Notes under the pieces: generated by a model
Databases searched by the model: none
The model's input: only the letters and a program-made list of their open reading frames with translations
What the model was told of the DNA's origin: nothing
Made by a program: the position numbers and the translations under genes
IMG/VR virus record: IMGVR_UViG_3300040942_000041
Span: 1 to 38,007 of that record
Reading direction: 5' to 3' (one strand)
DNA length: 38,007 nt
DNA from: a virus
Taxonomy: Duplodnaviria; Caudoviricetes
Shown: positions 1 to 38,007 of the stretch, one piece after another
Layout of the letters: the number at the start of each line of letters is the position of its first letter
How positions within the stretch are numbered: the first letter of the stretch is position 1

Positions 1-2
1 AC

Positions 3-146
3 CAGAGGCTTCTGTTGGCCAACTACAAGGCCGACTTGGAGATGGTTCTGCTCAACGTCCATGATATGGATGAGTTCTTCAAGGTGAGTCAAGAGGCTGT
101 GAAGAAGGCCGACCAACAGCCAGTGGAAACGTATTACATTACTTAG
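3..146 (+). CDS. 3' end of a hypothetical protein (partial; QRLLLANYKADLEMVLL...PVETYYIT*)
   Basis: Open frame from the window edge to TAG 144-146, overlapping the convergent PolB stop; codon usage like neighbouring genes. Confidence 0.65.
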   Translation, partial: QRLLLANYKADLEMVLLNVHDMDEFFKVSQEAVKKADQQPVETYYIT

Positions 147-2269
147 AGGGTAGTCTGTGTAGTATTCTCCTTAGTCGGCTTCGGCTTTTTATACTTGGTG
201 ACGGCTTCGATGATGCCAAGTCTCCACACGATGGGGTCTATCTGCTTCGTCACATACCACTGGTAGTCTATCTCTCCCTCTTTCGTTAGGTTGGTGAGTT
301 TTGGCCCGTCTCTCGTCATGAAGTATTGGACTACCCCATACTGCACCATGTCGTTGGGAACCCACCCCGTCTCAAGGGCGTTCTTGAAAGCCTTAACGTG
401 CTGTGGGATTCCGGCCTTGTGCATCTTTCCGGTCTTGCCCTTCTTCTCCTTCCCATACTCTGAGACATCCTTGCTCATGTGCTTCTCAAGCACTAGCAAG
501 GGGTCATACCGCCCTTTGTAGAGGTTGACCTTCGTTACCTCATAGAAGTTCAGCATCCTCTCCTTTGGAACCCCGTTGACTTGCATCTTCTTCAGAGCCT
601 CTTGAAGCATCTGGGCCAGTTCAGTCCAATCTCCTCTAAGGGTCTCCATCCCGGCCTCTTCAAACCTATTCACCACTTCTCCGGTCTTGTCTCTGTGGAC
701 TATGCCGTAATACTTCTTCTTGGCCTTCTCACCCTTTGTGCTTCTGGGGAACCCTATCACCTTCCAGTGGTTCTCAAGTCCGAACTTGATGTTGTCCATG
801 TTGTAGGTGCGCTTCACGAAGTCGTTGATTAGGTTGTGAATGGTCTCCCTCTCTTCCCACGTTCCATGAACGAAGATGGAGTCTGTGTCCATGTAGTAGA
901 CCACATAGCCCAGACTTCTCAGGAACTCTGCCGTGTGGGTGAGGATGTCTCTTCCATGAAAGCAGGTCTGGTCTGAGACCTCTACCGCTTTGAATCTGTA
1001 GAAGGTGCTGGCGAAGATGCCGTAGAGGGCGTTGACCGAAATCTTGTAGGCCCACCTTTCTACCTTGTCTTTAGCATTGCGTTTGCCAGCCAAGAGGTCA
1101 CGGACTATAGGTTCTATGAGGTCGAAGTGGCCTTGCGGGGCCAGTTTGTATGCAAGTATCACGTTGGGATACAGGGAATCAACATCGAACTGAAGCACGT
1201 TGTCGAAGAACCCTCTCTCGTAGACTTCGACCCATGCTCCTGTATATTTGGGTCTCTGGTTGTATCCACTCTTGCAGGGCAATACATATCCTAGTTTGTG
1301 TGCATATTTCAAGAAGTATTGGTCAAGGACAGGGGTGACTGTGATGGTCTTCTTGATTGGGTGGACTCCGAAGATTTGGTCTGGGAAGATGTGACCCTGT
1401 TTCGCCATCTGGATACAGACCTTGCTATAATCCTTGGGCGCGTTGGTTAGTAAGTTCTTGGCCGTGTCTATCATTTCTGTGACTTCTGCATCCCACAGCA
1501 CCCTCTCCTTCAGTTGCTCTGTTGGGAGTAGACTGAGCCTTGTGTTGGTAAAGGGCTTCTTCATGTCAAAGAACCTCTTGCCCACCTTCTCTAAAGACCA
1601 CTGGCTTCGGAAGTTCTTCTCCATGAAACGGTAGGCCAGCGAGAGGTCTAGGAACCTAGTCGAATTGTAGTCGAATCGCACGTTGCTGTAGGCCATTCTC
1701 TTCATAAAGAAGGGAACGTCCCAGAACTTGCTGTTCCAACCCTTCATCAGACCAATCTTGTTCTCTCCGATGAAGTCCACTGCGCCTTGTAGGATGCCCT
1801 TTTCTAGCCCTGTCCAAGCATACTTCTGTCCCTTGTAGATGATGCCTATAGCCGTTATCGGGACGTTGGCCGTCTCTGGGTCTGGCTTCACTCCTGAGTC
1901 GTCCTCTTCTGTGTCCCATGAAGCCACATTCGGATAATCACCACATACATAATCGTTGTCCAGCATCCATACTCCTACATACTTCTTGTCGGCCTCATAG
2001 ACGGACACGCTCTTCGCCTCTTGGAAGTTCCTGAAGAACTTGACGTTCTGAGGCACGTTGAAGGTGTATCTCTTCACGTTCTCTCCTGTGTCGAAGGTCT
2101 TGAAGTCCGTCCTCTCCATCTTGGCTTGCGTCTGTATCTCGTTCTTGGACGGCGCAAAACAGTAGGGCAGAGGCGTGGGGTCTATGACCTCAATCACTCC
2201 GTTCCGGTAGACTTTCATCTTGACCTTTCCGACTTCAGTGAAGTAGTTGGCCGACTCGAATGGTATCAT
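143..2269 (-). CDS. polB: Family B DNA polymerase with 3'-5' exonuclease
   Basis: ExoI WDTEE, ExoII GWNSKFWD, ExoIII LWDA, Pol motifs FDVDSLYP, KISVNALYG, YMDTDS; start placed at ATG 2269 (ATGA overlap with the upstream stop). Confidence 0.96.
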   Translation of the reverse strand: MIPFESANYFTEVGKVKMKVYRNGVIEVIDPTPLPYCFAPSKNEIQTQAKMERTDFKTFDTGENVKRYTFNVPQNVKFFRNFQEAKSVSVYEADKKYVGVWMLDNDYVCGDYPNVASWDTEEDDSGVKPDPETANVPITAIGIIYKGQKYAWTGLEKGILQGAVDFIGENKIGLMKGWNSKFWDVPFFMKRMAYSNVRFDYNSTRFLDLSLAYRFMEKNFRSQWSLEKVGKRFFDMKKPFTNTRLSLLPTEQLKERVLWDAEVTEMIDTAKNLLTNAPKDYSKVCIQMAKQGHIFPDQIFGVHPIKKTITVTPVLDQYFLKYAHKLGYVLPCKSGYNQRPKYTGAWVEVYERGFFDNVLQFDVDSLYPNVILAYKLAPQGHFDLIEPIVRDLLAGKRNAKDKVERWAYKISVNALYGIFASTFYRFKAVEVSDQTCFHGRDILTHTAEFLRSLGYVVYYMDTDSIFVHGTWEERETIHNLINDFVKRTYNMDNIKFGLENHWKVIGFPRSTKGEKAKKKYYGIVHRDKTGEVVNRFEEAGMETLRGDWTELAQMLQEALKKMQVNGVPKERMLNFYEVTKVNLYKGRYDPLLVLEKHMSKDVSEYGKEKKGKTGKMHKAGIPQHVKAFKNALETGWVPNDMVQYGVVQYFMTRDGPKLTNLTKEGEIDYQWYVTKQIDPIVWRLGIIEAVTKYKKPKPTKENTTQTTL

Positions 2270-2670
2270 CCTATCGCCCTCTCTATGATGGCCCACAAAT
2301 CGGGGTCGTTGGTCATAAGTGTTTCCTGTTTGGGTGGCTTGAGGCCACCTTCGATGGTCGGCACATAGTCCACATATTGCTCGACCTTGCTAATGACAGC
2401 AGGGCAGGGCTTCAGTTCGTCGCACCCTTTCAAGTATTCTGTTATCAGTTTTATCGCGCTCTCTCTGTCCATCTTCAGGATGCTTATGGTGTAGGGAGCC
2501 AAGACGAGCCAGAGGAGCCTATTGCGGCCATCTGTGACGGGCGTGAGAAGGAGTTTCGCTATGTAGGTATAGCCCTCACTACTGCCACCACTACTGCTAC
2601 TCTTTCCAGACTCTACTTCCTTGTGGAATTGGGCCTTGAATATCTCTGTGTTGAAAGGGTCATCGCTCAA
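2266..2670 (-). CDS. priX: PriX-like primase non-catalytic subunit
   Basis: YIAKLLLTPVTDGRNRLLWLVLAPY...AIKLITEYLKGC...GLKPP..ETL...DPDLW resembles archaeal PriX / primase C-terminal helical domain; replication context. Confidence 0.7.
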   Translation of the reverse strand: MSDDPFNTEIFKAQFHKEVESGKSSSSGGSSEGYTYIAKLLLTPVTDGRNRLLWLVLAPYTISILKMDRESAIKLITEYLKGCDELKPCPAVISKVEQYVDYVPTIEGGLKPPKQETLMTNDPDLWAIIERAIG

Positions 2671-3647
2671 GATTCCTTCGCCTCTTGTCTCTCAGCCTTT
2701 TGCTCTTCTTTCACGACCTTGAGTTCTGCGGCTGATGTTCTGACAAAGCCCTTATCAGTGATGAGAAGGTTATACATTTTGCCATAGTCTGGAAGAGTCG
2801 GAAATCTCATTACCCAGACTTCTCTCGCACCGTGAGGCGTTTGCTTCGGTTTGAAGCCATACAGCACTTTGGTATTGTAACCCACTGCTCCACCACCCTT
2901 CTCATGGAGTTCCTTCTCAATCATTGTGGCTGTGAAGGGGTCTGTCGGGTTGTTGGTGATGTGGTTGGTGGTCATGATATAGGTGCTCTTCTTGACCGAT
3001 TGGCCGTATCTGGTGACTAGGCGTTGCATGGTGTTGAGGAACGTCTCTTCAAGTTGCGCTCTGATGTTGAAGTTCTGTCTCCCACCGCTTATCAGTTCGT
3101 CAAAGGGGTTGGTGAAGGAGTCAACCACGATGTAGCGTATGTCGTGCGCGTTGAGCATCTTGACCAGAGGCGAGTTCTCAGTGTCCACTTTGATGGTCTT
3201 GAAAGCGAGTGTGCTACCCTTCTGTTTCTCCTCTGCGTCCTTCTTTGCCTTTTCCTCTCTCTTGGCTCTGTCTTCTGGGGTCTCTCCCTTTATGTCCTTC
3301 AAGGGCTTTGGTGTGGACACGCTTGCTTCGGTGATTATGACCTTTCCCTCTTGTCCAATGAAGCGCATCATGTCTTCAGCAGTCGGACACCATACCCAAT
3401 GAATCACTGGCTCAACGCCATACTTCTCGGTAAAGACCTTATCCCACCCCGGATGCTCGTCTATTGCAATGGTGAACATGAAGTCGGTAGGCTCTTCTGT
3501 CGAAATCCACAGAATCTCACCGCCTTCTTCTTTCACTATCTTGAAGCCCAACTCACGCGAGTAGAGGCTCTTTCCCGTTTGCTTCTTGCCGCACGTCCCC
3601 ATTATGATGAAGGGAACCATCGGTTCATCTAACTCAAGGAATTTCAT
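2667..3647 (-). CDS. RadA/RadB-like (RecA superfamily) ATPase
   Basis: Walker A GKKQTGKS, WISTE, Walker B IVVDS, TNHI and GG motif as in RadA; lacks RadA N-terminal domain; ~40-aa charged insertion. Confidence 0.8.
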   Translation of the reverse strand: MKFLELDEPMVPFIIMGTCGKKQTGKSLYSRELGFKIVKEEGGEILWISTEEPTDFMFTIAIDEHPGWDKVFTEKYGVEPVIHWVWCPTAEDMMRFIGQEGKVIITEASVSTPKPLKDIKGETPEDRAKREEKAKKDAEEKQKGSTLAFKTIKVDTENSPLVKMLNAHDIRYIVVDSFTNPFDELISGGRQNFNIRAQLEETFLNTMQRLVTRYGQSVKKSTYIMTTNHITNNPTDPFTATMIEKELHEKGGGAVGYNTKVLYGFKPKQTPHGAREVWVMRFPTLPDYGKMYNLLITDKGFVRTSAAELKVVKEEQKAERQEAKES

Positions 3648-3662
3648 GTGACTACCTTCGGG

Positions 3663-3682
3663 TTGACACTATTTAAGGATTC
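3663..3682 (-). promoter_or_regulatory. BRE/TATA promoter of the radA-priX-polB operon
   Basis: GAATCCTTAAATAGTGTCAA, TATA element 22 nt before ATG 3647; 19/20 identical to 8028-8047. Confidence 0.75.
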
Positions 3683-4363
3683 TTAGTTCGTTCTGTAAGC
3701 GTAGTAGTCCTTTCCGAGTTCCACTTCATCTCCGTCATATCCAGCGATGACCGAACCGCGCCCGTCTGACTCGATGACATACTTGGCTAGTTTCGTGGAA
3801 TCAACCTGTGCGAACTGTTTGAAGGCTTCGTCTCCGAACTCTCTAATATACCAGTCAATGATGCTGTCGTTGCCCTGCCAGTCCTCTCTGAGTTGGTCGG
3901 CAAACTCCTCTTCTGAGGCCACGTTCTTCTTGGCCATCTCCTCATCCAGTCTGGTCTCGAACTCTGGGTCGCTTGACGGCTCTTCCCTTATGTTCTCGAT
4001 ATAATTGTCAACCGATTCGGATAGGGCGGTCTCGAAGTCGTCCTCATTCAGCACAAAGTCCTTCCATTCTACTGAGAAACCCTCTTGTCCCGTCTCTTCA
4101 AAGGTATCTACAACGCTCTGTTCTGCGAACTCATCGGCCTCTTGGTCGTTCATGATGAACCATGTCTCATGGCCTACTTCGACTTCAACATAGGGAGAGG
4201 GGTCTACGTTGTGGATGTCGCCAACATTGTAACCTAGATGGTAGAGCAACTGCACTATAGCCTCAAGATGAGGCGCATCTACGTCTGGGAATCGGTCTTC
4301 CATCTCGCTTGTGGCGACCTTTCCTTCTGCTGGCTTCGGTGTTTCCTCTGGCGGCTCTGCCAT
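3683..4363 (-). CDS. Highly acidic hypothetical protein (C-terminal DGRG..IAGYDG.E...YYAYRTN)
   Basis: Real start likely ATG 4363 (MAEPPEE), 23 nt after TTTAAATA at 4394-4387; the 154 upstream codons of the track ORF look non-coding. Confidence 0.8.
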   Translation of the reverse strand: MAEPPEETPKPAEGKVATSEMEDRFPDVDAPHLEAIVQLLYHLGYNVGDIHNVDPSPYVEVEVGHETWFIMNDQEADEFAEQSVVDTFEETGQEGFSVEWKDFVLNEDDFETALSESVDNYIENIREEPSSDPEFETRLDEEMAKKNVASEEEFADQLREDWQGNDSIIDWYIREFGDEAFKQFAQVDSTKLAKYVIESDGRGSVIAGYDGDEVELGKDYYAYRTN

Positions 4364-4386
4364 AGACAAACTATAGCCAAGCGGTC

Positions 4387-4428
4387 TATTTAAAGGCTTG
4401 CAGACGAGCATGACGCAATGTTTATAAG
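4387..4428. promoter_or_regulatory. Back-to-back TATA boxes (minus TTTAAATA 4394-4387; plus TTTATAAG 4421-4428)
   Basis: Match the archaeal TATA consensus; spacing fits ATG 4363 and a start near 4450. Confidence 0.65.
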
Positions 4429-4449
4429 ATGACAAAACCATAGGGTGGA

Positions 4450-4710
4450 GTGACAAGGGGAAGTTCCGAAGGGTGGGGTTTCTCCACTCAGGAACCCTGA
4501 GTAACTTGTGCCACCGCGTTTGTGGTAACGGTTTACTTGGGCGCATAGTATCCTTCGAGTCGTCCACGTTCCGACTGAGTGACTGAATGACGGAAGACCG
4601 ACAAGGCATCCGCCGTAAATGACCTGCGGCACAAGTGGGGAGTGATGACCTCATTCGGGGCCGCCGGGGTGGATTCATCTCCACCCCGTATTCATATTCA
4701 ACTTGTCTCA
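4450..4710 (+). ncRNA. Candidate structured non-coding RNA (or structured replication origin)
   Basis: Nested complementary segments 4452-4457/4702-4707, 4463-4470/4654-4661, 4486-4492/4496-4502, 4504-4512/4628-4636, 4569-4573/4591-4595, 4665-4673/4680-4688; own TATA box; no credible ORF. Confidence 0.55.
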
Positions 4711-4746
4711 AAATCCTTTTATAGTGTGTTTGGTAGGGATAGAGTA

Positions 4747-6093
4747 ATGTCTGAGAGCAATCGTGTTTTGAATACGTTTCAACAGATTCGCGCCCTCTAT
4801 CAGAGGTCTGATGTTGAGAAGACACCAGAAGGAATCACGATTAGCGTGGGAGCGAAACTCTACATCGCCTACCCCACTACGATTGCATCGCCAGTCTACA
4901 TCGTGGACACGAAGAACATCATCCACAGCAAGAAGATTTCCCTACCTCTGATGGAGATGGACATCAAGGCGTTGGATGAGATTTTCGACCTGAAGGACAG
5001 GGACTACATCACGAAGCGGATAGGAGACGACCCACGAATCAAGGGGTGGGATGACTTGGGACTTTACACCTTTGGGACGGATTACTCGTTCAACGACCTC
5101 ACTTTAGGCAAGTGGCTCGATGTCTCAACTGGACAGGTGACGGAAGAGTGGACTAAACTTCTGGCCGACATCATAGAATACAACTGTGTCCGAGACCCTG
5201 CTCTGGCCCTCTCCAACAAAGCCACTTTGCCAAGAGGCTATGTTATGAGGTATCAGCCGCACGAACTTCAAATCACGCCACCTAATACGGGCAAGAGCAC
5301 GTTCTTTGAACTCATAGGCAAGAATGTGGATAAGGCCACTAAGAACACCCTGTTGGGTTCTGTCAAGTGGACAGACGACAAGGCGGCTGGATTGTTCGCT
5401 GACCAATACTTTGCGCTTGCCATAGACCAGATAGAGAGCCAGACCATAGAGAACATGGCTGGATTCCTTCTGGGTCATCTAGAATCTGGAAAGTCCAGAG
5501 TAGCGGGTGGCGGTGGGGAGATGATGGTTCAAGGCGCGTGTCCCTTAGTCATAACGGCCAACCCACTGGCTTTGTCTGGAAGTCATACCGCAATTATGCG
5601 CGACATCTTGGGCTTCCTCTGTCGTAACAGTTATGCTATGGGCAGAAGGTTCGGCATCATAAACTATGGTGGCTATGCTCCATTGGTGGACAAGGGCTAT
5701 GATGATGTCGAGCATCGGAGATTGGTCGAGACCTATAGGGCTTTAGAGGAGAGGCTGACCGACACCCTTCAGAAGTTCTGGCTCCATCCCAAGATTAAGG
5801 CGTATTGCAATCAGCCCATCTATGACCCGTCTCTCTATGACAAGATAGAGGCGTGCGACACGGTAGAGGTTAGGTCGTTCTTCTTAGCCCATTACGCCCA
5901 TTCATATCCCCATCTTAGAGGCGGTGCTCTGAACTGCGCCTTGTCCGACAATCTGCCCAAACTGGCGAAGATAGACGTTCTTATGATGGATGACTTGGAC
6001 AAGATAGTGGACGACATAATCGAGAAGGCCAACGAGTATGCTGAACTGCTTAAGGTGATAAATATTGCCAGTATCGAATACACCCTCTCCTGA
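4747..6093 (+). CDS. MCM-like AAA+ ATPase, putative replicative helicase
   Basis: Walker A TPPNTGKS, Walker B LAIDQ, LESGK, sensor-1 ITANP, Arg finger GRRF; next to primase; start ATG 4747 is 22 nt after TTTTATAG 4717-4724. Confidence 0.7.
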   Translation: MSESNRVLNTFQQIRALYQRSDVEKTPEGITISVGAKLYIAYPTTIASPVYIVDTKNIIHSKKISLPLMEMDIKALDEIFDLKDRDYITKRIGDDPRIKGWDDLGLYTFGTDYSFNDLTLGKWLDVSTGQVTEEWTKLLADIIEYNCVRDPALALSNKATLPRGYVMRYQPHELQITPPNTGKSTFFELIGKNVDKATKNTLLGSVKWTDDKAAGLFADQYFALAIDQIESQTIENMAGFLLGHLESGKSRVAGGGGEMMVQGACPLVITANPLALSGSHTAIMRDILGFLCRNSYAMGRRFGIINYGGYAPLVDKGYDDVEHRRLVETYRALEERLTDTLQKFWLHPKIKAYCNQPIYDPSLYDKIEACDTVEVRSFFLAHYAHSYPHLRGGALNCALSDNLPKLAKIDVLMMDDLDKIVDDIIEKANEYAELLKVINIASIEYTLS

Positions 6094-6319
6094 CCCCTTC
6101 TGGTGGCGGCAGTATAGCCCTTTCTTGGGTTACTGTCCTCAATGTGGAGCAGACGGTCTTGTGATTGCGGCAGATGGATTCATATGGTTCGACTTCCTCA
6201 GTTACGACATTCCTTTTGCCGAATGGAAGTGTTGGATGTGCGGCTTCGTTGTAAGGAACCCAACCTTAGAGGAAATTGAGGAGATGCGGAAGCACTCGAC
6301 AGGTGGATGGTGGGCATGA
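6065..6319 (+). CDS. Zinc-ribbon protein
   Basis: CPQC...CWMC; sits between helicase and primase with overlaps at both ends. Confidence 0.7.
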   Translation: MPVSNTPSPDPFWWRQYSPFLGYCPQCGADGLVIAADGFIWFDFLSYDIPFAEWKCWMCGFVVRNPTLEEIEEMRKHSTGGWWA

Positions 6320-7041
6320 GCCTTCCTTTCTTAGAGACTTGCCGAAAATGGTGGGACAGAGACTTCTCCACCTTCCCATCTGACAACATAGGGTTATACA
6401 GGTATAAGGCCCAGACCCAAGCCGACTACTATGAATATATCCTTGGGAAGTTGGCCGATGTAGATGACGCTTACTTCCCGTTCTATGTGCCAACCGTGAC
6501 CAAGGAATGGACTGAGGAGCAGAAACAGGATGTCATCATAAGGCGGCTCTTTCTTGATATGGATGTGCGAGAGAACGAAGAGGGTAAGAAGGACACTTTG
6601 GAGTCTATATGGGAAAAGGGCCGCTTCTTCGCCAAGCGGTTCTGGCCCAATATGGAACTCTTCTTCAGTGCTGGCAAGGGCTTCCACTTTTATGTCCACA
6701 TAGTTCCTACGACTTATGGTGAGTTGCGTGAGCATAGGGAGACGCTCTATTGGAACTTGAGCACTTGGCTCCAATATTTGATTGACAAGCGCACCTTCAT
6801 CAGTCTGGATAGAATCTGTCGCATAACTCTGACCAAGCATTCTATAGACCCCGACTTCCCTACCCCGATACGCTGGAAGGTTCCCATCCGACCTGAGATG
6901 AATATGACTGAGATTCTGAGATATAGCCAGTTTCCGACCAACTTCAAGGACGACTTTCTGAGGCTATATGAGAGGCCCATAGAACCCTTGGACTATAAGA
7001 TATTCTTACGGTCTCCCCACGAACTTCTTAGAAAGATTTAA
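6316..7041 (+). CDS. Archaeo-eukaryotic primase catalytic subunit (PriS-like)
   Basis: Motif I LFLDMD, motif II SAGKGFH, motif III LID...RICR; ATGA overlap at 6316. Confidence 0.88.
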   Translation: MSLPFLETCRKWWDRDFSTFPSDNIGLYRYKAQTQADYYEYILGKLADVDDAYFPFYVPTVTKEWTEEQKQDVIIRRLFLDMDVRENEEGKKDTLESIWEKGRFFAKRFWPNMELFFSAGKGFHFYVHIVPTTYGELREHRETLYWNLSTWLQYLIDKRTFISLDRICRITLTKHSIDPDFPTPIRWKVPIRPEMNMTEILRYSQFPTNFKDDFLRLYERPIEPLDYKIFLRSPHELLRKI

Positions 7042-7067
7042 ATAAGTGAAAGTGTATATTTCTGTAT

Positions 7068-7598
7068 ATGCCCTATGCTAATTTAGAGAATAAGAAGAGT
7101 TACAATCAGAGGTATAGAGAGTCGCACAAAGAAGAGTTAGTTCTCTATTCCAAACAGTATTATCAAACCCATAAAAGCACAAGTCTTCTCAAGGATAAAG
7201 AACGCTATGAGGGAAAGAAGGACGAAATCACTGCAAAACGAAGAGCCGACTATATCAAGTTATCAGAAGACGAGAAAGAGGCGTTGTTCAAAACACAGAA
7301 GCAATATCGGCAAGCGCACCCAGAAAGACAACGAGATTACAGACTACAAGCAAGGTATGGGATTTCTTTAGACGACTATAACAGACTTCGTTCAGTCCAG
7401 AACAACAGATGTCTTTTGTGTAGCCGAGTTTTTGAGAAGAGTCCAGATGTAGACCATGACCATAAGACTGGACGGATTAGAGGTCTCTTATGTAGAAAAT
7501 GCAATACTTTGATAGGTCTTTTGGAAAATCAGAATGTTTCGTTATCTCGTTTGCATCGCTTCCTCAAGAGTCCACACCTTATCATACAGAATCCTTAA
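7068..7598 (+). CDS. Endonuclease VII-like His-Me (HNH) homing endonuclease
   Basis: RYGISLDDY..QNNRCLLC...VDHDHKTGRIRGLLCRKCNT; basic N-terminus; AT-richer than flanks; own TATA at about 7037-7044. Confidence 0.9.
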   Translation: MPYANLENKKSYNQRYRESHKEELVLYSKQYYQTHKSTSLLKDKERYEGKKDEITAKRRADYIKLSEDEKEALFKTQKQYRQAHPERQRDYRLQARYGISLDDYNRLRSVQNNRCLLCSRVFEKSPDVDHDHKTGRIRGLLCRKCNTLIGLLENQNVSLSRLHRFLKSPHLIIQNP

Positions 7599-7625
7599 TA
7601 AGCCATGTCCCGTAGGGATGCGGAT

Positions 7626-7766
7626 ATGAGACCTGACCAAGAGACCTATTACGCTTGTAGGATTCATCCATGCGCTCTCTCCTTTGAAGAGGCCGCTTTC
7701 TTAGTTGCGCTTCTAGCAGACTGTCCGATGTGTGGCTGTTGTCTTGGCGCACATATAGAGGTATAA
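7626..7766 (+). CDS. Cys-rich microprotein (MRPDQETYYACRIHPC...CPMCGCCLGAHIEV)
   Basis: Fills the gap exactly; upstream AATCCTTAATAA element; alternative ATG at 7605. Confidence 0.6.
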   Translation: MRPDQETYYACRIHPCALSFEEAAFLVALLADCPMCGCCLGAHIEV

Positions 7767-7769
7767 GAC

Positions 7770-8066
7770 ATGGCAATAGAGACATCAATACTGGATGAAA
7801 TGCAACTGAAGAGGCTTGCAACTGTTCTGAGGTTTGGAGAGTTTGACCTACTTACAGGTGAAGAGATAGAGGCGATTGCATTAACTCTTGAAGCCCTTGC
7901 AAAGAAGGAAGCGTTGAAATGCAAGAAGTGTCGTGGTCATGGACAACTCATCACCTTTCTCCCAGACGAAGTGCATTCACCCTACTTCATCCCTTGCCCA
8001 GACTGTCATGGGACAGGTGAGGAGCCTGAATCCTTAAATAGCGTCAAGACAGAGGGTAAGCCATGA
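7770..8066 (+). CDS. Small protein with DnaJ-type zinc finger
   Basis: CKKCRGHG...CPDCHGTG; ATGA overlap with next gene. Confidence 0.75.
   Translation: MAIETSILDEMQLKRLATVLRFGEFDLLTGEEIEAIALTLEALAKKEALKCKKCRGHGQLITFLPDEVHSPYFIPCPDCHGTGEEPESLNSVKTEGKP
8028..8047 (+). promoter_or_regulatory. BRE/TATA promoter of the RPA gene
   Basis: GAATCCTTAAATAGCGTCAA, TATA element 22 nt before ATG 8063. Confidence 0.75.
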
Positions 8067-8902
8067 CACAACTAACGATTGAGGAAATCCTCAAGAAAGT
8101 CCCTGCTCTCAAGCGATATGAGGGCAATCCAGAAGCAATCCGCACAGTCTACGCAGAACTCAATCCAAAGAAAGACCTCAGTGGTCTGATAGAGGGAGAG
8201 TTCGTGAACGGAGCCGAAGTCCTTATTGTAAGGATTCTGAACGAATCTTTCTACATAGGATGCCCGACTTGTTTCACAAAGAAAGACGGCATGGAAGAGG
8301 GCGTCGTTTTCGACTGTCCTAGCCAGAGATGCAACACACAGAGAGTCGCAACCAAACTCCCAAGATGGTCTATACTGGCCGGAGACGAGACTACAAAGGC
8401 CATACTGGACTTCCCACCTTTCGGTTACAAACTCACCGATGGCAACGCTCTGATAGGCAAAGTTGTGGCCATCAAGGGCAATGTCACGGCTTTGAGAGAC
8501 CAAAAGGTGAAGGGAGAGGTCAAGGGTCAAACGCCAGTCATAATGGTGAGAGACCTTAAGGTGGTCTCCGACATCAGAGACAGCGTTCCAGAGACGATAG
8601 GGGAGCGAATCACCAAGTCAACGCTGGCAGAAGCGGCCAAGTTCCCACTTGGAGAGGGGCCAGAAGGTCTACCCAACCCACTCGTCTCACCAAACACAGG
8701 GATGATACCTGCACCCAAACTCACGGCTCTTCAGACTTGGATGAACGCTGTAGGCAAAGGCAACCCTGTAGCGGAAGACCAAGTGAAGATGTATGTTGAG
8801 AACAATCTCAAACTTACGTTTGCGGATGTCCTGCCTCTTCTGGATAAGAGCCACTCCGACCAAGAGAACAAGACTCTATACGCGCTCAAGCCTCAGAAGT
8901 AA
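8063..8902 (+). CDS. RPA-like single-stranded DNA-binding protein (OB fold with zinc ribbon)
   Basis: FYIGCPTC..K...CPSQRC...LAGDETT...LIGKVVAIKG pattern of the zinc-containing OB fold of archaeal RPA. Confidence 0.75.
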   Translation: MTQLTIEEILKKVPALKRYEGNPEAIRTVYAELNPKKDLSGLIEGEFVNGAEVLIVRILNESFYIGCPTCFTKKDGMEEGVVFDCPSQRCNTQRVATKLPRWSILAGDETTKAILDFPPFGYKLTDGNALIGKVVAIKGNVTALRDQKVKGEVKGQTPVIMVRDLKVVSDIRDSVPETIGERITKSTLAEAAKFPLGEGPEGLPNPLVSPNTGMIPAPKLTALQTWMNAVGKGNPVAEDQVKMYVENNLKLTFADVLPLLDKSHSDQENKTLYALKPQK

Positions 8903-8961
8903 GGCTTGGGCCTCTTCTTTCTGACACCTTTAAATAGTCGGTAGTGCTAAATCCATGTAGT

Positions 8962-10464
8962 ATGCAACCGCCCTATCAGCCAGCAGAGCCTCACGAACCT
9001 GCCCCGAAGGTAGGGCAGAAGAACTATCCCAACATTGAGAAGTTCAACGAGCAGGTTCCAAACCCACAGACTAAGACAGGTGGGCCACCCCTACCCAAAG
9101 CCACAGAGATAGAGAGCTATGAGGCTCAGATTGCCAACCTTCAGAAGCAGATAGACAATCTGGACATGGCCCACGAAGAGTTGTGGAACGATGTGATTTC
9201 TGGCCGTTCTCCATTAGAACGGAGCGAAGAGGAGATGGACTACTTCAGGTGCGAGTTCTGTCACGAACTGATTGACCCTGTAGAAGAGTATCACACCCAT
9301 GAGGGTAGGAAGTATTACGGCCACGCCAAGAATGAGGAAGGGATAGGCGGGTGGACTTTCGACTGTCCCAAGTGCAACGGGACAGGAAAGATAGGTGACT
9401 CTGATTGCGACAAGTGCGATGGGACGGGTGGTGTCTACGAGAGTGGGAAGCACTACAAGCCAGAAGAGGGGCAGAACGCATGGTGCTATCGTCACGACAA
9501 GACAGTGAACGAGCACAACGATGATGAACTCGATGAGGATGAAGAGAAAGGGACAGAGAACTATGAAGAGAAACCAGAAGGTTGTGGCCCTGATTGTAAA
9601 GACCCTAATTGTGACTATGGTGGCCCCTGTGATTGTGGGGATTGTGAAGGTTGCACCGATGAAACAGGAGATTGGATTCCAGAGAAAGGAGAGCCAGACC
9701 CTAGCAATCCAGACAAGGAACTTGATAAAGACCCTGACATCCCAGAGCCAGCCGAGCCTACAGAGCCTACGTCTCAGCACGTTACAGCCGATGGGCTGGA
9801 CGTTCCAGACAAGGTTGAGATACCTGAAAGGCTCTACAACGACCTCATGATGATGATTGAATACTCCACGACCAACGACAACGAAGCGGGTGGCTTTCTT
9901 ATCAAGGCTAAACACGGTGACTTGGGAGTTGTAGGGGAGCAGTTTGGCAAGGATAGAGAGATAGTTTTGGAGCCTAACGAGCAACTTCATGAAGGAGAGG
10001 AGTTGGTAGGCACAGTCCATATGCACCCTGTCACCCCGACAGCCAGCACAGGGGATGTGGCTGGCTATCTCAACGATGAGAACGAGAAGGTCATGGTAGT
10101 TGTGGGAGCCGACAAGTCTATCAATGTCTTTTTCAAGACCTCTTTCACGGCAGAGGGCGACTACGGGGATGAGATTTCAGACAACTTCGAGCAGTCCGAT
10201 ATGGGGATGCTGGCAGAGGGTCTGGGCTTTATATGGTATAGAGGAGAGGAGTCGGATAGGACTGTCCTCAACATCATCACCAATGTAGTGGATGATGTGG
10301 AACTGAATGTCGTGGACGAGACTTGGCCTATAGAGGACTTGGTAAAGGCTTTGGGAATCAAAGGCGTAGACCAAATTCCTTCCGAATACAGCACCAAGAA
10401 GACTCCACTCAAGTTGCAAATTCCCTTCAGTTTCCGTTGTAAAGATGCAATTCTTACAGGATAG
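8962..10464 (+). CDS. Acidic modular protein with Cys/His modules and C-terminal JAB/MPN+ metallopeptidase domain
   Basis: NEAGG...VGTVHMHPVTPTASTGD (E...HxH-x6-S-x2-D); CxxCxGxG pair; start ATG 8962 after TTTAAATA 8929-8936. Confidence 0.75.
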   Translation: MQPPYQPAEPHEPAPKVGQKNYPNIEKFNEQVPNPQTKTGGPPLPKATEIESYEAQIANLQKQIDNLDMAHEELWNDVISGRSPLERSEEEMDYFRCEFCHELIDPVEEYHTHEGRKYYGHAKNEEGIGGWTFDCPKCNGTGKIGDSDCDKCDGTGGVYESGKHYKPEEGQNAWCYRHDKTVNEHNDDELDEDEEKGTENYEEKPEGCGPDCKDPNCDYGGPCDCGDCEGCTDETGDWIPEKGEPDPSNPDKELDKDPDIPEPAEPTEPTSQHVTADGLDVPDKVEIPERLYNDLMMMIEYSTTNDNEAGGFLIKAKHGDLGVVGEQFGKDREIVLEPNEQLHEGEELVGTVHMHPVTPTASTGDVAGYLNDENEKVMVVVGADKSINVFFKTSFTAEGDYGDEISDNFEQSDMGMLAEGLGFIWYRGEESDRTVLNIITNVVDDVELNVVDETWPIEDLVKALGIKGVDQIPSEYSTKKTPLKLQIPFSFRCKDAILTG

Positions 10465-10526
10465 GGGATATACTATATACCCTTTAAAAGAGAACCCTTA
10501 TAAGACATGGAATCGAAGGGTATGCT

Positions 10527-10760
10527 ATGTCCGTAACCTCAACAGAGATAACCGACTACCTCAAGGACAGGGTGATGTTCATCCTTTCGGCCCTTGAGTT
10601 TGCCGTAGTGGGCGGCATCGGCGGAAGCGTTGTTGGCTACTTCATGGGCTATCTATCGCAGATACCCTTTGTAGGCAACCCTCTCGCCACCCTTGGTGCG
10701 CTAGGCGCAACCGCAGGGTTCTTCGTCCCATTTGTAAAGAGGGCAATCAAGTCTGCATAG
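10527..10760 (+). CDS. Small two-helix membrane protein
   Basis: Two Gly-rich hydrophobic segments; upstream CTTATAAG...GGGTA promoter. Confidence 0.75.
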   Translation: MSVTSTEITDYLKDRVMFILSALEFAVVGGIGGSVVGYFMGYLSQIPFVGNPLATLGALGATAGFFVPFVKRAIKSA

Positions 10761-10769
10761 ACAACTAGC

Positions 10770-10793
10770 CCTCTTTCTCTTTTTTTCCAGTTT
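10770..10793 (+). terminator. Archaeal-type oligo-T/pyrimidine terminator
   Basis: CTCTTTCTCTTTTTTTCCAGTTT directly after stop 10760. Confidence 0.6.
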
Positions 10794-10855
10794 ACTCCAT
10801 AGAAGGTTTATAAAATGTTTATATAGTCCAAAATCCTACACAAGTATAGATTCTT

Positions 10856-11230
10856 GTGAAGATTTGCAAAGGCTGGATTGAAATCCGTGAAGCCGACAAC
10901 TACTGGCACTCTGTCATGAGAATCACAGCCCTTATCCCTCAAGCCCCAGACGTAACCGCCGTCCTGTTCGATGTGGACAACCTTAAGGCCGTCAAGCCCA
11001 TTGCCAGCAACAGGGGTATGCCGCACGACATTTCTGACGAAGTGGCCTTTGACTACGACAAGGACAAGGAATGGGCGCACTTCGATACTTGGATTCGGCC
11101 CTCTGAAATCGCCCAAGTCTTCAAAGTCAAGGAGATAGTGAAGGGGTGGTCGGTGGTCTTCTCTCTTATGGGTGTCTTGGGAGAGATATACCAAGACCAT
11201 AACGTGCGATTAATTTGTTGGTTCATATAG
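10856..11230 (+). CDS. Hypothetical viral protein (RGMPHD...H..TW...RLICWF)
   Basis: GTG start after an AT-rich promoter; motif pattern recalls a common uncharacterised phage family. Confidence 0.7.
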   Translation: MKICKGWIEIREADNYWHSVMRITALIPQAPDVTAVLFDVDNLKAVKPIASNRGMPHDISDEVAFDYDKDKEWAHFDTWIRPSEIAQVFKVKEIVKGWSVVFSLMGVLGEIYQDHNVRLICWFI

Positions 11231-11268
11231 CCACAATGTTTATAAACCCTAGAAGCAAGGGATATGCT

Positions 11269-11979
11269 ATGAGGTCGAAGAGTCTCGCATCCTACGCCAT
11301 AGTCCTGACGCTCATCGCTCTTGCGTTGACCCTCAGTCTTGCTCCTGTATTGGCTTGCACGACCACTTCATCCACCACCCCAACTAAGACGGTAACAGTT
11401 ACAGCAACGTCTACAGTGACGACACCAACCACTACCACAGTGACACAGACACAAACCAATACCGAGACTCAGACCTCAACACAGAATCAGACTATCACCC
11501 AAACTCAGACACAGACTGTGATTCAGAACCAGACCCTAACTCAGACAGAGACGACAACTCAGAACCAAACCCTAACCCAAACTCAGACCACAACTCAGAC
11601 TAAGACTCACACAAAGACGCTCTCGCCAATTACAGTGACAACTACACAGATTCAGACAGAAACTCAAAATGTCACTGTAACTCAAACCCAGACTCAGACT
11701 GAGACAGGGACAGTGACAACGACTACTCTCACAGTAGTCCTCATCAAGATAGGTGGCAATGTAACAATGACAACCACTGTCACCACAACCCTTCCACCTG
11801 TCACAAGCACAGTTACTCAGACGGTGACTCCAACAAATACGTCTACCGCGTCTTCAGTCCAGTCCTTCTCCCTTGGCGAACTGTTGGGCATAGGACTCCT
11901 TCTGTTCATGATAGGACTCTTGGCTGGCATAATCATTGATGCCGCCTTTCTTGTAGGGAAGAACAAGGAGTCTAGATAA
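11269..11979 (+). CDS. Secreted, membrane-anchored Thr/Gln-rich glycoprotein-like protein
   Basis: Signal peptide MRSKSLASYAIVLTLIALALTLSLAPVLA, TQT/TVT repeats, six N-x-T/S sequons, C-terminal TM plus basic tail; ATG 11269 follows TTTATAAA 11239-11246. Confidence 0.85.
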   Translation: MRSKSLASYAIVLTLIALALTLSLAPVLACTTTSSTTPTKTVTVTATSTVTTPTTTTVTQTQTNTETQTSTQNQTITQTQTQTVIQNQTLTQTETTTQNQTLTQTQTTTQTKTHTKTLSPITVTTTQIQTETQNVTVTQTQTQTETGTVTTTTLTVVLIKIGGNVTMTTTVTTTLPPVTSTVTQTVTPTNTSTASSVQSFSLGELLGIGLLLFMIGLLAGIIIDAAFLVGKNKESR

Positions 11980-12286
11980 CGACTCCGAGCAGATAGAGTA
12001 TCGTTAGGATTGTGGCTGTGAAACCTGCCGCCCCACTTAAGGTGATGCCAACCTTCTTTGCAAAGTCCTTGTAGTCTGTAGACGTTCTGTTGACCGATTC
12101 GAGTTTGCCGATTCGGTCTGCCATCAGGGTGCTGTTGTGATTCATAATGGCACAACTATCCTTAATCGCGTCTACCTTTACTGTAAGTGTGGCTATGTCA
12201 GCAGTGCTTTGAGCCATGAAACTGGCCAACTTCCCGTTCAGTTGGAGCAGTAGTTCTCGAATCGTGTTTCCGTTGTCACTCATCAT
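11972..12286 (-). CDS. Coiled-coil protein with C-terminal transmembrane helix
   Basis: Heptad pattern then GITLSGAAGFTATILTILYLLGVVI; coupled to the upstream gene. Confidence 0.75.
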   Translation of the reverse strand: MMSDNGNTIRELLLQLNGKLASFMAQSTADIATLTVKVDAIKDSCAIMNHNSTLMADRIGKLESVNRTSTDYKDFAKKVGITLSGAAGFTATILTILYLLGVVI

Positions 12287-12867
12287 GCTTCACCCTTCTC
12301 TGGCTCTTTCGCTCTAGGTTCTGAAAGGATGTCGGAACTAGGCTCTGGCTCTGCTAGGTCTCCAACTGGATAGCCCATCGCTTTGGCATCCTTTAGCGTC
12401 TGTGAGATGTTGTTGAGGAGTTCTATGGCCGCATCTATCTTGTCCATGTCGAGAGTCTCAACATCCTTTACGAACTCTTCAATCCCTTTAACAAGGTCGC
12501 TTGCGTCTACAAAGGCTTTGTCTAGGGCGTGTTTGACTGCGCCAGCGTCAAGAGGCGTTACTTCCTCTTCTCCTTTTGGCCCTGTTGTTCCTGTTAGTAA
12601 CTCAAAACATCTATCGCAAAATGGGCCTTCACCAACATCATCATAATGGCCTTTTCCATCATAATGATTAGTGCATTCTATACAAGAATACTCTTCTCCC
12701 TTTTCTGCTTCCGCAAGGGCTTCCTCTGCTTCCTTCATAGCCTTCTCGTCATAGTAGGCGTGTTCGACACCCCTCACCTTGTCTATCTCAGTCATAGGGT
12801 CATCACGGCTGTAGAAGTCCTCTACCTTCTTGACAGCCTCTTCAGCCTTTTGCAAGGGGGATACCAT
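12283..12867 (-). CDS. Acidic helical protein with internal CxxC/CxxC module
   Basis: CIEC...CDRC; repeated KGE/KAE motifs; directly downstream of portal. Confidence 0.75.
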   Translation of the reverse strand: MVSPLQKAEEAVKKVEDFYSRDDPMTEIDKVRGVEHAYYDEKAMKEAEEALAEAEKGEEYSCIECTNHYDGKGHYDDVGEGPFCDRCFELLTGTTGPKGEEEVTPLDAGAVKHALDKAFVDASDLVKGIEEFVKDVETLDMDKIDAAIELLNNISQTLKDAKAMGYPVGDLAEPEPSSDILSEPRAKEPEKGEA

Positions 12868-12913
12868 ATACCTGTCAAGGCATATAAAGCGAAAGGGCTA
12901 TTTAAGGATGCTG

Positions 12914-14794
12914 TTACTTCTGAGGAGTGGCCTTCTTGAGCCTATCTATCTCGTCCTGAATCGTCTGTTCTGTGAACGGCTCTTCCTTCAGGAACCGCCT
13001 CTTGAGGTCTTCGATTCCCTCTTCGAGTTCTTCTATCCTCTCATCAACATCCTGTTCTCCCTTGGTGAAGATGTCGCCCTCTGCTTCTAGCGGTCTCTCT
13101 CCCTCTGGCGCAGTTTCTTTTCCTAACTCAGACCCCGGTTGGCCGGGTCTTGAAGCCATCTCACGGTCTGGACTACCGAAGGTTGGAGTCCCTTCTCTAG
13201 TCATTCCCTGCCCACCCACACCTGCCATCGGTGGAACGGTTTCGCCTAACTCTTCAGTCAACTCATCTTCATCTATAGGCTCGAAGCCTAGTGCCTTTCT
13301 CACTTCATCTCTGGTGAGGATGCGGCTTGCATACAGAGGCATATAGGTCTTGGCCTTGTCCTCAAGGGAGTCCTCTTTGACTGGCTTCCAGATGAACTTC
13401 GGAACGTCATACTCATGGATGAGTTCGTCGGCCACTTTGCCATACAGAGACCTCATGACCATTATCATCACCGTCCTCTCTAGTTGGCTGTTGAGGGACT
13501 GGCGATTGCTGTTGATGAATGTGAAGTATCCTCTCTCTACTGTCTGGGCTGTTGCCCTGTTCAGACCCGCAGGGTCGGTGAAGAACTTCGGCACTGAGAG
13601 AGCGTAGGTTCTCATGTTGTGGAGCCATTGAAGCCAGAAGGATGTAGACTGCATTCTGTCAATGGGTGGGTTGATTGGCTCTACATGGATTGGGGTAGCG
13701 GCTCTGACTACGATGGACTGTCCCGGCTGGCTAGTCTGGAAGTATTTCCTCACTGCTTGATACTGTGCCGTAGTCACTTCCTGTCCCATTATGCCTTGGT
13801 CATTCATGCCAACATGGACTAGGAACATGGGCTTCAGGAAGACGTTCATGATGGCTCCCATCGTCTCTTCATAGTTCTTCATGAGTTCCTGATGGAAGAG
13901 GATGGGGCGTAGCATTGAGACACCGTAGACCGATTCATACGTCCATGAAGTGGGCATATAGCGGAGATGAATCATCTCATCTGCTAGGAAGGTGACTAGA
14001 GGGAACACATAGTATTGGACGTATCCAAGGATGGTTCCATAGGCATCCCTTCTGACCCGCATATACATGGGGTCAAGGGGCTTGAATCGGGTAATCTCTC
14101 CGTAGGGATTCTCCAATTTGTGGGTAGGATACATCTTGTTGTGCCTATCCGCGATGTCCACTCTGTCTGTCCACCAATAACTGTCCTGTCCGTTCTTGCC
14201 TTCGACCTCATAAGAAATTCTGAGAGCCTGAAGGTCGTGGCCAGTTTCGTGACAATACCAAGTTCTGACGACCTCAGTATACGAGTTGCCGAAGACTAGC
14301 ATATCCTTCACCATTATCTTCAGAAGGTTGAGGAAATCGTGCCTATCAAGAAATTGCTTGATGTCCTTAATCACAGTAGGCAGAGGATAGTCTAGTTCGT
14401 AGCCTTGAGAGATGGTCATCTGGGTGTGGAAGTCTATCGTGGCCCTAATGAAAGGCTCCTGAACGTAGTATTGCTTGTATTTCTGGTAGTCTTCTGTCGG
14501 GACTGCACCCCATATCTTCTCCCATACAGCAACGTAAGGATAGACTGTGAACCCAAGTCCAAGTCCGGGCAGTTCCTTAGTCGCATACTCTTCCCAAGCA
14601 AAGTCTCTCCACCAAGCCTCACCCCTCTCTATCTGTCCAATCTGCGTTTCGATAGGTGGTTTGTATGAGGCGGATAGGGTGGGGTCGTCCAGACTCCTTG
14701 GAGAACCTGTTTGCCTTGGGCCGATTATCCTAGTCGCTCGTAACGCACGAATAACGGCGTTCTCGTCCTGACTGGAATCTTGTGCCGCAGACAT
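12914..14794 (-). CDS. Portal protein
   Basis: PFIRATIDF, DMLVFGNSYTEVV, FKPLDPMYMRVRRDAYG..LGYVQ, FLADEMIHLR, YGVSML, ILTRDEVRKALGFEP: typical tailed-virus portal motif order. Confidence 0.88.
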   Translation of the reverse strand: MSAAQDSSQDENAVIRALRATRIIGPRQTGSPRSLDDPTLSASYKPPIETQIGQIERGEAWWRDFAWEEYATKELPGLGLGFTVYPYVAVWEKIWGAVPTEDYQKYKQYYVQEPFIRATIDFHTQMTISQGYELDYPLPTVIKDIKQFLDRHDFLNLLKIMVKDMLVFGNSYTEVVRTWYCHETGHDLQALRISYEVEGKNGQDSYWWTDRVDIADRHNKMYPTHKLENPYGEITRFKPLDPMYMRVRRDAYGTILGYVQYYVFPLVTFLADEMIHLRYMPTSWTYESVYGVSMLRPILFHQELMKNYEETMGAIMNVFLKPMFLVHVGMNDQGIMGQEVTTAQYQAVRKYFQTSQPGQSIVVRAATPIHVEPINPPIDRMQSTSFWLQWLHNMRTYALSVPKFFTDPAGLNRATAQTVERGYFTFINSNRQSLNSQLERTVMIMVMRSLYGKVADELIHEYDVPKFIWKPVKEDSLEDKAKTYMPLYASRILTRDEVRKALGFEPIDEDELTEELGETVPPMAGVGGQGMTREGTPTFGSPDREMASRPGQPGSELGKETAPEGERPLEAEGDIFTKGEQDVDERIEELEEGIEDLKRRFLKEEPFTEQTIQDEIDRLKKATPQK

Positions 14795-14839
14795 CCTTAT
14801 CGAAGGTATTTAAGCGTTCTGCTCTATTTAAGGATTATC

Positions 14840-14931
14840 TGGGATGGGTAACTGCCATCTGCCCTCACGGAGCAGACCCACTCTCGTTTGTCTGTGGTAG
14901 CAAGAGTGCTCGAAAGTTGCTATCCATCCCA
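14840..14931 (+). other. 92-nt three-way-junction fold between divergent promoters (small RNA or DNA signal)
   Basis: TGGGATGGGTA 14840-14850 / TATCCATCCCA 14921-14931; TCTGC 14858-14862 / GCAGA 14872-14876; CACTCT 14879-14884 / AGAGTG 14903-14908. Confidence 0.5.
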
Positions 14932-14967
14932 AGGCTTATATACAACCAAGCCCTTTTAAACCTTAGT

Positions 14968-16977
14968 ATGAGTGACAAGTCGGTTACGAAGACCCTTGAT
15001 TGGCCTAACCACCGAGTAGGTTCCTCACCTTCAGACCCCATCCGGTTTGAGGATGAAAGGGAGTTCAACCCTGCCATAAGTGAGGGATTTGAGGCGATGG
15101 CAGACGAAGACTGCGACCTACATAACAAGCCCTACAAGGAGCATTCTCAAACCGAGTTGGATGAGGATGTCACGGAAGTCATGCCCGATGAGAAGGGAGA
15201 GGTCAATCCTATGACCGAGCCTCACGACATTGCGCCCTATGACCAAAATAAGGTGGTTGATATAGTCAACAGGATAGAGTCAACCCAAGACTATGAGACC
15301 CCAGAGGACATGGCTGTAGATGTTCAGTATCTCATTGATACAGGGGTCATCTACGAACTTCAGGGTTCCTACCAACGGCTGGCTCAGTCTATGATTGACG
15401 CTGGCCTCTGTCATGCCCAGACCACAATGCGGGAACAGCAAGACCCCTCTCAACAGTTGAATCCTACTAGCCAACAGAACGTCACACCCTTCAGTCAGGG
15501 CCAGTATATGCCGTCTGGAAGCGAGACGATTTCACCAATCATGCCTCAAGCCCCTATGAGAGAGGAAGACCCAAGCCTTTGGGTGGAGCCTTGTCCAATG
15601 TGTGAAGGCACTGGCACGAATGAAGTAAGTGGCCGTCCCTGCGATTATTGCGAAGGGAAGGGTAAGATTCCTAAATATGAAGAGGGCGGAGACATAGACG
15701 ACACGACTCTAGAGGATGTGCCAGAAGACTGTGGGCCTAGTTGTTGCGACATAACGGATGAGGGCGGTTGCGATTGCGGAGATTGTGCAGGGTGTCTGGG
15801 AGACGAACCTAAAGTAGACTGGCGCGATTTGGATGAGGAACTCAAAGACCCACGCATTGGGATAGACAAAGAGAAGGGGAAGGACAAGGAGAAGTCCATG
15901 TCACCAGAGGCCCAGAAGATTTCTGGCACTGACCCCGCGAGTGTAGAGGCCAAGGAGAAGGCGAAGCCCAAACTTGAGGTTGATGTCTCTGACAAGATTA
16001 CCGTTCTAGGCAAGACGGGTTCGGGCAAGACCAACCTCATCAAAGTCCTCATTTCTGACATTCTGCCAGACTTCAAGTTCGTCATTCTGGATGCTCTTGG
16101 CAACCTCAGTGAGTATGACGGCCAGCCTAACATGGATTATCATCAGGTCACGCCTTCCGACCAAGCGACTGTGGATGAGGTAATCTACAATGCTCTCGAA
16201 GCAGGAAACTGTATGGTCGTCATGGATGAGGTAGACCGCTATTCAGCCAAGCCAGATTCGATGCTCAACGAGTTGGTGAACTTGGGTCGGAACTATGGTG
16301 TCGGTGCTATCTTTGCGGCCAGACGCACAGCCGATGTGAATAAGGACATCTTAGCCAATTCGCCTTTCATCTTCACGTTCCAACACATCCTGCCTCAAGA
16401 CCTAGACGTTCTGATTGACTGGTTCGCCCAACCTGAAGAGACCTTTAGAGACCTACAGGAGTTTGAGGCCATACTCTTCAAGGACGGTGAGCAGGTATGG
16501 GTAGGCAAGGTTCCAGAGAAGCCAACGACCAAGCCCACTGCCAAGCCCAGACAGCCCAAGAAGCCGAAGGGTAAGGATAAGGACAAGGAGCCAGAGGATA
16601 AGGAGAAACCAAAGGAGAAGGAACCAGAGAGTAAGGAGCCAGAACCAAAGGAACCAGAGTCAAAGGAACCAGAAGCACCACCTGAAGAGAAGCCAACAGA
16701 AGAGCCGCCCGAAGAGGAGCCGCCCGAAGAAGCCCCAAAAGAACCAACTGAAGAGAAGACTGAGGAGAAGGAAAGGGTGCAATGGTGCGCTGGATGTGGT
16801 GGGCAGTTCGAGTCTAGGAAAGACCTCTTCACCCATCAGAGACAGACAGGAGATTCAGGAACTATAGAAGGGACTGCGGAGAAAGCAGAGGAACGCCCGT
16901 TCAAGTGCGACCAATGCCCTGATGCTTACAAGTATGAAAAAGATTTTTTGAATCATATTGTAGAGAAGCACTCATAA
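14968..16977 (+). CDS. Acidic modular protein with FtsK/HerA-type P-loop ATPase and C-terminal C2H2-like zinc fingers
   Basis: GKTGSGKT, VVMDEVD, LGRNYGVGAIFAARR; CxxCxGxG pair; P/E/K-rich linker; FKCDQC...FLNHIVEKH; start moved to ATG 14968 (MSDKS) downstream of TATA elements. Confidence 0.8.
   Translation: MSDKSVTKTLDWPNHRVGSSPSDPIRFEDEREFNPAISEGFEAMADEDCDLHNKPYKEHSQTELDEDVTEVMPDEKGEVNPMTEPHDIAPYDQNKVVDIVNRIESTQDYETPEDMAVDVQYLIDTGVIYELQGSYQRLAQSMIDAGLCHAQTTMREQQDPSQQLNPTSQQNVTPFSQGQYMPSGSETISPIMPQAPMREEDPSLWVEPCPMCEGTGTNEVSGRPCDYCEGKGKIPKYEEGGDIDDTTLEDVPEDCGPSCCDITDEGGCDCGDCAGCLGDEPKVDWRDLDEELKDPRIGIDKEKGKDKEKSMSPEAQKISGTDPASVEAKEKAKPKLEVDVSDKITVLGKTGSGKTNLIKVLISDILPDFKFVILDALGNLSEYDGQPNMDYHQVTPSDQATVDEVIYNALEAGNCMVVMDEVDRYSAKPDSMLNELVNLGRNYGVGAIFAARRTADVNKDILANSPFIFTFQHILPQDLDVLIDWFAQPEETFRDLQEFEAILFKDGEQVWVGKVPEKPTTKPTAKPRQPKKPKGKDKDKEPEDKEKPKEKEPESKEPEPKEPESKEPEAPPEEKPTEEPPEEEPPEEAPKEPTEEKTEEKERVQWCAGCGGQFESRKDLFTHQRQTGDSGTIEGTAEKAEERPFKCDQCPDAYKYEKDFLNHIVEKHS
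16561..16770 (+). repeat. Coding low-complexity repeats (KEPE/EEPP linker)
   Basis: Repeated AAGGARCCAGAR units and GAGCCGCCCGAAGA at 16702-16715 and 16717-16730. Confidence 0.7.
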
Positions 16978-17011
16978 CTCTTAAATACTAGAGTCACCCT
17001 TCATATACTTG

Positions 17012-17503
17012 ATGTCTAATTGTAGAGTATGCGGAGCAGTCCTAACTTCTGCCAATTGGTGGAAGGGAATGCAAAGACATAACAACAAAATGTGCAACTC
17101 ATGTAACTCGAAGAAGACTATTGCTTACCGTAAGAATCGTTATAAGGATGACACAGAGTTTCGTGGCCATGAATGTGCGAGAGGTAAAAGGTCTAGAGAT
17201 AAACTCAAACTTGAGACTTTTATTCACTACTCTGGAACCAATCCACCCCAATGTGCCAATCTCTTTGGAGAGCATAAGGAACCTTACACAACGATTGCCG
17301 CTTTAACTATTGACCACATTGATGACAATGGAGCAGAAGAGAGAGAACGAATCTTCCATAACAAACATAAAGCAGGAATTGACTTTTACAGGTGGCTCCG
17401 AAAGAACGGCTACCCAGAGGGATACCAAGTATTGTGCTTCAACTGTCAATGGATAAAGAGAGACAAAGACTTAAAAGGTAGGATACCTCAATTACTTAGT
17501 TGA
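17012..17503 (+). CDS. HNH homing endonuclease
   Basis: N-terminal CRVC..CNSC, LTIDHIDDNGAEER...YQVLCFNCQWIK; AT-rich; own TATA (CTTAAATA near 16980). Confidence 0.85.
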   Translation: MSNCRVCGAVLTSANWWKGMQRHNNKMCNSCNSKKTIAYRKNRYKDDTEFRGHECARGKRSRDKLKLETFIHYSGTNPPQCANLFGEHKEPYTTIAALTIDHIDDNGAEERERIFHNKHKAGIDFYRWLRKNGYPEGYQVLCFNCQWIKRDKDLKGRIPQLLS

Positions 17504-17745
17504 CAAGCATGGACAGCACTGATGCGTTTGTTCTCGCTACTGCCTTTGTGTTCGGTCTCGTCTATGCTCTCATAGAACTTACTTTCGTTCACGCGCCCAC
17601 CTACCTTTCCTTTGCTCTTGGCCTTGTTTTGGTAGGTGTAGCATACATAAATTATGAATGGAAGTTGTGGGGAGCAAGCATTTTGGTTGCCACCGTTACA
17701 ACCATCCTTGCCTACAACCTTTGGGAATACATTCTGAGGCTGTAG
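17500..17745 (+). CDS. Small membrane protein (about 3 TM)
   Basis: Three hydrophobic segments; TTGA overlap with the HNH stop. Confidence 0.7.
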   Translation: MTSMDSTDAFVLATAFVFGLVYALIELTFVHAPTYLSFALGLVLVGVAYINYEWKLWGASILVATVTTILAYNLWEYILRL

Positions 17746-17780
17746 AAATGCTTATAAGGCATTGAAGTGAGACTCTATTC

Positions 17781-17999
17781 ATGGACAAACGGACACTGAG
17801 AGCGAGAATCGAGAAGAAGGACATCTCGAAGAACGAAATCGCCCAAGTGATAAAGAGGCCGATACCACCCTGTATATGCGGAAGACCTGCCTATAGATTG
17901 AATGAAAATTACCCTTCAGTGTGTAGTCAATGTAATGAACCTGATGGAGTTTGTGAATGCAAACCTGTTGACGAAAAGACGAAGACGCTAATATCCTAG
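17781..17999 (+). CDS. Small Cys-rich protein
   Basis: CICG...CSQC...CEC; CTTATAAG upstream. Confidence 0.65.
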   Translation: MDKRTLRARIEKKDISKNEIAQVIKRPIPPCICGRPAYRLNENYPSVCSQCNEPDGVCECKPVDEKTKTLIS

Positions 18000-18616
18000 A
18001 GGCCGTTTCCCTCTAAGTCTTCCAGCCTTGCATTGAGAAGTATCCCTCTCAGCACATCTTCTGGAAGTCGTTCCTCTAAGGTTGAGATTTTGTAGGCTTC
18101 GTCAAGGGACTTGAGCAGTGGGTCTATCTCAGACCGATTGCCTTTGTATGGCTCGAAGAAGAGGTTCCCTGTGTTGAGATAGGAGATTCCCATTCTCAGC
18201 AGTCGTAGTATCATGTTGACCTTCTTGGGTCTGAAGTCTAGTTCGTCCTGATAGAGTTTGACGTTGTGGACGGCCATCCCTCTGCAAGAATGGTAGAGGT
18301 TTCTAGGCGGGTGCTTCGTGAAGAGGTCAACCAGTTCCTTGTGGACAGGGCTAGTCTGTTCCACGATTGGAGACATCACACCTATGACGAAGTTGAGGTT
18401 GCCCTTTAGCAGTTGGTTCACTACGGTCTGTATCTCATGTCGGGCTATGTCTCTATTGCTCTCCTTGTGAGGCTCGAAGAAACTTCGTATCCCACCCGTC
18501 CCTCTGAGCAAATCTAGGGTCGGGGTCTGGTAGCATTCAAAGACATCCGTATCGGAACCCTTATGTTCCATACTCCATATGTGAGCACCTGTCACTGTTT
18601 TGAACAGCACTTTCAT
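17996..18616 (-). CDS. Pol-beta superfamily nucleotidyltransferase (viral GS-H...SDxD type)
   Basis: VTGAHIWSMEHKGSDTD motif, HE.....QLLKGN.NF, helical C-terminus. Confidence 0.82.
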   Translation of the reverse strand: MKVLFKTVTGAHIWSMEHKGSDTDVFECYQTPTLDLLRGTGGIRSFFEPHKESNRDIARHEIQTVVNQLLKGNLNFVIGVMSPIVEQTSPVHKELVDLFTKHPPRNLYHSCRGMAVHNVKLYQDELDFRPKKVNMILRLLRMGISYLNTGNLFFEPYKGNRSEIDPLLKSLDEAYKISTLEERLPEDVLRGILLNARLEDLEGNGL

Positions 18617-18623
18617 GCTTCAT

Positions 18624-18845
18624 TCAACCTCTGAATCTGTTGTTGCACCTGTAGTAAGCAGAGACGAGACCACACTTCGGGCAGATGGTAAGCGGTATCG
18701 GGTCTCCCCAGAGTTTGACCTCTCGACCTTTGAAGACATGGACACCGTTCTTGCCATGCGGTGGCATACATTCAGGAAGTCCATCCTTCAGCCTTGCTCC
18801 ATGTTGGTGGCTGGCTATCGTGCATTCCTTATGGGGTTGGCTCAT
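18624..18845 (-). CDS. Small Cys/His-rich protein
   Basis: ATGA-coupled start MSQPHK; CPKC. Confidence 0.6.
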   Translation of the reverse strand: MSQPHKECTIASHQHGARLKDGLPECMPPHGKNGVHVFKGREVKLWGDPIPLTICPKCGLVSAYYRCNNRFRG

Positions 18846-19075
18846 GGTGTATCTCCTGTCCACAACCAATAGGCAATCTCAAAGACCACGATTGAACTAC
18901 CAATTATCAAGCCAATCATTCCAAGTAAGACGAGTAGGCCAATCGCAATTGGCCATCCTGCTAAGAGTATAGTCGCTCCTTCGCTAATGCCTATCAGAAA
19001 GGCAACAGTCAATATCTTCCGAAGGTAGTTCCAAAGGTTACTCTCAGGTATCGGGGCAGGGTCTCCGAGACTCAT
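18842..19075 (-). CDS. Small two-TM membrane protein
   Basis: Hydrophobic segments; overlaps at both ends. Confidence 0.7.
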   Translation of the reverse strand: MSLGDPAPIPESNLWNYLRKILTVAFLIGISEGATILLAGWPIAIGLLVLLGMIGLIIGSSIVVFEIAYWLWTGDTP

Positions 19076-19179
19076 CTCTTCTTCTCCCCTTCATGCGTTC
19101 TTTGTTCTAGAAGATGTTGATGCGAAGTATGCCTACGCTTCTTGATGACGTTCCACTTCTTGCGTCTTGCGAAGGTCAT
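19072..19179 (-). CDS. 35-aa basic microprotein (MTFARRKKWNVIKKRRH...)
   Basis: ATGA overlaps at both ends; not in ORF track. Confidence 0.55.
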   Translation of the reverse strand: MTFARRKKWNVIKKRRHTSHQHLLEQRTHEGEKKR

Positions 19180-19397
19180 TTAGAAGAGAACTCCGTTACC
19201 ATCCAAAGGATGAAACTAACCGCACAGACTTCTGCTATGATGACTAGGCTTCCAACATCGAAGTTCCATGCAAGGGCAATCAGAGCCAACCATGCTAGGA
19301 ATGTCACTGCTAGGGTTAGGAATGATGCAAAGAACAGCACGAAGAAACCCATGCTCCATGTCCACTTCGTCTTCAACTTTGGTGCGGGTATTGCCAT
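19176..19397 (-). CDS. Small two-TM membrane protein
   Basis: Start MAIPAPK at 19397 preceded by CCTAAATA...GGGTA promoter. Confidence 0.7.
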   Translation of the reverse strand: MAIPAPKLKTKWTWSMGFFVLFFASFLTLAVTFLAWLALIALAWNFDVGSLVIIAEVCAVSFILWMVTEFSSK

Positions 19398-19401
19398 ATC
19401 A

Positions 19402-19860
19402 CTACCCTCTCCTCTGCGGGTATTTAGGTGTTTTCCCTGTGGCTCTACAGTAGTCTTTGTAGACCTGTTCCGTGATAGCATCGGCCTCTTCGTTCTCTTC
19501 TCTGGGTATCCATTGGAACTTGAGGTTGGCGAACCTGTCTCTCATGGCCTTGGCCTTGAGATAGAACTCCAAGTAGTATCCCTTCACGGCTTTCCATTCA
19601 CCCGACATCTGCTTGGCCAGCACTTGGGAGTCGGTGTAGACAATAATCTCCCTATACGATAGACACTTCCTTTCTAGAGTGTCTAAAGCATCGAGCAAAG
19701 CCCGATACTCGCTGACGTTGCTCGACATACCCTGTCCCTCACCTATGAAACCCGCACCCCTGTAGATTTGCTTCTTGCCATCTCTTATGATGCAAGCGTA
19801 AGTCCCTACTCCGTTAGGGTTCTTCTCTGCACACATTCCATCTATGAATACTGTTATCAT
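19402..19860 (-). CDS. rnhA: Ribonuclease HI
   Basis: VFIDG, SSNVSEY.AL, YTDSQ, WIPREENEEAD (D-E-D-D catalytic set); ATGA-coupled start 19860. Confidence 0.92.
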   Translation of the reverse strand: MITVFIDGMCAEKNPNGVGTYACIIRDGKKQIYRGAGFIGEGQGMSSNVSEYRALLDALDTLERKCLSYREIIVYTDSQVLAKQMSGEWKAVKGYYLEFYLKAKAMRDRFANLKFQWIPREENEEADAITEQVYKDYCRATGKTPKYPQRRG

Positions 19861-20162
19861 CTCTGCACTACCTCTATCACCTTGACCGACTTGAAGATGA
19901 CGCGCCATTTGTTCTCGAAGAACTTCTCCTTGCCCAAGACCTTGACAATCATCAGGTCTCCATCTGGCTTTGGTTTGACCTTGCGGTTCAAGACGAACCC
20001 CAACACGGCTCTGGCTCCGGCCACAGTCTTGGCGGCTGAGATTCCATGCTTCCCACCATACCTCATTCGGTCTGTAGGGAGTAGGATTTGTCTGGCGTTC
20101 CCCATCCCCAGACTGTAGAAGTTGCCGCCCTTGGTGAACACGGCCTTGTAAGCGAGACTCAT
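19857..20162 (-). CDS. Basic hypothetical protein
   Basis: Coupled at both ends. Confidence 0.7.
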   Translation of the reverse strand: MSLAYKAVFTKGGNFYSLGMGNARQILLPTDRMRYGGKHGISAAKTVAGARAVLGFVLNRKVKPKPDGDLMIVKVLGKEKFFENKWRVIFKSVKVIEVVQR

Positions 20163-20437
20163 GGGTAGAGCCTCATGCTGTATGGGACTTCAAACTTCCA
20201 CTTCTGTTCTACAATGTGTGTGTTTACGAAGTGCTTGAGGATAAAGGCTCTGTGCCGTCTGGGGTCGGGCTTCATATCGGCTCTATCAATCTCTAAGGTG
20301 TAGACGTAGACGGTCTGGCTCCCGCTTTCGTAGGCTCGTCTGAAGCCGAACTTCCATGCGTCTCTTATGTTCTTGGTGACGAAACTTCCCTCTAGTAGAC
20401 AGTTGAGTTCTTGGTCGGTTCCATGATAGACTTTCAT
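20159..20437 (-). CDS. Minimal ADP-ribosyltransferase-like protein
   Basis: VYHGT...SFVT.....A..F...YVY pattern of H-Y-x clade ART folds. Confidence 0.5.
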   Translation of the reverse strand: MKVYHGTDQELNCLLEGSFVTKNIRDAWKFGFRRAYESGSQTVYVYTLEIDRADMKPDPRRHRAFILKHFVNTHIVEQKWKFEVPYSMRLYP

Positions 20438-20529
20438 GGCGGTCTAAACCCATGAACGTGACCGTAGCAATCACAGACCGCAGGAGCAGAAGAAGGGCAA
20501 CCACAGGTAGGGCATCGTTTATCTATCAA
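20434..20529 (-). CDS. 31-aa Cys-rich microprotein (MIDKRCPTCGC...CDCYGH)
   Basis: TTGA and ATGA overlaps at the ends. Confidence 0.55.
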   Translation of the reverse strand: MIDKRCPTCGCPSSAPAVCDCYGHVHGFRPP

Positions 20530-20750
20530 GGTATATCGGCCTCATAGATGATGTCTCCCTTCTCATCTGAAACCCACGCGCTCAGTATCTTCCCTATGAT
20601 GTTCTCGACTGAGGTTCCCTTCCCATCGTAGACGGGTTGGCCTATCATGCTGTGAGCAATCTCCCTTAGAGATTCAGTATCAAGGAGAATGTCGAATGAG
20701 CCTTTGAGGTCGGTCTTTGTTTTCAGTTTGAGGGTGTGTTTGCTAATCAT
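20526..20750 (-). CDS. Small protein resembling the N-terminal half of a prohead protease
   Basis: ESLREIAHSMIGQPV...IIGKILSAWV...IIYEADI; no catalytic His or Ser region. Confidence 0.45.
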   Translation of the reverse strand: MISKHTLKLKTKTDLKGSFDILLDTESLREIAHSMIGQPVYDGKGTSVENIIGKILSAWVSDEKGDIIYEADIP

Positions 20751-20917
20751 CTTTCGGCCATCTCTTTAGCCTCTGCCATGAGGTCTTCGTATGGTGCGTA
20801 GGCTTCTATCTCGATGTCAATCTTCTTGGTCTCGGAAGGCGTGGTTGTGTCAATCGAGAAGTAGACTCTGGACTTGCTAGGCTCGTCTTTCTTCTTCCAG
20901 AACTTCAAACCTACCAA
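20747..20917 (-). CDS. 56-aa hypothetical protein (MVGLKFWKKKDEP...)
   Basis: TTG start, ATGA overlap with next gene; fills the gap. Confidence 0.6.
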   Translation of the reverse strand: MVGLKFWKKKDEPSKSRVYFSIDTTTPSETKKIDIEIEAYAPYEDLMAEAKEMAER

Positions 20918-21099
20918 CGCCGACCCCTCTCTTTCATCATCTGAATCAGGGTCTTGAGCCTTTCATCCAACAACTTCTGACTTGGGTTCCTTGAATATTG
21001 AATATCTATGTCTTTGAGAATTTGTTCTGTTGTTAGTTGAGATTCAATAACAACTGCCTCTTCTGTCATTTTATCTCTTGCTTCTAGTGCTTTGCTCAT
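20911..21099 (-). CDS. Hypothetical protein
   Basis: ATGA-coupled to the LAGLIDADG gene. Confidence 0.6.
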   Translation of the reverse strand: MSKALEARDKMTEEAVVIESQLTTEQILKDIDIQYSRNPSQKLLDERLKTLIQMMKERGRRW

Positions 21100-21524
21100 A
21101 TTTTCATCTTCATAAGACGATTGTGAAGTTTTTCACGATTTGTTATTTGGCCTTTATCAAGTGGCCTTCCTTGTCCGACATGATTAGAATCCATTGAATC
21201 TTGAAATTCGATTCCTATCTCTGCTTGCTCACCTTTTATAACAAGGTAGGGACATACTGCCTCAAGGAAGTCTCTAGCCTTTCTTGCTCTCACAACGAAA
21301 CGCCACAGTGGTTTATGATTTACTCTCTTAGAGGGTATTACCACTGCCGCACCCATGTTCCATGTATCTTTCAGCCAATGAATCATACGTTTATCTGTGT
21401 TCACAATTTGAACAATTAGTGTATAATAGGGTCGTACAGACGTAGGATGCTGTGTTTTGTTTATACCGATACAACCCTCTCCATCAAGTAAGCCAGCAGA
21501 ATAAGCAATATCACATTTGTCCAT
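21096..21524 (-). CDS. Single-motif LAGLIDADG homing endonuclease
   Basis: IAYSAGLLDGEGCI, NTD, FL..V.PYLVIK.EQA; AT-rich; start 21524 or 21530. Confidence 0.9.
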   Translation of the reverse strand: MDKCDIAYSAGLLDGEGCIGINKTQHPTSVRPYYTLIVQIVNTDKRMIHWLKDTWNMGAAVVIPSKRVNHKPLWRFVVRARKARDFLEAVCPYLVIKGEQAEIGIEFQDSMDSNHVGQGRPLDKGQITNREKLHNRLMKMKI

Positions 21525-21561
21525 GTTCATACCCCTTGTTCTGAGGGTTTATAAGGATTGC

Positions 21562-21648
21562 TCAATGGTAGGGATTCCCCAATAGTATGACGATGACTAT
21601 CGCCAGTAGCATCAGAAACATGACGGCCCAGAACTGTCGTTGGTTCAA
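21562..21648 (-). CDS. 28-aa single-TM micropeptide (MNQRQFWAVMFLMLLAIVIVILLGNPYH)
   Basis: TTGA-coupled; clean hydrophobic helix. Confidence 0.55.
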   Translation of the reverse strand: MNQRQFWAVMFLMLLAIVIVILLGNPYH

Positions 21649-21971
21649 AGTTCTCCCTCAAGTAGTGTAAGCACTTGGAGCCTTTGCTCTATCAGTTTCA
21701 GTAAGGAATTTGCAGAGTTCGGGGCCAAGTCCATAGACCTTAGAATCTCTATGGCTGAATCAATCCGCTTCTTCTGAGTCTGTTCCCTCTTGGAGAGGGC
21801 TTCGTAAGGCTTGAGAGAGGTGATAAGATAATTCAGCATTCCAATCATCCCGCCTTTTCCGTCTGGGTCTGCATTATTGTCTAAAATCTCAAAATGCCTC
21901 ATTACCTCTAATCTCTCCAATACCTTCGGAAGCGGCTCTGCGAATTCTTCCAGCGTCTTGCCGTCGCTCAT
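21645..21971 (-). CDS. Hypothetical helical protein
   Basis: Coupled ORF. Confidence 0.65.
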   Translation of the reverse strand: MSDGKTLEEFAEPLPKVLERLEVMRHFEILDNNADPDGKGGMIGMLNYLITSLKPYEALSKREQTQKKRIDSAIEILRSMDLAPNSANSLLKLIEQRLQVLTLLEGEL

Positions 21972-22069
21972 GGATTAACCACCAAAGAAATCAAGCCCAA
22001 GACCAGTAGCGCGATGTTTATGATGAGGAATGCTGTCATCCTTCGTGTCCACACTTCATCTAGTTCCAT
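21968..22069 (-). CDS. 33-aa single-TM micropeptide (MELDEVWTRRMTAFLIINIALLVLGLISLVVNP)
   Basis: Fills the gap; ATGA overlap. Confidence 0.6.
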   Translation of the reverse strand: MELDEVWTRRMTAFLIINIALLVLGLISLVVNP

Positions 22070-22070
22070 G

Positions 22071-22289
22071 TCATGCACTCTCTTCGGCCTCATCTACCTC
22101 TAGTTCCTCTGCTTGTGCTTGTTTGCGCTTGACGTTCTGTAGAGTCGTGAGGGTTTGGACGGCGGCTGTTGGAAACAACTTCTTGTAAGCGGCTTCAAAG
22201 AACGGGGCATCGTCCTTCGTGCATAGACACGCTAGACTACCATCAACGAAGAGAGTTCGGTTGAAGTTGATGTGCTGTGGTTCGCTCAA
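22071..22289 (-). CDS. Hypothetical protein (MSEPQHINF...)
   Basis: TTGA-coupled start at 22289. Confidence 0.65.
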   Translation of the reverse strand: MSEPQHINFNRTLFVDGSLACLCTKDDAPFFEAAYKKLFPTAAVQTLTTLQNVKRKQAQAEELEVDEAEESA

Positions 22290-22387
22290 GGCAAAGGCCA
22301 CCACGCCATTAAAGCAAGAAAGACCACAATGATAACCCAAAAAGGCCAATCTTCGCTCATGGACTCTCTACAATCACGACAATTCAT
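22286..22387 (-). CDS. 33-aa CxxC + TM micropeptide (MNCRDCRE...WVIIVVFLALMAWWPLP)
   Basis: TAATG and TTGA overlaps. Confidence 0.55.
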   Translation of the reverse strand: MNCRDCRESMSEDWPFWVIIVVFLALMAWWPLP

Positions 22388-22557
22388 TATACTTCTCCCA
22401 TTAGTGTGGCTGGCTGTGCTTTGTATTCGTTAATGACACATTCCATAGAGTCATAGTATCGGCATCTCTTTCCAGTCCTAAAGAAGATTCTAACTTCGAT
22501 TGACCCTATTTCATTTACGATGTCTTGACCACACCACGCGCATATCTTGTTGCTCAT
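22387..22557 (-). CDS. 56-aa TRASH/YHS-like zinc-finger microprotein (MSNKICAWCG...YYDSMEC)
   Basis: ATGA-coupled; CxxC...YxSxEC. Confidence 0.6.
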   Translation of the reverse strand: MSNKICAWCGQDIVNEIGSIEVRIFFRTGKRCRYYDSMECVINEYKAQPATLMGEV

Positions 22558-23021
22558 TTCGCTTCCTTCTCCTTCATCTTTGCCTCAGTGAACTTGTCCA
22601 AGGCTTCTATTAGGGCTTCGTCATAGATGGTGAAAAGAGCGCATCCTAGCATTTCATCTGTTACGTCTTTTACTCCATCCAACTGATAATCGCGGGTAAT
22701 AGCGCAATAGAGCAACTGGCCTAGCCTCAGACTAGGGTAGGCATCCATCGCTCTAACCAAACTGGACAGCACTTGCCCTGTCATGTGGACTTCTCGGTGG
22801 TATCCCTTCATGAACTCATGGAACATTCGGTCTTCTTCTGCAATGTCTTTCTCTTGTGTAGGAGCGACAGCGAAGGGAGTCACACACATGGCTGGCCCTA
22901 AGTCTTTCTCTGCTTCGATGTCTTCCACTTGAGAAGGAAAGACTCTTTTCTTTCTCATCTCTTCATCTATTTGATGGGCCATGAAGTCTGGCTCTTCCTC
23001 TTCATCTTGGTCTTCGCTCAA
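22554..23021 (-). CDS. Hypothetical protein with P.LRLGQLL motif
   Basis: TTGA-coupled start MSEDQDEEE; C-terminal YPSLRLGQLL...LF.IYDE.LIEAL recalls a common small phage family. Confidence 0.7.
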   Translation of the reverse strand: MSEDQDEEEEPDFMAHQIDEEMRKKRVFPSQVEDIEAEKDLGPAMCVTPFAVAPTQEKDIAEEDRMFHEFMKGYHREVHMTGQVLSSLVRAMDAYPSLRLGQLLYCAITRDYQLDGVKDVTDEMLGCALFTIYDEALIEALDKFTEAKMKEKEAK

Positions 23022-23266
23022 TCGAATGCACCATGCTCTGATGCTTTGACAAAGGCCCAGATTGTGAACAGGATTGAAGAGAGGAATCCGATTATGGCAC
23101 AGAACCATCCAATCATAATTATGACTATGCCGATGCTAGACGGAATGTCGGTTGGGTTGTAATTGGCCATGTAGTTCCATCCGCCTAGACCGACCATCAC
23201 GCCCACATACGCGATACTAAGCACTGACAACAGAGCCAGCAATGCCACGACTATTGGATGTTTCAT
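23018..23266 (-). CDS. Two-TM membrane protein
   Basis: Hydrophobic segments; AATCCTTAAATAG...GGGTA promoter upstream (23300-23272). Confidence 0.75.
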   Translation of the reverse strand: MKHPIVVALLALLSVLSIAYVGVMVGLGGWNYMANYNPTDIPSSIGIVIIMIGWFCAIIGFLSSILFTIWAFVKASEHGAFD

Positions 23267-23287
23267 AACACTACCCTAGTCTTAAGG

Positions 23288-23815
23288 CTATTTAAGGATT
23301 TTAGGTCGGGTGTTATTCTTGAACTCGACCCACCCTTTGTTGATGTCTTCTGGACTCATCTGCCCCATCTCTTTAAAGATGTGTGAATCTGCCAGTAGTG
23401 TCGCTCTGTCTGTTTGGTCGTCTCCATTGAAAGGCTGACTGCACGATACCAGTTCCTCAATAGGGGCAATGTAGAGTTTACCGTCCAAGCCAAAGGCCAC
23501 TACGATGAAAGTAGGTATACCAGTGCGTTGCATACGCGGGATACCTTTGTCCCTTATGCCAGCGTTAATCCTGATGGTTCCCTTTCTCAAGAAGCCAGAG
23601 TCGTAAGCATTCAATCCTTTGATGTCAAACCGCTTTTGCGCCGTTGTATCTAGCCAGTCGTCATCGGGTGTGAGAGTAGTGTTTGTCGTCCTTTCATACC
23701 ATTCTTTGAACTGGAACTCTGCTACATTTCTCCATTTGCCAGTCTCCTTATCTTCGGCAACCGTCTCATCCATGTGCTTCAAACCACTACCGTTATATCC
23801 ATAGGGGTCGCTCAT
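23288..23815 (-). CDS. Hypothetical protein, possible PD-(D/E)xK nuclease fold
   Basis: AE...DDWLD.....RFDIKG spacing; ORF solid, fold call weak. Confidence 0.45.
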   Translation of the reverse strand: MSDPYGYNGSGLKHMDETVAEDKETGKWRNVAEFQFKEWYERTTNTTLTPDDDWLDTTAQKRFDIKGLNAYDSGFLRKGTIRINAGIRDKGIPRMQRTGIPTFIVVAFGLDGKLYIAPIEELVSCSQPFNGDDQTDRATLLADSHIFKEMGQMSPEDINKGWVEFKNNTRPKILK

Positions 23816-24240
23816 CCAGATAACAACCCTATAGACTTGAACTTCTCAGATGCCCCAAGTAGTTTGTTGAAAGCATCAGCGTCTATTGCCCTTTGCAACT
23901 TTGTAGCGGAGTCTGACAAGGCTTCCACAGTCTTGTCGTAGTCCTTCTGAACGAAAGCACCCATCGGAGCGTATTCTCCTTCTATTGGTTTCCCATAGAG
24001 TTCTGGCGTTGGAGACTTTGGGCCGAACCATGTGCCGCAATACTCACAGTGCCTTGTAGATGGGTTGAAGGGCGCACCGCAACAAGAGCAATGCAAGGCC
24101 ACAAGTTCTTCCTTTGGTGCGGCCAGTGGTGTCGAAGCCCTTACTACTGCTTCATGTGGAATGTCTTGCCATGCAAAGTCTTGCCACCACGCTTCGCCTC
24201 TCTCAGTCTCAGTAGGCTTCTTGTGTCTGAAGAAACTCAT
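23812..24240 (-). CDS. Zinc-ribbon protein carrying a copy of the portal N-terminal motif
   Basis: ERGEAWWQDFAW; CSCCGAP...CEYCG; ATGA-coupled start 24240. Confidence 0.75.
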   Translation of the reverse strand: MSFFRHKKPTETERGEAWWQDFAWQDIPHEAVVRASTPLAAPKEELVALHCSCCGAPFNPSTRHCEYCGTWFGPKSPTPELYGKPIEGEYAPMGAFVQKDYDKTVEALSDSATKLQRAIDADAFNKLLGASEKFKSIGLLSG

Positions 24241-24572
24241 GGGTCTATAACCTTCCCTATCCACTTCTTTCTCTCTGCCTCTTCTTGTTCTTTTTGCGCC
24301 CTTTCTGCCTTTCGAGCCTCAAACCATCGTTCATCTGAATAGGAAGACTCAAGCCGTTCATTGTAACTCTTCATGAACGCTTCTTTGAGTTTCACATCGT
24401 TCTGAAGGTCTCTCTCCTTTATGTAGATTGTGACATTGGTTACTCTAGGTTCCTTAGTTAGAGGGTTTACGACACTACCTTTGACATTGGCAGTTATCAT
24501 AAGTCGTGGAGCCATCTTGTCAAAGAAGGTCTCTACCGTTGTCTTAACGACAGAGGTTATTGTGAAGTCCAT
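24237..24572 (-). CDS. Hypothetical protein
   Basis: Coupled ORF. Confidence 0.7.
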   Translation of the reverse strand: MDFTITSVVKTTVETFFDKMAPRLMITANVKGSVVNPLTKEPRVTNVTIYIKERDLQNDVKLKEAFMKSYNERLESSYSDERWFEARKAERAQKEQEEAERKKWIGKVIDP

Positions 24573-24668
24573 CTAGACCCCATCCTCTTCGTCTGAATCC
24601 TCTTCCCATCCATCTTCTTCTCCACTCTCATCGAAGTCCTCATCCAGTTCGTTGTCTTCTTCTGACAT
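24573..24668 (-). CDS. 31-aa hyperacidic micropeptide (MSEEDNELDEDFDESGEEDGWEEDSDEEDGV)
   Basis: Own CCTTATAAA...GGGTA promoter; TAG abuts the next ATG. Confidence 0.7.
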   Translation of the reverse strand: MSEEDNELDEDFDESGEEDGWEEDSDEEDGV

Positions 24669-24692
24669 AGCCTACCCTCTCTGCTTGGTGGT

Positions 24693-25169
24693 TTATAAGG
24701 GTTGCTCATGGTTTAACTCTTCTGCTCTTCGCGTTAAGCGTCTACAGACTGGACAATCTTCAGAGTTATGAGTGGAGTCTGGAAACGGATGCTCTTCTGA
24801 AAGCCCTTCGGTATAGGACGAGCCACTACCCGTCAAGATGTCGGAGTAGAGACTTCTTACATCTTGGGTCGGAGAGTATTCTCCGGTGAAGCGAACATTG
24901 CTCACTGTGGCTCCTGTTCCTGATGTCACGTTGGGTGGTTGAATTGGTGTGCCTTGAACCGTCCAGTATCCTGTTCCCTCACCTTCTGCGCTAGGCCAGT
25001 ATTCGGGTTGTGGTCTAGGCTCTGGCCTCTCTTTCTCATCGGTCTCCACCATCGAGTATTGGTAGTCTCCCACATAACACTGAGGGCATTTCTCAAGATG
25101 CAAGTCGCGGTTGCTAGTCTTGTAAGTGTGATTGCAAGTGAAGTAGTCCGTCCTCTTCCAAAAGGTCAC
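24693..25169 (-). CDS. Hypothetical protein with N- and C-terminal Cys/His motifs
   Basis: CNH...CPQC and H...CPVC; GTGA-coupled. Confidence 0.7.
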   Translation of the reverse strand: MTFWKRTDYFTCNHTYKTSNRDLHLEKCPQCYVGDYQYSMVETDEKERPEPRPQPEYWPSAEGEGTGYWTVQGTPIQPPNVTSGTGATVSNVRFTGEYSPTQDVRSLYSDILTGSGSSYTEGLSEEHPFPDSTHNSEDCPVCRRLTRRAEELNHEQPL

Positions 25170-25267
25170 TGTCTATCGCTCCCATCGTAGTCGCAATCAG
25201 GATTGACGCAGTGCTTGAATCCGCAAGTGTATGCTATCATTTCTCTTCCACACTTTGGGCAGGTCAA
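25166..25267 (-). CDS. 33-aa zinc-ribbon microprotein (MTCPKCGREM...CVNPDC)
   Basis: TTGA and GTGA overlaps. Confidence 0.6.
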   Translation of the reverse strand: MTCPKCGREMIAYTCGFKHCVNPDCDYDGSDRQ

Positions 25268-25428
25268 TAGAGTCTCCCGCTTCCTTGGTCTATCTTCAGT
25301 TGGTTAGGGGTGCGCTCCACTATCTGACCCAACCTTCTTGCCAACGACTCGAAGTCGTCTGCAACCTCTACGCTGATGGGCATACAATGTCTTCCGTTGA
25401 GCCAGTAGTCTACGATGGGTCTAGTCAT
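25264..25428 (-). CDS. 54-aa hypothetical microprotein (MTRPIVDYWLNG...)
   Basis: Overlaps at both ends. Confidence 0.6.
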   Translation of the reverse strand: MTRPIVDYWLNGRHCMPISVEVADDFESLARRLGQIVERTPNQLKIDQGSGRLY

Positions 25429-25769
25429 TTTGGATGCGTCCTATTGTATTCTTTGATACATTCTCCACACATAAATACGTCCTTGTAATTGCCCTTTCCT
25501 ATAGGGATGCTAGTTCCCATGTGCGCTTTTCTGCCTAAGTGCTTAGTGCATTCCCACTCTATCAATCCATGCTCTCTGAGGAGTTGGGCATCATGGTCTG
25601 AAAGGTCTACCACACCTAGCCAATACCAACTGTCTTGGTCGTCACAAGTTGGGTAGTAGTCTCCGACTTTGAGGACTTTGCCTTGTCCCATCTTTAGAGC
25701 CTCTTCACTATTCACATAGATTGGCTCATAGTGAATCTGAGAGCCTACTTTGAACTTGTCGAACTTCAC
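25425..25769 (-). CDS. Hypothetical protein (MKFDKFKVG...) with C-terminal CxxH/CxxC
   Basis: GTGA-coupled start 25769. Confidence 0.65.
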   Translation of the reverse strand: MKFDKFKVGSQIHYEPIYVNSEEALKMGQGKVLKVGDYYPTCDDQDSWYWLGVVDLSDHDAQLLREHGLIEWECTKHLGRKAHMGTSIPIGKGNYKDVFMCGECIKEYNRTHPK

Positions 25770-25915
25770 TTTGGCTTCACTATCATTGTGCGTGGGAGTG
25801 GACGCTGATGCTTCCCATGTGTGATACAGTGTCGTGTGTGGTGTTTCACGCACCACGCCCTCTTGTGAGGACTCCGCATCTTACCCTTGACTCTTCCTTT
25901 TGGTTGTTCTGTCAC
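25766..25915 (-). CDS. 49-aa basic His/Cys microprotein (MTEQPKGRVKG...)
   Basis: GTGA overlaps at both ends. Confidence 0.55.
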   Translation of the reverse strand: MTEQPKGRVKGKMRSPHKRAWCVKHHTRHCITHGKHQRPLPRTMIVKPK

Positions 25916-26073
25916 TTGATTATCACCACATTGCTAGGCAATGGTGGGGTGTCGTCTATGTGACGACCACACTTTTGACATCTGTAGCATTCGATGGGTG
26001 GGTAGGTCAAGACTGTTGTATGGGTCATCCTTCCACCACACTTGCCGCACTGTATCTGCTCTTCGGCCATCAT
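25912..26073 (-). CDS. 53-aa zinc-ribbon microprotein (CGKCGG...YRCQKCG)
   Basis: Canonical zinc ribbon; overlaps at both ends. Confidence 0.7.
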   Translation of the reverse strand: MMAEEQIQCGKCGGRMTHTTVLTYPPIECYRCQKCGRHIDDTPPLPSNVVIIK

Positions 26074-26180
26074 TTGTCGAATGTCACCAGTTGCCTCAGT
26101 GCTTCCTGTGAGAACGGTGGCTTGGAATCAACCGCGACATCGTGCCATTCTCCATCCCAATACAGTTTGATGTATCTCAT
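26070..26180 (-). CDS. 36-aa microprotein (MRYIKLYWDGEWHDV...)
   Basis: ATGA overlaps at both ends. Confidence 0.6.
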   Translation of the reverse strand: MRYIKLYWDGEWHDVAVDSKPPFSQEALRQLVTFDK

Positions 26181-26305
26181 TCTACTTGTGACCTCTTAAC
26201 GTGGTTGTCACATATCACGAAGTCCAGTATCTTCCAGTGCATAGGGTCTTCCACATCGAAGACGAACCAACAGCCGCACATATACTCTAGACGGAAGCGT
26301 TTCAT
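26177..26305 (-). CDS. 42-aa microprotein (MKRFRLEYMCGC...CDNH)
   Basis: ATGA overlaps at both ends. Confidence 0.6.
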   Translation of the reverse strand: MKRFRLEYMCGCWFVFDVEDPMHWKILDFVICDNHVKRSQVE

Positions 26306-26472
26306 CTGAGTTGGCTCACGCTCGTTATCTTAACTAGGTCTGTCGGATGCTTGGTCTTAATTGAAGCGGTTGCCTCTTCGGGGCTGTTGGCCTCTATCAT
26401 CTCGCTAATCTTCGTGTAGGTGTCTGGCTTCGTGGCTTCTCCGATGAGATACGTTGTGCGATAAAGACCCAA
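26302..26472 (-). CDS. 56-aa microprotein (MGLYRTTY...IEANSPEEA)
   Basis: TTG directly after the upstream TAG; ATGA overlap downstream. Confidence 0.6.
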   Translation of the reverse strand: MGLYRTTYLIGEATKPDTYTKISEMIEANSPEEATASIKTKHPTDLVKITSVSQLR

Positions 26473-26604
26473 CTAATTTCCCCTTGTCTGGTCTTCCATG
26501 TCTTGGAACTCCCAACTGCACCACACGCACTCTTCTAGCGGTGTCGCTCCTAGAACGATGTGATTCTGGTCATGCTCTGCTTTCGTTGGGAAGACGTATG
26601 CCAT
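26473..26604 (-). CDS. 43-aa microprotein (MAYVFPTKAEH...CVWC)
   Basis: Preceded by CCTTATAAG...GGGTA promoter. Confidence 0.6.
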   Translation of the reverse strand: MAYVFPTKAEHDQNHIVLGATPLEECVWCSWEFQDMEDQTRGN

Positions 26605-26607
26605 ACC

Positions 26608-26832
26608 CTACCCCTTCCTATGACCCCTTATAAGGGTTGTGGCTTCCTTCTCGTCTAGAGCGTTGGCTATCGTGAGCAGTTCCTTCAGAAGTCTCTCTCG
26701 GAACGCAGATGGCAGTTCATTGAAGACGCTCCATTGCTCTACCTTATAGCCTTTATCGTATCCTGCCATGACCCATTCGTAGAGTTTCTGGGTGTCGTCC
26801 TTATCCCGAATCTTGATTATGATGTAGGGCAT
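26608..26832 (-). CDS. Hypothetical protein
   Basis: ORF in co-oriented run. Confidence 0.65.
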   Translation of the reverse strand: MPYIIIKIRDKDDTQKLYEWVMAGYDKGYKVEQWSVFNELPSAFRERLLKELLTIANALDEKEATTLIRGHRKG

Positions 26833-26841
26833 TCTCTCAAC

Positions 26842-27069
26842 TCAATGTGGGCTGTAGTCGTGGTATTCGTTGTAAGGTGGATAACGTGAGTAGACTATCT
26901 GAGGCACAGGTGGATAGACCTTTGGTTCGACCCTTACCAATGTCCATCCGTTCTTCTCGGCTATCTTCTTTGCCGCTTTGTAAGCGGTCTCCAAGTCGAA
27001 AGCATTGTAAGATGGCAACTCTTCTTTGAGAATTGCCTTTCCATCCCTGTAGGTTGCGATGTAGGTCAT
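26842..27069 (-). CDS. Hypothetical protein
   Basis: ATGA-coupled ORF. Confidence 0.65.
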   Translation of the reverse strand: MTYIATYRDGKAILKEELPSYNAFDLETAYKAAKKIAEKNGWTLVRVEPKVYPPVPQIVYSRYPPYNEYHDYSPH

Positions 27070-27206
27070 GCTATCTCCAACCCCGATTCTAGAGCCGCGA
27101 TAACCGAGTCAATGTCTGCTATCTTGTAGTAGGCCCATTCCCCGTAGTCTCCTAACTCAGTATATCGGGCCTTTCGTAGAAGTTGTGCGAGTTCTGCTTT
27201 GCTCAT
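27066..27206 (-). CDS. 46-aa microprotein (MSKAELAQLLRK...)
   Basis: ATGA overlaps at both ends. Confidence 0.6.
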   Translation of the reverse strand: MSKAELAQLLRKARYTELGDYGEWAYYKIADIDSVIAALESGLEIA

Positions 27207-27349
27207 AGTCCTACTAGCCTCTTGTTCTCTTCACGTTGCTTCCATCTGAGAAGGTCTGCAAGGTCTCGCTCCATCCTTCCCATCTCTGTAGAGTGTTGCT
27301 TCACTATCATCTCCAAGTAGTAGATGCGCTCTTCTGTTGTGGCTGTCAT
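27203..27349 (-). CDS. 48-aa coiled-coil microprotein (MTATTEERIYYLE...)
   Basis: Start 27349 immediately after the upstream stop. Confidence 0.6.
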   Translation of the reverse strand: MTATTEERIYYLEMIVKQHSTEMGRMERDLADLLRWKQREENKRLVGL

Positions 27350-27350
27350 G

Positions 27351-27629
27351 CTATCTCCCCACATGGCATGGGCCATCGTTCTCATGCTCATCCCAACATC
27401 GAGTGCAGAGATATTGGCCGCAACCTTCGCACCACTTCTCCTTGAGACAACCATCGTCACAGTTAGAGCATAGTTCTCCGTTGTAGAATCGCTCTCCTAG
27501 TATCTCAGGGCTTAGTGGCTCTTGGCAGTTCGGCAGGGCTATGCTTGTCTTACTCATGCCAGCCCCTTTCTCCTGACCCTTTATAAAGGTATTGACCATT
27601 CTATCAATTCGCTCTTCTTGGTCGCTCAT
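27351..27629 (-). CDS. Cys-rich zinc-finger protein
   Basis: CSNC...CEGC...CTRC..EH; start 27629 (MSDQEER) or internal ATG 27557 behind a TTTATAA box. Confidence 0.65.
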   Translation of the reverse strand: MSDQEERIDRMVNTFIKGQEKGAGMSKTSIALPNCQEPLSPEILGERFYNGELCSNCDDGCLKEKWCEGCGQYLCTRCWDEHENDGPCHVGR

Positions 27630-27748
27630 GGGTATGCCACCCACTTCGCTATCATGTAGTGGTCTGACCAACTTACGAACCACCAATTCTGAGTCCTCAT
27701 CTTTATGTGCGCGAAGGACTTGCATCGTCTTGTCAGGTCAGATGTCAT
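27626..27748 (-). CDS. 40-aa possible microprotein (MTSDLTRRCK...)
   Basis: ATGA overlap with the next gene only. Confidence 0.35.
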   Translation of the reverse strand: MTSDLTRRCKSFAHIKMRTQNWWFVSWSDHYMIAKWVAYP

Positions 27749-27807
27749 GGTAGTTTCACCGAGCATCCGATTGATTTCATGCGCTCATGAAGTGGTTGGT
27801 CTCTCCA

Positions 27808-28038
27808 CTAACGTAGACTCTCATTGCACTTTTCACATGGCTTGCCACCATGCTTTATGTGCCAACATTTTGTGCAGGTGTTAGGATAAGCGGCACTTCG
27901 GTCTATCTTGAAGTTGCTTCCGCATTTGGCACACTTCAATGTGCCATGCCAATAGGTGCGCCAAGAGCCACAATTAGGACAAGGGATAGGAATCTGGTCG
28001 GGCTGGCGTGGGTCGGTAGGCATCGTCTTCAGACTCAT
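27808..28038 (-). CDS. Double zinc-ribbon protein
   Basis: CPNC, CAKC, CTKC..H, CEKC. Confidence 0.7.
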   Translation of the reverse strand: MSLKTMPTDPRQPDQIPIPCPNCGSWRTYWHGTLKCAKCGSNFKIDRSAAYPNTCTKCWHIKHGGKPCEKCNESLR

Positions 28039-28382
28039 TGTCTGTGTCTCCTAGACTCAACGGCCAGTATAAGGTTCTCAAGTCCTGATGGCTCGGCAAT
28101 CTCCAACTGTCTCATTCTGTCTTTCATGCGACACTTTTGATGGAAGAAGTGAACCGAAGTAAAGTTGTCTAGACAATCGCTTGCCTTGTGGAGTCCCATT
28201 TCCTCTAAGAGTAAGTGGGTCTTTTCGTGGCTGATGTAGTTCGTCATAATCTGGACGGTAGCATAGCCAAGGTAGGAATGCCAGCGTGAGGACGGAAAGA
28301 AGTAGGCGAATACCTTGCCCCTCTTCCTAGTTCCCATGTTGGGAATCTCGTCTCCAAGTTCTGTAGAGACCTTAAGTTTCAT
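28035..28382 (-). CDS. Hypothetical protein, possible zincin-like motif variant
   Basis: ISHEKTHLLL (HExxH); coupled ORF. Confidence 0.6.
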   Translation of the reverse strand: MKLKVSTELGDEIPNMGTRKRGKVFAYFFPSSRWHSYLGYATVQIMTNYISHEKTHLLLEEMGLHKASDCLDNFTSVHFFHQKCRMKDRMRQLEIAEPSGLENLILAVESRRHRQ

Positions 28383-28537
28383 GCTGGAACCGCGACTCCC
28401 TCTACGAACTCGCTCTGAATCTTCACGACCTCATGGTTCCTGTGCTTGAGCGTCCAGTCAATGGCCTCTTGTGAGTTGGAGCCGTCACCGTAGTAGGGAA
28501 CGTAGGCCAAGTCCTTGAGACAAAGGTAGAGCGTCAT
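28379..28537 (-). CDS. 52-aa microprotein (MTLYLCLKD...)
   Basis: ATGA overlaps at both ends. Confidence 0.6.
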   Translation of the reverse strand: MTLYLCLKDLAYVPYYGDGSNSQEAIDWTLKHRNHEVVKIQSEFVEGVAVPA

Positions 28538-28728
28538 TCAGATACCTCATGTGTGAAGGACAGATGCAGTGGCCAGTCTCCTCTTGGGTCAACCAGTTTG
28601 GAGTGCTTGAGACAGAGTTGAATTGTGAGCGACCCATTCTTCCAGTCTCTCGTCATGATTATGACTTTGCAATCGGGGCAATCCTTATAGATGAACTGGT
28701 CTTTCCCTTCGAGAGTAAGTTGCTTCAT
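28534..28728 (-). CDS. Small protein with N-terminal QLTL motif and CxxC/CxxH
   Basis: MKQLTLEG; CPDC...CLKH. Confidence 0.65.
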   Translation of the reverse strand: MKQLTLEGKDQFIYKDCPDCKVIIMTRDWKNGSLTIQLCLKHSKLVDPRGDWPLHLSFTHEVSE

Positions 28729-29129
28729 ATTAATGTGAGCCTCATGGTTAGAACGGGTTTCCCTGTCTTGCTAGTCCCTAGTCTCACGACTTGGTATCCG
28801 AACTTGTTCAGCATTCCGATTGAAGGATGGTTCGAGACTCCCACCTTGGTCTGAAGGAACTTGAAGCCATGCTCCTTGGCCCACTGAATCTTTGCGTTCA
28901 AGAGAAGGGACGCTATCCCTGACCCACGACAATCGTGGTCTACCACTGTGATGGAATACTTGCTGTCCTTGCTCATGGCCGAGTATCCGACTATCTTCCC
29001 GTTCCTCTCTTCGATGAACCCGACCCGCACCCTTGAGCATTTCTTTGGGATGCCCAGAATGTGTCGGTCTCCGTTGGCTGTAATGAAGTCCACTATTGCT
29101 TGGTAGTCGGCAGGGGTGTAGAGTCTCAT
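28725..29129 (-). CDS. GNAT-family acetyltransferase
   Basis: VVDHDCRGSGIASLLL (acetyl-CoA motif A), N.PSI.ML.KFGY (motif B). Confidence 0.88.
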   Translation of the reverse strand: MRLYTPADYQAIVDFITANGDRHILGIPKKCSRVRVGFIEERNGKIVGYSAMSKDSKYSITVVDHDCRGSGIASLLLNAKIQWAKEHGFKFLQTKVGVSNHPSIGMLNKFGYQVVRLGTSKTGKPVLTMRLTLI

Positions 29130-29308
29130 GTGCAGTAGTCCCTCAAGTATCCTTGTAAGAACAGGGTTAGGTCGTCCTTCGTTGCCCAGACTGTGAGTGT
29201 GTTGCCCTCTCGAAACATCTCACTGAAGACGTTCTTCAAGGCATCGAATGTCTCTTCGGCTTGCTCTGCCTCAGAGAAGACCACTTGAACCTTAAGACGA
29301 CCTATCAT
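29126..29308 (-). CDS. Hypothetical protein
   Basis: Coupled ORF. Confidence 0.6.
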   Translation of the reverse strand: MIGRLKVQVVFSEAEQAEETFDALKNVFSEMFREGNTLTVWATKDDLTLFLQGYLRDYCT

Positions 29309-29309
29309 G

Positions 29310-29474
29310 CTACATTCTATCCCATTCAGGATTCCAAGTGTCGTGATGTCTAAGGTCGTGCTGAATCAAGACAGGACTCTTCCTATATGGACAACCTATC
29401 AAGTGTCTAGGGTCTTCATTGGATGAGACCAAGGCTTGGCAAGTATCGCATCTGTAGTCTTGATGAACTCCCAT
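29310..29474 (-). CDS. Small Cys/His protein (MGVHQDYRCDTC...H..GC)
   Basis: ATG 29474 one base after the upstream TAG. Confidence 0.55.
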   Translation of the reverse strand: MGVHQDYRCDTCQALVSSNEDPRHLIGCPYRKSPVLIQHDLRHHDTWNPEWDRM

Positions 29475-29475
29475 G

Positions 29476-29661
29476 CTAATCACACGAATGGGCATCTATC
29501 TCGGCTTGGATTCCACGATTGAATGCTTCATCCGACAAGTCGTCTAACAACCTCTTGAACTCTTCCCTCAAGTTGTCGCTATTCTCTCTGAAGATAATCG
29601 TTCTACCAACTTCGGTGACTTGGTTTATCAAGGCATCCAACTTGTCTCTGGTCTCGGTCAT
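29476..29661 (-). CDS. Hypothetical helical protein
   Basis: ATGA-coupled. Confidence 0.65.
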   Translation of the reverse strand: MTETRDKLDALINQVTEVGRTIIFRENSDNLREEFKRLLDDLSDEAFNRGIQAEIDAHSCD

Positions 29662-29885
29662 GATTCCAACCCTCTCTCGCGCCCCTTCTTAAAGGTTGTT
29701 GCCGTTCTCATGGCCTCTGTCCATCGAACTAGGGTGTGGCCATTGACCTTGCTTCCGCAGACGAAGAGCATACGGAGTAAGCCTCTTGGCTTCCAATAGC
29801 CCTTACTCAGCCAGTGATGGAACCACGCTCTGATGTGTGAGTTGGTTCGGAAATTACAGTGGATGCAATAGTAGCGGGGCATCAT
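29658..29885 (-). CDS. Small C2H2-like zinc-finger protein
   Basis: YYCIHCNF.......WFHH. Confidence 0.6.
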   Translation of the reverse strand: MMPRYYCIHCNFRTNSHIRAWFHHWLSKGYWKPRGLLRMLFVCGSKVNGHTLVRWTEAMRTATTFKKGRERGLES

Positions 29886-30937
29886 TTGATTAGGTTCTCC
29901 CTTGCGCTTTCATCATCGAAGTTGTGGAAGGAAGTCGCGTGTCCGAAGTAGTCGAACCCGTTCTTGAAGATTCTGCCGCAATAGCCGCATCCGACTGCAT
30001 CTGGCTCACGCCTAGTGCGATACTCACTTCTCACATAGTCTTGGAGACGGTCTCTGTATTGCTCGTCATCTTCCTCTTCCTCTCTGTAAATGCGGTCAAT
30101 CATGTCTCCATTGTGCGTCTCTGATGGTGGTCTTGCTGTGTCTGATATTGGTCTTGTTATGTAGTCTCTGTCTGGGTCTGAGCCAACGAATGTAGGTATC
30201 GGTGGTCTGTAGTCTGGCGCGGTGTCTCTCACGCGCTCATGTGTGGTGTCTGTTATCGCTTCTGCATTGTCGTGAAGCATATGATTGAATCTCTTTCTGT
30301 CTACATGGGCCTCTAAGTATCCCAAGTTCTCGAAGACCACGTTGCAGATTGAGCAACCCACGACTTGGCTTACGTCCATCCCTGTTGGCATTCTCTCTTC
30401 CGGTGGCAACGCCCTGACTCTAGCAATGAACATCTCGAAGTTGTGTGTCCGTGTGTTGTGAGTCTCGGCTGTTCTCCAATTCTCATAACGCCATCGAGTC
30501 GTGCCTCTGTCTGGCGTATTGTGAATCTGTCGGGCCATGCTGTAGAGTCTGTTAGCAACCCTGACCTTCCAGACTATGAACGGCTCGTCTGGTCTTCGGG
30601 CCTTGTCGTTCTCTGTTAATGCGGTCTCAGCCATCGTCATCTCGGTCTCTTCCTCTTCGTCCACCTCAACTCTTGAGGGTCGAATCAGATAACCAAGGCC
30701 AAGGCATCGTTGGTTTCCACTACACCGACAAGCGTTATGTTCCCAATAGCGGCACGTTGGTTCGTAGCACACACATTGGATTTGGAGATTCAGATTGTTA
30801 ACTGTCTCAGAAAGTTCCATTGACATCCTCTCATTAGTTGCGGTGTCTCGCTCTGCCATGCCTTTCACTAGGGTCTCATGAAGGAGTTCGATTTCCTTCA
30901 CGGCACACTGCATCGAAATGTCTAGTCTAAGCGGCAT
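29882..30937 (-). CDS. Protein with two C2H2-like zinc fingers and an N-terminal Cys cluster
   Basis: VGCSIC..F.....LEAH...H and VGCGYC..F.....FGH...H. Confidence 0.75.
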   Translation of the reverse strand: MPLRLDISMQCAVKEIELLHETLVKGMAERDTATNERMSMELSETVNNLNLQIQCVCYEPTCRYWEHNACRCSGNQRCLGLGYLIRPSRVEVDEEEETEMTMAETALTENDKARRPDEPFIVWKVRVANRLYSMARQIHNTPDRGTTRWRYENWRTAETHNTRTHNFEMFIARVRALPPEERMPTGMDVSQVVGCSICNVVFENLGYLEAHVDRKRFNHMLHDNAEAITDTTHERVRDTAPDYRPPIPTFVGSDPDRDYITRPISDTARPPSETHNGDMIDRIYREEEEDDEQYRDRLQDYVRSEYRTRREPDAVGCGYCGRIFKNGFDYFGHATSFHNFDDESARENLIK

Positions 30938-30940
30938 GGT

Positions 30941-31399
30941 CTATCTCTGGGTCTCCGTTGATGCTAGGTAGTCCTCAAAGGCATGGGAGTCAAACCCTAT
31001 CCCCTGATGTCTAGGGTCTGGTTCATGGCTCTCAGTGCGGCTGAACCCTTCGCCTATCTTGAAGACCTTATTGCCCCGATGTCCGATAACCTCTAAGTTC
31101 TTACAACTCAAGGCTGGCCTAGTTGTGGATTCCCAATCTACGCAAGTGCAGAAGCGGGTTCCATCGCTGTCTGACTCTACGAATGGGCAACGGTCATCAT
31201 GGCATTTGCAGACTATCTCAAGTTCCTTTGTCTTCTCAAGCATCTTCCTCACTGTCCATTGCTGAATCTTCGAGCCAGCAAGTCTGACCATCTCAATGAG
31301 ACGTTGCGCTTCCATGACTCTGCAAGGCAATGAAGTCGTCTTGACCTTCATCTTCTTGTAGTTGGTGATGGCTCTAGTCGCTGGATGGATTATTGTCAT
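30941..31399 (-). CDS. Cys-cluster hypothetical protein
   Basis: CKC....CPF...CTC...C; ATGA-coupled to the ATP-grasp gene. Confidence 0.7.
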   Translation of the reverse strand: MTIIHPATRAITNYKKMKVKTTSLPCRVMEAQRLIEMVRLAGSKIQQWTVRKMLEKTKELEIVCKCHDDRCPFVESDSDGTRFCTCVDWESTTRPALSCKNLEVIGHRGNKVFKIGEGFSRTESHEPDPRHQGIGFDSHAFEDYLASTETQR

Positions 31400-32175
31400 G
31401 CTAGGCTTTCAACCCATCTCTTGAAGTTCTTGGCGTAGCGATTGGTATCCTTGAGTTTCGGTGAAGTGTTTGCTTCGAGAATGTAAGCCTTGTCTCCTAC
31501 CATGATTAGGTCTACGGCTCCGAAGTCCAGACCTAGAGCCTTGCAAGCCTTTACCGATTCGACTACCATCTCCTTGTAGTTCGGAACGGCCTCTTCCCTT
31601 TCCTCTCTCGCGTAGTAGACCAACTCCCACCCGTTCTCGAAGTTCCAGATAACAGGGTTCGGATTCTCTGCTGGCTTCTTCTCTGCTAGTCCGATACACT
31701 GGCCTTGGAAGATGTGAAGTCTGAACTCTCTATCCTTCTCCAAGAACTGGACGTAATATCCGCTTCTCCTTTCGCGGGGTAGGCTGTCCGTTGGTCTTAG
31801 GCGAAGGATGTCTTGGCCTTGAATGTGGTGCTTGCGTCTCCGAAGGAAGTCGCAACCCAACTCACGACACTTGGCCTTGGCTGTCTCGAAGTCGTTCCAG
31901 AATAGGGGTGCGCTGACTCCTGCCTCTAAGAACTTGGCGTGTGCCTTGTCCTTATGGAGATTGCCATTGATGGCTCTGGCTGGATTCAAGACTGCCTTGG
32001 CTCCCTCATCCAACTCTGGGAATCTAGTTGAACCCCACCGAATCACAACGTATTCCTCTCTTGGTCTGCTCGTTGGATTCCTCACAACCTCTAGCCCGTC
32101 CTCTTCGAGCCTCTTGATAATCCGTTCCGGTGTCTCGGATTTACTCACACCGCAGTCAATGAAGACGACTATCAT
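31396..32175 (-). CDS. ATP-grasp peptide ligase (RimK/YheCD-related viral type)
   Basis: IRWGS, VLNP, QFLEKDREFRLH, ALGLDFGAVDLI, YILEANTSP; start MIVVF 32175. Confidence 0.9.
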   Translation of the reverse strand: MIVVFIDCGVSKSETPERIIKRLEEDGLEVVRNPTSRPREEYVVIRWGSTRFPELDEGAKAVLNPARAINGNLHKDKAHAKFLEAGVSAPLFWNDFETAKAKCRELGCDFLRRRKHHIQGQDILRLRPTDSLPRERRSGYYVQFLEKDREFRLHIFQGQCIGLAEKKPAENPNPVIWNFENGWELVYYAREEREEAVPNYKEMVVESVKACKALGLDFGAVDLIMVGDKAYILEANTSPKLKDTNRYAKNFKRWVESLA

Positions 32176-32176
32176 T

Positions 32177-32839
32177 TTAGTAGTATCCCCTTTCGTGCCA
32201 AGCCTTGGCAATATCGCTCAAGTCTACGGAGTTGTCGTCTTGTTTTGCGGCTCCCGCAGGAACCTCTTTTGGGTCGAGAAGCACCGTCCCGTCTTCGTCT
32301 GCCATCTCTTCCTTGTCGCTCTTGTCTGGAAGTGCTTTCTTCTTTGGCTCGTATTTCTGTGTGATTGGATTCCATTCGGTCTTCTCCTCTTCAGGTGTCC
32401 CTTCCTTCTTAGGAACGAAGGCAACGATTGGCTCAGTGAGAGGGTCATTCGAGTCCTTCACTTCTACCCTCTCCTTGGCATCCGCTTCGCCTTTCAGAAT
32501 CCTGATGGGGAATCCGTTCTCAATAAGGGTCTCTGGTTCCATCGCTCCTTTAGAAGGTGGCTGACCCGTAGATGCTTCCACTAAGGCATTCATGAATTGG
32601 GTGAAGGTCACATAAGAGCCAGACCTGTCGTTCAGTTCAAACTCTGTGAAGTTCGGAAGCCAGACCTTCAACTTGTAGTCGTTGCCATAACCTGATTTTC
32701 TGGGTGTGACTTCGACCCGCATCACGGCTCCCGCTATCCTAATCTTCTGGTCATTCTCCTTGAGTTTGATGCCCTTCGAGATTTTACTCTCGTCTTGGCC
32801 CGTCTTCCTTATCGGAATGTGGTCTGAGTTGTAGGACAA
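32177..32839 (-). CDS. Hypothetical protein with acidic disordered C-terminal half
   Basis: TTG start; embedded between GATase and ATP-grasp genes. Confidence 0.75.
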   Translation of the reverse strand: MSYNSDHIPIRKTGQDESKISKGIKLKENDQKIRIAGAVMRVEVTPRKSGYGNDYKLKVWLPNFTEFELNDRSGSYVTFTQFMNALVEASTGQPPSKGAMEPETLIENGFPIRILKGEADAKERVEVKDSNDPLTEPIVAFVPKKEGTPEEEKTEWNPITQKYEPKKKALPDKSDKEEMADEDGTVLLDPKEVPAGAAKQDDNSVDLSDIAKAWHERGYY

Positions 32840-32840
32840 T

Positions 32841-34493
32841 TTAGTTATTCCCCATGTCGAAGCACGTTTCCTTTACTAGCATTCCGTTCTGGTCGAAGCC
32901 ACCGAAGCCTTGTTTGTGGTGAACTGTGCAAACCAGTCCAGCCTTGGGTCTGCAATCGCAACCCATCGGCCTCTGTTTTATCACGACGACCTCACGCTTT
33001 TGTCTGTTCAAGTCGTTCATGGGGTGCATCGCTTCTGAGAACCCACACCGTCCACAACTCCCTGAGTCTGTGTAGAACCTGCGCCCTGACTTGGGGTCTT
33101 CGTCTTCTATCTTCATATCTTGGTAGAAGTGCGTCTCTGGCCCGTCCTCTTTGTGGTTGCCAACTGCTCTGCTCTGGCCACAATCTTGGCAGTAGTCGCT
33201 CCCACCTAGTTTCTTGAACTCATGAGCCAAGTGGAGAACGCTGAAACTGGACTTCGTTCCGCACATACACTGAATGGTCGGGTAATTGAAGTCCCGCGTG
33301 AAGGGGTGTCTTTTGTCCCATTTGTCGTATTGGTCTTCTAGTTGGTCTTGTGTTTGCTCTGCGGCTCGGTTCCGATTCAGTTCTTGAAGAATTTTGTGGT
33401 AGGGTAGGCTCATCATGCACACATCGCAAGTTGCCATTCCTGAATCATCCTTCGTGCCAGATGGAACGAATGAGTGGTCTGATGGGTCGCTGTAAGTGTC
33501 GAAGTCTAAGGGTCGGCCCTTCTTGTCCACCATTGCTCTCATCTTTGCGTCCCAATGCGCCCCGTTTGCGATTGCCTTGTTGTAGTTCTGGGAAGAGAAC
33601 CCTTTGACTCTTCCGCATTCCGATGGCATCACGCCCTGACCCTGTTGTAGTTCCCATGCCTCTGCGTTTTGAACTCCACCACCTAAGTCCCAAATGTCTG
33701 CGTCTGAGAAGACCTTGCGGTAGGTTCCGTTGCCAGCGTCTTGATAATAGGACGTTATCTGAGTCTGGCTCTTCACTTTCCACACATGGGCCTTAGTCTT
33801 GTAGGTCGTGCCTTTACCGTAGGCGATTGAACCGTAAGGCATCTCATCGAACTTGATTCCAAGTTTCTTGGCTTGCGCTTCGTCTAGCCATGCCTTGTCT
33901 GAAGAGACCACGATAATATCCCCGTCCTTGGTCTTCGAGATTCCAAGTGCTGACTCTGCCATCGCAACCCATTCGTCTGTCACGAAGTTGTAGAAGATAA
34001 GATTGGCCCATCCTGTGATGTCCATCTCCTTGACCTTCTCGGTGAACTTCTTGGCTCTCTTCTCTAGGTTGCTCTCGTTGATGTCGGCCCAGATGTGAAT
34101 GAAAACTTCGCTGTCAATCTCAGTCGTCATAATGTGCTTGTCTCTCAACATAAGTCTGGCATTCGTATCTTGAACGCATCCATTGTGAACCAGAAGCCAG
34201 TTGCCGCTTTTCAAGTCCTGTCTGTCTCGGCAGATGAACGGATGAGTCCCTTCGCCCTTCGTTGCCTTGCGGAAGTGAATGAGCATCCTATCATAACTGC
34301 GCTCAAGTCGAGCCATGTCGTGGCTCTTCATGATTCGAGCCAAGTGCTTCTCTTCTCCCGTCTTCACCTTTGGGTAGTCTCGCCAGTAGCACCCAACGCC
34401 ATCGTCATTCGTTCCGGCCCACGCTGACTTGAATGCCAACTCGAAACTCTGAAGAGCCTTGTCGTTCCCAATTACTAATGCCATTCTACAGAT
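32841..34493 (-). CDS. Class II (Ntn) glutamine amidotransferase with C-terminal His/Cys repeats
   Basis: NDDGVG, IHFRKAT, THPF, LVHNG, IDSE; in-frame ATC-TGT-AGA before ATG 34484 supplies the N-terminal catalytic Cys. Confidence 0.85.
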   Translation of the reverse strand: MCRMALVIGNDKALQSFELAFKSAWAGTNDDGVGCYWRDYPKVKTGEEKHLARIMKSHDMARLERSYDRMLIHFRKATKGEGTHPFICRDRQDLKSGNWLLVHNGCVQDTNARLMLRDKHIMTTEIDSEVFIHIWADINESNLEKRAKKFTEKVKEMDITGWANLIFYNFVTDEWVAMAESALGISKTKDGDIIVVSSDKAWLDEAQAKKLGIKFDEMPYGSIAYGKGTTYKTKAHVWKVKSQTQITSYYQDAGNGTYRKVFSDADIWDLGGGVQNAEAWELQQGQGVMPSECGRVKGFSSQNYNKAIANGAHWDAKMRAMVDKKGRPLDFDTYSDPSDHSFVPSGTKDDSGMATCDVCMMSLPYHKILQELNRNRAAEQTQDQLEDQYDKWDKRHPFTRDFNYPTIQCMCGTKSSFSVLHLAHEFKKLGGSDYCQDCGQSRAVGNHKEDGPETHFYQDMKIEDEDPKSGRRFYTDSGSCGRCGFSEAMHPMNDLNRQKREVVVIKQRPMGCDCRPKAGLVCTVHHKQGFGGFDQNGMLVKETCFDMGNN

Positions 34494-34507
34494 GGTTCTC
34501 TACCTCT

Positions 34508-36088
34508 CTATCCGTTGATTATCATCGCGTGAGAAGACGCATCGTAGAAGACCTTGAGTTCTGCCAAGGCTTTCGTGACTCGCTCGTTGGTGATTCCTAA
34601 TAGGGCCGCGACCTTCGAGACCCAATCCTCTTCACTTACAGATTCAATCTCAGCCAGTGCGATTATCTTGTGCAGTTGTTTCGCTACGGGCGAAGTCTCG
34701 CTGACTAACTTCTCGGTGGTCTGCTGTGCTGGCTCTCGTTGCCTCACTGGATTCTCAATCAAATGCTTCACGCAATCCCTTTCAAACTCACTGAGGAAGG
34801 GGGCCAGTTCTCTTAGAAGTCTGATTGAATGCTCTCTCATGAATGCTTCGTCTTCTGGGGTGATTCCACTTCGAGCCTCTATCTTCTCGATAACGGCCTT
34901 GACTCGCTCCCATTGCTCCTTGTTGGTCTCTACGCTGATGAGTCCGAAGTTGCTCAGTTGTGCGCTCCTGAGAATCAATCCCTTAGTCAACGACCTTGCG
35001 CTCAAAATTTGCTCCATGTCGAATGTCGAGTCGGGTGTCCGAACCTCAATGTCGAATGCGTCCATCAGTGGCCTTGCGATTGGTGTGTCAACGAAAAAGA
35101 GTCCTGCTCTTGCCGTGTTATTGTTATGCTCGTTGAGTCCATTGGCCCATCCTGCCGAGAATGGGGAGCGTTTGTAATAGTGGAAGTGAGCGTAGAACTG
35201 TCCGTCATGTTGTGAGTTGCGAATGAATCCAGTTTGTGGGCTATAGTTGCCGAAGAGATTCACGATTGCGGGGTAGTAGAACCTGTAGAGTTGCCATAAG
35301 TTCTTGGCGATAACGCTCGGAATCCTCTCGATATTGTGAACTAACATAGCGTGAACGTGAAGACTGTTATGCTGACTTGGCACGAAGTATCGCTTAAGTT
35401 TTTGCAACGGGAACCGCTTTACGAACTCTTCGCTAGTGATATTGCTACCGTAGATAATGAACTCCCATCCTTCCACTGAAGCGTCCTTTTCAATGCTTCG
35501 GATAAGATTCTCTGGAAGGTGGTTCCAACATTCTGAACTCCCGCAACAAGGGCAATCGGGTAGTTTGTGGTAGGGAGTTGGGGCCAGTCCGTAATACTCT
35601 GCAATCTCGCGCTCTGAAGGTGGACGTGTCCGATTCTTGAAGTCATATTCACATTCGAGACCGAGAACTAGGTTCTTGTTAAAGTAGGCTGTGAAGTCTT
35701 CCTTAGTCGCTTCCTTAGTCCTGAAACGCCAAGTCGGTTTCAGTGCGGCCTTCTTATGACCGATTCCCACAACCATTTCCTCTGAGTCGTCTACCTTCTC
35801 GGTGACTCCTTGTTTCACGCGAATGGTGGCCCAAACCTTCGAGTCTACTAGGCTCTTGTAGGCGTAGAAGATTCCTGCTTGGTCTGCACCGCATTCGTAA
35901 AGTCTACGGCAGACTGGCTCGTTGGCTAGTGTCGAATGAATGTGATGGTCGGGGTCTTCGTTTGAAGTGTGGGTCTCTGCCAACTCTCCGCAATAGGGAC
36001 AATGGATTTCGTTTGTCGGATGCGGCACTAAGTCCGTGAACTTAATGGGGTCTTCGTCTAGCGTCAACGTCTCATTAGGGAAGGGCAT
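34508..36088 (-). CDS. Putative amidoligase (glutamine-synthetase-like COOH-NH2 ligase)
   Basis: LGLECEY, KDASV.GWEF, SLHVH, IEVR; context with GATase and ATP-grasp. Confidence 0.78.
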   Translation of the reverse strand: MPFPNETLTLDEDPIKFTDLVPHPTNEIHCPYCGELAETHTSNEDPDHHIHSTLANEPVCRRLYECGADQAGIFYAYKSLVDSKVWATIRVKQGVTEKVDDSEEMVVGIGHKKAALKPTWRFRTKEATKEDFTAYFNKNLVLGLECEYDFKNRTRPPSEREIAEYYGLAPTPYHKLPDCPCCGSSECWNHLPENLIRSIEKDASVEGWEFIIYGSNITSEEFVKRFPLQKLKRYFVPSQHNSLHVHAMLVHNIERIPSVIAKNLWQLYRFYYPAIVNLFGNYSPQTGFIRNSQHDGQFYAHFHYYKRSPFSAGWANGLNEHNNNTARAGLFFVDTPIARPLMDAFDIEVRTPDSTFDMEQILSARSLTKGLILRSAQLSNFGLISVETNKEQWERVKAVIEKIEARSGITPEDEAFMREHSIRLLRELAPFLSEFERDCVKHLIENPVRQREPAQQTTEKLVSETSPVAKQLHKIIALAEIESVSEEDWVSKVAALLGITNERVTKALAELKVFYDASSHAMIING

Positions 36089-36382
36089 CTATTCATTCCA
36101 CCTGTCTGAATCTTCGTCTCGGTCTTGGCTGTCTTCAAGGGTATCTCTGTCTTGGTCTTCAATCCTTCGGACTCCGAGAACGCCTTGTGAAACCGTGTCC
36201 TTTTTCAAGAACTCGATGAGGCGATTTCGGCTCACAGCAATCGAGACCACGAACTCTTTACCTTCGTTCTCCTTGAGTTTCAAGGGCATCTCTTCGGTCA
36301 CTTGAACGCTCTTCCTGACTCTCTTTCGGAATGCGTTTACCAATTCGCTGTCTTCTCCACCCTTGCGATTTTGTCGTGCCAT
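36089..36382 (-). CDS. Small charged hypothetical protein
   Basis: Abuts both neighbours. Confidence 0.65.
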   Translation of the reverse strand: MARQNRKGGEDSELVNAFRKRVRKSVQVTEEMPLKLKENEGKEFVVSIAVSRNRLIEFLKKDTVSQGVLGVRRIEDQDRDTLEDSQDRDEDSDRWNE

Positions 36383-36576
36383 TAAGCGACCCCACCACTT
36401 GAGGGGATATAGGTTAGGTGATTGTCTTCTGTTAACAGAAGGTCAACATCGGTTGACAAGTCTGGACTAGATTCTAGTTCCAAAAGTTCTTCAATCGGCT
36501 TTGGCGTGTGGTAAGGGAAAATCAAGGCCATCAGAACTTCAGTGAAGTTGCTCGGAACCTTGAGCGTGTCTGTCAA
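36382..36576 (-). CDS. 64-aa protein ending ...LTEDNHLTYIPSSGG-VA (possible ubiquitin-like/ThiS-MoaD fold)
   Basis: TTG start one base after the amidoligase stop; C-terminus resembles the L.xGD.V..IP...GG tail; fold call speculative. Confidence 0.4.
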   Translation of the reverse strand: MTDTLKVPSNFTEVLMALIFPYHTPKPIEELLELESSPDLSTDVDLLLTEDNHLTYIPSSGGVA

Positions 36577-36577
36577 T

Positions 36578-37747
36578 CTAGTCCTCTCCGTAGTATCCTG
36601 CATGATTCGGATGCCTCTTCCGAATTGGATTCAGAACGCAACGCTTCACGCACTGTCTCTCGTAAGGCGTGAGTAGGTCTCTCATGTCTTTGTAGAACTC
36701 CTTAGCCATTGCTCTCATCTTGGCTCCCTGTCTCTGTTCAAGTTTCAAGTCCAAGTCCGAGAAAAGTCCAGAACTGTTCGAGCGATTGATGTCCCTTATT
36801 ATTGGCTCGATTTCCGTCCACCTGTCTTCAGGAATGTTGATAACGCCCTTCGTTGCCAGTTGTGCGCTTTTCAGAACTAATGCCTTGCTCAGTGACCTTG
36901 CGGCCACGATTTGCTCTGGGTCTTGGCTTGCGTCTGTCTGTCGAATCTCAACGTCAAAATGATTGAAGACCTTCTTATCTTCGTCTACATAGCATGAAGC
37001 AAAGGTTAGACCATGCTTGTATCGTCTGGCTATTGTCGGTGTGCTTTCTTTGTCAATGTTTTCATTGCCGCTATTCCACCAATAATCGAAGTCGCTTGCG
37101 TCCTCATCATAGTCGTGCCAAGTTGCCCAATTACCCCTTATGATGCTTCCCTTCCGATTGCCGAATATGTAGGCCCATGCAGGGTAGTAGACTCTGAAGA
37201 GTTGCCACATATTCTGACCGATTGAAACTGGAATCTTCTCATTGTGGCTTGGAATCAGAACGTGGCTGTGCATCGAATCCATATAGCATGGCTCGAAGTA
37301 TTTTCTGATGTTCGCCAGTGGGAGACGCTTTACGAACTCTTCGCTTGGGATTGGAGACCCGATAACAATGAACTCTCTTCCCTTAATCGTGCAGTCAGCC
37401 TTCACAATTCTAATGGTCTTCGGTGGGTCGCACTTCCAGCATCCTGAATCTCCGCACACTGGACAAGACGCAAAGTCACCTTCACTAACCCCGACCTCTT
37501 CTCTTGCTACAGAGTCGAATGTGTTATGCCTCTGTTCTCTGCCGAACTCGTCCTTAGTTATTGTCTCTACGCCTTCCTTGAAGTTATACTCTAACTCAAG
37601 TGAGACCAGAAGTTTCTGTTCCAAGTAGGGAGTCCAATCCGTCTCAGTCCGTTGCTTTGGGTCAACCGTCCACTTGGCCCCAAGTCTGTGAACTGTAGGG
37701 GTTGCTGGCTCTGTCTCAGTCATGAAGTCGTCTAAGGTCGGGGTCAT
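36578..37747 (-). CDS. Putative amidoligase, paralog of 34508-36088
   Basis: VSLELEY, ADCTI.GREF, SMHSH, VEIR; shared SEEFVKR.P, NxWQLxRxYYPA, EQI..ARSL.K; ATGA-coupled start 37747 (TTG 37801 alternative). Confidence 0.78.
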   Translation of the reverse strand: MTPTLDDFMTETEPATPTVHRLGAKWTVDPKQRTETDWTPYLEQKLLVSLELEYNFKEGVETITKDEFGREQRHNTFDSVAREEVGVSEGDFASCPVCGDSGCWKCDPPKTIRIVKADCTIKGREFIVIGSPIPSEEFVKRLPLANIRKYFEPCYMDSMHSHVLIPSHNEKIPVSIGQNMWQLFRVYYPAWAYIFGNRKGSIIRGNWATWHDYDEDASDFDYWWNSGNENIDKESTPTIARRYKHGLTFASCYVDEDKKVFNHFDVEIRQTDASQDPEQIVAARSLSKALVLKSAQLATKGVINIPEDRWTEIEPIIRDINRSNSSGLFSDLDLKLEQRQGAKMRAMAKEFYKDMRDLLTPYERQCVKRCVLNPIRKRHPNHAGYYGED

Positions 37748-38007
37748 GCTTTGGGCCTCTGTTCCCACGCTATACGCTTCTGTTCCCAAGTCATTCGCCA
37801 ATTTTCAAGTAGGTCTTGGAGCGTTCTCGCTTCGTGTCCTTGGATTTGCCATCCTGCTATACATCCCATTAGAGACCTGAGACCCGAATCGTTCTCTAAC
37901 CATGCTTGGAATAGTTGGCGTAGTTCCTTTTTACACGAAGGGCATAAGGCCATTGAATCGCCTAAGTAGATGTCTGGGGTATCAACGTCCAAGGCAGACC
38001 GTTTAAG
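37744..38007 (-). CDS. Hypothetical protein, probably 5'-truncated by the window edge
   Basis: Frame open to 38007; LCPSC motif; stop overlaps ATG 37747. Confidence 0.55.
   Translation of the reverse strand, partial: LKRSALDVDTPDIYLGDSMALCPSCKKELRQLFQAWLENDSGLRSLMGCIAGWQIQGHEARTLQDLLENWRMTWEQKRIAWEQRPKA

What the first reader, a model, noticed from the sequence alone, without database searches (positions are those of the whole stretch)
31396..37747. Complete peptide-ligation cluster (2 amidoligases + Ntn amidotransferase + ATP-grasp) in an archaeal virus
Seen: tightly coupled operon amidoligase-1, two small ORFs, amidoligase-2, class II GATase, unknown 220-aa ORF, ATP-grasp ligase. Established: the same enzyme combination occurs in bacteriophages such as phiEco32, where it was proposed to build or attach a peptide modification, e.g. 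on the cell wall. Inference: here the promoters and replisome are archaeal, so the host probably lacks peptidoglycan and the target must be different (S-layer glycoprotein, a host protein, a cofactor or a small-molecule anti-defence product). Both amidoligases carry a CPxCGxSxCW insertion between the ExE and D motifs.
Basis: partly seen in the sequence, partly recalled or inferred. Interest (0 to 1): 0.82.

Follow-up and report, generated by a model that had tools for sequence, protein, structure and literature searches.

The report
Phage amide-ligase cassette in archaeal virus
A tailed virus that very likely infects archaea carries an intact, highly diverged copy of a gene set for predicted amide-bond enzymes long known from bacterial viruses; its host likely lacks a bacterial-type wall, so the set likely tags something inside the cell rather than remodelling the wall as proposed for phages.

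Summary
Observation confirmed. [quoted passage not shown] The set is syntenic in four other 91-107 kb virus records.

An archaeal host is well supported: TATA boxes 21-24 nt before ATG (11 of 28; shuffles 1.3), PriX, and archaeal uS2, LonB and RecJ in relatives. uS2 and RNase HI point to Nitrososphaeria, without a CRISPR link.

It differs from the phage cassette: no cyclotransferase and no PF14395 ligase; a zinc knuckle and a winged helix in the ligases; two extra conserved zinc proteins. The amidotransferase keeps its catalytic Cys only if translation starts at ATC, a codon found in two separate clades.

Best mechanism (0.4, inferred): cytoplasmic glutamyl/amide tagging of a protein. The acidic 97-residue ORF (C-terminal Glu in 7 of 10 clusters) is a candidate acceptor. 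The product is unknown for every member.

Amidoligase plus amidotransferase in a predicted archaeal virus is in print, and this scan noted such cassettes before on other DNA. New variant of a known kind.

The parts
36578..37747 (-). Ligase 1 (AL1), 389 aa: GS/GCS-type carboxylate-amine ligase with Cys4 knuckle; lacks the C-terminal winged helix
   Evidence: 32% to AL2, E 2e-62; ExE, D, E, H, R, ExR kept; Atlas leads GCS2 0.87 and Amidoligase_2 0.86, both under 0.9; 31-69% in 4 of 4 relatives; not modelled itself
36382..36576 (-). s63, 64-codon acidic ORF (TTG start), poorly conserved
   Evidence: Found in G001 (55%) and L052 (48%), not in G002, G003 or G004 loci
36089..36382 (-). s97, small conserved domain plus acidic tail ending in Glu; candidate acceptor or carrier (inferred)
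   Evidence: In 3 of 4 relatives, not found in G004; 10 clusters, C-terminal Glu in 7, Asp in 2, Gly in 1
34508..36088 (-). Ligase 2 (AL2), 526 aa: N-terminal Cys/His domain, GS/GCS-fold ligase with Cys3His knuckle, C-terminal winged helix (463-526)
   Evidence: Model pLDDT 81.8; YbdK Z 16.2 (rmsd 4.0, 265 aligned), plant GCL 16.1, Dop 14.0, PafA 13.2; winged helix Z up to 6.7; phage amidoligases E about 1e-6
32841..34493 (-). Class II (Ntn) glutamine amidotransferase/amidohydrolase, 550 aa from a likely ATC start (ATC-TGT-AGA-ATG), with a Cys/His-rich C-terminal extension
   Evidence: GATase_4 25.4 bits, cut-off 23; Cys-Arg, HFRKxT, HNG, DSE in 5 of 5 aligned; ATG at this codon in L003, L004, L006, ATC in window, L002, L048, L050, L052, L005
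32177..32839 (-). u220, unknown: predicted five-strand sheet plus helix (19-96), acidic linker, ends Gly-Tyr-X
   Evidence: In 4 of 4 relatives; model poor, mean pLDDT 42.7; no fold match above Z 4.4
31396..32175 (-). RimK-like ATP-grasp ligase of the phage cassette family, 259 aa
   Evidence: phrog_2599 E 4e-35; 231 phage records, about 30% identity; FRxH, FGAVD, LExNTxP shared with GAP52; 58-83% in relatives
   Evidence: Six invariant Cys in 6 of 6 aligned rows; shares its Cys domain with zf351, hhalign E 2.5e-4, probability 43%
29882..30937 (-). zf351, Cys domain plus two C2H2-like fingers; co-conserved part of the module
   Evidence: 31-64% in 4 of 4 relatives; zf-C2H2 below cut-off
28725..29129 (-). 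GNAT acetyltransferase in the same gene run; membership uncertain
   Evidence: PF00583 E 1.7e-12; near the module in G004 (66%) and L052, not found in the G001-G003 stretches held

Best explanation
This is an intact, diverged archaeal-virus copy of the phiEco32-type amide-ligase cassette, and it likely builds a glutamyl/amide tag on a protein in the host cytoplasm rather than on a cell wall. Shown: the genes, their order, conservation and catalytic motifs. Predicted: the GS/GCS fold and winged helix of ligase 2. Inferred steps: (1) the two ligases use ATP to activate a carboxylate, probably a Glu gamma-carboxyl, and join it to an amine; (2) the ATP-grasp enzyme adds a further residue, probably Glu; (3) the Ntn enzyme cleaves a gamma-glutamyl amide, either releasing ammonia from Gln for a ligase or removing a glutamyl handle as EgtC does (about even odds); (4) the zinc domains, winged helix, u152 and zf351 select a macromolecular target, with the s97 acidic tail as candidate acceptor; (5) the purpose is early host takeover or counter-defence.
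For: Fold: the top 19 rows of 48,161 chains are all GS/GCS-superfamily proteins, including the protein-tagging pair Dop and PafA. D202, E209, H244, E348, R350 are invariant in 48 of 48 rows. No membrane segment in nine ORFs: highest 19-residue hydropathy 1.34. Host archaeal. Accessory domains typical of macromolecule recognition: winged helix region in 37 of 48 rows, Cys/His-rich extensions. s97 ends in Glu in 7 of 10 clusters although Glu is 13% of the tails (clusters are related, so the binomial 6e-5 overstates it). EgtC precedent for step 3: PMC9103826, passages.
Against: No substrate or product is known for any member. The best fold matches are small-molecule ligases (YbdK 16.2, GCL 16.1), above Dop and PafA. 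s97 was not found in the complete record G004, which keeps all four enzymes, and 3 of 10 s97 clusters do not end in Glu. s97 has no Gly-Gly before the terminal residue (Pup motif, recalled). If translation starts at the ATG at 34484 the Ntn enzyme lacks its nucleophile. PolB matches E. coli Pol II slightly better than archaeal PolB (83.7 vs 73.2 bits).
Confidence: 0.4

Rival explanations
1. The four enzymes make a diffusible gamma-glutamyl peptide or amide, or glutamylate a host cofactor; the Ntn enzyme removes a glutamyl protecting group, as in the EgtA/EgtC pair.
For: YbdK and GCL are the best fold matches. Weak hits to EgtC (18.9 bits, cut-off 218.65) and to the cofactor ligase MptN (23.6, cut-off 350). 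A metabolite role was suggested for phage Marvin (second-hand, PMC10580990 passages).
Against: No transporter or further tailoring enzyme in the module apart from a variably present GNAT. It does not explain the winged helix, the many zinc domains or s97.
Confidence: 0.27
2. The cassette modifies nucleic acid (viral DNA bases or tRNA), the winged helix and zinc fingers binding the polymer.
For: Amidoligase and amidotransferase genes co-occur with thymidine hypermodification genes in phage contigs (PMC8989533 passages). AL2 ends in a winged helix and zf351 has C2H2-like fingers. Relatives carry translation and RNA-repair genes (uS2, RNA ligase, RlaP).
Against: No thymidylate-synthase-family gene in 5 of 5 records, three complete, with controls ringing in 10 of 14. 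HMUDK_hel and Tet_JBP also 0 of 5, but controls were nearly or wholly silent. The winged helix is net acidic (6 basic, 9 acidic), and AL1 lacks it.
Confidence: 0.15
3. The cassette alters the archaeal envelope from inside (S-layer protein or glycan precursors) to block superinfection, the analogue of the phage proposal.
For: This is the role proposed for the phage cassette (PMC5498523 and PMC10580990 passages), and gene order is kept.
Against: No membrane segment and no glycosyltransferase or membrane partner in the module. The phage proposal is itself untested in the passages read.
Confidence: 0.12
4. The host has a peptide-linked wall after all (a bacterium, or a pseudomurein methanogen) and the cassette works as proposed for phiEco32.
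For: No CRISPR or provirus link to a host was found. The RNase HI survey covered only Thermoproteota. PolB is ambiguous.
Against: TATA-to-ATG spacing 11 of 28 vs 1.3 +/- 1.1; PriX over its curated cut-off; archaeal uS2, LonB and RecJ in relatives; uS2 scores 100-111 bits to Nitrososphaeria-type MAGs vs 89 for the best solved uS2.
Confidence: 0.06

Closest known systems
phiEco32 / LUZ24 / RIO-1 phage amidoligase ('peptidoglycan modification') cassette: PF14395 + PF12224 + class II GATase + ATP-grasp + GGCT
   Same: Order ligases, GATase, ATP-grasp as in GAP52 and UFV-P2; ATP-grasp homologous by sequence; ligase fold nearest phage amidoligases; GATase stand-alone with a Cys-rich tail in both
   Different: Host likely archaeal; both ligases are paralogues of one new family, closer to Amidoligase_2 (hhalign E 0.0012) than to PF14395 (E 0.26); no GGCT found; zinc knuckle, winged helix, s97, u220, u152, zf351 have no match in the GAP52 ORFs tested; ligase 2 and GATase have no tblastn match in 50,697 phage records
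Vyasavirus brisbanense (predicted Poseidoniales virus) amidoligase + GATase, PMC11706807
   Same: Amidoligase and GATase reported in a predicted archaeal virus, with the phiEco32 proposal cited (passages)
   Different: No ATP-grasp or second ligase in the passages read; that genome also has a peptidoglycan amidase and the authors discuss alternative hosts; its sequences were not compared here
GCS2/YbdK, glutamate-cysteine ligases and the Pup ligase/deamidase pair PafA/Dop
   Same: Fold and metal/ATP-site motifs (Z 13-16); two paralogues beside a small acidic protein ending in Glu recalls PafA, Dop and Pup (recalled)
   Different: 9-16% identity; s97 has a conserved core and no Gly-Gly-Glu end; no proteasome link tested
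EgtA/EgtC (gamma-glutamyl ligase plus Ntn amidohydrolase of ergothioneine synthesis)
   Same: Same two enzyme classes in one operon; the Ntn enzyme there removes the glutamyl group (PMC9103826 passages)
   Different: Far below the EgtC cut-off; no EgtB, D or E seen in the module

Membership tests
phiEco32-type amidoligase cassette | GS/GCS-fold amidoligase of Amidoligase_2 type with ExE, E, H, R, ExR | tested here: met
   Motifs, fold, hhalign to the GAP52 PF12224 protein E 0.0012. The Pfam model itself hits 1 of 48 members, E 0.029
phiEco32-type amidoligase cassette | A separate COOH-NH2 ligase type 2 (PF14395) | tested here: not met
   AL1 is a 32% paralogue of AL2; no PF14395 hit in the window's 43 ORFs while the GAP52 ORF hits; 0 of 5 records, controls silent
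phiEco32-type amidoligase cassette | Class II GATase with N-terminal Cys, HxRxxT, HNG, DSE | tested here: met
   The N-terminal Cys needs the ATC start, which is inferred
phiEco32-type amidoligase cassette | RimK-like ATP-grasp of the phage family | tested here: met
   phrog_2599 E 4e-35; 231 phage records; motifs shared
phiEco32-type amidoligase cassette | Gamma-glutamyl cyclotransferase (GGCT/AIG2) | tested here: not met
   PF06094 0 of 5 records (3 complete), controls 9 of 14. A very diverged copy could be missed; I saw no GGCT annotated in the GAP52 region either
phiEco32-type amidoligase cassette | Order ligases, GATase, ATP-grasp in one gene run | tested here: met
   Window and 4 of 4 relatives vs GAP52 and UFV-P2
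phiEco32-type amidoligase cassette | Bacterial host with peptidoglycan (premise of the proposed function) | tested here: not met
   Archaeal promoters and markers; no direct host link
phiEco32-type amidoligase cassette | Same substrate and product | not testable with these tools
   No biochemical study found
Pup-type protein tagging (PafA/Dop/Pup) | GS-fold ligase pair | tested here: met
   Dop Z 14.0, PafA Z 13.2 for AL2; AL1 by homology
Pup-type protein tagging (PafA/Dop/Pup) | Small tag ending Gly-Gly-Glu/Gln (recalled) | tested here: not met
   s97 ends WNE, WSE, VME, FME, FAE, EGE, END, GMG, FQD
Pup-type protein tagging (PafA/Dop/Pup) | Tag binds the ligase | not tested
Thymidine hypermodification clusters | dUMP hydroxymethylase (thymidylate synthase family) | tested here: not met
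   PF00303 0 of 5, controls 10 of 14
Thymidine hypermodification clusters | 5-hmU kinase or TET/JBP | tested here: inconclusive
   0 of 5 each, but no control passed a cut-off
EgtA/EgtC ergothioneine pair | EgtC orthologue over the curated cut-off | tested here: not met
   18.9 vs 218.65 bits

The most novel reading that the evidence does not exclude
The viral amidoligase cassette, in phages as in this archaeal lineage, is not a wall-modifying pathway but a virus-encoded protein-tagging system: paired GS-fold ligases and an ATP-grasp enzyme conjugate or extend a small Glu-terminated protein (s97) onto host targets, with an Ntn eraser or ammonia donor held at low level by an AUC start codon. 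This would be a Pup-like or LysW-like writer-eraser system in viruses of archaea.
Probability: 0.15. Interest if true: 0.85.

Novelty: new variant of a known kind. Interest (0 to 1): 0.5.

Why it matters
The cassette occurs in hundreds of phage records, and the explanation repeated in the papers read is peptidoglycan modification, untested in those passages. A complete, conserved four-enzyme copy in a virus family whose host likely has no peptidoglycan argues for a target common to bacteria and archaea, or for repurposing. It gives a compact, soluble set without a cyclotransferase and a named candidate substrate, so the open question can be tested directly. It also shows that these ligases escape Pfam and that gene callers drop the catalytic Cys of the amidotransferase.

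Tried and rejected
Iyer et al. 2009 is not held; I cite it only through other papers. No supplements were read; Tables S13-S14 of PMC11706807 may list an ATP-grasp in Vyasavirus. Complex prediction of AL2 with the Ntn domain was not available, so no binding was tested. u220: Atlas first hits 0.90 to unnamed viral clusters, DUF669 lead 0.89 on 31% of members; fold searches on a poor model gave nothing; an HbYX-like reading of its Gly-Tyr-X end (recalled motif) is untested. Host by CRISPR: 20 kb of the window against 401 Thermoproteota genomes gave 3 weak matches, none in a repeat array (two in RNase H genes, one low-complexity). Ligase profile: 0 of 301 Thermoproteota genomes and 0 of 5 named ones, without a positive control. 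Context for the zinc-less clade: two viral scans found no locus, so its hosts are unknown. ATP-grasp profile: no solved structure; GATase profile: only PurF at E 0.25. Sigma-70 promoters and terminators at chance level (9 vs 7.4; 9 vs 9.0). No RNA holder listed. The careful tree did not finish; quick trees were used. Sequencing error at the ATC rejected: no other letter in 4 of 4 runs laid, which may include the source. No tRNA genes except one tRNA-Lys in 22 loci.
Full report
Setting. The window is a whole linear virus record, 36% complete, with portal, PolB, PriX and RNase H genes. Its relatives G001 and G003 (105-106 kb, terminal repeats), G004 (107 kb, classed provirus) and G002 (91 kb) have PolB 67-94% identical; terminase and an HK97-type capsid protein were found in the three complete ones. 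Of 23 runs listed, 20 hold the cluster, all peat or wetland DNA from 19 studies and all possible sources.

Anatomy. The seven ORFs are as described, with gaps or overlaps of 0-14 bases. No TATA-like site lies on the minus strand between 27588 and 38007, so one long transcript from beyond the window is likely. In a longer contig of the same virus, such sites lie about 3 kb upstream of ligase 1. All four enzymes and u220 are kept in 4 of 4 other records, and so are u152 and zf351; the ATP-grasp gene moves behind them in G002-G004. s97 is in 3 of 4, s63 in 1 of 4.

Ligases. AL1 and AL2 have no Pfam, PHROG or NCBIfam ligase hit. A search of 1.84 billion representatives gave 60 hits, and 6 came from a search with AL1. 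I aligned 48 sequences: the two window proteins, 41 of the 60 (fragments and near-duplicates left out) and 5 of the 6. D202, E209, H244, N263, E348, R350 and G382 are invariant and ExE nearly so. The AL2 model (pLDDT 81.8) matches YbdK (Z 16.2, rmsd 4.0, 265 aligned), plant GCL, Dop, PafA and glutamine synthetases, then winged helices over 463-526 at Z up to 6.7, a common level. Among viral models the named best hits are phage amidoligases, and two giant-virus amidoligases also appear. A quick tree splits the family into a 26-row clade that mostly carries the zinc knuckle and a 22-row clade mostly without it; both window ligases sit in the first, and AL1-type rows lack the winged helix.

Amidotransferase. 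All class II motifs are present. The first ATG lies three codons after ATC-TGT-AGA. G001, G002 and G004 have ATG at that codon; the window's virus, L052 (80% identical) and G003 have ATC. The ATC rows fall in two clades, each with Met-Cys relatives, and one database protein starts Leu-Cys. The Cys-Arg codons are unchanged, so initiation at AUC is the likely reading; loss of the nucleophile is the alternative. The enzyme has no fused synthase domain, so it may supply ammonia or remove a gamma-glutamyl group as EgtC does (PMC9103826, passages).

ATP-grasp. It belongs to the phage family (phrog_2599 E 4e-35; 231 phage records). In Cronobacter phage GAP52 the homologue follows PF14395, PF12224 and GATase genes in the same order, as in UFV-P2 (PMC3890496, passages).

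Host. Of 28 TATA-like sites in the window, 11 lie 21-24 nt before an ATG; 100 shuffles gave 1.3 +/- 1.1, at most 5. PriX passes its curated cut-off (57.2 vs 50). Relatives encode uS2 of archaeal type (119 vs 45.5 bits for the bacterial model), LonB and archaeal RecJ, all below the cut-offs. In a pattern-limited scan the top 8 of 15 uS2 loci were 7 Nitrososphaeria-labelled MAGs and one unlabelled archaeon. The window's RNase HI matched 170 of 301 Thermoproteota genomes, best (46%) the same MAG, which was the centre of that sample. Against: PolB is ambiguous, other phyla were not surveyed for RNase HI, and no spacer was found. I put an archaeal host at about 0.95 and Nitrososphaeria at about 0.65. 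That these archaea lack murein and pseudomurein is my own knowledge; PMC11706807 names Methanobacteria and Methanopyri as the walled classes.

Mechanism. GS/GCS-fold enzymes activate a carboxylate, usually a Glu gamma-carboxyl, and RimK-type enzymes add amino acids to proteins or cofactors (established, from knowledge). None of nine ORFs has a membrane segment. The winged helix, the knuckle, the Cys-rich GATase tail and two co-conserved zinc proteins suggest a macromolecular target. s97 ends in Glu in 7 of 10 clusters but was not found in G004. I therefore favour protein tagging (0.4) over a small molecule (0.27), nucleic acid (0.15), envelope (0.12) or a walled host (0.06). The DNA rival comes from PMC8989533 (passages); its usual partner, a thymidylate-synthase-family gene, was not found.

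Comparison and novelty. It works like the phiEco32-type cassette and shares three of its enzyme classes and their order, but fails two membership features (PF14395, GGCT), so I file it as a variant. The peptidoglycan role is described as hypothesised in PMC5498523 and as remaining to be explored in PMC10580990 (passages). Amidoligase plus GATase in a predicted archaeal virus is in PMC11706807 (passages), and a lone class II GATase in haloviruses in PMC8651126 (passages); PMC10848311 on Bathyarchaeia viruses does not mention them (passages). PMC7824862 passages added nothing. Searches showed no paper with the full set in an archaeal virus and no biochemistry; most subscription papers are not searched. 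This scan noted the cassette before in at least five other genomes, one sharing sequence words with this ATP-grasp and naming the same acidic ORF; my note on s97 preceded that look-up.

Verdict. Real, intact, archaeal with high probability, product unknown. New variant of a known kind; interest 0.5.

Noticed in passing
L013:3580-4233 (G001), L023:4884-5519 (G003), L019:6831-7496 (G004): Virus-encoded ribosomal protein uS2 of archaeal type with an insertion of about 12 residues, in 3 of 3 complete relatives. One paper search found nothing; the scan has noted it before.
   Followed up: partly
window 34493-34484, minus strand: Likely AUC start codon for the amidotransferase, seen in two separate clades; s63 and u220 start with TTG.
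   Followed up: yes
window 3677-27587: Eleven TATA boxes 21-24 nt before ATG, pointing to leaderless transcripts.
   Followed up: yes
L014:11527-12435 (G001), L008:1782-2705: A second, diverged capsid-protein-like gene (51-57% to the major capsid protein over two stretches) besides the main one.
   Followed up: no
window 4747-6090, 6307-7038, 8063-8899: By eye an MCM-like AAA+ ATPase, an AEP primase and an RPA-like zinc/OB protein (motifs recalled); none has a Pfam or NCBIfam hit.
   Followed up: no
L014:4021-4533, L013:7142-8194, L018:5825-8197, L018:2512-2961, L016:9951-11234: Relatives carry a SET-domain protein, a Nal1-type protease domain, archaeal LonB, a RimI-like acetyltransferase and an RNA ligase.
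   Followed up: no
L052:8905-11887: The GNAT gene is split by about 2.5 kb of other sequence in this relative; intron or insertion not examined.
   Followed up: no
window 8944-10461: Conserved acidic protein whose C-terminal half has an HxHP...D motif like JAB/MPN isopeptidases (recalled), 72-84% identical in relatives; a possible tag remover, untested.
   Followed up: no
L048:8167-8800 and 3700-3780: The region upstream of the cluster holds repeated sequence blocks and short tandem repeats visible in translation.
   Followed up: no
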